DNA of 64,000 nt. It comes from Gekko japonicus (Eukaryota). Shown here one piece after another: positions 1 to 64,000 of the stretch. The notes below the pieces were generated by a model that was given only the letters and a program-made list of their open reading frames with translations, searched no databases and was not told the origin of the DNA. The position numbers and the translations under genes are program-made. The stretch is taken from contig NW_015160218.1 of NCBI RefSeq assembly GCF_001447785.1, positions 149,262 through 213,261 of the forward strand, read 5' to 3'. Position 1 is the stretch's first letter, and each line of letters begins with the position of its first letter.

Positions 1-194
1 GAGTTTGAGGTGTGGAATGGAGTGTAGTCCAATCAGCTTCCATATGTAAATGACCTTGGAACGCTGGCCGGGACTGCACAAAGCAGCCAATGAACCCAGC
101 CAGTGTCTTCCGAGTGGCAGTTTTTTCGGCCTAACACTAAAGGAGTGCATTTTAGAACTTTGGCACCCAAAACTCTTTTATTATAAGGGAGAGA

Positions 195-380
195 TTTGGT
201 GTCATCTGCAACCCTGGCCACCTCACTACTCACCCCAAACTCCAGGTCATTTATGAAAAAGTTGAAAAGCACTAGTCCCAATACTGACACTGAGAGACCC
301 CGCTGCTCACGTCCCTCCCTTGCAAAAACTGATAATTTATTCCTACTCTCTGCTTTCTGTTTTTAAACCAGATTTTACTT
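195..380 (-). mobile_element. CR1 RT fragment
   Basis: SVLGLVLFNFFINDLE...VADDTK. Confidence 0.85.
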
Positions 381-1101
381 CACCCCCATATACCATTTAT
401 TTGCCTCACTGGAAATTTTGATGGGTGTACATGTTTATCTCTGGTGACATCAAAGTCACCAGATATCAACCACAAATGTTATTTGGGTTCCTATCGAAGG
501 TAAATATGAAATGATTATGAAATTGCGTAAAAGCCTGTCCTTGCTGTTTCTTTTGAAGTTGACTGGCTCCAAGGTGTTAGGCTGTTCCGTGGAATCATTT
601 AATGCATGTTCTCACTGTTGTGCTTCACTGTTTACCAAGTTTAATTATGTAGAAATTTGCCCTTATGTTCTCCTGATTTGAAGGCCTCATATCAACGGAA
701 GCAGGTGACAGATAGGAAAGCAAAACTGAAACATAAGGCAGACCTGGGGTCAATTTACAGCAACAGGGGAAAAATCATGTTGTATTTCACTTAAAATCTG
801 GGAGTCAATGTCCTTGGGCAGCCTGTCCTTGAATGAATAAAGATGGGGAAAAATATTTGTACATTATATATAATCTACAGCTGCTCTTTCTGTACTTAAT
901 CCATTGTATATTTATATGCACTAAGAGGCAAACTACATGTTATGCAAGCCTTGGGTCCAACAGTAGTTACCAATGTCAATTTAGAGGCAAATGTAACTGT
1001 TTAAAAATTGCTGAGAGGGCCCAATCCTGATCAGGTCCACTGCAGTCACCAGATTATCTCGTTCCGCCCTACGCCTTTTCAAGTACCAAAATATTGCCTG
1101 G

Positions 1102-1342
1102 TAGGGTTACCAAACCCCCCCGGGGGGCGGAATTCCCCCCGGTTTCGAGCCCCGATTTCCGCTCCCGCGGAATCGGGGCCCGGGGAAAACCCCACCCCCG
1201 CGAGCGCGTCACCAGGAAGTGACGTCAGACGCTGGGGCGGGGTCGCGCCATTTGAGGGGAAAACAAAGCGCGCATCCAGGACCGGCTCCTGGACCTCCAG
1301 GACTCTCCCCCGCCGGTAGGAATTTTCAAGTTGGCAACCCTA
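1102..1342. mobile_element. Young, CpG-rich hAT MITE (TAGGGTTRCCA TIR)
   Basis: Perfect 8-bp TSD TTGCCTGG at 1094-1101 and 1343-1350. Confidence 0.92.
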
Positions 1343-1830
1343 TTGCCTGGTGTTGTTGCACTGACCAGGCCTTCACAGCAATTTTTAAGTGACTATATTT
1401 CCCTCTTAAATGATATCAGTGACTATCAGTTGGACCCATGGCTACTGTAACATATAGTTTGGCCAGAAGGAAGCGAAAGGCTGTTCATAAAACTCAGCAA
1501 AAAGCCACCATCTTAATAGAGGGGAGGGGAACAAGGAAGAGAGTCTAGCAGAGATGTAGAATTGGGGGAAAATGTGATTGCACAAAAGCACAATAAAAGG
1601 GAAAAGCTGTGGGTGAAGTAGAACCTATACAGTTTACTGTGCTTCTGTTGTGGGATTTTATATACACACAAGTGAGAAAGCTACAAGGAACTTGCAGGAG
1701 AGGGGAACTCTCACCCACCCCCATTCATTTTCACTTCATCTGCTCTTACTTGGTCCCCTGCTGTCATTTCCCCCCCTTTCTCTGGCACTGTAGGACTGAA
1801 AACTCCAACTAAGGGAAAACTCCAACTAAG

Positions 1831-2123
1831 GGAGAGCCAGTTTGGTGTAGTGGTTAGGTGCACGGACTCTAATCTGGGAGAACCGGGTTTGATTCCCCAC
1901 TCCTCCACTTGCACCTGGCTGGATGACCTTGGGCAAGCCGTAGTTCTGATAAGAGCTGTTCTTTAAAAAGAGCAGTTTCTGTCAAGAGCTCTCTCAGCCC
2001 CACCTACCTCACAGGCTGTCTGTTGTGGGAAGGGGAAGGGAAAAGAGTTTGTAAGCCGCTCTGAGACACCTTTGGGTAGTGAAGGGCGGGGTATAAATCC
2101 AATCTCTTCTTCTTCTTCTTCTT
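1831..2123 (+). mobile_element. tRNA-derived SINE (Squam3-type)
   Basis: A box TGGTGTAGTGG; B box GGTTTGATTCC; L2-like 3' end; (TCT)n tail. Confidence 0.85.
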
Positions 2124-2152
2124 TTGGAGATTTGGGGGAGGTGCCTGGAGAC

Positions 2153-2576
2153 TAGGGCTGTAGCCAGCATTGGAGCTTTGGGGGCTGAGCCCCCTATTGC
2201 ATACCCCAAAACTCCACAAGGCACCCTAAAGCCCCCCACCCCACTGCCTTGCATGGATTCCTAAACCATCTCACCTCAGGCCGCTGCCAGCCCCATAGCT
2301 GGCTCGAAGACCTTCCTTCCTTGTGTAGGCGGGGGTGGGGAGAGAGCCTGGGGCACATGATGCTACCGTACCATGATGCCTTCCTTCCTTCTCCCCCACA
2401 GAGAAGTACCTGGCCTTCTTGGGTAGGCCTCCTTCCTTCCTTGAGTGGGCTGGCATGGAGCAGGGGAGTGAGAGAAAGTGAGGGGGGGTAGTAGCTACTT
2501 TTAATTTAAGTTAATTTCATTAGAGTCCCACCTGGTCCCCCAGAGCCCCCCTAAAAAAATCCTGGCTACAGGGCTG
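2153..2576. mobile_element. hAT-like MITE nested in another MITE remnant (~2125-2745)
   Basis: Ends TAGGGCTGTAGCCAG and CTGGCTACAGGGCTG; TSD 6/8 (CTGGAGAC/CTGGGGAG). Confidence 0.65.
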
Positions 2577-4268
2577 CTGGGGAGGCAGAATTTAGAGAGG
2601 GGGGTGAACTCAGTGGGTATGTGATGCCACAGAGTCTGCCCTTGCAAGCTTCCATTTCTTCCAGGGGAACTGATCTCATAGTCTGGAGTTCAGCTGTAAT
2701 TTTGGGACAGCCATCCCAAGCCCCACATGGAGGCTGGTGACCCTCGCACCCCACCAGCACCTTCCAGCCATCACTTTCTTCTCCTCATCAGCTTCACCTT
2801 TTTTTTAAAGTTCAGTTATATGGAGCTGCTAGGCAATCCCATAATGCCAAACATGAGCTCGGGAGGTCTCAAACAGCATTTTATCTTTGAAGTTGTGTTT
2901 GCAGGTGCAGACACAGCTTCTCTGTTTCTGAGAGGGTTAAACTCCCACTTTTTAAACTTTTGAGATTTTTCTGAAACCCTGGGGATTTCCCCACATCAGT
3001 AGAAACATCTCTGGCCCATCATTGAGATTTTTTGCTCTACACTCTAGGACAAAGTTCAGGATTAGATGTAAGTTCTGTTTAATTTATTTTATGTTCCTTG
3101 GGAATCAATTCAAGCTCCATTACTGATTTTATAGTTCCATTATTAAAACAGTGAAGGACAGCATTCTGTTTGGATCTTGACACTGGTCTCTCATATTTTT
3201 TTTTAAACAACCACCACGGAAGCATGTTATTTTGAGTAATTTAGATAAACTAAGTCAATACTGTCTCTGTCCTGCAGCTGAAGACAAGAGATTTCTTCTC
3301 AATCAATGTTATCTATAACTGATGGCAGCTGTTTCAACTGCTTCTCTTGCCATTTTCAAAATACTACATCCTCAGTTGATGTTTCTGGAAACTTCTTTTT
3401 GTGACCTGGTGAATAATGCAAATTCATATGTCAGACATTCCAGATTTATGTGGAAAAGGGATCCTTTTATGAATAGCAGGGTTTTGTTTTTTACTTTAAG
3501 CAGTGATGTTTAAAGAATTATTTTTATGTAGGGCTGAGTGTCAGGTACAGCTTGAGACATTTCAATGTTATAGATTTACATTTTATATACATACATAATT
3601 AAAATAGGAACAAGCTTCTATTTAGGAATAATCAGACCCCCCCCCCTTCCCATTGTTACTTGGTTGTCTAATTGAAGTCACCAGGCTTAGAACTGGGCTT
3701 AGAACGTCACTGCAAAACTGTTAAATATCCTGCATTCCCAACAGCAGCTACCTTAACAAGAAATACCATTTGTAAAAATATCACAAAAAGTCACCACATG
3801 AAATCCATCAAAACCAGCAGTTTAAAAGTATGTAGATAAACCAACCCAATAAAACAAAGAGCCAGCAGAAAACATAACAATCTGAAAACCGAAAGGACGG
3901 CAAGATGGACAGATTTCAAAAACACTGACAAAAAGGCTCTTCATAATGGAGGGGAGGGGAAATCAACACATTCTTTCATGGTAAGCCTGGGAGAAAAAAT
4001 GTTTTTGCCTGGCAATCAAATCTCAGAAATCTAGGTGCCAAACAAACCAATTCCACAATGAAAGCACTGGAGCTGATAAGCCCCTGTCGTAGTGCTCATA
4101 CATCTCACTTCAGAATTGAGGGCAGACACAGATCCTATATGGCAGATTTCAACCTGTAGGCAGATTTCTCTGGTCCTCCGCATTTTACCCTCACAACAAC
4201 CCTGGTGACTGGCTCAGAGTTGGCCAGTGAGCAGGGAGTAAAATATGGAAAGAACATCTTGGTTATCT

Positions 4269-4625
4269 TGTTAGATCGCGCTAACAAAGGACTCGTACAG
4301 TGATTCAGCAAGTGATTCAGCTTTATTGGAAGTAACGAACAAGCACTAACTCAGTAAGAAACCAGAACAGAAAACAGTGGGAGCTTATGCTCCTTTTAAA
4401 CATAACCGGGCTAATGTAGCCACTCCTATTTACAAATAACAACCAATGAGATTGCTAGAATAAAGACCAATGGGAGTCTTTCCCTCCTAGGGAATGGTAT
4501 CGTTCTGATTGGTCGCTGTTACGAAGCGACCAATAGGAAGTTCGTTCAGAGGAGCCCTGGTCTGGCTCGAAGCTTAACATGGGAGTCCTATGAGGTGATT
4601 CATGTAATCATTTCAATACATTACA
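4269..4625 (-). repeat. 3' LTR of the intact Gypsy element
   Basis: Matches 8881-9237 except at 4363/8975 and 4424/9036; contains several CCAAT boxes, a TTTAAA TATA-like motif and AATAAA on the minus strand. Confidence 0.96.
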
Positions 4626-4640
4626 ATTCCTCCCCCCTAA
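4626..4640 (-). promoter_or_regulatory. Polypurine tract of the intact Gypsy element
   Basis: Minus strand TTAGGGGGGAGGAAT immediately before the 3' LTR. Confidence 0.9.
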
Positions 4641-4698
4641 GTTAAGCCATCATCCCAATTGTTTTATTATTTACATACATACAATCACCCTTTGTACA

Positions 4699-7600
4699 TC
4701 AGCTATTCCAACAGTATTTACACTCATAGTCCTTCAGATAAGTCGGCATTTGCCGCGAACGCTGGGACCTACGGAGCGGTGCAGGCTCCATGGGCAGACA
4801 AGGTTGTGGGTCAGAGTGGGGTTCACTACAGCCTGGATCAGGCACAGACTCGACTGGGATTTCAGCCCCGCACACAGGGTTCTGCCCTGACTCGGGGACA
4901 GTACCGGGCCTTTCGGTACTCACCGCCTGCTCTGGGGGTGTCCACTCGACATCAGGGGATTCAGCCGTCGGAGAGTCAGCGCTGTCCCTAGCCCAACGTC
5001 TCCTTAACTGATCTATGTGGCGCCGCCATATTCGACCGTCAGCTAACTGCACCACATACATTCGAGTACCCACAGAGTCGGATATAACCCCAGGAAGCCA
5101 CAAGTGCCCGTTTGCATAATTTCGTGCGAAAACCTTGTCCCCTTTTTCAAACATGCGCACCTTCGGTTGCGCCGTGGTACGCTCGGATTGCTCTTCAGTG
5201 AGGTCTGGGTGCATTCGGTTCAAACGGGTCGTGAGTCTCCGCCCCATTAACAATTCGGCCGGACTACGGCCTGTAGCACTACAGGGGGTGGTGTGCTGCA
5301 GCAAAAGAAAGGAGCCCAGCCTCTGGCTCCAGTCCCCTTCGTCCATTTTACCCAGGGCCTCTTTGGCCGTCCTGACCATCCGTTCGGCTTGGCCATTAGA
5401 TGCCGGATGGAAAGGGGCCGAAGTCATTTGGCGTATGCCATTACTCGTGAGGAAGAGCCTAAATTCCTCAGACACAAATTGAGGCCCGTTGTCACTGACG
5501 ATGACGTCAGGCAACCCGTGGGTGGCAAAAAGTCGGCGGAGCGCATGGATCACAGCAAGTGATGTGGTCGATTTCATATGCACGACCTCCAGCCATTTGG
5601 ACATAGCGTCCACCACAATTAGGAACATTTGCCCTTGGAGAGGGCCAGCAAAATCTATATGCAATCTGGCCCAGGGTTTACCAGATGACTCCCAGCCTTG
5701 GGGTGTAGCTTGTGGGGGATCGGGTCTGACTTGCTGGCATTTGGGACACCCTCGTACCCATTCTTCGATCTCTTTGTCCAGCCCCGGCCACCAGACATAC
5801 CCTCTGGCCAACGCTTTGGTGTGTACCATACCGGGGTGACCCTCGTGCAGCGACTCTAACACTCTCGTCCTGAGTTTGTCAGGAACCACCACCCTGTTCC
5901 CCCATAATACACAGCCCTTAGAAATGGATAGTTCATTTTGACGGCTTTTGTAAGGGCCGAACTCCGGTTCAACGCTTCCAACCGGCCACCCCCTCCAAAC
6001 CCAGTTTAATACTCGGGACAGCACGCTATCCTTGGCCGTGTGTGCTGCAATGTCCCTGGATGATACCGGGGGTCGAGGAAGCTCCTCAATTGCCAAGACC
6101 TCACAGGCGGGGGCAGGGTCTGCGCCAATGTCCGGCACCGGGCACCGGCTGAGGGCATCCGCATGCCCAATCGCTTTCCCAGGCCGGTGCTCTAAGTCAA
6201 AATCATAAGCCTGCAAAAATATCGCCCATCTAAGCATGCGTGGGGACATGATGTTTGGCAATTGCTTATCGGGCGCAAAAATCCCCAGTAGCGGCTTGTG
6301 GTCAGTGACCAGCAAAAATCGTCTGCCAAAAATAAAATCATGGAACTTTTTGACAGCCGCTACCAACGCCAGACCCTCCTTGTCTATCTGGGCATAGTTC
6401 CGCTCTGCCGCAGATAGTGATCTAGAATAAAAAGCGATAGGCGCTTCGCTCCCATCAGGCATCAGATGGCTTAAAACTGCGCCTACTCCAAACGGTGAAG
6501 CGTCAGCAGCTAACACCAGGAGCTTGTGTTCATCATAATGCGTGAGTACGGCATTAGATGTCAGCAGCTCCTTGACTCCCACAAAAGCCTTTTCCTCGGC
6601 CTGCCCCCACTTCCATTTTGCCTCCTTGTGCAAAAGCGCGTGCAAAGGGGCCGCCACTGATGCCTTATGCGGTAAAAACGCATGATAAAAATTCAGGAGT
6701 CCTAAAAAGGATTGGAGCTCCTTCTTACTCACCGGCCTGGGGGCGTTTTGGATTGCAGATACCTTCTCATCCGTGGGGTGGACTCCCTCTGCGTCAATGC
6801 GAAACCCCAGGAAGTCCACACTTTCCACCCCGAGCGTGCATTTTGAGCGCTTAACTCTGAGGCCGGCATTTTGAAAACGCCTGAGGACCTCTTTAACCCG
6901 GTCCAGTAGTTCCTGTTCAGACCCGCCCGCAATCAGCACGTCGTCAAAATAGGGCACTGTGCCAGGTACCCCCCTTAGTAGACGTTCCATGAGGCCCTGA
7001 AAAATCCCAGGTGCTACGTTGACCCCGAATTGCAGCCTGTTCACTTTAAAAGCCCCTTGGTGGGTTACAATTGTTTGGGCCTCGGCAGCCTCCGGGGTGA
7101 CAGGCAACTGCTGGTATGCCTGGGCCAGGTCAAATTTGGCGAAAATCTTGCCACCCCCCAGGGAAGCCAAAATGTGGCTTATTACCGGGACCGGGTACGA
7201 ATGTTGCTGCAGCGCCTTGTTAATCGTACATTTGTAATCGGCGCATAGTCGTATGGACCCATCTGATTTGACAGGGGTTACGATCGGGGTCTCCCATTTG
7301 CTGTATGGTACTGGCTCTAAAACCCCTTGCTCAACTAGTTTGTCAATCTCTTTTTCCACCTTATGTTTGAGAGACACAGGTACTTTCCGATACTTCAACC
7401 TAATAGGTTTGACTGACGGATCTAAGTCAAACGCAACCGGGGGGCCCTTGTACCTTCCCAACCCTTCGGCAAATACATCAGGGAACAGGTCGTACAGCAT
7501 GCCCCATTTATTTTCAGACATCCTGTTAATCCCAGAAATACCGATGCCCAATGGCTCAAACCAATCTAACCCTAGCAGGTTAACCCGGTCTCCCTCTGCA

Positions 7601-8862
7601 ATCAGGAATGACAGTTTAACACATTTCCCCTTATACTCAACAGTAACAGAGTCCCGTCCGGCCAAGGGAATTCGGTTGCCCTGGAAGTCGGACACTCTGG
7701 TTCCCGCAGGCTGGAGCCGCCGCCGGCTTCGGTTCGGGAACAACTGGCGCCAGGACGCGGCAGAAATCACCGTCACGGACGATCCTGAGTCCACCTCCAT
7801 TGTACAGGGTCGGCCGTCGAGGAGTGGAGTCACGGTGATCTTGCCCTGGCTGCTGGTGCGATTTACGGCCGATGCGCTCGACAAGGTCGCCGTCAACTGG
7901 CAGCTTGCTTCCGATGCTGAGGAACGGGTCTTGCCTTGGGTGCTGACTGGAGTGCCCCTCTGCGCTGACCGGTTGTTAGTTGAGGGATCCTTCTTCGCTG
8001 ATCTGCAGACTCTGGCCAGATGACCACGCCGCCCACACGCTCTGCAGTCGACATCACGAGCCCAACAGGAGCCGCGCTGGTGCTTCCCGCCACAACCGGA
8101 GCAAGGCTTGACGTTGGTAGTCTTCGCTGGGGTCCGCTTGCCTCGAACCGCGTTGACGTCATCATCCGCGTCTTCGCCCTCGCTGTCTCGTTGAGCGTGT
8201 ATACTGGGCTCTGCCACCCGCTGGCGGACCTCCTTCGTGGACTTCTCCGCTGCTTCCGCGGCCACGGCCTCTTCGTAGGCCACTGCCCAGGTCAGGGTGG
8301 TGCGGGCGAACAGCCTCTGTTGCAGCCTTTCATCTTTGAGACCGCAGACGAGACGGTCTCTGAGGGCTTCCTCCACGTTGTGGAAATTACATGGCCGTGC
8401 GGCTTTGCGAAGGGCCGCCACGAAATCTGCGATGGTCTCGCCTCCGGCCTGGTTCCGCTTGTAAAAAGCGTGCCGGCAGGCGATCTCCGACGGTTGTGGA
8501 GAATAGTGAGCCTTAAGCTTCTCCGTGATGTCAGCGTAGGTGACAGTCTTTATATCAGTTGGGGCCACCAACGACCTGGCTATGTCGAAGGTCCCCTTCC
8601 CGCAGGAACTCAGGAGGCATGCTCGTTTCTTCGCCTCATCGGTGATGTCGTGGGTCTCCAGATGGAACTCGAACCTGGACAGGTAGGAGTCCCAGTCTTC
8701 TGAGGAGGGTTCGAAGCACTCGAACTTCTGGCTTCCAGCCATCGGGGGAGACTTGGGCACCGGAGCTGGTGGCGCCTCCGCCGGATCGGCTGCTGTGCTC
8801 TGCCCGCTTTCTTCCGAGTCCGAAGTGTGGATGTCCGCAGGGCTGCCTACCTGCTCTAACAT
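4699..8862 (-). CDS. Gag-Pol polyprotein, single ORF of 1387 aa (true start may be the downstream Met at 8742, MAGSQ...)
   Basis: Two CCHC-type knuckles (CSGCGGKHQRGSC, CRACGRRGHLARVC); protease MEVDSGS; RT PYFDDVLI; RNase H LAADASPFGVGAVL...TDHKPL; integrase Zn finger LHEGHPG...CPKC and DDE core HIDFAGP / SDNGPQF / GQAERMV; no stops or frameshifts. Confidence 0.95.
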   Translation of the reverse strand: MLEQVGSPADIHTSDSEESGQSTAADPAEAPPAPVPKSPPMAGSQKFECFEPSSEDWDSYLSRFEFHLETHDITDEAKKRACLLSSCGKGTFDIARSLVAPTDIKTVTYADITEKLKAHYSPQPSEIACRHAFYKRNQAGGETIADFVAALRKAARPCNFHNVEEALRDRLVCGLKDERLQQRLFARTTLTWAVAYEEAVAAEAAEKSTKEVRQRVAEPSIHAQRDSEGEDADDDVNAVRGKRTPAKTTNVKPCSGCGGKHQRGSCWARDVDCRACGRRGHLARVCRSAKKDPSTNNRSAQRGTPVSTQGKTRSSASEASCQLTATLSSASAVNRTSSQGKITVTPLLDGRPCTMEVDSGSSVTVISAASWRQLFPNRSRRRLQPAGTRVSDFQGNRIPLAGRDSVTVEYKGKCVKLSFLIAEGDRVNLLGLDWFEPLGIGISGINRMSENKWGMLYDLFPDVFAEGLGRYKGPPVAFDLDPSVKPIRLKYRKVPVSLKHKVEKEIDKLVEQGVLEPVPYSKWETPIVTPVKSDGSIRLCADYKCTINKALQQHSYPVPVISHILASLGGGKIFAKFDLAQAYQQLPVTPEAAEAQTIVTHQGAFKVNRLQFGVNVAPGIFQGLMERLLRGVPGTVPYFDDVLIAGGSEQELLDRVKEVLRRFQNAGLRVKRSKCTLGVESVDFLGFRIDAEGVHPTDEKVSAIQNAPRPVSKKELQSFLGLLNFYHAFLPHKASVAAPLHALLHKEAKWKWGQAEEKAFVGVKELLTSNAVLTHYDEHKLLVLAADASPFGVGAVLSHLMPDGSEAPIAFYSRSLSAAERNYAQIDKEGLALVAAVKKFHDFIFGRRFLLVTDHKPLLGIFAPDKQLPNIMSPRMLRWAIFLQAYDFDLEHRPGKAIGHADALSRCPVPDIGADPAPACEVLAIEELPRPPVSSRDIAAHTAKDSVLSRVLNWVWRGWPVGSVEPEFGPYKSRQNELSISKGCVLWGNRVVVPDKLRTRVLESLHEGHPGMVHTKALARGYVWWPGLDKEIEEWVRGCPKCQQVRPDPPQATPQGWESSGKPWARLHIDFAGPLQGQMFLIVVDAMSKWLEVVHMKSTTSLAVIHALRRLFATHGLPDVIVSDNGPQFVSEEFRLFLTSNGIRQMTSAPFHPASNGQAERMVRTAKEALGKMDEGDWSQRLGSFLLLQHTTPCSATGRSPAELLMGRRLTTRLNRMHPDLTEEQSERTTAQPKVRMFEKGDKVFARNYANGHLWLPGVISDSVGTRMYVVQLADGRIWRRHIDQLRRRWARDSADSPTAESPDVEWTPPEQAVSTERPGTVPESGQNPVCGAEIPVESVPDPGCSEPHSDPQPCLPMEPAPLRRSQRSRQMPTYLKDYECKYCWNS

Positions 8863-8878
8863 CCCATCCTCGTCGCCA
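8861..8878 (-). promoter_or_regulatory. Primer-binding site complementary to the tRNA-Ser(GCT) 3' end
   Basis: Plus strand ATCCCATCCTCGTCGCCA equals the recalled 3' 18 nt of vertebrate tRNA-Ser-GCT including CCA; 2 nt from the LTR. Confidence 0.9.
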
Positions 8879-8880
8879 AT

Positions 8881-9237
8881 TGTTAGATCGCGCTAACAAA
8901 GGACTCGTACAGTGATTCAGCAAGTGATTCAGCTTTATTGGAAGTAACGAACAAGCACTAACTCAGTAAGAAACTAGAACAGAAAACAGTGGGAGCTTAT
9001 GCTCCTTTTAAACATAACCGGGCTAATGTAGCCACGCCTATTTACAAATAACAACCAATGAGATTGCTAGAATAAAGACCAATGGGAGTCTTTCCCTCCT
9101 AGGGAATGGTATCGTTCTGATTGGTCGCTGTTACGAAGCGACCAATAGGAAGTTCGTTCAGAGGAGCCCTGGTCTGGCTCGAAGCTTAACATGGGAGTCC
9201 TATGAGGTGATTCATGTAATCATTTCAATACATTACA
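8881..9237 (-). repeat. 5' LTR of the intact Gypsy element
   Basis: TG...CA ends; adjacent to the PBS. Confidence 0.96.
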
Positions 9238-10099
9238 TATCTGTAACATCTTGCTGAGCATTTGCCTTTCCCTTCCTGTTGCAGGTATAGAGCTTGGGCA
9301 TGACCAGATGAATGAGCCCTCGGCTGCAACTCAGAGGGTTCTTGGCCTGCAGCCTTTGGATGAGTCTGTCACTGGATTCAGACCTGGCCCAAACCTTACT
9401 TAATTGTTCCGTTACTTGGTTGGTTGATTTATATTTTATTATTTACTGTTAAATAATTTAAATAAATAAATACTGGTTGATCAGTGATAAGAACCCAGAT
9501 GTTCCCAATGCTTTGACACTCTAACCATTTCACTGTACTACTGACTTTATCAGAATGTTTCGCGTTGGAGCTATAGTGACATTTTTATTTATGTCTTTGA
9601 ACTAGATTTTTATCTCATTGTTTCCATCTTTGCCAAGATAACAATCTCATTGACATTCAAGATGGTGCATTATGACTTGCTGAATTCTAATGGAGGTTCC
9701 TCCTAAAAATGAAAATGTGGTCAATTTGACTGGCTCAGACACAGTGCAACATCAAGGAACGGCATTAGATTAAAACCATGCAACGATATAAACCTTTAAA
9801 AGTACTTTTGATGAGAATGTGTGTGCGCGTGCGTGCGTGCATGCGCACACACAAATGTTGAGAGGGCATTCTCTATTTCTATTTTAATTTGATACAGTGA
9901 TCTCAGTATTCAAGTTACCAGGGAGTTGGGAAATAAGGCTACCAGAGCAACCCAAATCAAAGTTACACCCTCTTAAACCCATTGACTTCCATGGACTTAG
10001 AATTATAAAACTCTGCTTAGGACGGCACTGTCAGTCAGCACATTAAGTAGCAATAGAGTCAATTGGGCAGTAGAAAAATTCTAGAAATGTGGCACCGAC

Positions 10100-10805
10100 T
10101 TACCGGTCTCCACCTGTTGTGGATCAGGAGTGGGAAGAGTAAGAGGAAGCATGGTCTGCATCCTCGTGCTGTCCGCAGGTTCCGTGGGTGGGTCCAGCTG
10201 CATAGGCTGGCCAACAGCAGCAGCTGAGGCAGCTCGATGTTGGGCAGGGTGGGGAGGCCCTGTTGGCTATTTAAGTCCAGCATAGCAGCTGGTTCACCCT
10301 CAGTTCGGCCTCATTGGCTTGCCCTCCCTCCCTCCCTGTTTTTAATGTGCAAATGTTACGGGATGTTTTTGTGTTGTTACAATTGTAATGCTATTCTTGT
10401 CACAGCTTGGGTGGTTTGTGGTTTTGGGTATTGGGACAGATCGTTTGAAGGGGGAAGGTCATGCCTGTGTGCCTACCTCCCCTGGTTTGGGGACTTTCTT
10501 AAAGGATCTTGGGGTGGAGCCACTCAGCCATATGTCCTGTTGGGGGCTGCTGGCTGGCTTCCACCACCAGGTGGCCACATGGATCCTGGGTCTTGCTAGT
10601 CCATGGTTTTATCCCGCAGAAGTTGGGCTGGGGTGTGTGGTTATTGGGCAGCAGGAAGGTCACCTGATGCTGGATTCCATCCCCATGCTGCACCAATGCT
10701 TCTTCGGTTGTACTCAATAAAAAAACTGTGGCCATGTTTTTACCAAATACTGGTCTCTGTGTGTTTTCTTCCTCTACATCGTCTCTTATCCTCCCTGAGA
10801 CGACA
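10100..10805 (+). mobile_element. Non-coding remnant, probably DIRS/Ngaro-type (related copy at ~41680-42070 on the minus strand)
   Basis: Both loci share GTCACC..ATGCTGGAT...ATAAAA..CTGTGGCC; family assignment from recall only. Confidence 0.45.
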
Positions 10806-11315
10806 AACACATCCTGCTGATTGGTTACTAAATCTCATCAAAAGAAGTGTAACTCTCTTGGGGAAGTAAATTTAGCTCATCAAAAGTACAACATTACCAG
10901 GTCACATATCTGTTAGAATTCATTCCTCCAGTTTTCCTCACAAGTTTTAAAGTCAGTTTGAAAAATCTCTTTTGACTGCTGTACTTCTTTGTCCCTCACC
11001 AACTCTAAAATGACAGTTTCCCTCTCCTTAACAAGTTAAGGAGTCAATAATTGACAGGACAGTGGTCCCCTTAAGAATGGGTATGAACCAAAAAATATGG
11101 TTTGGTTTGGAGTGGCCCCCAAACCAAACTGAGTCAAAAGGCCCCAGACTAGCAAGACTGGTTTTCCCTTTCTCCTGGCCACAGTAGGGGGAAGCGAAAA
11201 GGACTGGTGAAATGGTCCATTTCAGCCTGATGGACACACCTGCCCTGCTGTTAGGTTGACATGACTGCAAGCTATTTCACTGGTCAGTGAAAGGGGACAA
11301 TTGCCCAGGAAGGGT

Positions 11316-11444
11316 NNNNNNNNNNNNNNNNNNNNNNNNNNNNNNNNNNNNNNNNNNNNNNNNNNNNNNNNNNNNNNNNNNNNNNNNNNNNNNNNNNNNN
11401 NNNNNNNNNNNNNNNNNNNNNNNNNNNNNNNNNNNNNNNNNNNN
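11316..11444. other. Assembly gap
   Basis: Run of N. Confidence 0.99.
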
Positions 11445-12518
11445 AGAGAGAAATTAAGTTTTCAGTCTCTATACTGAAAACTCATGAACATTTTAAAAAG
11501 AATTTTGTTGAAGAGGTTCTGAAACTCCATTTAGAGCTACTTGATCAACATTTGGTTCGGCATTCTTATTGGATTCCTCAAATTGTCTATGTCTGCTCCA
11601 GTTGTATGTCTGCTCCAATTGGTTTATTACATTTGTGAGAGACAATTTTCCTTTTGCTTCAGTTTGAGACATTGCATTTTCGTAAGACTTTGGCAAGCTA
11701 ATCAACAGCAACACAACCAAGTCCTGGTCTGCAATCTTTCCCCCAGCACTTCTTAACTGTTGGGTTAGATTAAGCATTTCATCTTGGTCACACAAATTAC
11801 CCTGTTCTGAGATCTTAGTGCTGAACAATCTCTTTTTTATGTAGCACTGGCTTTTCAGAGTCAAATTTACATAAAGCCTCTTCAATTCAGACCATACAGT
11901 TTAGCAGTTTGCATTTGAATCACTCTTAGAACCTCTCTATCTGTCAAACCTTTTATCCTGGCTCCTCTTACCTTCTTGTTGTCTGTGTCAGACTTTTTGC
12001 TTTGTTGGATCATCATCTTCCAGTTGGGGTTTTTGAATAGCATGCCACAGTCCTGTATCAAGCAGGTGACTCTTCATTTTCTTCTTCCATATCAAGTAGT
12101 TGCCTTCTATAAGCCTAGTAGGTAACTGTGCTGAACAATGCAGGAAGTTGCCATATTTGTTCTTTTGCCTACTGATCTTTCTATCTTTTCTATTCCCACC
12201 CCCCAGCTGAAATAATCATGCTGGGCCCAGAACCCTGTTGGCAGAATGTAGCTATGTAGTAAAGTGGAGTGCAAGGTGTTTAAAGAATAAAGTCAGTTTA
12301 TTAAGAAGAGAACAGACTTTGTAAGAAAGAGGAGAAAGAAAGAAAAGTCCAGCTGTCTAACTAGCTAGTAGAGAGTCAGTAGGAGAAGAGATTTAAGCAG
12401 GAGAAGGAAAATCCCCAATTGAGCCATCAGGAGACAGGAAGGAGACTATTTGAAAATAGTAGGAAGTCCCTAATCTCACTATGCTAACTAGTTGTCCACT
12501 CTGCTGGCCCCTGCAATA
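11445..12518 (-). mobile_element. 5' portion of a Ty1/Copia LTR retrotransposon (LTR ~12236-12518, PBS, decayed gag), running into an assembly gap
   Basis: Copia-type gag motifs NYLIWKKKMKSHLLDTGLWHAI and QLRSAGGKIADQDLVVLLLISLPKSYE; GGTTCTGGGCCCAG next to the LTR resembles the copia half-tRNAiMet PBS GGTTATGGGCCCAG. Confidence 0.8.
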
Positions 12519-14899
12519 TGCTATGCATGATAGACATTGCATATTCCGTGAGATTTTACCCATGTAGGGTTTTTTACAATATTTTAATGTACCACATGAA
12601 TGACATAAAAATGATGTTAAAATGTCTTAAAAGAAGAAAACAAATCAATAATACCAGCAATAGAAAATGGGCAGAACAAGAATGGCTTATATCCCTAATG
12701 CCTATGCATATCCAGGGTACTTTCCTCCTAATTTTTCCTTATAATCAAATGTAAAAGCAAAATTTGAAACTGTTCACATTTTACAAGTCACATTTGAATT
12801 ATGAAAAATTGTCAACATTTGAATTTATGAAAAAAAATCTAATTCCAGCATTAGACAATATATAACTCAAAATTCTAAGTGGCTAATACATTATTGCCAA
12901 TAAATATGCCAAGACAAAAGAGAAGATCCTTAAAAGGGATGAATACCAATGAAAGTGTTAAGCATATTAAAATTATCTGTGAACTGAAAAGGATCTATTC
13001 AGCTCACCTCTAATATATAGAGGATTCCTACCATGCACAGCTGAATTATAGCTACTATATAGCACATAGCAATTACAGCCGACCATTCAATCTGCCAAGA
13101 TGCAGATGTGGGAAACAAGGTATGACATGATGAGGGAGATAAAATAGTCCAGGCAGGGCATTTTTAATAACATGGAACTTTATCTTTAATATGTATAATT
13201 ATCCCTACAACCTCAGCTTCAGGACTGTGCCTTTTTGGTGTTGTTGAAGAAATTGTTCCTGGGAAGAGAGACACTGAGGAAGGTGGGAAATAGAGAGGAA
13301 AAAGGAAGATGCCAGATTTATGCTGAATATAGATATAAAAATATGCCCTTGTATAAATTCAAGGGCATGGAGCTATGGAATGCAAAATCAGAGATGCCTA
13401 CGATTATCAAGTATCAAGGTGACAGCATTCATTAAGCCTTAACCATCATTTAACACCTACCACTTGTTCCAGTTAGCGTAACAACCTTCAGAGAAGGAAA
13501 ATTTCTCACCAGATTACCCAATTCTGGTTACAATATTAAAGCTTTTTCCTAGTATTCAATATTCTGCATTGCTGCATTTCCCTCAACAGCATCTGTGATA
13601 CTAGGAAACATCTAACTACTTTTTATAATGCTATAAGACATTCCATATACATTTGTAGCAATCAAGGGCAAACAAGTTGGGTTTGCTGTTTCCAACACAG
13701 GACACCATCAGGAATAAACTGTATGGACCACTGGTTCTTCCCAGCTGTGTTGCCTATGATCCTTTAATTCCAGGGACAGGACCACAGACTTCCTGCTCAT
13801 ACATAAAGCATGACTTTTGCCACAGAGTATGACCCCCTCCTCAGGATTACCTTTCTAATGATGACTTGGGATTTTCTGCAAACAAAGTGCATGGAAATCA
13901 AATGTACTTTACTAGGAATGTCGATCTGCTTTCACAACAAGCTCCCTATGCAGTCACATTGGTTATCTGTACTCAATTTAAAATTAACAGAATTTTGAGT
14001 GGTTTTAGATCACAAAGCCATGATATCTATTGGTGTACAGGCACAGTACATCAATGTTTCTGGGATGTCATAGGTCATCATGGTGAGGTCATGCATCATT
14101 TTAAATCAATTACACATTTTGGTGTATGCTCAGAATTTACTGGATTGAATTACACTTCCCAGTTGGCAGTGCAAGAATACACAAAATATTTGTGATCCAG
14201 TTTGGAATATTTAATTAACAAGAACATTCTCAGCATTTAGAGTCAGCAGCTTTGAGACAACCAAAGATAAAGCACCCGTTTAGTAAATTAATTGTTTTTC
14301 TGTCAGGTGAGTTGGGTGGATAGCTCATGGGAAAGGGGAATGGGACAGATATGAAAATGTACATTCACAAAACATTCTACAGAATGTAGAACAATTTTGA
14401 GCACCTGATAGAAAGTGAACTATTTTTTTTGAGTGATCGAGGAGGTTGTTCACAAAATCATGATCTATACAGAGGAGTGCTCACCCATAACTGATGGTTT
14501 TAGGTGTGGCTGAAATATGTATTACCTTTGCATTCATTCGTAATAACGTTTTGAGGCCTGTGTATGGGGACTGTGGCATATGGAGCAGCTGTGTCACAAG
14601 AAAAAAGCATTTAAGGACCGATACTTTTGTGGTTCAGTTTCTTTACTCCATGTATCTGTAGTCTTTACACTGAAGTGGTAGAAATCTATCGATTCATCAT
14701 AGATACAGGAAGTTAAATATACCATGTTTGTTTTAAATATGTGTAGATTTTTATATCTATTGGCTAGTCACATTACAAAAGATAATGTTTTAAGAGTTAG
14801 GTGCCAAAGTTGGGTGGTTCAGATTCAGTCAAATTGAGTGGTGCTAAAATAATTCTGTCACACATATCTTATTTAATCTGTCAGCCTATGTGTTCATTT

Positions 14900-15471
14900 T
14901 AGGGATAGGCATGAACCGGCTGACAAACTAAGATTTGTCATGAATTTTAGCCGGCACATGGTTTACGAAGCCATGTTCATGAACTGAAGGACCATCATGA
15001 ACTTCCATGAATTTTGATGCAGTTCATGGTAGTTCATTATGGTTCATGATGAGATGGTTTATGGTGGTTCATGAGCTCAGCTGTTTGGTTTAAATGGCTC
15101 GGTACCATTGAAACCCTGCTCTTTGCTCTCCATGACTTTTTGCAAGGAGCAGAAAGCAGGGTCCCTGTCATTCAGTTGTTTGGAAACCCCCACTTTCTAC
15201 TCCTCACAGCTTTTCACGGGGAGTAGAAAACAGGCCAAACAGCTGAGCAGCAGTCTCACCATTCAGCTGTTCAGAAAGCCCTGCTTTCTGCTCCCCGCGA
15301 AAAGCTGTGGGGAGCTGAAAGCAGGGGTTTAAATTTTAAATGGCTGACAAACCATTACAACTGGGTTGGTTCGCAAAACAACCTCTCAGTTTCTTATGGG
15401 TTCATCGTTCAGTTCATGGTTCAGCCATGAACCAAACTGAACCACAAAAATGCAGTTTGTGCCCATCCCTA
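14900..15471. mobile_element. hAT MITE (TAGGGATGGGCA TIR)
   Basis: TSD GTTCATTT/GTTCAGTT; subterminal GAACC/GGTTC repeats. Confidence 0.85.
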
Positions 15472-16024
15472 GTTCAGTTTCATTATTTTATAAATCTTAC
15501 TGTGCATTTTTGCCTCCTGTTGTTTCTAAGGGGAGGAAAAAACATGTGTCTTCATGAACATATCTGACATTTAAGCTTTCAGAGTTGGGGAAATCATTAT
15601 AACCTAATCTCATTACTATAACAATTGTTAATTCATGTATATTTGCATGAATTGTATATTATGCAGCTTCTCCAGTTGATAATTCCCCCCCTCCTTTTCA
15701 ACCTCTCTTCTTCTCAGATGGAAAAATGTTTTGGCTCAAAGCCCCTATGAAATAATGCCGTCTCTCTCTGAAGCTTCCACACATACACACTTCAGAATCA
15801 GGTCCATAGAACAAGTGGCAGCCATTCTGTTAGTAAGAGGGGACAGCCATGGGAAAGATTCAAAGGTTTGTGTCTCACAACAAAATTTTCTGCAGTACAA
15901 CTTCTCTTTTATTGTGAGGATAAACAATATTGTCCAAGCATTTCTGTGGCTTTGAAAAACTGAAGAAAGGTGTAGACAAGAGTCTACTAGCACTTTAAAG
16001 ACTAACAAAATTTGTGGTAGGGTT

Positions 16025-16727
16025 AGAGGTTAACACACTGTGCTGCAGACCAGAAGGTCTGTAGCTCAGCAGTTCAAGACCCTAGTGCCACGTGATGGAG
16101 TGAGCTCCTGTCTCTGGCCCCAGCTCCTGCCTAGCAGTTCAAAAGCAAGAATTTGCAAGTAGATAAATAGGTGCCACTTTGTGGGAAGGTAACAGCCTTC
16201 CGTGTGCCTTGGTGTTTAGTCATGTTGGCCACATGACTGTCTTTGGACAGTGCTGGCTCTTGAGTTTAGAAATGGACAGGGCTATTTTTGGGCAGGAATG
16301 CACAGGAACGGAGTTCCGGCTGGCTTCAGACTTGGCCACACCCACTACAGCCAAAACCCTTGCGTGTGTGGCTACAGAGGGAAGGCCTGGAGACTGACCT
16401 CTCTCCCCGGCGACTCCGAGGTGGGGGGCGGGGGGGCTGGAAGGATCAGGGAGGCATTTAAATACCTCCCCGTGCCTTCCCTGGCCTGTCCAAGGGCAAG
16501 CCAATGGAAGGCATAGGGGTGTGGTCAAATAGGCTAATAAGCTGTGCTGTCGGGGTGTGGCCTAATATGCTAATATGTTTCTGCTGTTGGGTGTGGCCTG
16601 TTATGCTAATGAGTTCCTGCTGGGCTTTTTCTACCAAAAAAGCCCTGGAAATGGAGATGAGCACACACACATACACACCAAGTCAGATTCAACTGGCTTT
16701 CAAGCAAGGGAAACCTTTACCTTTTCC
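16025..16727 (+). mobile_element. Sauria SINE split by a hAT MITE
   Basis: Homologous to 32328-32673; AAACCTTTACCTTT tail. Confidence 0.85.
16277..16647. mobile_element. hAT MITE (CAGGGCTTTTTT-type TIR)
   Basis: Perfect 8-bp TSD GAAATGGA at 16269-16276 and 16648-16655. Confidence 0.9.
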
Positions 16728-17733
16728 TAAGATCTTTCTTGAATCACTGCTCATGAACTTATAATCTACCACAAATTTTATTACTCTTTAAGGTGCTACT
16801 AGACTAGACTCTTACTCTTTTCTACTGCTACAGACAGATTAACACAGTTACCCATCTTGAAGAAAGGTGATAGAAGGTGATTTGTTCAGTTAACTTAGTA
16901 GTTGAAGAGAAAGCTGGAACTTCTATATATTCCTTCAAAATATAAACTTCCTCACCCAAAGAAAACCAGACCTCTATCAGGCTATAATATAATCATAATG
17001 TTAATGGTAAATTAAAGGCACTCTGCACATGCTGTTAATCATCTGGTTACCATATAGGCTGAAGAATGTGACTTCCTGAAAGCAAAGGCCTGAGGCTCAT
17101 GAAACTCGCAAGCCTTATTCTGCTTTGGACTGGTTGTATGTACTTAATTATCCAGTGGCATGCCTTCAGTTTCTGCATGTCCCCCCCTTGCTTTGTGTTA
17201 CTTTATAATACAGACAATGAGTTCTTGAATGAGGGTTTTGGTGACATCTACAGTGTTCATATCCTCCTATTATTGTTGCAAATGCAGCAGCAAAAGGGGA
17301 GGTTGCAGTAGGTTGACGCTGGCACAGGGATTAGTTGTACGTGTTATTGAGCTCTACAGCAGTGTTTAATTTATTTTGTATCATTGCCTAAACCCAAATA
17401 TCATCAGACAAATATAGATCTAGTTGGCTCTGTCTACCATTGACTGGCCTGCCCTCTACTCCATCAGCCTCAATGGGTACCAGCTGCTCTTGCATTGAAT
17501 TTGTGTGTGCGTGTATGAGTTTGTGTATATATATGTCTGCATATACATGTGTGTATATACATATACATACATAGATACACACAAATACATATATACAGAC
17601 ATCTTTTAAATTGGTTTTAATGTTATTAATCTTATGATACTTGATGTTTTTATATTGTTCCTAAGGCTTAATGTCATGCTGTAAATTGCCCAGAGCCAGG
17701 CACAAGTCAGAATGGAGCGATTGATAAGTCTAA

Positions 17734-17738
<5 letters not shown>

Positions 17739-17800
<62 letters not shown>
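17739..17800. repeat. (TAT)n microsatellite next to a gap
   Basis: Direct observation. Confidence 0.97.
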
Positions 17801-17903
17801 NNNNNNNNNNNNNNNNNNNNNNNNNNNNNNNNNNNNNNNNNNNNNNNNNNNNNNNNNNNNNNNNNNNNNNNNNNNNNNNNNNNNNNNNNNNNNNNNNNNN
17901 NNN
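17801..17903. other. Assembly gap
   Basis: Run of N. Confidence 0.99.
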
Positions 17904-18070
17904 GGAATCAGCTGCCTAGGGAGGTGGTGAGCTCCCCTTCACTGGCAGTCTTTCAGCAGCGGCTGGACAAGCACTTGTCAAGGATGCTCTAGGCGAATCC
18001 TGCATTGAATAGGGGGTTGGACTAGATGGGCTGTATGGCTACTTCCAACTCTGTGATTCTATGATTTCTA
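17904..18070 (+). mobile_element. CR1 3' end
   Basis: CR1 3' sequence ending CTGTGATTCTATGATTTCTA; 5' part lies in the gap. Confidence 0.8.
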
Positions 18071-19299
18071 TATTCAAACATTTGTTCCACCTTTGCATCC
18101 AAACTGCAGCTTTTTTTTTTAGAACATCCACACAATGTTGTTCTCTAATTGTCTACTTTCCAGGTTTCCCCCATCCTCAGTGCACTCTGAAACCTGTCTC
18201 ACTAAAGTCTTAAAACACACACGCACGCACACACAAAGGATGCCATCCAAGCATAATAGCGTGCCATCCTGGAAGAGATGGTGCACATTTATGAAGGCCC
18301 TTCAAGTCTCCCATACTTCCCACCACAACGCTTAGAGGGCTATTAATTAATTTATTTGGGCGTAATAACCCTGGATTTTTGAGGGCTTTTTTTTAAAGCA
18401 AGAATTGCACTAGTGCTATAATGTTATGTTACCCTTTAAAAATAAAGCCCTCAGGAAGTCCTTCAGTGGCACAGTTGGGGGGAAATGTAGGGGAAAGGAT
18501 GGCCACTGGAAGAAAGTGCACAGAAAACTCCTCCGTAGGTGCCCTATTTTCAGTGTGAATGCCTCTACATTTGCAGTGACAATGAGTTGCAGAACTGAGA
18601 ATTCTTGCCACATGGATGCAGCCTATGTTCTCATTATGTCACTCACAATATGGTCATCACCTGCTTTATACTCAGCCTCCCTCAGTTTTCCATCTCAGGT
18701 CACCTGAGGCTGCTGCTATCACCTGTCCACTCCTATCACTGATGAAAGAAAAATAAGGAAGAAAGAAATGTAGCAAGCAGCTCCAGACTGCACATTTGCT
18801 TTGGTGACCCTAGCAGAGCACACACACACCAGTTGCTAACATCATCCCAGGGCCTTATGCCAGTATGAATGTTTAAGAGGCCATTTCCTTTGCTTTTAAA
18901 AAATGTTATGTTGGCTTGTATCTTGCCACTCTACTCAGCTAAGTGTGGAGTCTTCCTTTAGCAGAAGGAGCCTTCCTCCCAAGGAAGGGTGTTTCTGCTG
19001 GAAGAAAGCTTAGACAAGAGGAGTGCTAGGACACATGCTGTTGTCACTGACGTTAGCTTTGATTTGCCTCATTTTTGTTGCTGCTGCTAAAATAATCTTT
19101 TGTTTCTTTTATGCCATTTCGACAGCATTTATGTGTAGTTTAGATGTGATTGACGCAGAAATAACATTGAAAAATGTGTACATTTTTATGAGCAATATTC
19201 AACACACGGAAATGAGAAATGGTGTGAAAATAAAGATTTACAGGTTCATTTCTAGATCTATGTTTACATCAGGATGCTTAAATTGTGTCCATTCCACAA

Positions 19300-19475
19300 T
19301 GCACCTTCCACTAGCTTTGGCTAGGGTGCAAACAGGAGCCTTTATGGATAGAGGTGATCTTGCCATAGTTATTCCTTTGGTACAATCCAGGCTTGAATAT
19401 TATGTGCTGTATGGGGTTATTTTCATTGACTATGTTGGGGTACTCAGAGCTGATCCAGAATATGACAGCTAAGTC
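19300..19475 (+). mobile_element. Old L2 fragment
   Basis: DLAIVIPLVQSRLEYY resembles the L2 SRLDY motif. Confidence 0.5.
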
Positions 19476-19974
19476 ACTAAAGATGTTGGGAGTAACTGGT
19501 ATAGTTAATCCAGTAACCTGTTTCAATTTAGCAGAGTGCTCCTTGGCTACACACAACAGAAGCTCTTTGTTCTTAGCATGCTGGCAGAGTTACAGCGTTA
19601 CACAGAGCCACTTGTCAGTTTCAAGACTAATAATAGTATTTTAATTTAGGAAGTACATTTTAGATAGTAAAGCTTAGAAATAGGATCTAATCTAACTACC
19701 TTGGATGGATCCAGATGCAGAGGGGCATCCTGCCTCCATCGTGGCAAAGAAGAGAGCAATGTGCTCCTTCTTTGTGTGTGTGTATGAGAGAGAGACACAG
19801 AGAGAGAGAGAGACAGAGAGCAGATGGAAGGCAGGAGATTTCCTTGTGTTATCAGTCTACACATCAAAGGGATTGAGACAGTAGAGTAAACCGGAAGGAA
19901 AGCCACAGCTTTGCCTGTCTCTCTAACTAACTCTATTGTAAACCTCTCTGGAGTCTGAAGCTAAGAGATAGTGT

Positions 19975-21052
19975 CATGGCCACCCGGACTCCGCCCCGAG
20001 AGCTTGGAGAGAGTGTTAGGGGCCGTGGCTGGGTGGCTGCAACAGAGTTGGCTGAAGTTAAATCCTGCAAAGACAGAGGTCCTGTACCTGAGCTGGGGAG
20101 GAGTGGATTCAGGGATTAGGCTCCCTACCCCTGATGGAGCACCATTGGTGCCAACCCAGAAGGTGAGGAGCCTAGGGGTGACCTTGGATGCCTTACTTTC
20201 TATGGAGGCCCAGGTCGCTACAGTCGCTACAGTTGCCAGGTCTGCCTTTTATCATCTTTGGCAGATCAGGCAGGTGGCTCCCTATGTCTTTCCCTGGGAC
20301 TTGGCTACAAAAACCCACACAATGGTCACTTCCAGGCTTGATTACTGTAACTTGCTCTATGCGGGGTTACCCTTGAGGCTGATCCGGAAACTCCAGCTGG
20401 TCCAAAATGCAGCAACACACCTGCTGACTGCAATGTCTGTGCGGGCACACATCCAGCCGGGGCTCCGTCAATTGTACTGGCTACCAATTGAGTACTGGAT
20501 CCGTTTCAAGGTGCTGGTGTTGTCCTTTAAAGCCTTGTGTGGCCTGGGACCGACATATCTACAGGACCGCCTCTCCCTATATGTGCCCCAGAGAGCCTTG
20601 TGCTCTGCAGATAGCCATCTGCTTGTTGTCTCTGGCCTGAAAGATGCCCGTCTAACCTCAATCAGGGCCAGGGGTTTTTTCGGTCCTGGCCCCAGCCTGG
20701 TGGAACACGCTCCCAATTGAGATCAGGGACCTGTGAGACCTGTTCCAGTTTCCCAGGGCCTGTAAAATGGAGCTGTTCTGCCAGGCTTTTGGTTGAGGCA
20801 GTGGGCATCTACCAGCTGGCCTCCTTATTGCTGCTGCATAAGATCATTTTGGCTGGGCATTAGCCCATCTATCTTCTGGCTGTAGAAACTGGAATTGAAT
20901 GTACAGCAATGCCCATTTTAAATGTTTTAAATGGGTTTTATTGTATTATCTGATTGTATTATTAAAAATTGTATTATTTATTGTTGTAAGCTGCCCTGAG
21001 CCCGTTCACAGGAAGGGCAGGATATAAATTGAAATAATAAATAAATAAACAA
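19975..21052 (+). mobile_element. L2 LINE 3' fragment
   Basis: WLKLNPAKTEVL, SRLDYCNLLYAGLP, KLQLVQNAA, LYWLPIEYWIRFKVL; (TAAA)n tail. Confidence 0.92.
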
Positions 21053-21660
21053 ACATAGGGACTGTTTTTGACTATTGTATTTAAACGTGGGTGAGCTGTC
21101 AGGCCATCTAGTAGACCAGTTAATTTCAATGGAGCTTCTTAGACGTTCATTGAGCAACTCATAAGTCTATTTCATAATTAATATCTCTAATGCCACACAA
21201 AGTATCACCTGAGAGAATGAATGTGGAACCTTGAAGCAACTCAAAGATTCCTTAATATAATGGAAATGATTAAATCATTAAAGGTGAGGAGCTAAAGCGC
21301 CGGGGGCTTTTGGCAATGAGCAAAACCTTAAATCTCACAGCACAGAAAACATTCAGGTTTTAGCAGGGATTTGGATGGCTTATATATTTGAATCTCCCAG
21401 GAAGAGCTTCAGCAAAGGCTGACTCCTAGCAGAAAAGTAGGCCAGGGCAAGAATAGTTGTATTAATTACAGATACAATCTTGAACAACCCATTCTTCAAA
21501 CCTAAAGATAGAAAAGGAAGATATCCCAGTGAATTTGGGGGAGGGGACTCACACTTGATTTATACTTGGCCAAGCTACATAGTTCCACTGCAATTCAAAG
21601 CATAGCCTTTGTAAAAGAAACACTGATTGATTATAATGATCTCAATTTTTTCTTTTATGA

Positions 21661-21839
21661 CAAATACAATCACATGAATATTGACTGGGTCAGTTCTAAT
21701 TATTATTGTCATCTAGTAGGGGTTATGTAGTGATTACAGAGATTACGACTGTCTAGATATTGTGCTTTGAGCCAAATACAATCACATGAATATTGATTGG
21801 GTAATTTCCAGTTATTATTTTCATCCAGTAAGGTTTATG
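21661..21839. repeat. Diverged ~67-bp direct repeat, 112-bp offset
   Basis: CAAATACAATCACATGAATATTGA... at 21661 and 21773. Confidence 0.85.
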
Positions 21840-22559
21840 ATGTCCTATTGACAGAATGTACAGGAAGATACAAACCTAGTTCACTGGAATTGTATTTTGC
21901 TAGGTTCAGACTGTTGGTATAACAGGTTTCTGTCTGTCTCATATCTGTTTTGATCATAAATGTTTTTCCCTGGTGCTGTCCACTATCAAACGAAATGTAC
22001 CTCACCAGGTGGGCTCATGGAAAGATATGCGTTTCCAGAACCTGTAGAACCATCACCCACGCTCACCAACTGACAATGTTAAGCTCAATAACTGAGTACT
22101 ATGTTGGTGGTTTAAAGCACCACTGGGATCCATTGTAGCATTTTTAGATCATGCTCTCAAAATTTTGGGCATGCCTTTCTAATAAGATGAAGGCTGTTGC
22201 TAGGGAAGGTGCTGAATTCAGTCCAGATCTGTGTGCCAACAACTTCTCTTCAACTTCACACAAACTTACTATATATTCTTCATAGTCAGTACCATACAAT
22301 GCACTAAACAATGGCCTCTTTACTGGCCTTTACTGGACTGACTGACAATGCTCAGAATCAATGAGATATGATCCTGCTAGAGGTCTGCATGACCATATTT
22401 CTTCAGTTGACTTTACTTGCAACTATGAAGAAGGTTTCTTACTATCAGTGAAGACATCTTGCTGTGTATCCTCAGAAAAGTCTACTAATGCTTTCTTGAT
22501 TTTAGGGGTCTAATCATGTACTTCAAGGACTACATTCCTTTATTTTATGAGTACTGAGT

Positions 22560-23395
22560 ACTGTAGTGGCCAAGTTTGCAGATAACACAAAATTATTCAG
22601 GAAGGTGAAATATCCCAACTTTAGGTATAGGCCTGAACTTGCTGAGATTGAGAGGGGACAAAACATCTTGGCATTGTAGTGGATAACTCAATGAAAGTGT
22701 CAACCCAGTGTGCTGCAGCAGTGAAAAAGGCAAACTCTATGTTAGGGGCTATTAGGAAAGGGATTGAGAATAAAACAGGCAATATTGTAATGGCTGTGTA
22801 TAGATCTATGGTGTGGCCTCATTTGTACAGTTCTGGTTATTGTATCTCAAAAAAGACATTGCAGAGCTGGGAAAAATACAGAAGAGGGCAACCATGATGA
22901 TTAGGGGGTTGGAACTTCTTCCCTATGAGGAAAGGCTGAGGGGTCTGGGGACTTTTCAGTTTAGAAAAGAGACGACTAATGGGGGACACAATAAAGGTTT
23001 ATAAAATTTTTCATGGGGTGGTTGGAGAGAGTGGAAAGAGAACTTTTTCTCCCTCTCCCAAAATACTAGAACTCAAGGGCATTCAATGAAACTGATGGGC
23101 AGTAGGTTCAGGGTGGACAAAAGGAAACACTACTTTACACAGAGTGATTAAAATCTTGCTGCCGGAGGATGTAGTGATGGCCATGGGAATAAACTGCTTT
23201 CAAAGTGGTTTGGAGAGATTCATGGAGGATTACTCTATCAATGGCTACTAGCCATGGTGGCTGAGGGGAATCCCAGATCCAGGAGGCAACATCAGGGGAA
23301 GGCCCTGTTGTTGACCATCCAGAGAAACTAGTTGGCCACTGTGTGAGATAGGATGCTGGACTAGATGGACTCTCGGTCTTCTTATGTTCTTATGA
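22560..23395 (+). mobile_element. CR1 3' fragment
   Basis: CAAAVKKANSMLGAIRKGI, IQKRATMMIRGLE; TTCTTATG tail. Confidence 0.9.
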
Positions 23396-26300
23396 ATATT
23401 CTTTTCACATTTCACCACAGCCCATGGGGTGGAAGGCACAAGAAGGCCATTTGGCATGGTCTCAGACTTTTTCATATCTGCTAAGCTTCACAACTTATTT
23501 TTGTGCACATCATGTGTCATCATTAAAAAAATATATGGCTAGGAGCCTCAGAACAGGATATGGACTGTTATTTGCAACATGTTTGGCTGGTTTGTGTGTG
23601 TGTGTGTGTGTGTGTGTGTTAAATGACCACTGAATTGAAAATCACATTTTAAACAGCGGGGTTTGTAGCCCGCCAACCATGAAAAAATGCATCAATTTCC
23701 CCTATGTTCCTCTCCTTGCACCAATACTTTCTGATCCCTGGAAGGATAATGCTCAGAATGAAAGGGCCTGCATGGACCATGTTGGTGAGGGACCATAATG
23801 TAGATGAGGGAGGGGGCAAAATCACCCCCCTTTTCCCTCCCCAGCAAGAGACGTTTTGTTAATTGAAGAGGGAGGAGGGGAGGCTCTTCTACATACTTCT
23901 TGTAGATCTCATGGAATTCAGTGAAACTTGCTTCTGATTAAATATGCCTCCAATCAGATTGCATAAATGAATAAAAGCACTTCAGAATATTTGTGAAGAA
24001 AATATGTAATTATTGTTTCATCATCATTTTCTAGAGCATTTAACATTTACTAGGCACCTGTTAAAAATCCATAAGAATCCCAACAAAATCCCCCCTCCAC
24101 CCTTGCAACATTCAATCCACTAAAGATTTAACAGAGCAAAGTTCTATCTGCTGGTCCAGTGGTTCCTTAATGTTATTTATGCAGCATGGGAGCCCTGTTT
24201 CACACCTAAGCCGTGACATACCTGCATATGATAAAGCATAGCCATTTCCTTTAGTCTTTACTACCTGCACACTGCATCTTTTGCTCGTTATCTCTTTATC
24301 TTACTAGCTAATGTGCTTTTTATTATAGAAAAAAGTCAAATATAGTGCATAATTTAGCATTAACTCATCGTCTTAGCACTGGTAGTCCATATGCTGTTAT
24401 AATTCACAATGTTACTAATATAACTTTAAGAAGAGATTGGTTTGCATATATGCTCATTGATTTAAAGCATTTGTCAGTCAGATGAACAAGGACTTTTCAC
24501 AGCTGTAGCCTGAATGCCCCCTAAAATGCCTTGATCTACCAGAGCCTGCTGCCCCTGTTGATGTGGATACACAACTGAGCACATAGTCCCATCTGGCACT
24601 TTCCTGTCCTATAGGTGGCAGGTCAAAATATTTCATGTTACCTAGGCTTTTCACTGGAAGTGTTCCATCTTTTTAATCTATTTTGCAACAGACTTTTAGC
24701 TTGTGGGTTGGTTAATTAATATAATTTTAGGCTGCTTGTTTAACATTTATGGGTTTTAAAAATGATTGTATTGTATTTGTTTTTGTTTTGTGAGTAGCCT
24801 TGAGAAGAGCTGCAAAAAAGACGCTATATACTTCCCCCCCAAAAAAATACTTCATAATGCTCATCCATGCCGTATTCAACTCTCTGGATGCATCTTTTGA
24901 AATGAATATTTATTTATTAGTATTTATTTACTTCATTTGTATCCGGCCTTTCTCCCCAGTGTGGACCCAAAGTGGCTTACACCATTGTCCTCACCCCCCT
25001 TTTATCCTCACAAGACTGAGAGTATGTGACTAGCCCAAGGTCACCCAGCAAGCTTCCATGGCAGGGTGGGGATCTGAACAATGGTCACCCACTCTAACCA
25101 CTACACACACTGGCTGCTCACATACACCCCAGGACCATCAGTTTTTCCTTGAGGTTTGGGAGAAGGTATGCCTACTTAGACTAATGTCTGAGTCCATACA
25201 ACTGAACAGGACAAAACCTGCTCAGATTCTAGTCTTGCATGCCATCATACTTGCACACTTGGTTGGATTCTATACATCATAAATGAAGAAGAATCTTTCC
25301 TCTCTTCCCTTAACCCCAACAGCTTCCTTTTAGTGCCAAATGGTGATGCTAGGAGTTGGTGGACCCACATGAATCAAAAGCCACACAACACACCTAGTGT
25401 CTGTGAGCAGGGGAAGTATGTCAAGTTACCCTCTCTACCTTTTACGCCCAGGGGTGGCTTGCACACTAGTAGGGTTACCAGCATGAGGCTGGCAACTGGT
25501 GGGAGACTGAAGAGTGGGAAGGCCCTTGCTGGTGACATAGTGATGATGCTGGTGGCATTTGGTGCAAACAGAAGTTACGTCATTGCATCGCTGGTGACAT
25601 TCTAGCATTCGGCCACAGTTTTGGGCAAATGCTAGACTGCCACTGGCAGTGTGATGATGTCGCTTCTGGTTGTGACATAAGCAGCAGCTCCAGATCACTG
25701 GCACCCACTGTAGCAAAGAGCAGCACCAGGATCTGTGACTGCAGGCTAGGTGGAATGGGCAGCAACAGGTCAGCTGGTGGGTGGGCATGCACCCAGGCTG
25801 GCCAGGGTGGGGGGGCATGCCTGGACCAGCCAGAAGAGTGAGCACTAGGCCCAGCTGACCTATGGCACAAAAAACTCTTGTGCTGGACCTACTTATGCCA
25901 CTGCAGCTCCTTGTGCCAGACAAAGTGCCCCTAGTGGAACAGGCAGGAGGAGTAATTTTGCCCACTTCCCATCTCTTACTAAAGCCATCTGTGCTGGATG
26001 GCCATTTGCCCACAAGGGTACCCCAACCCCTGCGGTCAGCTTTCATGCACTTATAGGAGACTGCTAGGAGAAGGGGAGGGCAAGGCAGGAATCATCTGCC
26101 TTTGCCTGTACCATATGGTGGTGATTTATTGAATCGAACCCAGTGCTTCCACACAGTGGCACTGTGATGGCTTCCGCACTTAGATTGTCAGAGAGAATGA
26201 GAGATTGTTTTGGAAAGAAAGAGAGAACATCATTCACGCGATTGGTGGAACCCGGTAGAGCTATAGAAAGTGATCACAGCTGAGTGGTAAAGCATGTGTG

Positions 26301-27149
26301 TTGCATGCAAGCACCCCCCCAGGTTCCAGGCCAATCACCTCTGCCTAAAAGGTCTCAGGAACCAGCACTGTTGCCTGTTAGGTAATTCTGCTCAAAATAA
26401 ATGAGATTTGGTATAAGGCAGATTTATATGTCTATGAATAATTCCATATACATGTGCGAATCAGGTACCTGTCCCTGGGAAAGCATCAATTTAGCCAAGC
26501 ATGTTAGATTTTTGAGAAAGTTGAGTGGAAATGTTCAGAATGGAACGCTATCAAGGAGCAACATGTTGAACATGCCAAGCATCACAGGTGATTATGCAGA
26601 GGCTATGGATTGTAATAGATTTGTCATTTCTTGGCATTTGTGATTGACACACCAATAAAACTGCCACTTATTTAAACCAAGTTTGATTGTCTTGGTAAGT
26701 AATAGAATGTCGACTCATTTTTTGAGCTCTAGCTTTTTGTTGTGCAGGGGCGTCCTCATTCTTCACACAGCAGAAGCACACAACGAGAAAGGCCCAGCTT
26801 CTTTTCAATGTTGCATCAAGGATAGACTCATTCCGGTTCATTTTCATTCTTGGGCTGAGTAGGAAATGGTAGAAAATTAAACTTGACACCTGCTCTAAGT
26901 GAATTAATCTCTCTTGCAGAAATTTGACCTCCTGTATTAACTTGTGCAGAGGCATAATTTGAAGTTCTCAGAACTCAAAATCAGGCCAGATGATTTTTTT
27001 TTAAAAAAATCTTTTTTAAAAAAATCACCTCTTCATTTAGAAACCAAATGAATCATAACGTTGAAAGTGCTGAGCATCCAGCTGCTCTCCTTTCATTATC
27101 TACAGACAGATTTTATAAGGCTTCTACATAGTGAGAAAACAGAGATGAC

Positions 27150-27810
27150 ATTCTTTGAGACATGAGTAGGTCTTTTATGGAAATCTCTGAAGTTGCTCTG
27201 GAACAGAGAACATTGGATCTGAATGTGCTCTCCCTTACTATTTAACTCGGCTCCAATGATCCCACATCAATATGCTTATTACCTATCTATATTAACAGTT
27301 CTAAGATAACACCATGTGTTTACACTGGCTAGATTTAACGTGCCACCATCTGCACTCCCGTCAGGAAGATAGTGAAACTTTCCATCTAGTTGTAGATTTT
27401 GTCCTTGCTCTGTTAACCTGATGGAGACATTAGTTCATGTGTTTTTCCACTGTAGATTCTATGTATAGGCATGTTAAGATTTACTGGAACCTGTGTTGAC
27501 TCATAAGAAACTGTTCTCCGAGCAGAAGACTCTCCAAATCTTATTGGCAAGGGTTGATCAAAGAACTACTGTATCTGTGGCAAAGTTTGTATGTTCTTCA
27601 ATGAACATATGAGCTGAGATAACATCCAGTGCATAATTTACATAGATTCTAACCTTTTGATTGTTAAATATATTAGGATGAATGATGTATGGACAGATTC
27701 AATGTAGACAATTAATTTTATATTAGTGTTTTTATCTGTTTTTACTTCTCTGAATGGCCTGCAGGCCATAATAAAGATTGACTGACTGAACTTCACTGAT
27801 GTATCATCTC
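27150..27810 (+). mobile_element. Old LINE ORF2 C-terminus (RTE-X-like) with CCHC finger
   Basis: Hand translation FTLARFNVPPSALPSGR..CRFCPCSVNLMETLVHVFFHC...VAKF, with stops. Confidence 0.6.
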
Positions 27811-27856
27811 TTCCATGAGGATTAGGGACTCTTTCAATGCATAATGTAGTTGCAAA

Positions 27857-28735
27857 CAGAGTTCTCAAAACTGGCTTGAGAAGTTCTTGGAGATTTAGGG
27901 TCAGTGCCTAGAGAGGGCAGAATTTAAGGAGAAGAGGGAGCTCAGTGGTGATATGATGGACTTTAGTTTCTCCTACACTCTGTGGTATACCGTACCATTC
28001 TCCTCCCCAAAGCTGCTATTTGCTCCAGTGGGACTGATGTCTCTAGTATGGAGATCAGTTGTAAATCATTCTGGGAGAATGTAAGGATTAGAACTTACAG
28101 ATCTTAGGTTTTCATTAATGCGACCAAGCTATAAGTTTTCACAGGCTGGTTGCAGCCTGTTTGGGCTGAGCGTTAATTAAAAACACCTGGTGGCCTTGAC
28201 CAACTGATAAGATGCCTTTACCGAACGTCGGGCAGTAGTCACACAGGGAAGGAACAGAGGCTGAGGCCTCCAGGACTGCCAACAGGAATGCTGTGGACTA
28301 TGCCTGTGGGAGTGGACTCTCTTTCTTAAGCCTTCGGGTGAGAAAGCCGGGTCGCAAGATTACCCCAGTGAAGGAAGCCACAAGGAGTTAATGCTTCAGG
28401 CTCAGCCTCTGCCCAGTGCAAGTATGGTGTCGTTGTTTTTTTGCCATTGCTATAATTTGTGATTGGTTTCTGCCGAGCAAACACTCTTAGTTATTTTAAA
28501 GGACTCAAATAAATGCAGAGGTATTTCTTAACCCACCACGCTGAGAGTGTCTGCTGAGTGTCTGTCTGCATCCTTGAGGGGAACCCAGATGAAAAGGAGC
28601 CTCAGCAAAGGACCAGGACCTAGTGAGAATCCCAGGGCCACAGGTGGCTGTGAGCTCAGCGCCTGAGAACGGGAGAGAGTTTGTCCTTGGTCCAGACAGA
28701 GAACTTCAGGCCTCACCTTGAGGTTGGTAAGCCTA
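27857..28735. mobile_element. Decayed hAT MITE with a nested solo LTR
   Basis: TSD GTTGCAAA/GTTGCAAG; body similar to ~2577-2745 and 30720-30931. Confidence 0.7.
28080..28698 (+). mobile_element. Solo LTR, 619 bp
   Basis: TG...CA ends; perfect 5-bp TSD GAGAA at 28075-28079 and 28699-28703; AATAAA near 28508. Confidence 0.8.
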
Positions 28736-28747
28736 GTTGCAAGACTG

Positions 28748-29455
28748 CTAACTGGTACATCTTTATGGGGACACATCTCGCTAGTATTAAATCAATCCAT
28801 ATTCTATTTCTCACCTTTCCTCCAAGGAGCTCTAGGTGGCATACGTGGGTTTCATCTACTTTATTTTATTGCCATAACAATGCTGTGAAGTAGGATGATC
28901 TGAGAGAGAGTGATGAGCCCAAGATCACCCAGTGAACTTCATGACCAAGTATTTGAACCCAGGTCTTGCTGGTCTTGATCCAATATACTAACTACTATGC
29001 CATATGAGTTCTTGCCTTCCCTGGTTACCACTTCACTTCCAAGCTCAATTCTGGATTCTTACCTTAAAAGCCCTAACATCCAGGGAGCAAGGAATCTTGA
29101 GGTTCATCTCCTCCTTTATGAACCCACTCATGAATTTGATCCCTTTAATCAGGAGGTGCCTGTTCCTGTGGGTTCCTATCACACTAGTGGGTATGCAACT
29201 GTCAGTAGAAAGACACAGACTTGAAAGTGTTACTGATATGAAACACTACAAAACATAGGGTTTCCAGCCCCCTACTGGGGATGAAGGAACCCTCACCCCA
29301 GCCCCCCACCTGCTGCCAATTAGCTGGTTGGTGGGGGGACTTACCAGGAGCAAAAGGAAGCCTAGTCTGGCATCACCAGCAATACAGCTTGATTGAGTCA
29401 ATATGGATTGATTTAATACTAGCAAGATGTGTCCCCATAAAGATGTACCAGTTAG
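28748..29455. repeat. 56-bp inverted repeat pair (28748-28803 and 29400-29455)
   Basis: One mismatch between one arm and the reverse complement of the other. Confidence 0.93.
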
Positions 29456-30719
29456 GAGTGTGTACCAGAAGTGACATTGCTGCATTGCTCCTTTTGCTCT
29501 TGGTGTACTGGCTTGCAGGCTTTGAGTATCAGGTGTCAGACGTCAAGCAAGACAAGTCCAGGCATCAGGCAAGGCAAAGTTGGTGGCTTAGCATCTATCG
29601 TGTCCATGCCTAACAGCCTTTGTTGGCTGCTTTTACAGCCCCACGCCTATGGGTCATCCTTGCAGCCAGTTGCTCAGAAGAAGCAATCCTGCAACTACTC
29701 TTCTTTGTTATCAGCAAGCAGCTGGCATCGGGCCAGGAGGTGTGCACTTTGCTGTCTTGTCTGTAGCTCTGTTCTCAGCTGCCATCTGCAGTGCTCTACG
29801 GGTGTAAGTGATACTGGTAGGCTGGAAATGGCCAACTTTATATGCTGAATCTAGGCAGGAGGGTGTCAGTGGCTCTGCACCAGCTGTTGGCTGTGAATCC
29901 TGACAATCCCACAGCTCATTTTCCTACTCATCAGCTTCTCTTAACTCAGGACTAGCTACACAAAGCTCCTCTTCTCCTGAGGAATCCTCTTTTCCTGAGG
30001 AGACCCCACTATCACTGAGACCTGGCTGATCTATTTCACCTGGAATAGTGTATGGTCTCCACCCCACCTCTTGAAAGGGAGGGCTGTGTAGTCAGGTAAG
30101 GTGATGAGGTAGACAAGGAAGAGGGCTGTATTGCTGGGGGGAGAGGAGGGGCCTCCTGGGATTTGGTGGGGCTATTTAGGGTGCTTGTGGGGGAGAAAGT
30201 GGGTATTTAGAGTGGTGGTGATGATGAAGTTGTCATGTGGGGGAGGGAAAGAAGATATTTGGGGTGGGTGAGGCTTGGGTGGTAGAGTTGTGGGGGTTAG
30301 GGGAATGACTGTATGTGAGGCTTCTTTGAGTGGGGAGAAGGAAGGGCTTTGGGGTGCATGAGGCTTTGGAGATAGAACTGTAGGGGTTGGAGGTATAAGT
30401 TGGGGGGATAATCACATGAGGGGGCTTCTTTGAGGGGGGAAGAGAAGAGTTTGGGTGTGAGAGGGATGTGGTAATGGGGGGAAGCCTAACCTGGGAGGAA
30501 CTGGAAAAGCTTGGATATTGTCTGGCTGTGATGGGAAACAGCTGGGAAGTGTAAAGCAGGGTGCGAGATGGGGCACCACCCCCTATAGATGGAAAGCCTG
30601 AGGAAGCTAGAAGTATCCATTGGGTCAGGGAAGGGCCATGAGAGGGACCTGGGAAGTATACTGGGGTTTCTAAAGGGGGTCAACATATGGGGGGTTTTCT
30701 CCTATTATGGGAGGGAAGG

Positions 30720-30931
30720 TAGAGTTGCCAACCTCTGGGTGGGGCCTGGGGGTATCTTTGATTTGTAACTGGTCTCCAGACTAAAGAGATCAGTTCACCT
30801 GGAGAAAACAGATGCTTTGGAGGGTGGACTCTACGGCATTATACCCTGATGAGGTCCCTCTCCTCTTCATGCCTAGCCCTCAACCCCCAGCAAACCTCCA
30901 GGAATTTCCCAAGCCAGAGCTGGCAGCCTTA
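30720..30931. mobile_element. hAT MITE
   Basis: TAGAGTTGCCA...TGGCAGCCTTA ends; ~7/8 TSD (GGGAAGGT/GGGATGGT). Confidence 0.75.
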
Positions 30932-31552
30932 GGGATGGTATACTTTGTTCTGGGCTGTAGGAAGAGATGGTGGCCAGTGGAAGCAGGACCAAGGGAAGGG
31001 CCTGGAGTGCTTAGGATAGAACTTAGTAACAGACAATGCAAGAAATGGGTCCACCTTTTTAAGGAGAGATATTTGAGCTGTCATTGGGAAGGGGTTCTTG
31101 GGAAAGAAATGTCTTGTGATAGGAAGACTGTTATAACATGGAGGATCTCTGAAGAGAAGAGTGAGAAGGTCTAGAATCAACTATAGGAATGGAGAAGACT
31201 TGGACCTGGACTAATATTTATAAAGGTTGGAGAAGGAAGATCTCTGTTTGCTTCAGTGGCATATTTTTTAAAAAAACCTTTTGTTGATTTTTAATCTTCA
31301 TGCTTGCAACAGCCTTGTGTGGAAAGTCCTTAAATTAATTCCATTTTACTGATGATGCAACTGAGGCAAGGGCTCAACCCAAGGCCTTATCAGTTGCCAG
31401 GGCCATGCATGGGCTTGAATCCAAGCTGTGTCCCTTTCTTTGCTGCCCCCGTCAGTTGAAAAGGGAGGAACTGTAAAGGGTTGGTTTTTTTGGGGGGAAG
31501 GAAAGTCTCTATGTATATTTTGCTGGGTGGATTCTGAAGTAGGAGAGCACTG

Positions 31553-31770
31553 GGGGGGGCTGTGGCTCAGTGAAAAATCCTCTGCTTTGCATTCAGAAGG
31601 TCCCAGGCTTAATCCTCAGCATCTCCAGTTAGAAGGACCATGTAGTAGGCAATGTGAGAGACTTCCACCTAAGACCCTGGAGATCTGCTGCCAATCTGAG
31701 TAGCTGAATACTGACCTTAATTGACCAAGGGTCTGATTTAATATAAGGCAGCTTCAGGTGTTCATGTGCT
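31553..31770 (+). mobile_element. tRNA-headed SINE
   Basis: GGGGCTGTGGCTCAGTG A box; TTGCA anticodon-like region; degenerate B box. Confidence 0.65.
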
Positions 31771-32327
31771 CATGGAACACTCAGCTATCATCCATGCTAT
31801 GCCACTATTATCTCAACAAAAGCCACAGTTTCTTGTGGCAAAAAACACAGAGCCAGTGTCTGAATTCCATTTTGTTCAAAGAGGGATGCTGTAATGGGAC
31901 CAGTCCAGGGCCAAACCAGATTCACACTACTCTGTAAAGAGAGAGGTGATCTACTTTACAAGCCCCATTTACTATAAGGTAGCCTACATTTGTTCTAAAC
32001 TGATTTAAAAAATCAGGAAACCGTCTTCTCTCAGGAAAGGTCACTGCATGAGCTTTTTTATTATTTCGGAAGTATTAATTACATGCTGAAGTGTTTCGCA
32101 AGATCAGAGCAGAGTGTTCAACACTTCACATACAAATGCAAGAACTGATACGAATAAGGTACATGATGATGATTTTAATTGAGCTCGATTCTATTGTTCC
32201 CTTCCATTGTTAGGACCCTTGCACAGGAGGAAAGAGTCTTCTTCCAGACCAGTGAAGGGCAGTCATACCATCCAATCTACTGCTTATAGAGCCCTTTAGA
32301 ATAATGCATCCATAAGAGAACATAAGA

Positions 32328-32673
32328 GCTGCGGTGGCTCAAGTGGTTAAGACGCGGAACTGCAGTCTGTGGAAGTTCAGTAGTTCAGTGGTTCAAGACC
32401 CGGGTGCCGCAAGACAGGGTGAGCTCCTGTCTCTAGTTCCAGCTCCTGCCAACCTAGCAGTTCGAAAGCAAGAAATTGCAAGTAGATAAATAGGGACCAC
32501 TTCGGTGGGAAGGGAACAGCGTTCCGTGCGCCTTGGTGTTTAGTCATGCCGGCCACATGACCACGGAAACGTCTTCGGACAGCGCTGGCTCTTCGGCTTT
32601 GTAACGGAGATGAGCACCGCAACCCTAGAGTCGGATTCGACTGGCTTTCGAGCAAGGGAACCTGTACCTTTAC
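32328..32673 (+). mobile_element. Sauria SINE, full length, inserted in a CR1 tail
   Basis: tRNA-like head; CCTGCCAACCTAGCAGTTCGAAAGCA core; ACCTTT-type tail; 15-bp TSD TAAGAGAACATAAGA at 32313-32327 and 32674-32688. Confidence 0.92.
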
Positions 32674-32890
32674 TAAGAGAACATAAGAACTTAAGAGACG
32701 CCGATGTTGGATCAGGCCAAAGGGCCATCCAGTCCAACACTCTGTCACACAGTGGCCAAAAATTCCAGGTGCCATCAGGAGGTCCACCAGTGGGGCCAGG
32801 ACATTAGAAGCCCTCCCACTATCCCTTCTACCCCAAGCACCAAGAAGACAGAGCATCCCTTGCCCCAGACTGAGATACACTCCCCACTGA
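32674..32890 (-). mobile_element. CR1 3' end (same subfamily as 50394-50701)
   Basis: Reverse complement closely matches ~50530-50700; CATAAGAA tail repeats. Confidence 0.88.
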
Positions 32891-32999
32891 TGGACCTCTG
32901 ATGGGTGGGGAGTGTACGTCTGGTCTAGAAGCCCAGATTATTGCGCAGATGTCCCCTACACAGTGCTGAGCACAGCTGATACCTGCAAGTCTGTCACCT

Positions 33000-33830
33000 G
33001 AAAGGTGATCCTTATTCTTGGCTGCATCTATTAGTGTATTCCATCTAAGCTTTCTAGCCAAATTTTTCTTACTTCTCAGGAGGTATTTATAGGCCTTCTT
33101 TTTTGCTTGTACTTCTAGTTTATTATCAATCACTGGGTCTTTATGAAATTCTTTGAGGCTCCTAATAAGTCTCTGTTTTGCCTGGACACAGTCCTTATCA
33201 AACCAGCTTTTATTATTGGGACACCCCATCTGGGAATTATTATTTTCATGAGATAGAAGAAAGGATAGATGGACCGTTAGTTGTGCATAGATATTAAGAA
33301 TAGGAGCTTCATGCTTAGGACCCTCTTTCGTCACTGGAGATGATAATTTTCTGTAGATATCCCTCCCTAATTCAGATGTTGTCCACGCTAGAAATTTATC
33401 ATTCAGCTTGGGACACCAGTTAAGTTTCCGTCTGCTTGTTATATTATCCACTTTTAAGAAGGTTCCATGGGCTTTGTATAGGGGGGCAGACCCTACATCC
33501 CAGCTTAAATTGAGCGGCAGATGGTCACTCTCAACTCGCTCTTCAATATAGAGGCACTTTACCCTTTCAAACATATCATTGGTGGTTATCAAATAGTCTA
33601 TAGTGGAATGTCTGTTACTAGACCAATAAGTGTATTGCCCCGGGTAATCACCTAGAATTACTCCATTTAAAATCTTAAGATTCAGTTTGTGCGTCAGCTG
33701 GGCTAAACAGAGCCCTGCATAATTCACAACCACATCCAATGAACATCGATCGTTTGGCCCATCCACACCCTCCCCATCCCATGATTCTATCCCAAACTTA
33801 TCAAATAGAATCTCATCATTTGCCCCCAGC
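33000..33830 (-). mobile_element. Internal LINE ORF2 fragment (APE endonuclease C-terminal half plus linker; RTE-X/L2-group-like)
   Basis: GQYTY...STIDYL...ESDHLPL and WFDKDC motifs in a stop-free frame of ORF 32828-33880. Confidence 0.85.
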
Positions 33831-33935
33831 CTTGCCATTGCCTTTGTCAGCGTAGCCTTCCTTGGTGGTCTGTCTGTCATTCAAGTTCCGGCCTCACTTA
33901 GCTTCTGAGATCTGATGAGATCAGGCTGCATTATG
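33831..33935 (-). mobile_element. 5S rRNA-derived SINE fragment
   Basis: Minus strand GCCTGATCTCATCAGATCTCAGAAGCTAAG resembles the 5S rRNA segment GCCCGATCTCGTCTGATCTCGGAAGCTAAG. Confidence 0.7.
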
Positions 33936-36310
33936 TTGCCTTCTCTCCCTTGAAGCCTGGAGTACATGTGGTGAATATAGAAAAGAGGGTGGAACAGGGA
34001 AAATTAAAATCTCAAGGGGAACAAAAATAATCATTCATATTTAATTACGATAAAGTCAATGAAGACTGTGAATCACAGAAGCAGCTTGTTCCCAACAGCA
34101 GTAACAGCAAATGCAGTGTACGTGAGTGTGTTAAAATCTCAGCTTGCAGCATGAGAATGCCAGTACCCTGTAGTCCTTGAGAGAACAAACCCATTAGTCT
34201 GTATGCTTTATTCCTGGACATAGAGTCCAATCTCATCTCCATAGAAATGAAATTCTAGCCAGGTACCATAGTTGTAGTGTATCGTAATCCAGATCTGAGT
34301 GAGAGGTTCCCAGACGACACGTTTTGAATAAGAAATCAAATCTTAGCCTGCATTTTTTTGAAAAGTCTTTAGCAAAATACAGGGTCTGGCATGCCTTGCA
34401 AAAGGAGAATGCTGAAAGATCTCTGCATTTGAAAGTAACGCTGATGGATCTTGAAAGGTCATTGTACACAGACATGCAGAAAAGATTATACTTGAAATCA
34501 AGCTCTTTCCTCCCTGGCAGTTCAGATCAGTAAGACTCTTGGGAGAAAATAGAAAAAGCAGGCAGCACCGGGGAAAAGCAGCCCCAAAGAATATTATTTA
34601 TACACACACACACACACACACACATACACACACATATGTATCTTTGGAACTGGGTTAAATGTTCACTAAATGGGGGGAAGCCCTCTTCCCAAGTATCATT
34701 AGAAATTGAGGAGCAAATCTGCCACCTGGATGAGAGATTACATGCTCTAGAAATCTGGGGTGGGGGGAGGCCCAAGATTTCCTTTGCAGGATTAAAGCTG
34801 AAATATACCCTTATTTAAAAGACAGTTGTAGTCAGTCCAAGCTGTATTTCAGAACTTTTATGCTAATTGTGTTTGTGGTGGTTATCTACTGAAAACGAGT
34901 AGTTTCCTATGGTCCTATTAGTGCAAAATGCATTGGATCCACTACTGGAATTTGGCTTCTGGGTAATTATGTTTGCATATGAAGACAGGAAAAGGATGTT
35001 AATTTTTTAAAAGTAAAAGTAAGCCTAAATTCAGCTGCTTGAGAGTCCCTTTTTGCAGTGTGGGCTGCATCGGGTACCAATCAATTCATTCAAATATCTC
35101 TGTACTGCCTTTCTTTCTGCAAATGAACTCAAGGTTCTCATCCTGAGCAAGTGTGCTGTTGTGGTCAGTGTATCACACGAGGATCTAGGGGACCCAGGTT
35201 TGAATCCCCACTCTGTAATGGGAGCTCACTGGGAGAGCTTGGGCCAGCCACACAGTCTTGACTTGACCTGTTGTGAGGGTAAAATGGAGAAAGTTGTAAG
35301 CCAGTTTTGGACCCCTTTGAGGGGGAAGACAGGGTATACATGAAGCAAGTGTATAAATGAGATAATTTACAAAATGGAGAATAGAAACTAGACAAACTAA
35401 TTCAAATTTTACCGATATAAAAGCCAACAATCTAAAATCAACAAAACTGACACCATAAAGCCACAGCCAATTTAAATCAAAAGCTTTCTTAATACGGTTT
35501 GGCTTAGCCTGTGAAAAATATCAAGAGAAGGCACTGCTTGAACTTCCACCAGCAGCCAATTTCAGAGCTACTACTGAAAAGGCTCCAGAACAGCTGCCCC
35601 AGTCAGTCCTTACTTTCTTGTAGGAGGGGGGCTGCAAGGAAATGTTGGCATGATGGATATACTTGACAGATGGGTGATTCATTCAGCTGTTCAGCAAATA
35701 GGTGGCTGGCCAAGCCATTGAGGGGAGAATTTTTTTGCCAGGAGAATAAACTGAAAACATGCACAGAAGTGCTTGAATCTTCATTAGAAAGGTTAGCGGC
35801 AACATATCAAATTGTGGTTTGTGTTCATGAAGAACAAGTTACATGAAGAATTTTCTGTTTTATGCAAGAGAAGGATATGTATTGGCCCTGTATATATGCA
35901 GTGTTACCATTCTTTGCTCATATGCTATCCTAATGTTTCTCTCAATACACATGCAACCAATTTGGGTGGGCTCTTAGGAGTCTGAATTTGTACCTAGCAG
36001 TAAAAAAATTTACTAAATAGTAAGGAGCGTAGAAGTCTAGACATGAGCCAATGTACTATAGAGTTTACAGTATTAATCCCCACTGTGGTACCTGCTGGTA
36101 CTTTGGCATCCATTTGCTTTGCTTCACCGGCTGTAGCTCTCATCTATCTCACTGGAGCTGAAGGTGTTTCAGCTAAACCCGGGAGCCATCACCCTTGTTT
36201 ATGCAAGGAGCACCAATTTGGAAACAGTTGTTTTCATCATAAAATGATGCATGGTGTGACGATACCTCTTTTTTATTTTGTGTGGTTAGGTATGATGTTT
36301 TAAATTTCTT

Positions 36311-38212
36311 TTTAAAAATAGATTTTATTGTTTTTCCATACTACACACTACATCTATAGGTTGGGGGAGGGATACTAAGACCCTAACACTATGACTATGG
36401 GAGATGGGAGAAAGGACAAACTAATACATACAACTACTTGATGGGGAAAGGAAACTACCATTCTAAAATACTTCATCTACTGGATTTGGGGGAAGGGACA
36501 AGACCAATACATGTCACGGTCTGGTTAACTTGAAGTAAAGCTTATTAACCTAGTATTACAAGTTTCGTATAAAAGTTGGTTCATTAAGTGTTACCTTAAG
36601 AATACACATTTAATAGCTTAGCACAAATACTGCCTTTAAAACTGTTGTCTTAGTTCTAGAGTCTTCTTCTTGCGTTTTTTCATTTTCTGGAGTTTGGGGG
36701 CTGCTTCTCCTTTCTCCAATTCCGATGACTCTGATGAGGTGCAACTAATGCTTGTTAAATCCTGTGAGTAGGATTCTTCTTCTTCTTCCTCCTGATCTGG
36801 TTTTAAGTTCTTTTCTTTCTTCTTATATTTTGAGTTGAACATTTGATCCATAATTTTTTCCGCTTTTGGAACAGAGTCAATTTTGTATTTTTTGTCCTGA
36901 TAATTGAAGCTCAGCCCTTCCAGGAATAGCCATCTATATAGTATTTCCTCTTCTTCTTTTTTTGCAGAGTAAGAGTAAGCATCCTGTAGAGTTTCCTCCG
37001 TTTTCTGACTTCAAAAGGGATGTATTTCAAAAATTTAACCTCTTCATTCTTGATTTTTAAGGATTTTCCCATTGTTGATTTTAACACCAGTTCTCTGGTA
37101 GATCGTTTCTTGAACTTTAGATAAGTTTCCCCTGGGAGTTTATTTTTCTTTATAAAGTCCGGATAAGTCCTATAAGCCATGTCCATCTCTTTCAATAAGT
37201 CTTCTTGTCTGTAATCCATTAATGGACCCAAGGCATCCGCCAAAAATTCTTTTAAATCTTCCTTCTTCTCTTCAGGGATCCCGTGGAAACGTAGAACATA
37301 CATGGATTTTTCCAGCTGGAGCTGAATTAGTTGTGTTTGGTTGGAGGATCTTTCCTTCTCTGCTTCATCTACTCTTTTATTAACACTCTCAGTATGTTTT
37401 TCCATTTTTTCAACGTTTCCTTGGTTGCTGAGGTTCTTTTATCCATTTGATTCAATTGTTTTTGAACATTGTCCAGTTTAGTGTTGAGGTTAGTCATCTG
37501 ATCCATTAGGGGACGCAGTGCATTTGCTAACAGTGAAGAAAAGTCTGTAGTTCCTGGTTCTGGGAAGAAGTCGTTGGTATGTTATTTCCAGTCACCAGTT
37601 TTTTCTCTGGCACCCACCTTCCTCTCCCAGCCATAATATCAACAAGAAGTAAGATTTCCAAAGCAAGACAAAAGTTACACGATTTAAATCCGCTTTGTAT
37701 AAATAGGCAGTTTTTGCGTTCGCTTAACTTCTTATGTGCTTGTTTTAGCTCAAAGGCTTTTTATTTCCAATTTAAAACCACTTTTGAAATTTATTGGTGG
37801 TGGTACTTGAATCCCTATCCCCCCCACGCTTCAAACTTAGGCGCTTCCGATTACTACCAAGGTCCGATTCGCTTTTTCACCTGAACATTGCTTAACTCAC
37901 AGTTTGGATCCCCGGAGATCTTTTGGAAGCATTTTAAAGTTTTGATCGTGGCCGCTTGCTCCGGCAGTCGTCTCTGAGTGCCATACTGGCTCCACAGTGA
38001 TGGGATCTTTTGGGGAAAAGGTGAGCCTCAATTCCTTGGCCATCGCCTTGGAAGAGGCTCTCCTCAGCTCCCCAGGCTGGAGGTCTCCTACAGAGACCCC
38101 GGAGAGGTCCAGGACAAACTCGGACCTCTCCTGTCAGCTGGGTTTCGGCACGTCCCCATCAGAGCAAAGCGGGACATGTCCGAACAGCAAAATGCTTAAA
38201 CTGGAAGTCGTG
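36311..38212 (-). mobile_element. ORF1-only L1-derived element (HAL1-like), ~1.9 kb, complete between TSDs
   Basis: 14-bp TSD GTTTTAAATTTCTT at 36297-36310 and 38213-38226; 5' end near GACTTCCAG with CpG-containing 5'UTR; L1 ORF1p-like coding sequence; AATAAA and short A tail; no ORF2. Confidence 0.8.
36636..37634 (-). pseudogene. Frameshifted L1 ORF1p (coiled coil, RRM, CTD, acidic/Ser-rich tail)
   Basis: ORFs 36911-37405 (LRFHGIPEEKKEDL...RELVLK...EVRKRRK) and 36636-36851; upstream heptad-rich segment in a different frame. Confidence 0.78.
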
Positions 38213-40263
38213 GTTTTAAATTTCTTGTTGTTTCTTTCTCTCACTCAAAGTATCTATCGCTGCCACCAGGAATTTAATACCAGTCTTTAATTAACCTTTC
38301 CCACAGTATTGTGCCCAAGCTTTAAGGCTCCTTCATTAGACTATGTGGTTCGGAGGATAAGATTCTGGGTTAACAATAAACAAAATAAAATTTTATTGGT
38401 AAAAGAAGTGTATTGGTTACAAGATGTTTTGTTAAATTGCTCAGTAAAATTTTTCCCTTTTTACTCAGGTCTCTGTCAGCCCACACACTCTCAGTCATCA
38501 ACCAATCACCTCACTCACTCATCTCCCTCTTTCACTCCCCTTGTTCTACAGACACTTACCAACCATTTAAAGAAACACACACATATAACTTGAAATCATT
38601 ACACATGGTTTGCAACGTACCAACTTTTTATGACCCCATCCCCCATTCTCAAAATTTCAGAAGTGTCCACAGTTTGGGGATCCCAGTTAGACAGGGAATG
38701 GGGAACTGGATTTCACATGCGCACTTGGGCTACAAAGTTCACTCGGTGACCTTTTTGTGGTTATTCTCTCAGGATTACAGGTTGGCTGTTAAGAAGAAAT
38801 GGGATAATCCCATCCATGTATGTCACACAAAGCTCTTTGGAGGCAAAGCAGGTTTACCTGTGAGCCTCATAAATGACTAGAATTTGAATCCAAGTTTTTC
38901 AGGACCAACATGCAATCTACTACACTCTACTGCCTCTCCATTATGCTACATTTATGTTTGACTCTATAATAATACACATTTATCAACCTAATTTGAAAAT
39001 ATAGATTTATTTGAATGAATGATGTTAGAAGAGGCTGGAAATTTGTAGCAAGACACAATGGGAGAGTCTCATTCTTCCCATTTTGGGAGAAGACTTACTG
39101 TGGGAGTCCATTGGGGGGGGGAGAAGAAGAAGAAGTGGATTTATACCCAGTTGTCATTCTAGTAGAGAACTGTTTCCAACTGAAATATGGCTAAAATATA
39201 GCCACAACGTCTAAATATTGACTCATTATCTGACTAGGCAAACATTCTGACTTCATTTTCTTTTGCCAGGTTAGACTGATTTTAAAAACATGGCATAATC
39301 TAAATATTTCAATGAACCTTTTCACATACTACATAACTTACTGAAATGGACTGTTTCCAGTAGTTTAGCACCTAGGTAACTATGAATAAACACATCCACA
39401 TGGTACAAGGAGAACACAATTTGGTATGTATTTTAAAAGGAAGTTCAGATGTTTACCCTTCCAGTAGTTCAGAACAGCATTAATGACCTCATCAGCACTA
39501 GGCATCCTCTGGGAAATTAATAATCATACTAGGTTTAATGGCCCGGGCCAGTGAACTCTTCCAAGCAGTCATTTAATGTGCCTTGATTATTATTGCTTCA
39601 TTACTGAATACAGGATGAAATCTTCTCGGTATAGGAAATAAGCACTCCTTTGGTTCATACTTAACAACTTTAATACATCCTTGTGGAAATAAAACTTCCA
39701 AATGTAGAGTAAAAAAATCCATATATAAAATAGTTGCTGTTCAGAGCCTTTCTTACCATCACTGAGTAGCAAGACAGTCTTCTAAGCAGCAATATTTTCA
39801 GCGGATGTTTCATCCTTGTAGAAAAGGCATAGCTGTGCACAAGCTCATTCTTGTGCAACCTTGGACAGTAATGTGAGACATTGCCATAATCTGCAGCACA
39901 TTTGATTGCTCCATGCACGATCCTATGCATGATCTCATCATAGCATCCCATCCATTATCTTATCACAGTATCAAATCTCTGTTCCACTTCTGGAGCTCAG
40001 TGGGTGAAAAGTTAGTAGAGTACCAAAGAGGTGCTAACTTTTTTACAGTGTGGGGTATTTATCTTGGACACATGCGCGCTATCTCTCCATTTCCACTATC
40101 TCAATTTCTATTTTTTTAAAAAAAATATTTTAAATGCACATCCAACTGTTCATGTACAACTGTAGAAACTTTGCTGTCTCCCTCCCCCCGGTGTTGCACA
40201 TCCCCAGCTGTTTGCCAATTGACTACCCTATCCACTAATTGCAAACAGAGCAAGAGTAGGTTC

Positions 40264-40725
40264 AGATTACCAGGAGCCATGAAGTAACTGTCGAATACGT
40301 TCCCACATGTCATGTTGGAAGGCTGTTGTGTGTAGCATTACCATTCCTTTGAAAGCCCATAAGAGATCTGGAGTACTCAAAAGGTGACAAATAGACTTAC
40401 TGCAAAAACAGAGATTACTGAGATCTGGGCATTGTTTGCATGGTGTGATGTGTCAAAGGAACCGTGTGGGTGGAAGCCTTGCCATGGACCTAGAAGATTA
40501 CCAGGATCCATGAAGTAACTGTCGATTACGTTCCCACATGTCATGCTGGGAGGCTGTTGTGTGTAGCATTATTATTCCTTTGACAGCCCATAAGTGATTT
40601 GGAGTACTCCAAGGGTGACAAATAGGCTTACTGCAAAAACAGAGATTACAGAGATCTGGGCATTGTTTGCATGGTATGATGTGTCAAAGGAACTGTGTGG
40701 GTGGAAGCCTTGCCATGGACCTAGA
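40264..40725. repeat. Tandem duplication, 2 x 231 bp
   Basis: Units 40264-40494 and 40495-40725; about 15 substitutions and no indels by eye. Confidence 0.95.
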
Positions 40726-41023
40726 CTATGGAAGCAGCTGCCACCCTCGCCGGTTTGTTTGCATGGAAAGAGGATTACAGACTAGTGAATCTCCATATGG
40801 CACTGCTGCCTTACAGTAAACCTGAGCCTTGAATGTGAAAGCATCATCAGCCTTCTAGTGAATGAGCTCACTTGCACAGCAAACTGCCAACAATAATGAA
40901 ACTCTCTGATAACATGCAAAGCTTCAGCTAGGCCAGTGAGCCTTCTAATATTGTCCTTCTCCTGATTTTCTCCCAAGATTTTGAAAATGAAAATCCCTGG
41001 ACAGAAGGCTTAACTATTGAACC

Positions 41024-41386
41024 TAAGGTTGCCAAGTCTTATCTTTGTCCCGGGGGGAGGGGGCTCCTGGGATTTTCTTGTTTGCATGCAAAGCACGTAT
41101 GTTGCAATGACATCACCCAGACGTCATTGCACCAGGTATGTTGTTCAGGGGACCCTCTAGCATTTGGGTTAAAAACTCTGTGGTCACCATACAGTGTTTA
41201 CCCAAATACTAGAGTATCCCCTGCGTGATGTGCTCAGTGTAATGATGCCACTTCCGGGTGATGTTGCCATGCCATGCACATCAGACATGATGGGGCTCTT
41301 CAGTGGTGGGGCTCCTCCACTGGCCAGCTGTGGATTGGGACCCCCCAAAAGTGGGGGAAACCCACCCCCATTGGGGTTCAACCCTA
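41024..41386. mobile_element. hAT MITE (TAGGGTTGCCA family)
   Basis: Degenerate TIRs; TSD ATTGAACC/GTTGAACA. Confidence 0.7.
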
Positions 41387-42444
41387 GTTGAACATGTTTA
41401 ATTTGGTATTGTGACTATGACCTCAATCCCATGAGCACTTTCCTGGGAGTAAGCCCCACTGAATAAAATAAGGCTTACTTCTGAATGGGCCTACTTAGGA
41501 TTGCTTCCTATTTCATTAGAGTTACTCTTGGAAGCACACTGTGTTCATACCAAGCAGTCTGAACAGTAATAAAGATATATATCCACACTATCAAATTAAA
41601 ATGTTCTATTATTTCCTCTGCCTGATGCACCTTGAAGACTGAATTCCAGGGGGGGGGGCATCCAGGTATGCTTGCGGTTCTAAGGGCAAGGGAGGGAGGG
41701 TGGCCGAAGAGAGAACAAACCAGAAGATAGACCGGGGTGGGGGTGGGGGAATAGGCCACAGCTTTTATGGAATACAGCTGAAGGAGCAATGGCAGAGCAT
41801 GTGGGTGGATCCAGCATTGGGTGACTTGCCTGCCATCTGATATACTCCAACTGAGGGAGAACCAACGCAGCCCAGCCAAATAGGGAAGGAAGGTAGCCCA
41901 GAACTCTGCCTCACCTCCCAGCCAGCCCACAAAAGAGCAGGGTAGCTGGCCAGGGCTGCAGCAAGGACCCCTGGCTCCTAGATGCCAGCTTGGAGCCCCC
42001 AGGAGGGCCTCCTTAGCTCCCACCCAGCCCCATGGCCGGAAACATGGTCCCAAGTAAATCCGGGGCTGTAGCTTCTGCAATCGTATCCTCAGATGGATTG
42101 GGAATCACACATGAAAAAAAGCTATCTCTCTTTTCAGTTATAGTCATGTGTACTGGCAGCCTATCAAACTTGCATGCCTGGAGCATGCACTACCTAATTC
42201 ATGCGGTCAACAAGTTGTATGAACAGGGGCAGCACGTGCATTTACCATGCTTGAATAGCCTTGATATGTGTGAGTGTGAGCCCTGAAAAACCCAGTAGCC
42301 AGTCAGTTCATGCATACTGAAGTTGCATGCACATGATAAATATGCACATAAACCCTGGTCCCATAATATGGTGACTGCGTATATTGGGAGCATCACACTC
42401 CCAGTACAGAGAGTTAAAAGGCTTCTGATTTGCATGACTGTAAG

Positions 42445-42725
42445 TTCTTGAGCCTGAATTCTCCCTAGAACCTAAAATGACCAGATTGAGGCTATTGTAC
42501 TTTGGGCACATTATGAGAAGACAAGAGTCCATGGAAAAGACAAAAGGTTAAGGCAGCAGGAAAAGAGGAAGACCCAGCATGGGATGGATTGACCCTATAA
42601 AGGAAGCCATGGCCTTCAGTTTGCAAGGCCTGAGCAAGGCCGTTAACAAAAGAACATTTTGGAGGTCATTAATTGATAGGGTTGCCACAAGTCAGAAGCA
42701 ACTTGAATGCTCTTAACACACACCC
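42445..42725 (+). mobile_element. RTE/BovB 3' fragment
   Basis: PEFSLEPKMTRLRLLYFGHIMRRQESMEK, then GSRKRGRPSMGWID. Confidence 0.85.
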
Positions 42726-43593
42726 CATCTTGAAAAGGCTTCTGGGATGCGCATTCCCCCTTTCCTAGCCAAGAGATGGAACTGTGCACATGATAGCCGT
42801 TTAAAATGTTTCAGTTCCACCCATTCAGGAGGACAGGTAGAGCAGGATTCCGCCCCCTACTCCTCCTTTCCTGCCAAGCGGCTGATAACATTTGTAAACA
42901 TTTGTAAAAAGAGTTCTTTGAGTGTAGCTCTAACTACATTCCCTCGGATCAGGGCAAGATGAATTTCGTTCTCTTTTTCTTTTCCGCCTCATAAAATACA
43001 AAAGTCCTCAAATCCTCACATGTCTGTTCTTGTCCATTTCTTTCTACCCCGATGACAGTTTTGTGCTTCACTATTTACAACTCATTTCCCTTCATTTTGT
43101 CATCTTTGCTGGCAGGGTTAGTTTTATCTGGACAAGGATTAATTTAATATATACTCAACGCTGCATCACTTGCTCACATTTGGATGGGTAATTTAGAATC
43201 TTTAGCTACTGCTCCTGAAGTCTGAAATTGCTGCAGTACATTTTCTGTCTTTGCATCATGGCTTTTAAAATCTGAATACACACACACACAAACTACATTT
43301 CTGAGATGATCATACCTTTGTTGAAGTAGAAAACATTACATATTCCCATATCTCTTTTTCTTTTTTAAACATTCTTGAAGGAATTGTTGATTTTAGTTAA
43401 AACATGACTGAACTCACACCATGGTAGACATGCCATGGTAGGTTGCTCTATTGCTACTAAAGAGAAGGAGAGGTTTCCTGTTTGCCTTGTGAACAAAGCC
43501 TAGAGCTGCCTGGGCCCCTCTGAACCAGTCAGGAGGCAAGTAGGAATCAATCAAGTAAGTAGGGAGGGGTCACCAGAGAACAGTTCAGTCTAT

Positions 43594-43871
43594 GGGTGAT
43601 TTCGGACTAGAGCTGCCTCATGGCGCAGCCCCGTTTGCCCCAACACAAACATGTTAATTTCACACCCGAGGCTGCGGGGCTGCAATTGACCCACTCCTTC
43701 GCCCGATTTCCTCCACAGTTTCATGATCCTTAAAAACCAGGATCACAAAACTGTGGAGGAAATCGGGCAAAGCCGCGAGTCAAAATGCAGCCCCGCAACC
43801 TTGGGTGTGAAATTAACATGTTTGTGTTGGGGCAAACGGGGCTGCGCCATGAGGCAGCTCTAGAATCGCCC
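43594..43871. mobile_element. Palindromic PIF/Harbinger-like MITE
   Basis: Whole element is an imperfect inverted repeat (arms ~130 bp); GGGYGATT termini; 3-bp TSD TAT. Confidence 0.8.
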
Positions 43872-45531
43872 TATATCTGAGCAGTGAGTTAGACTGAAGA
43901 GCTAGGTCATAGCTAGGAGCTGTATCAGATTAGGTGGAGCCTTATTAACTCTGTATGTGATTGACATCCTGATGGCTTGCAATGCCATCCTCTGGACATC
44001 CACAGAGACAGTGCTGAACCTGAAGAGCCAAAAGTGAACTGTTTCATTTTTATCCTGCTCTTCCTCTAAAAGAGCTCAAGGCACTAAATTTATCCTCCAT
44101 TTAATCCTCACAGCAACCCTGATAGACTCTGAGAGAGACTGAGTGGCCCAAGATCACCCTTGACTAGTATTTTGTTGGCTGAGTAGGCATTTAAACCAGG
44201 ATCTGCTCACAGTTTAACTACTGCACCACACTGTTTTCCTCCTCTGGCAAGCCGGAGCAGTAGTGCAAAGTGTGAGCTGCTTCGGTCTGAGCAACAGTTG
44301 ACATTCTCAGCACCTTCCAAGGACCTTTCTTGGTCAGTTGCAGCTCAAGGTGAAGCCGGGTAGTATAGCTAGCAAGAGCAATGCTCCCCTTGTTGTCATC
44401 ATGGGGTTTTCTCAGAAAGACTGTTCTGAAAACTTCATGTTCCTGGCTGCCATTTCTGATTACACCTGGAAGGGTTTTTTCCTGGCTCTTCCGGGCTGGT
44501 ATCTCTGGGTTCTTTTTTACCACACCTGTGTCCCATTAAAAAGAGAATGTCTACTGTATCCACTGCAGCTCTGAAGCCACAAACACTGAATTTCCTCAGA
44601 TGAAATCTGTTTCTCATTTAATATCCCCTTTCTCAGAATCCATTCTGCTGCCTACCGGTTGCATTAGCTTCCTTTGCTATAAGCAGAAGCCCACAGTTCC
44701 AGGCTGTCAACACCAGAGGTGAGGGAAGTGAAACTGCTGGATGTGAAAATTAACGTTCCCTGTGAAAATCTCATTACTGTTTCCCAGCAGTAATTAATGC
44801 ATAAACACACAGCATTTAAAAGCAGTGGAGGCTGTGATCCTAAGTGCATTTATACGGAAGAAAGATTGACTTTAATCAAAGGGGATTTATTGCTACATTA
44901 TTATCCCAATCCAAAGAACTGGGAGCTGAACAGAAGGCTGCACACCTGTTGATGCGCTTACACCTCCCAAGGTGTGATCAATCAAATCAATTCTGATAGC
45001 CCTGATCACCACTTAAGGATAGAGTGGGAGGAAAGATAAAAGGTGCCCCAGATATAGGCTTGGGTCCTATAAAGTATGAGCAGAACTATATTGCATTAAT
45101 ATAGTTTTAATTAATATCCCACCTCCTGTCTGCAGTTGACTGTGCCCCCTGAAATTAAGTGCCCATGGGCCAGACTAGGCGGTGAGAGTGGAGAATAAGC
45201 AAAATCCACCCTCCTTCTCGTCCATTTTGCTGACTACAAGCAAAAAAGAGAACTTAGTCCTTATGACCCCCCCAATAGATTCTATCCAATCTGAGAAATC
45301 TAATAATTTCATACCAACAAGAAGGAGCATCCTGCATTCCTCATGGGGATAGATGCGAATCCCCTGCCCCATTGTTTTACTTAGCTGCATTCTCTTTTGC
45401 ATTATTTTTAATATCTGTTTGCAAGCTGCTTTGGAGACCATAATCAGGGATGTACATTTCTTCACAACTTTTGCTTTATTTGTTTTAGATAAAAGCGCAT
45501 AAAACTGCTAACACTGTTTTGCTTTATACAG

Positions 45532-45628
45532 GAACATCAATTCTCTGAACGTGAAATTCCGAGAATTGTTGCTCTTCTAATGTTCGATAGAACGTTTAAG
45601 CTACAGAAACGTACAGTGTTAAAATACG
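45532..45628 (+). CDS. Candidate isolated host-gene exon, 97 bp (EHQFSEREIPRIVALLMFDRTFKLQKRTVLKY, phase 0 to phase 1)
   Basis: Branch point CTAAC; pyrimidine tract and ACAG acceptor; CG|GTAAGT donor; exactly one open frame; retained CpGs in repeat-poor AT-rich flanks; product not recognised. Confidence 0.55.
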
Positions 45629-46289
45629 GTAAGTTATTTGTTCCTTCTTGTCTCAAGATATAGTCAAAGTAAGGAGGGGTTGGAGGAGGAGGAGGGTGCT
45701 TAGACACAACATCCCGATTTATCTAGAGATGCTTTCAGAATGGCTCCAGATTGTGGAAATCTGAATTACTTTATCTTGTGTCCAAAGTAGAATTAATACC
45801 TTATGAATCCTGCATTGTTTTGAATGCTGATTTCTGAATTTTGCACATACTACTGTGCATGCACATTGTGCCATTATTTTAGTAATACACATGATCACAC
45901 TAGTAATGTATCTTAGGAGGGTACTGTAATGTTTCTGGAAATACATATTGCAGCCATCTAGTGGCAGCTCAGTTGACAAAGTGGAAAAGGATAGTGTTAC
46001 CAGGATGGCTATCTAATTTGCATCCTTGGGAGAAATTAAGCTAAACTGCAAAGGAAGCTTTCTTGCTGACTGTGATTTGCTCATCTAGGAAATTCCTTGA
46101 GCTAGTCTAGTGTAAGACTGGATGTTATTATTTTTGGGAGAAGAATAAAGAAGGCTATAACTTATCCTGACTTAATATCAACTAAAATCTTTATTATTAT
46201 TTGCTCATCTCTTCAATCTATACTATTCACTAATATTATTCCTGACCTAAAATGTGTATTCTACTGTTCACCCCTCTTCCTTTCATGAA

Positions 46290-46660
46290 GGGAGTTTGAA
46301 GAACTGAGTCAAACTGAGGGGGACAAAACATGAAATTCTAGACCTACTGGGTGAATTAAAAACCAGAAAGTCTCCAAATTCTGATGGCATATATCCAAGG
46401 GTTCTTGGGGAAGTGAAATATGAAATTGTTACTGTACTAACCAGTATATATAACTTGTTACTAAAATCAGTCACCGTACCAAAGCACAGGAGAGTAGCAA
46501 ATATTACACAGTTTGTTGTTGTTGTTGTTTTTTTAAAAAAGGGGCCCCAGAAGGAAATCATGGAATTACAGGCCAGTTCACATAATTTCTGTCCCATGAA
46601 AATTAGTAGAAGTTGTAATCAAAGATAGAATTATTGGGTATGTGAAGAAATGCATTTTTG
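46290..46660 (+). mobile_element. Old CR1 ORF2 fragment
   Basis: KSPNSDGIYPRVLGEVKYEI-like segment, followed by an NYRPVH-like motif. Confidence 0.7.
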
Positions 46661-46999
46661 GGGGTAGAGGTATGACTTGAATAAAAGCTTTACCAGGATG
46701 AAAAGTACTGGGTTTGACGCATGGAGAACTCGGACAACGACATGTGTTCAGGTGCATTTATTGTACTTCACAACAAGACAAGGAAAAACAGCCCTGCAAG
46801 GTCAACTATATACACTCCACCCAGCACACCTCTGTCCCCTTTGGAGGGTTTGAATTTCCTGCCAAGGGTGCTATTGGTGGACTCTAGGTGGACTAGGATC
46901 CTAGGTCCCCTTTGTGTTTGGAGACCAAGGTCCTGCTTAGCCACAGACCCCTGGTGGTGGTCCACATACCCCTCCCCCCTTAGTTCCAATTCAACCTAT

Positions 47000-49900
47000 G
47001 TTACATAGTCCTGCAGATAGGCGGGGGGGTCTGTGCTCTCAGAGAAAATGCCAGGGCGCTGGCACGGGGTTGCTTACGGTCGCCTCTGGCTGGCTGACCA
47101 TGTCTGATTGTGGCGAGGGTGGAGAGGGCAGTGGCGGCTCTTTGGGTTCCGGTGGTGTGGCCAGGGGCTTGACTGGTGGGGGCTCACCTGTGCGGGGGAG
47201 TTTGGGCCGAGTGCTGGCCTGCAGTGTATAGAGTCCCAGTCCCTCGAGCCAGGGTTGCTCCTCAGCCTCTGGGAGCTGTCACCACCTCAGTTGGTAGATA
47301 CATTTTTTCAGGAGTTGGCCATCATCTGTAGAGACCTCATATGATACCGGGCCGGTGATTCGGACTACCCAGCCGGCAATCCAGGAGGGCCCTCTCCCAA
47401 AGTTCCAGATAAACATGGTGTTGCCTGGAAAGAACCCAGTGATGGGGTTGGGTGTTGTCCACTGTGTCAGTAGGAAGTGGGTGAGCTGGAACTCCCAGTC
47501 CCCATCCATGATCCAGCTGAGGGCTTCCTTTGCTGTGCAAACCATCCTCTCCGCTTGTCCATTGGTCGCGGGGTGGAAAGGTGCCAATCTTATGTGCTGA
47601 ATCAGGTTCCACTGGAGGAAGTCCTGGAGCTCTGCCGACGTGAAGGCAGTCCCGTTGTTGGAGACTATTGTGTCCGGCAGCCTATGGGTGGAGAAGATCT
47701 GGCGGAGTGAGCGTATGATGGTCTTTGTGGAGGTGGTGGACTTGGGGCTGATTTCCAACCATTTGGAGTACGGGTCCACTGTTACCAGGAATATCAGCCC
47801 CTGGAAGGGCCCGGCAAAGTCAATATGTAGCTGGGACCAAGGTTTGTGTGTAAACTCCCATGACTGGGTTGGCATGCTTGGCGGGTTTGGGCGGACTGCC
47901 TGGCAGGTCTGGCATCTCCTCACCCAGGCCTCAATCTCAGTATTGATTCCCAGTCACCAAACATAGCTCCGGGCCATGGCCTTCATCCTTACAATTCCCG
48001 GATGCACCTTGTGGAGAGTGTAGAGGACTCGTTGTTGCAGGGCATAGGGAACTACGACCCTGTCACCCCACAGGAGATAACCCTTGAGTGCCAATAGCTT
48101 ATCCTTTCGGGTTGCGAATGCTGCAAACTTGGGGCCCGCGGAGGTCATGGGCCACCGTCTCACCACCCAGCCCAAAACCTGGAGATGATGGGGTCATGGG
48201 CCAATCGGGCAGTGATATCCATGGCCTAAAGGGGTGGTTCGGGGAGGCCTTCAAGCATCAGAACTCTGGACAGGAGGGGCAGTCTGCTGAGGGCATCGGC
48301 GTGCCCCATCGCCTTGCCCAGCCGGTGTTCCAGGCAGTAATTGTAACCATCCAGGAAGAGGGACCAATGGAGAACCCTGGGTGAAAGTATCTGGGGGGTC
48401 TGTTTGTCCACCACAAATAAGCCGAGGAGAGGCTTCTGGCCAGTTACAATAGTGAAGGGGCACCCGTACACAAAATTATGAAACTTTTTCACCCCTGCTA
48501 CAATTGCCAACCCCTCCCGGTCTATCTGCATGTAATTATGCTCAGCAGCTGTCAAAATCCATGAGTAGTAAGCCACGGAGACCTCTCAGCCATCAGGAAG
48601 AAGGTGGCCCAGAACTGCGCCGATGCCACAGGGGGAGGTGTTGCATGCGAGGACTACAGGCAGGGACTCATGAAAGTGTGCCAACACCTTGTTCGAGATG
48701 AGTAACACCTTGAATGCCGCTGCCTCCCTCGGGCCCCACGACCTGGGCGCTGATTTATCCAGGAGGCGATGAAGAGGCTCCGCAACCGCAGCCTTGTATG
48801 GCAGAAAGGTGTGATAAAAGTTCAGGAGTCCTAAAAATGCCTGAAGTTTTGCCTTGCATGTGGGTCTAGGGGCCTCCATGATGGCCTTGACCTTGTCCCG
48901 CGCTGGATGGAGTCCAGACACATCAACTGTTGGGTGTGGCCTATTATGCTACCAAAAAAGCCCTGGGTTTAACACATCTGCTGCAGAATTACTACATTCT
49001 TATTTCACTGCCAGTTAAAGTCATGATGGCCCCAATTAGAGTGATGGATGAGAGGCCCATCAATGGCTGCTAGCCATTGGAGACTAAACGGAACCTCCAT
49101 GTCCAGAGGTAGTTAACCTCACAATACAACGAAGCACCAAATCAGGGTCAAGGTTTTGGTGTTAACCTTTAAGGCCCTAGACCAGGGGTGTCAAACATGC
49201 GGCCCGGGGCCTGGATCAGGCCCCCGTAGGGCTTCTATCAGGCCCACAGGGCAGTTGTTGGCATGCCTGCGTGAGATCCAACTTGCCAAAAATCTTAGAC
49301 CCTGCTAAGGAAGCCAACACATGACTTATGACTGGAACGGGGTAGGCATGGTCGTGGAGGGCCTTGTTCAATGTACATTTATAGTCCGCACAGATGTGGA
49401 CATTGCCATTAGGCTTGATGAGGGTTACAATGGGGGTCTCCCACAGCTCATGGGAGCCTGGTTGGAGGACCCCTTGTGCCACTAAACAGTCCAGCTCTGC
49501 ATCGATTTTTGGCTGCAAAGCGAGCGGGGCGATGCAAAACCGCATATGGATGGGGACAATTTGGGGTTTGAGTTGCAATGAAACAGGGGTCCCTTGTAAC
49601 AACCCAGAGCCCCATCAAATACCACTGGGAATTCCCCACAAACCTGAGCAAAATCCTGTGGTGCACATTTATTCATCCCCCCAACTGTGATGCCCAACGG
49701 CGCAAACCACGCCTGCCCCAATAAGCTAACCAAATTCCCCTCCACTACAATCAAGTCCAGGAAACCCTCAAACCCCCGGTAATTCACCTGAAAAGTCCCC
49801 ACACCCCATATAGGAACCAGGTTCCTCTGGAAGTCCACAAGGTTCAAGGGCAAAGGCCGCAGGTGGGACCCGCCATTCAGACAAAGGCTGTTCAGCGTTT

Positions 49901-51172
49901 CCACAGATATGATGGAAGCTGCTGACCCTGAATCCACTTCCATGTGGCAGGGGGACCCTTCGATTGTGACCTGGACCTGGATCTTCGGGGAAGTTGTGGG
50001 GGCATAGTACCTGTAGTGAGGGCTGGCTGGTCAGGAGATAGAGATTGTCCATGCCCTCGGTGGCCTCGTAGTGCGCAGAGGCCTGGCAGCATGATTTCAG
50101 CTGGGGTGGATGGTTCTGGTTGCCCTTGGATCTGCAGACGTGGGTGAGGTGTCCTTGTTTTCCACATGTGTGGCAGCTGGTGTCACGGAACTGGCACAAC
50201 TTGCGCTTGTGTGCCTCTCTGCAGCTGGCGCATGGGGAACGTCCGGCAGGCTTACCGAAGTATCTGGAGGCTCCAGCAGATCCCGGCAGCTTCCAGCGGT
50301 GGACGTCGTCCACGACTGAGGGTTCGGGCGCCGAGTTGGGGAGCATGAGATGGGATGCTGCTGGTGGTCGGTTGCGGTGGGAGGCCTTGTGGGACTTGCC
50401 ACAGGAAGTGGTGGCAGCTACAAGCGTGGACGGCTTCAAAAGGGAATTAGATAACCATATGGAGCAGAGGTCCATCATTGGCTATTAGCCACAAGATATA
50501 GATAGGGGCTCTGGGGCAAGTGATGTTCCGTCTTCTTGGTGCTTGGGGGGGGGTCAACAGTGGGAGGGCTTCAAATGTTCTGGCCCCACTGGTTGACCTC
50601 CTGATGGCACCTGGTATTTCTGGCCACTGTGTGACACAGAGTGTTGGATTGGATGGGCCTTTGGCCTGATCCAACATTGGCTTCTCTTATGTTCTTATGT
50701 TCTTGTGGGCAATGGTGAGCTGGAGGGCCTTGTTGGATTTGATGTCAGATGTGCCGATCATCTTTCTGTGGAGCTTAATGTTGCTGATTCCCCAGGCGAA
50801 TTGGGTCAAGAGGTTCTCCTCCACCTTGGAGAAGATGCATACCATAGCGTGTTGGCACAGTGCAGTCATGAATGCTGTGGCCATCTCGCCGGGCTTCTGG
50901 ATGTGCCCCTGGAATTCCATATGCTTGGCCAGCATCGTAGGCTTGGGCATGAGGTACCTGGTCAGGGTGTCTATGATCTCCTCGTACGTACACTCAAGGA
51001 TAACCTTCGGGGCCAGGAGGCTCTTCATCTGCTGAGGAGGAGAGCCCTTCTCTTGCCTGCATCAGTTATCTCGTGGAAGGCGAGATGGCAGGTTAGCTGG
51101 TCTATCCACGAATCCCAGAGCATGGAATGAGTGGGGTCAAAAACCTCAAGGTGTCCTGGAGCGGAGGCCATG
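47000..51172 (-). pseudogene. Frameshifted and interrupted gag-pol of the degenerate Gypsy element
   Basis: ORF-track fragments 51025-51264, 50687-51028, 49768-50478, 49482-49943, 49216-49602, 48586-48921, 48226-48576, 47954-48175 and 47279-47923 are collinear with the 1387-aa protein. Confidence 0.9.
50394..50701 (+). mobile_element. 5'-truncated CR1 LINE inserted into gag of the degenerate Gypsy element
   Basis: CR1 3' end with (TTCTTATG)n tail; TSD CTTGTGGG at 50386-50393 and 50702-50709. Confidence 0.9.
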
Positions 51173-51819
51173 ACTCTAGCGCAGAGCGGCGGAGCGGTGT
51201 TCAGCAACACCGGGCACGGTGTGGTGCTGTTCGGGAGCGGTGTGCGGTGGCATTTCAGGAACAACGCTCGGTGCTGTGCTGGAAGGTGAGCCTGGCCTGC
51301 TCATCAAGATCCCATCCTCGTCACCACAGAAAAGTACTGGGTTCGACGCATGGAGAACTCAGACAACGACATGCGTTCAGGTGCATTTATTGTACTTCAC
51401 AACAAGACAAGGAAAAACGGCCCTGCAAGGCAAACTATATACACTCCACCCGGACCACGTCTGTCCCCTTTGGAGGGTTTGAATTTCCTGCCAAGGGGGC
51501 TATTGGTGGTCTCTAGGTGGACTAGGATCCTAGACCCCCTTTGTTTTGGGAGACCAAGCTCCTGCTTAGCCGCGGACCCCTGGTGGCGGTCCGCGTACAT
51601 AACGCCGGAGGTTTTAAAAGTTTTTCTCTCTGGGTAGAGAAGAGGCAGGGAGGAGGAAGTCAGTACAATGGCTTTCCAGCTTCACATCAGCTACCTCTTA
51701 AGAAATGCTAATAGGTCCTGCTAGAGACAATAGGATGGTCCAGTCTCCCCTCCCCCATCCAAGCAGGAAACAGAGGTTTGGAGGTATTAAGTACTAGAAG
51801 GACTTCAGGAAGAAACTTC

Positions 51820-52605
51820 TGGAGACAAAATTATTCAGGATGGTGAAAACTGAGGGTGACTATGAAGAACTTTGGGAGGATCTTCACAAATTAAATGAGT
51901 GGGCAATAAAGTTCAACATAGGTAAGTGTTTTTCCAGTTTTAAATACCTGCTAATGGGGTCTGAACTCACTAAAACTGAAAGGGAAAGAAATCATGGGGT
52001 CACAGTGGATGGCTCAATGGAAATGTCAAGCCAGTGTGCTGCAGCAGTTTTAAATTCCTGTTTTAAATTATTTTAATAGTTGTTTTTGTGGTAATTATTA
52101 CAATTCATGTAAACTGCCCTGAGCCTGCCCGCAGGGATAGCAGTATATAAATCAAATAAATAACTAAATACATAGACAAACTGTATGTTAGGGATTATTA
52201 GGGAATGGGTTGTAAATAAGACAGCCAGTTTTATAAAGCTATGAGGAAGGCTGAAGAGTGTGGGACTATTTCTGTCTAGGAAAAGGGGGACATGATAGAG
52301 ATTTGTAAAATTATGCATGGGGTGGAGAGAGTGGACAGAGAAAACTTTTTTTCCTCTCCCAAAACATTAGAACTTGGGGGGACAGATCAATCAATCAATC
52401 AATCAATAAACCTTTAATGGCATATACAACATTGAAATATTTATTTATTCAGTGAGTGATTAAAACATGGAAATTGCTACTGGAAGATGTAGTGATGGTC
52501 ACAGACATAATTAGCTTAAAAAGAGGATTAGATAAATTAATGGAGGACAGGTCTATCAATGACTACTAGCTATGGTTGGCCACTGTGTGAAAGAGGATGC
52601 TAGAT
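51820..52605 (+). mobile_element. Decayed CR1 3' fragments (interrupted by a short L2-like tail)
   Basis: MVKTEGDYEELWEDLHKLNEWA..., SQCAAAV; CR1 3'UTR similarity. Confidence 0.75.
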
Positions 52606-52963
52606 TAGGGGGGCGGTTACATGAATGAGATAAGGGGGGGGGGGGTTAGGCTATTTCCTGTGGGGAGGAATTTGACCCGCAGTTGCACGATCATACAGTC
52701 CTTGGAAGCTGCGGGCACAGCTCGCCACTGTGTGATCAGATGCAACCACAGGTGAGTCAGGGTTTTTTTTTTTTGCTGTTTGTGTCTGATGCGCTTCAAC
52801 AAGGAATTGATGAATCGTATCTCCTCACTGAGGGTTTCCTATGGAGTTTCCAATGATATGCATACCGAGAAGGGGCGGGATGGCCTGATCAGACCTGATC
52901 AGAGATACTTTCGGTCGTTGTTGTTGGAGAGAAAAGTGGTGTCTATGTATACATAACTATGAG

Positions 52964-53374
52964 CAGGGGTCATTTAGTAGAAAAAGAGGTGAAGGAGCTC
53001 ATTAGCATAACTTATTTGCATAACTTATTTGCATATGCCACACCCCCTGATATCATTGGAAGTGTGTCAGAAGGCAACACCCACCACTCAGGCTCCACTT
53101 GGTCTTAAAGGTGCCACTGGACTGTTTTATTTTGGATTGTTAGCTATTGGGGGAGGGGGGGAATGTGCAGACCTGTCCTCACAGAGGAGGGAGAGCTTGT
53201 ACCTGGAGGTGGGCCGGGGGGGGGCTCTGGAACTTACCTGACTGCTTCTTATTCTTTGTGGCCCAACTGAGAGCTGCTGGGAGCAGGGGGCAGGGCTTGT
53301 TGCATGTGCCTGCCCCCTGGGCTCCTTACTGCCCGAGCTCCGCTCCTGTGCGCTCCTGCAGGAAATGACCCCTG
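52964..53374. mobile_element. hAT MITE (CAGGGGTCATTT TIR)
   Basis: Perfect TSD ACTATGAG at 52956-52963 and 53375-53382. Confidence 0.9.
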
Positions 53375-55603
53375 ACTATGAGTAGAATGACCTTGACTTG
53401 GAGGTCAGGTCTTCACAATGTGAACTTGGGGGACATCTTAGCATCTGGTCCTGCTCATGTTTATCTTTTTCTATTTTTCTGTTTTAATTAGATTTATTTC
53501 ATACTACCAACATGTATGAGTAACGCAACATTTAAATGAGTCCCCAAGTTTCAAGGGTGGGGACTTAGAACATGAGGAAGATGAATACCCCAGAAACTTG
53601 AACATGGCCATTGTTTTGAAAACAGGCTTTACAGTCAAAACAAATGGAAGAAACTGAGTATTGCAACAAACTATACTTGCTTCACTTCTGGAATGGATTG
53701 TAGAAATTATCTTAAATAAGCCATAATTAAAGAGAAGTGGTGCACAATTTAGAACACAATTCTGGAACAATTGAAAAACTGGGAGAAATCTCACCCTGAA
53801 CTATGTTCCTGTTTCTGGATTTCTCTGTAGTAATGGGTTCATATTCCTTTGTAAAAAAATATGCAGTTGGATTTCGTATTCTGAGTGGCATCTCCAAACA
53901 CTTGAAAGAACCCCCCCCTTTAATGTTTCCCATTATTCTAAATTGGATTGCAAATGTGTGACATATTCTTGTGCTACAACTTGAAACCTCTGGTTCATAT
54001 ATGAGGGCTGACATTGCATTCCCTAGAGAATGGTGCAGTGCTTGGTGTACTGCAGACAGCAAGAAGCCCTTACTCATGATTCTGATCATTCATCAACACT
54101 GCCAGCAACCCAGTGAGATGTTGAGTACCACCAACTGCACAGGTGTGAAAATCAGCCCATACATTGAAATAATGCTCATCTAGATGAGAATATGGGTGAT
54201 CAGCTCAAGAGAAAATGGGCACTGTGAGTGGGGGAGGTTTGATTTTTCGAGCACATTATTTGCAAGGATGACAGCATATCTAATTGTGCATAAACAGCTG
54301 CGGACAATTAACAAACTGAGTAGATCAGGGGAAATGGTGCAAACTTCTTGCATATCAAAAAGAAGCCAATTTTCAGCTGCATCCATTGCTTTGACAGCTA
54401 TATAATTACATGGGCCATGAATCGCATTCAGTAATCACCTTGTTTATAATTTCACTCACTGTAAATTAGTTGCACAATAAAATGAGGGTTTTCTTAAAAA
54501 AACAACAACACTAGACACATAGTGAGCTGTTGAATAGAGACCCAAACTATGGCAAAGAGGCCATCACCCATCAGACTTGGAAGAAGCAGCAAGAAAATAG
54601 CCACAAGAGAGAATTACTGAGAATTCATTAGGGTTAGGGCAGAATGGGAAGTTGGGAAAGGATCTGGTGTGTGTCAAGGAAACTGACACCATATTTTCTC
54701 AGACAAACAAGCAAGCTCTAAATTGCTTGCCAGCTGCCAACTTGGAGAAAGCTGTCATTCCTTCAACAGTTCCAAAATGAGAAGATGTTCACCCGATCCC
54801 CACTGGCAGCGTAACACTGGCAGCACCTTCCCATCCTCTTTCCCATATGCTATAGCTCACAAGACTCCTTGAGGCAAAAAAGGAAGGCAATTGCATATTA
54901 CTCTGTTTGCAGCATCTTCTCTGCAGGTTAGTTAATTAATTGTTTACCTGTTCAGTGCATTTAAAAGGTCTAAGCAGTGTTAATTAAGCAGCATGCATTG
55001 CCCTCTATGCTTGTTAATTAATTGCTGGTAAAGGGGTGTTTGTGTGTAACGTATATCATGTACATTTCCCTTTTTTGGCAATAACAGCTTGAACAAACAC
55101 ATTGGCCGTGATGTCCATCATCCACAGGGACAGAGACAGAGAACCATGGGCCTGAACATTTTTCCATACACAGATCTTGTCCTGTTCAAAGCACAAAACT
55201 ATAGAGCAGATATGTATACACATTGAGAGCCAAAAGTTTATGCCATAGGAAAATACTAAAGCATGTAACATCTTCCTTAAAAATAGTACTACTCCTTATG
55301 GGTTTAATGTTCATGATAAAATGCTGATTATTCTCTAGTTTTTGTAATCAGATCCAAAACTGGTATTTTAGTGGGGTAGATAAATATCTTGATAACATGT
55401 TGTATGGATTTTCACTACTTTCAGATCTGTTGAGTGCTCTTGTTTCCCCTGGTTGCCTCTTCCTTCAGCTGCCACCTTTTTCTTCTTCTTCCAAAGTTAA
55501 TTATATTGTTGGTTATTACAGCCCAGGACTTACATAGTGAATGGGATGGTTTCATGGTGCTGTGCAGCTAATCCGATTTAGCTACATGCTGTCCACAGTG
55601 ATT

Positions 55604-56574
55604 GCAAGCAAGAGGGAGAGCAGTCCTTTCCGTATTAGTCATATGGGTGATACAACGAATGGGGTGATATCCCAATGCCAGATAGCTTTTCTAAGCATGA
55701 CATCACAGAGGCCAAGCAAGGTCAACTGAAAGTGAAAACAGGAGCCAGCAATGTAAATGAACATGCCAACATTTTTGCAAAGAGGGGGCAAAAACAATGA
55801 CAAGGGAGCTGTTTCTTGATGTGAAAATGGTAATCGGTTTTGGTTCTGCCGTAGAAATAATTTATTTCTAGATGGGTTGTGGAGCTGGTGTAGTGTACTG
55901 GTTAGGATGCTGGACTGGGAACTTGGACACTCAGATTTGAAACCCCACTCTGCCACGGAAGGTCACTGGGTGACCTTGGGCCAGTTATTCTCTCTCTCAG
56001 CCTGACCTAACTCACAGGGTTGTTGTGAGGATAAAAGGGAGATGGGGGGAAAATGTTAGCCACTTTGGGTCCCCTTTGACAGGAGGTATGGATATTTAAA
56101 TAAACAAATATTATTTAATGACCAGCTGAACTTTGGGTTAGATGCAGTGGAAGAGTTCACAGAAAGAGCTGATGGAGCAAAGCTCCCCCTGCTTTCCCCT
56201 TTCCCAAGCAGCCTGCTGTTTGTCTCCAGACTCCTCTTTGAGCATCTGGGCAGCCTTACAAGCAAAATGCACCACACACTGGCGGGCATACATTGTAGAC
56301 TGGGGGACTGGAGGCAAATACCACATTTATTCCCACTGGAGATAGGCAGAATAAAGTGTAGATGGAGGAGAAATAAACCCTCTCCTCTCCTATGCTGCTG
56401 TGGTCCATTTTCTTTCCATTTCCAGTATCAAGGCTTCACTAGGAGAAAAATGTATCAAGCACTGGAGCAAAGTGAGGTAAGAAATGGGAAAGGGCAAGCA
56501 AGAGGGAGGGCAGTCCTTTCCGTATTAGTCATACGGGTGATACAACGAATGGGGTGATATCCCAATGCCAGATA
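55604..56574. repeat. 81-bp direct repeat pair (55604-55684 and 56494-56574)
   Basis: Two mismatches; 890-bp offset. Confidence 0.95.
55885..56115 (+). mobile_element. Older tRNA-derived SINE (related copies at ~35160-35340 +, ~24905-25115 -, ~28800-29000 -, ~44040-44230 -)
   Basis: GGTGACCTTGGGCCAG...CTCACAGGGTTGTTGTGAGGATAAAA core. Confidence 0.75.
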
Positions 56575-57549
56575 AAGACCATCCCCAGTGTTTTCTCTTA
56601 TTGTTTAAATAGATTCCTTCCCTACCCCCCAGTCAACTGCTTTGAGATGGGAATGGGTGAACTCAGGTAGAGTACCACAGTACCAGATCCACTGAGAATC
56701 AGACCTTCAGACTTACCTCTGGACCAAGGGTTCAGGCTGAGGTGTCAGAGATGCCATGAAGAGCTACCAGCTTGGAAGCTCCCCTAAGGAAATCTGTTTC
56801 AGTTATATTGAAGCTGAAGTAGACACAGAAGGAAGCCCACAAAATGCTTCAGGGAAGAGCTGGGCTCAGAGAGAGACTTCTTGCAGGGAGAGAAATAAGA
56901 TTTGGCTTGGATCTCATTGCTATCAGGGCCAGCCCAAGTGTTTCTGGCCTCCTAGACAAGCTATGACTTTGGCACCCACCCCATTCAATATAGAGAAAAA
57001 TGAGGTCCAGAATGACCTTTAGTTGCTTGGCATTCAGAATGAGGCATGTAAAAATAAAAATAGATATTTTCTTTAAAAATGCATTTTCATTGATTGCAGG
57101 AATTCACTTCTGTCTAATTTTGCACCCTGCCCTGATGATTACTACTGGTGCAACTCCCTTGTAAGCCAGCCTCTGTGGACATTGCTCCTGGGGAGCCTTG
57201 CTGCTCACTGAGCCCTGGAAAGAATAGCTCCTTAACGCTCCTCTGCACAGCTCCCTATGGATTGCCTGTTTCTTGATCCCCACTATGGATCTTGAATTCT
57301 TCCCTTCATGGTCTCCAAGTTCCTGCCAGCCCTTGAATTATATTCTTGAGTGGTTATCTGTTGTCTCTCTTGCATGATTGCCCTTCACCATGCACTTTCC
57401 TTGCCTTGGCCTTGAATAAAGACAAGGAGATCTTAGGGAAAGTATCATCAATGTATGTTACATATAAAGAGAACTGTGAAAATGTTATTCTTTGCACCAT
57501 ACAATTATTTTAATGGTTTTAAAAGGAAGGCCATGAAAAGGTGCAGAAA

Positions 57550-57825
57550 GCCATAGTGAGAATCCATAAATTAGACAAATTCATGGAGGCTGAGCCCATA
57601 AATGTTTATTAGTCATAATGGCCAAATAGAACTTCCATGTTTAGAGACTGTGTACTCCTATTGCAAACTGGTGGGTAAGACAACAACTTAGGTGGATTTG
57701 GTCTTCATCCTCTGCTTATTGCGCTTCAGGGATATCTGGTTGGCCAATGTGGAAAAAAGGATGATAGACTAGATGGATAACTGGGCTGATACAACAGGGG
57801 TCTTCTTACATTCTTCATTCTCTTA
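57550..57825 (+). mobile_element. Old CR1 3' end
   Basis: Similar to 23210-23395. Confidence 0.65.
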
Positions 57826-58329
57826 TGTATCCTCCAAAGAAACAAATGGGAATCAAACAAACTGTTCAAAGGCCACATTCTAAGTTTCTGAAAACTCTAG
57901 GAATGCTGCCAATTGTTAAGAGTGTTTTTCTAAGATCTATAAAACTTGAGAAAAGAGAAAGTTGTTATTTTGTTATTCAGTTGAAACCTATTATTATGGC
58001 TTTGCAAATTGATTTATGTCACATAAACACATTTTGCTGCAATTACATTGAGCCACTTTTCCTAGCAAGGGGACTTTAAACCTATTCAGGTTGCAGTTTG
58101 GGACCTTGTGATCTATTTGATTTAATGGAAATACTCATAGGTAAACTTGCTGTGCACTACAGGCTCTCAATCAGTCAATCCAGGCCACAGTCAACAAATA
58201 GCAGGAACAATTTACATTTAAAAGGCATCACTTAATATTAATTTTATTGTAACCAGTAAAAAAATAAACCACAAGTGATAACCATGGGATAAGAATATAC
58301 GAAAAGCCAAGCTGAACAAAACCAGTGAT

Positions 58330-58575
58330 TACTGCAGCATACTGCAGCATACTTTTACTCATAGGGGCCAATCGGTGGCCCTGGAAGGTCAACAAAATGG
58401 TCACAGAGGCTTCCCTGATGTTGCCTCCTAATACTGGAATTAGAGGCTTCTTGTCTTTTGTCACCCTGGCTAGTGCAATTGATGGACCTATCCTCTCTGA
58501 ATCTATCAAATCCTCTTTTAAAGTCATCTACACCCATGACCATCACTACGTCCTCCGGTAGTGATTTCCATAATT
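58330..58575 (-). mobile_element. Old CR1 3' end
   Basis: DDFKRGFDRFREDRSI C-terminal motif. Confidence 0.7.
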
Positions 58576-58715
58576 ATGTATTCCTTGAAAGCAGTGCCCC
58601 CAATTGCTAGTATTATAGTTGACGGAGAAAAGGTTATATTTATTCACAGTCTCAATCCCAGGCTTCTTGCCTACAATCTAAATTTGGAGATAAAGATAAG
58701 GAAGGGGAGGGTAAG

Positions 58716-58819
58716 CAGGGGAAGAAACCAGATTTTTTTTCCCTAGAAAATTCAGTGAGAGGTAAAGAAACCAGGGGAAGAGACCAGATTTTTTCCCCTA
58801 GAAAATTCAATGAGAGGTG
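58716..58819. repeat. ~56-bp tandem duplication
   Basis: GGGGAAGA.ACCAGATTTTTT.CCCTAGAAAATTCA.TGAGAGGT occurs twice. Confidence 0.85.
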
Positions 58820-59094
58820 ACTGAAGAATGAGGAAGAGAAAGGAAGAATATGGAAAAGCCTGCCTTGCCTTGCTTATTTTTCGTCTTGGCTGCCCCCTTC
58901 TCTGCTTTTCATCCATGGAACTTGATAGATGTGCTCTTTCCAAAAGTGAAGTTGAAAAGGTATAAACTGTGTCCATTTAGGCCATTCCTTCATCCACAGG
59001 AAGGTGTCTACCTAGTTTTATGCCAAAGATGCTCTTTCTTTTTAATTTTAGCCAGGTTCAACAGCAGCACCTTATCTCAAGATCCACTTTTGAC

Positions 59095-60895
59095 TAGGGA
59101 TGTGCATGAACTGGCTCACAAACCTTTGTTCGTGATGAATTTTGCCTGGTTTGTGGTTCGCAAACTGCAGCCCAGCCATGAACCTCTATGAACTTTTAAG
59201 GCAGTGTGTGGAGATTTGTGGGTTTGTGGGCAGTCCCTGCTTTCTCCTCCCCAAGAAAGCCGCCAAAATATTGGAAACAGCTGAGCTGCAGGGACAACCT
59301 GCTCCCCTGGCTCAGCTGTTTCAGGCTCAAAGTAACTGACCCTGCTCAGTTTGCTCTGTGTTGCTCAACTGTTTAAAGGGGCTTTCTGGGGCAGCACTGG
59401 CTGCCAGAGAATGCCCCGGGACTAGCTGCCCAAGAAAACCCTTTAAACAGCTGAATTATGGGAGCAGTTTTCTCCTCGTAGCTCCACTGTTTAAAGGAGC
59501 TTTCTTGGGTAGCCAGCCCCAGGGGCTGGCTGCAAAGAAAGCTCCTTTAAACAGCTGAGCTGTGAGGAGCAGACTGCCCCCATGGTTCAGCTGTTTCCAA
59601 TCTAAACAACTGAGCCATGGGTGGGCCTGCTCCCGTGGCTCAGTTGTTTAGATCGAAAACAACAGAGCTGCAGGGGTAGCTGTTAGCCAAATTGCCTCGA
59701 ATTATGGGGAATTATGATCTTGCACAAGGCAATGAGCAAATAAGGGAGCAAGCATCTATGTATACAGGGTCCTACTTCTTCCAGATACACCAAAAACTAG
59801 GTGCTGAGACTGACATCAGTATAAGATGGTTTTGTTTACTGAAGGTATTTCAAACATACAATAACACAAGCGCACACACAATTATACAGCATCTAGGAAA
59901 TATAGATAGAAGAGGATAGCACATTCGCATTAGCAGGATGTTCCATTGATGGGCAATACTTTACCTGTCTGAAGCGAACCTCAGAAAAAGGAGGGGGACT
60001 ATGGGGTATTGGGGAAGGGTCGTGTCCTGAATCAGCAGGGGCACAAGGAGACTCTGGCTGCGCATCCAGGATTCGGAGGCTTAGGGTGGGAGGGGGTCGA
60101 GAGAGAGATAGCAATAGAGCAAGCTGGTGCTGAGTGCCCTCTTTTATAAGGAATTTGAGGGGTGGGCTAGGCTTGGCTACCTCTCTTGGTACACCTCCTG
60201 CTGGTCCGTCCCCTGAAAATATGCTGACTGGCACGGGGGTCGAAGGTCTAAGGGAATGGGCAATGCTGGACATAATGAGAAACTAGTCTGGACAGTAGCA
60301 CCTGATAGGATTATGACTCATGCGACCAGAGCCATTGTTCCCTGGTTGTCTTCTGGCTGTATTTTCGACTAGGGAAGAGAATGCTGCCTACATGCAAGAA
60401 AGGAGACTTTTCATGGAGTTTGAGTCTCTGTCTTCTGCCCTGGCATGGCAACTGCCTGACTTCTCAGTGCTATACATGGCTAGGAAACTGGTCCATCTTA
60501 CTGCAGGAAAGAGGATTGGTGACATACAGGAACCATAGGCACATAATCTCACAGGAAGGCTTCCTCCTTCTGGGCGTGTGCCTATAACTGGCATCACTTG
60601 GAGTCACCTCATAGTTCAGTTCCTTTTGCACACAGCTAGCAAAGTCCAGGTTTTTATTCATAAGGGTGCAATGGGCGTCTTGCATGGCAACACAGCCTGC
60701 TCCCACAGCTCAGCTGTTTAGAGCTAAAAAGAACTGAACCATGGCAGCAGGCTGCCCCCACAGCTCAGCTGTTTCAGTCACAAAACTGGCAAACCCTTTT
60801 CAGTTTGTATGCGAGCCAACTTGGTTTGTGGTTCGGTTTCTGGTTCACCCATGAACCACGAACTGAACCATTTTTGTGGTTTCTGCCCATCCCTA
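59095..60895. mobile_element. hAT MITE (same family as 14900-15471) carrying a nested solo LTR
   Basis: TAGGGATG...CATCCCTA ends; perfect TSD CTTTTGAC at 59087-59094 and 60896-60903. Confidence 0.9.
59681..60692 (-). mobile_element. Solo LTR, ~1.0 kb (ERV- or Gypsy-type)
   Basis: TGTT...AACA ends; TSD TAGC/CAGC; TATAAAAG on the minus strand near 60141-60150; MITE internal repeats resume exactly after it. Confidence 0.75.
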
Positions 60896-62081
60896 CTTTT
60901 GACTTGAGTTGACTACTCTTGACTAATGCTTGAAGTGGGATTATTTTTCTCTTCCCAAATTGCCACACACCTCAGTCCAGGAATATATAAAGCAAACATA
61001 GAGATGTTGCTAAGAGTGAAAACCTGATGAAATTCCAACCAGTTTATGGATTAAGGAGAAAGTCTGAGGGGAAAACTGAAAAAATGGCTAGTATCTGAGA
61101 TAGCTGTTGTGCAAGTAGAAACACCTTCCAAATGCTTTACCATCCAGAATGCTTGGTTTACTGATTAATTTCTGCAGTTTTGTTCAATGTATGGACATTA
61201 GGTGCTTTCCTGTAATCCATAATGATAATTAGGGTGCTGAACAGTCTTCTATAGCTTAGATCATAGTACCAGCTGGAAAAGTACCCATGGTAAATGGAAT
61301 GCAAGGATCAGCAGAAGTAAACCAAGTCTTGGTAGCCTCTGTGCAAAATAGAGATAATTTTGGTTTTTTAATCACTTATATTTTGACCCAAGAATTCCCA
61401 TTCTGAAATTGCTTCTCCTTTGCATGAATTAAACTCCATTTTCCTTCTGTGTGTGATTCTTCATACTGATTCTTCCCATAAAATATATTTTAAAATGCCA
61501 GTGTTAATTGTACATCAATAAATCAGGATTACGTGTTATGCATCTGTTACAGGTATTAATCACATACATTGTGTGTAAAAATACTGTATAAAATGTACAT
61601 AGAAACTGCAACATGTATGTATACAATGTAAAAAAATCTGCAAAATCAATAATGAAAAGTGGAGAAATGATCCTGTTGAGAAAAATATGGAAAGAAATGC
61701 AATGCAGAACTTTCAGTCATCTGTAGTGCTAAATGGTCTGTGACAGAATATAGGGTTATTACCAGAGAAAACTGAAGCTGAAAAATGGAAGGCTCTGCTA
61801 TGTACATATTAATCATGATAATCATGATAATAATTATATATTATATGTTATTTCATTATGATTATCTTTATGATTATTGTTATTTCAATCAATGAGTTAG
61901 TACTTGTGAAGAATGGTCTCCAAACAGGCAGTTTATTGATAATAAAAGCCATTATTCTGATTTGAATTCAGTGTGTGATCTACCCAGGTACTTCTCAGTT
62001 CTCAATGGAATATGGAATGCTATTATTAGTAGCAGTATCATGGGTTATTAATATAGCGTTTGGATGGAACTGAGCTACACA

Positions 62082-62244
62082 NNNNNNNNNNNNNNNNNNN
62101 NNNNNNNNNNNNNNNNNNNNNNNNNNNNNNNNNNNNNNNNNNNNNNNNNNNNNNNNNNNNNNNNNNNNNNNNNNNNNNNNNNNNNNNNNNNNNNNNNNNN
62201 NNNNNNNNNNNNNNNNNNNNNNNNNNNNNNNNNNNNNNNNNNNN
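62082..62244. other. Assembly gap
   Basis: Run of N. Confidence 0.99.
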
Positions 62245-62849
62245 TGAAACTGAGATAGTGTCCTGGGGTAGGTGTAGGGAATCCTTGCATTAAAGACAAC
62301 AGGCTAAGAAGCCATTTGGAACACACCAGATATTCATCCCATCTGAATCTCTTCTTATATATCGGATTGATGAATTATCTGGTCCTTTTTTAAAAAAAAT
62401 TCTCAATGTTCTACAGAATATACAGATATGACATTTGCCCTTAAAAAAGTAAGCCTATCTATTTTGCTAATTTATTTTGTTTCTCTTACCCCTTCTATAT
62501 ACTATTTATATGCAATTAATATAGATGCATAGTTTAAAATTACATATGTTCAGTTCAAGGAAATAAAAAATAGGGAGAAAATAAAAGCAGTTCAATTTGA
62601 TCAAGATAGAAATGGGGGTTTTCATGTCAAAATGGTGGGTTTATGGATTTTGGTAGCATCCCTTTTACAGTGAGTGTGCATACACAGTTGTTCACATCTG
62701 TTAGTCAGGAATGAGTGGATCCCCCTGCCTCTGTTCTGACATCATTTCTCTGGTTATCTGTGTATAAGCATTCTGTCCCACTGCCCTGGAGCTCTTCAGT
62801 TTAAAATTCCTTTGGGTGGGAATTTCATTAGAAAATATGTCTCTATTTG

Positions 62850-63345
62850 GAGTCTTCCCCCTAAAGCAAGGCTAAAGTAACGGGGGCTTTTTAGTTTAGG
62901 GGGAAAATGACTGAGGGGGACATGACAGTGGTCTACAAAGCAGTCCACAGTGCAGAAGAAGTAAACAGATACAAACTTTTCTTCCTCTCCCATAATTCTA
63001 GACCTCGGAGTTACTCTATGAAATCAATTGGCAGTAGCTTCAAGACAGACAAAAATAAAATAGTTATTCACACAATAAGTTCTTGACATGTGCGATGCTC
63101 AGCCTGAGCTGTGGCAATCACTATCAGCTTGGAAGGGTTTAAAAGGGGTTGTATAGCCTTGATAGCTTAATGGGGATTCTGGGGTCAGAGGCAGAATGTC
63201 TCTGATTGGCAAGTACTGGGTAACAGTCAGCCCGGCTGTCTGAAGACCCTGATGGTAGACTTCCCTATGGCACCAGCCTGACCACTGTTGGAAGAGGAAT
63301 ATTGTATTAGATGGATAAATGGCCTGATCCAGTATGGCTGGCAGA
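62850..63345 (+). mobile_element. Old CR1 3' fragment
   Basis: Similar to 22940-23380. Confidence 0.65.
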
Positions 63346-64000
63346 GATGGAACACTAGTCTCTGTGATCAGGTTTTCCTCCCCACAGGTTTGCCAGGGTT
63401 TTACCACAGAATTTTACTGTAGAGTTTCTGGTGATTCCTGGATCTACCACCGTCGCTTCTGGTTCTCCTTGGAAGTGACGTCATCACACTCATGATGCCC
63501 CCCACCCATGCCACCACTTGGAACAGCAGCAGCCAAAGGGAGCTTGGGGGCTTGGTCGCTCTGCCTTCCCAGGCAGCAACAGTCTACAGATTTTAGTCTG
63601 TTGCAGCATCAGATCAGCAGAGTCGATGTCTGTCACATACACAAATGCTTAAATATATGGTAAATAAGAATGGCATAGATGCTGAAGGAGGGGAGTTGGT
63701 TTCACTCAATGTGATACGTTAGTGAGTGAGCAGAGCAAATTAGTCTGCAGACACTTGTATGAGAATCTCTACTTTCAGCTCATTTGTCTATACATACGGT
63801 TACACAGGGCTGTAGCCAGCAGTGGGACATTGGGGGCGGTGCCTCCTATCATATTTGCAATGTGCCCTCAGGCTCAGGCCAACCACACCAGGCTCTGGGG
63901 GGTGGCAGTGGGGACTCAACAGGAAAGCCTGGTGGGGACTCTGGCCAGAGGATGGGCAGCTGATGCATGAGGTGGGTGGGCAGCATCGCTGGGTCCTCCA

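What the first reader, a model, noticed from the sequence alone, without database searches (positions are those of the whole stretch)
4269..9237. Potentially transposition-competent Gypsy retrotransposon in a lizard genome
Seen in sequence: every cis element (LTRs, TSD, 18/18 PBS, PPT) and every catalytic motif is intact in one 1387-aa ORF. The LTRs differ at only 2 of 357 nt and CpGs are abundant compared with the flanks. Established: LTRs are identical at insertion, and intact Gypsy elements are not retained in mammals and birds apart from domesticated genes. Inference: this is a recent insertion from a family that may still be active. It is a compact 4.97-kb, env-less element.
Basis: partly seen in the sequence, partly recalled or inferred. 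Interest (0 to 1): 0.7.

Follow-up and report, generated by a model that had tools for sequence, protein, structure and literature searches.

The report
Gecko Gypsy burst; primer tRNA inherited
This is a real, young insertion of a jumping-gene family with several hundred copies in what is likely a gecko genome; its apparently intact middle is likely filler pasted in by the genome assembler, and the family likely rewrites its primer site from the host tRNA at each jump, as retroviruses do.

Summary
The anatomy is as described: 357-nt LTRs (2 differences), 5-bp target duplication, 18-nt tRNA-Ser(GCT) primer site, polypurine tract, one 1387-aa gag-pol ORF, no env. It is one of a large young family (775 exact LTR-PBS junctions; 13 of 33 sampled LTR pairs have no substitution). 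But the middle ~3.2 kb, which holds every catalytic motif, is very likely not this locus's own sequence. 21 of 34 copies share it letter for letter, which version a copy gets depends on contig orientation (p=1e-14), and one of its letters is absent from 26 of 26 RNA reads. Competence of this copy is therefore not shown. RNA reads look largely like passive read-through. Young Gypsy families in squamates are already known. Two by-products are more interesting. First, 772 of 775 primer sites match one of three host tRNA-Ser isodecoders, and the type is unlinked to downstream sequence although sites on either side stay linked: the footprint of retrovirus-like primer copying, which yeast Ty3 lacks. 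Second, hard-tick families fall in one clade with the squamate families, which suggests an old horizontal transfer.

The parts
4264..4268 (.). target-site duplication, left copy (TATCT)
4269..4625 (-). 3' LTR, 357 nt, TG..CA
   Evidence: one private change at 4424
4627..4638 (-). polypurine tract (12 purines), 1 nt before the 3' LTR
4699..8862 (-). single gag-pol ORF as assembled, 1387 aa from the first ATG (likelier start Met41, about 8742): two Cys-His knuckles, PR D358, RT D578 and YFDD 638, RNase H D787/E829/D854/D902, IN HHCC and D1070/D1124/E1160; no chromodomain hit
   Evidence: residue roles from established knowledge of these folds
5240..8490 (-). interior likely filled from an assembly template shared by many loci (boundaries approximate); holds all catalytic motifs
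8861..8878 (-). primer-binding site, type A, 18/18 to host tRNA-Ser(GCT); 2-nt spacer 8879-8880
8881..9237 (-). 5' LTR, 357 nt; TATA-like words at LTR nt 194 and 226, AATAAA at nt 299
   Evidence: one private change at 8975
9238..9242 (.). target-site duplication, right copy (TATCT)

Best explanation
This is a real insertion, likely 0.1-3 million years old, of an env-less Ty3/Gypsy retrotransposon family with several hundred copies, whose LTRs, primer site and junctions are locus-specific but whose intact-looking middle is likely an assembler's template, so this copy's competence is unknown. Mechanism of the family: a transcript from the 5' LTR would make one Gag-Pol polyprotein (inferred); host tRNA-Ser(GCT) would prime minus-strand synthesis at the 18-nt PBS (match shown, priming inferred); the PPT would prime the plus strand; integrase inserts with a 5-bp duplication (TSDs shown). 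The plus strand likely copies the 18 3' bases of whichever isodecoder primed, so the daughter's PBS is reset to a host tRNA sequence at each cycle (statistical footprint shown, biochemistry inferred).
For: Family size: 775 exact LTR-PBS junctions, 1523 exact LTR 25-mers, 620 interior 24-mers. Youth: in the first 40 junctions listed, 33 have paired LTRs, 13 of 33 without a substitution, 22 of 33 with at most 2, 29 of 33 with a perfect TSD; 6 copies carry private letters in both LTRs. Purifying selection between subfamilies: dN/dS 0.08-0.09 at dS 0.51-0.63. Template: 21 of 34 close copies share an identical 2901-nt middle; private changes fall from 2-3 per kb per copy near the ends of the internal region to 0.02 in the middle; 20 of 20 copies oriented like the window carry the window's middle against 1 of 14 opposite ones; at window 8072 the window letter is in 39 of 51 plus against 2 of 49 minus matches, and in 0 of 26 RNA reads and none of the laid contig depth of two DNA runs. 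Primer copying: A+B 748, C 24, D 3 of 775; A, B, C match called tRNA-Ser(GCT) genes, D matches none of 23 tRNA-end hits; PBS type is unlinked to 19 of 19 downstream sites (mean r2 0.005) while 31 of 152 U5 x downstream pairs are linked across it at p<0.001 (29 of 128 after stratifying by orientation); on a leader-only tree PBS changes 25 times (shuffled 23.0) while U5 alleles change 12-13 times (shuffled 21-24).
Against: No long read or PCR of the locus was seen, so the template reading rests on pattern, and the true interior may be open: 2 stops in 34 copies over 591 locus-anchored nt extrapolate to P(open ORF) about 0.66 (0.22-0.95). PBS type is not fully free: it is linked to U5 site 331 (r2 0.14, p 0.0006) and weakly to the LTR tree (25 changes against 30.1, P 0.023). 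Type C is only 3% though 2 of 7 called genes are type C. All linkage data come from the same short-read-like assembly; a few of the sites also lean with orientation (p about 0.01). Some LTR-LTR differences sit at family-polymorphic sites, so LTR dating is noisy. The host is inferred from nearest named proteins (Gekko japonicus, 81-84% over RT-RNase H).
Confidence: 0.85

Rival explanations
1. The interior is truly this locus's sequence and the copies are near-identical because of an ongoing burst from one or two master elements.
For: The family is young; 17 of the 19 best full-length siblings show the same 1387-aa ORF; RNA reads cover the whole element in run X22.
Against: A real allele cannot depend on contig orientation (p 1e-14 and 1.5e-8); copies with 10, 11 and 55 LTR-LTR differences still have middles identical to the window's; reads show sites at 34-63% other letter that are invariant or nearly so in assembled copies (5335, 5338, 7309, 8395).
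Confidence: 0.05
2. PBS types are an old, strictly inherited polymorphism (Ty1/Ty3-like), shuffled by recombination between co-packaged RNAs and filtered by selection for a perfect tRNA match.
For: Mosaic copies between subfamilies exist (L085, L110); weak linkage of PBS type to U5 site 331; Ty3 does not inherit the primer sequence (PMC5371799, passages).
Against: Recombination would break U5-leader linkage before it broke PBS-leader linkage over 50-120 nt; the reverse is seen. All three tRNA-matching types occur in both subfamily groups' leader classes.
Confidence: 0.15
3. The PBS pattern is itself an assembly artefact (random choice at a small bubble).
For: The same assembly has template artefacts.
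Against: PBS type is independent of orientation (26/22 against 23/23); sites deeper inside remain linked to U5; type-B letters are in about a third of raw RNA reads (33 of 89 and 28 of 88), and the D letter alone is about 0.05% of laid contig depth in two other DNA runs (type-B contigs may be filtered there).
Confidence: 0.1
4. The element is old or domesticated, and LTR identity comes from gene conversion.
For: Run X1 appears homozygous for the insertion.
Against: Hundreds of dispersed copies with their own TSDs, high CpG content, and each LTR of this copy carries one private change.
Confidence: 0.02

Closest known systems
Mag lineage of Ty3/Gypsy (Metaviridae), as described in pufferfish (PMC11117352) and Culex (PMC3286476)
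   Same: Single fused gag-pol ORF of about 1330-1390 aa, about 4.7-5 kb, short LTRs, tRNA-Ser (or Leu) PBS, mostly 5-bp TSD, no env.
   Different: LTR 357 nt against 145-304 nt in those tables; placement against a named Mag reference was not testable here.
Recently expanded Gypsy subfamilies of elapid snakes (PMC8872380)
   Same: Young, expanding, expressed Gypsy in a squamate genome.
   Different: Here a gecko-restricted branch (100/100) among many squamate families; lineage of the snake elements not compared.
Yeast Ty3 and Ty1 (PMC5371799; PMC7472051)
   Same: Ty3: same superfamily, domain order PR-RT-RH-IN, tRNA-primed.
   Different: They do not pass the primer tRNA sequence to the daughter PBS; this family shows the footprint of doing so, with a contiguous 18-nt PBS.
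Retroviridae PBS inheritance (HIV-1, MLV; mouse ETn/MusD, PMC7472051 section 4.3)
   Same: 18-nt PBS two nt after the LTR, reset towards host tRNA sequences across the family tree.
   Different: No env; a Gypsy-type polyprotein; here nearly all PBSs are perfect matches, whereas the commonest mouse ERV PBSs carry mismatches.
BovB LINE transfers between squamates and reptile ticks (PMC6050309)
   Same: Tick elements grouping with lizard elements.
   Different: An LTR element, hosts Ixodes and Rhipicephalus, about 72% amino-acid identity, so much older; it concerns relatives, not the window's own branch.

Membership tests
Ty3/Gypsy (Metaviridae) | Direct LTRs TG..CA, PBS, PPT, TSD | tested here: met
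Ty3/Gypsy (Metaviridae) | pol order PR-RT-RNase H-IN | tested here: met
   (PR below the curated cut-off; DSG motif at 358)
Mag lineage | Single fused gag-pol ORF, compact size, no env | tested here: met
   against PMC11117352 passages
Mag lineage | PBS for tRNA-Ser or Leu; mostly 5-bp TSD | tested here: met
   against PMC3286476 passages
Mag lineage | Two Cys-His knuckles in Gag (feature recalled, from no call) | tested here: met
   motifs at residues 254 and 273
Mag lineage | RT/pol phylogeny groups it with named Mag references (Mag, SURL) | not testable with these tools
   no row named as a Mag reference among the hits; GyDB and Repbase not held
Chromovirus / V-clade | Chromodomain after integrase | tested here: not met
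   no chromodomain among 13 Pfam hits at E<=0.1
Errantivirus / endogenous retrovirus | env ORF | tested here: not met
   73 nt between stop codon and 3' LTR
Transposition-competent single copy | Locus-specific intact gag-pol | tested here: inconclusive
   interior behaves as assembly template; only about 590 nt of the ORF are locus-anchored and these are open
Currently active family | LTR-initiated transcripts or polymorphic/de novo insertions | tested here: inconclusive
   unstranded reads with many LTR-flank junctions; no empty allele seen in X1; X2 unresolved
Ty1/Ty3-type PBS inheritance | PBS follows the parental RNA, so it is linked to the adjacent leader | tested here: not met
   0 of 19 downstream sites linked; random on leader tree

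The most novel reading that the evidence does not exclude
An animal Ty3/Gypsy lineage resets its primer-binding site from the priming tRNA at each replication cycle, like retroviruses and unlike the yeast models Ty1 and Ty3, so the PBS spectrum of hundreds of insertions records which tRNA-Ser(GCT) isodecoders primed in the germ line; and the same squamate Gypsy radiation crossed into hard ticks by an old horizontal transfer.
Probability: 0.65. Interest if true: 0.55.

Novelty: new member of a known kind. Interest (0 to 1): 0.4.

Why it matters
The finding as given is ordinary for squamates, and it shows a trap: short-read gap filling can make young retrotransposons look intact at hundreds of loci, and orientation-dependent alleles are a cheap test for it. 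If primer copying holds, the mode of plus-strand transfer differs within Metaviridae (shown by experiment only for yeast Ty3 in the papers seen), and it can be read from genomes alone wherever a host has several isodecoders. The tick-squamate clade would extend the known BovB traffic to LTR elements.

Tried and rejected
No RNA holder was listed on record by the run search; not used as evidence. RNA lay: X22 gave 3459 reads on both strands equally, X23 88 from a similar volume; 99 reads join PPT to U3 but 66 join U3 and 62 join U5 to foreign flanks, so passive read-through or genomic DNA can explain much of it; no claim of LTR-driven expression. Empty-site test: X1 unitigs run 2648-4293 and 9215-10404, 25 and 23 nt into the LTRs (under the tool's 31-nt bridging mark), with no branch; X1 may not be independent of the assembly; X2 unresolved; X3 does not cover the flank. 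Host gene: 24 window ORFs gave only transposon domains; a splice-acceptor-like site near 9286 had no RNA depth. AU test of squamate rows as one clade was not rejected (p 0.092), so nesting and direction of transfer are not shown. One genome pattern was mistyped and gave 0 hits; ignored. Singleton dN/dS (0.37) was not used: it mixes template and real sequence. Lauermann and Boeke 1997 is not held; cited only through two reviews. Earlier scan findings: none near, none by sequence; eight by words concern self-priming or other designs.

Full report
Observation. The element spans window 4269-9237 on the minus strand. The LTRs are 357 nt, TG..CA, and differ at 2 sites; TATCT is duplicated at both ends; an 18-nt PBS follows the 5' LTR after 2 nt; a 12-purine tract precedes the 3' LTR; one ORF of 1387 aa runs 8862-4699. 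Pfam finds RT, RNase H and integrase above cut-off, protease weakly, and no chromodomain. CpG o/e is 0.78 inside and 0.18-0.26 outside. There is no room for env. The first ATG overlaps the PBS, and 27 of 53 homologues aligning near the N-terminus imply a start at position 35-42, so Met41 is the likelier start. The nearest named proteins are from Gekko japonicus, so the host is likely a gecko.

Family. The own genome holds 775 exact LTR-PBS junctions, 1523 exact LTR 25-mers and 620 interior 24-mers; these are lower bounds and span several subfamilies. Of the 20 best LTR hits fetched, 19 are full length at 99.2-99.7% and one runs into a gap; with the window copy, 18 of 20 have a perfect 5-bp TSD of their own. 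Of the first 40 junctions listed, 33 have paired LTRs: 13 without a substitution, 22 with at most 2, 29 with a perfect TSD; 7 had no pair in the stretch fetched. Further subfamilies are 86-89% identical inside, with dN/dS 0.08-0.09. Two differences in 357 give 0.9 My (95% 0.1-3.2) at 3.17e-9 per year, the naive gecko rate in PMC9995274 (passages seen), 0.14 My at its modelled rate, and 2.8 My at 1e-9, a value I chose as a floor.

The interior is an assembly template. Among 34 close copies (42 gap-free copies aligned, 8 more distant ones set aside), 21 share an identical 2901-nt middle, 7 share a second and 3 a third. Private changes run at 2-3 per kb per copy in the first and last 340 nt of the internal region and 0.02 in the middle; copies with 10, 11 and 55 LTR-LTR differences still match the window's middle exactly. 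The version follows contig orientation: 20 of 20 against 1 of 14; at window 8072, 39 of 51 plus matches against 2 of 49 minus matches carry the window's letter among the first 100 of 620 listed. That letter is in 0 of 26 RNA reads and in none of the laid contig depth of X1 and X2, and reads show several common variants missing from all assembled copies. Biology cannot know contig orientation; directional gap filling can (inference). Short-read failure inside LTR elements is documented in barley (PMC8290290, passages). Every catalytic motif lies in this stretch. In the 591 locus-anchored coding bases, 2 of 34 copies have a stop, which extrapolates to about a 0.66 chance (0.22-0.95) that a given copy's ORF is open, before missense damage. 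So the family is coding-competent in the recent past; this copy is undetermined.

Activity. X1 contigs reach both junctions without a branch, which fits a homozygous insertion; X2 is unresolved. RNA run X22 covers the element evenly in an unstranded pattern, with about two LTR-to-foreign-flank reads for every three LTR-to-interior reads; X23 has 40-fold fewer. This does not show LTR-driven transcription. Present activity is open.

Primer site. Four PBS types occur: A 48, B 46, C 4, D 2 in the first 100; over all 775, C 24 and D 3. A and B differ at two positions; C and D are the single-step intermediates. A, B and C match the 3' ends of tRNA-Ser(GCT) genes called in 7 of 23 loci (2, 3 and 2 genes); D matches none of the 23. 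In 119 of 135 copies kept (16 dropped for gaps, divergence, a changed PBS or an apparent repeat place), A/B type (95 copies) is unlinked to 19 of 19 downstream sites, while U5 and downstream sites are linked across the PBS in 31 of 152 pairs, also after stratifying by orientation. On a leader-only tree the PBS is random while U5 alleles are not; on an LTR-only tree it shows a weak signal, and one U5 site is linked. The simplest reading is that plus-strand synthesis copies the primer tRNA and the daughter often inherits it. Reviews state that HIV-1 and MLV do this while Ty1 and Ty3 do not (PMC7472051, section 4.3 read; PMC5371799, passages). Two searches listed no report of this for an animal Gypsy element; the library lacks most subscription journals, supplements were not read, and the retroviral scheme is often assumed for such elements (recalled).

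Relatives. In a 43-row pol tree (LG+G4, 736 columns; rows chosen from the hits) the element sits in a gecko branch within a 100/100 clade of 22 squamate and 3 hard-tick rows; soft tick, scorpion, spider, frog, fish, nematode and insect rows lie outside (77-row quick tree, agrees). Ticks-together is rejected; squamates-together is not. Horizontal transfer between the squamate and hard-tick lineages is likely, its direction unproven, and it does not involve the window's own branch. Searches listed only the BovB precedent (PMC6050309, passages).

Comparison and verdict. It works like, and is, a Ty3/Gypsy LTR retrotransposon; all anatomical Mag features tested are met (PMC11117352, PMC3286476, passages; PMC2774666 passages gave only the range of Mag), but the defining tree with named references could not be run. 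Young expanding and expressed Gypsy families are known in snakes (PMC8872380, passages); the gecko genome paper seen mentions Gypsy only in passing (PMC10776941, passages). Verdict: new member of a known kind; the headline claim is weakened by an assembly artefact; interest 0.4, carried by the primer-copying footprint and the tick link.

Noticed in passing
window 46700-51598 (-): A second, older Gypsy element: LTRs 46700-46969 and 51329-51598 about 92% identical, near-perfect tRNA-Ser PBS at 51326, pol broken into several frames, 34-51% amino-acid identity to the focal ORF.
   Followed up: partly
P0016, P0012/P0135: Multi-copy Rhipicephalus microplus and Ixodes scapularis families (81% to each other) have squamate families as next relatives (72-73% over 741 aa) and sit in a 100/100 clade with 22 squamate rows, sister to lacertid families (97/95); grouping them with the soft-tick relative is rejected (p-AU 0.002; group chosen after the tree was seen).
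   Followed up: partly
L075, L079, L087, L088, L102, L105, L085, L110: At least two further subfamilies, 86-89% identical inside but 92-96% in the LTR, also with near-identical LTR pairs, plus mosaics; mosaics may be real recombinants or assembly products.
   Followed up: partly
window 9023: 27 RNA molecules begin here on the element's sense strand in X22 (depth 130), LTR nt 215, 21 nt after a TATA-like word; possible start site or duplicates.
   Followed up: no
element nt 331 (U5): The only one of 27 sites linked to PBS type; could reflect primer preference of the RNA that donates U5.
   Followed up: partly
window 11496-11900 (-) and 32828-33880 (-): Copia-type gag fragment and a LINE endonuclease fragment.
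   Followed up: no
window about 1830-2125: Very high-copy SINE-like repeat ending in a simple-repeat tail.
   Followed up: no
window 9260-9290: Polypyrimidine tract and AG about 45 nt from the insertion, acceptor-like; no RNA depth in two runs.
   Followed up: partly
window 7253-8023 and 8020-8703 (+): Antisense ORFs of 256 and 227 aa over gag/PR; likely shadows of a GC-rich coding strand.
   Followed up: no
run X3: A run labelled soil metagenome was listed as holding 0.69 of the stretch's words, but when laid on 1800-4310 it covered only the SINE-like repeat, not the flank or the LTR end.
   Followed up: no
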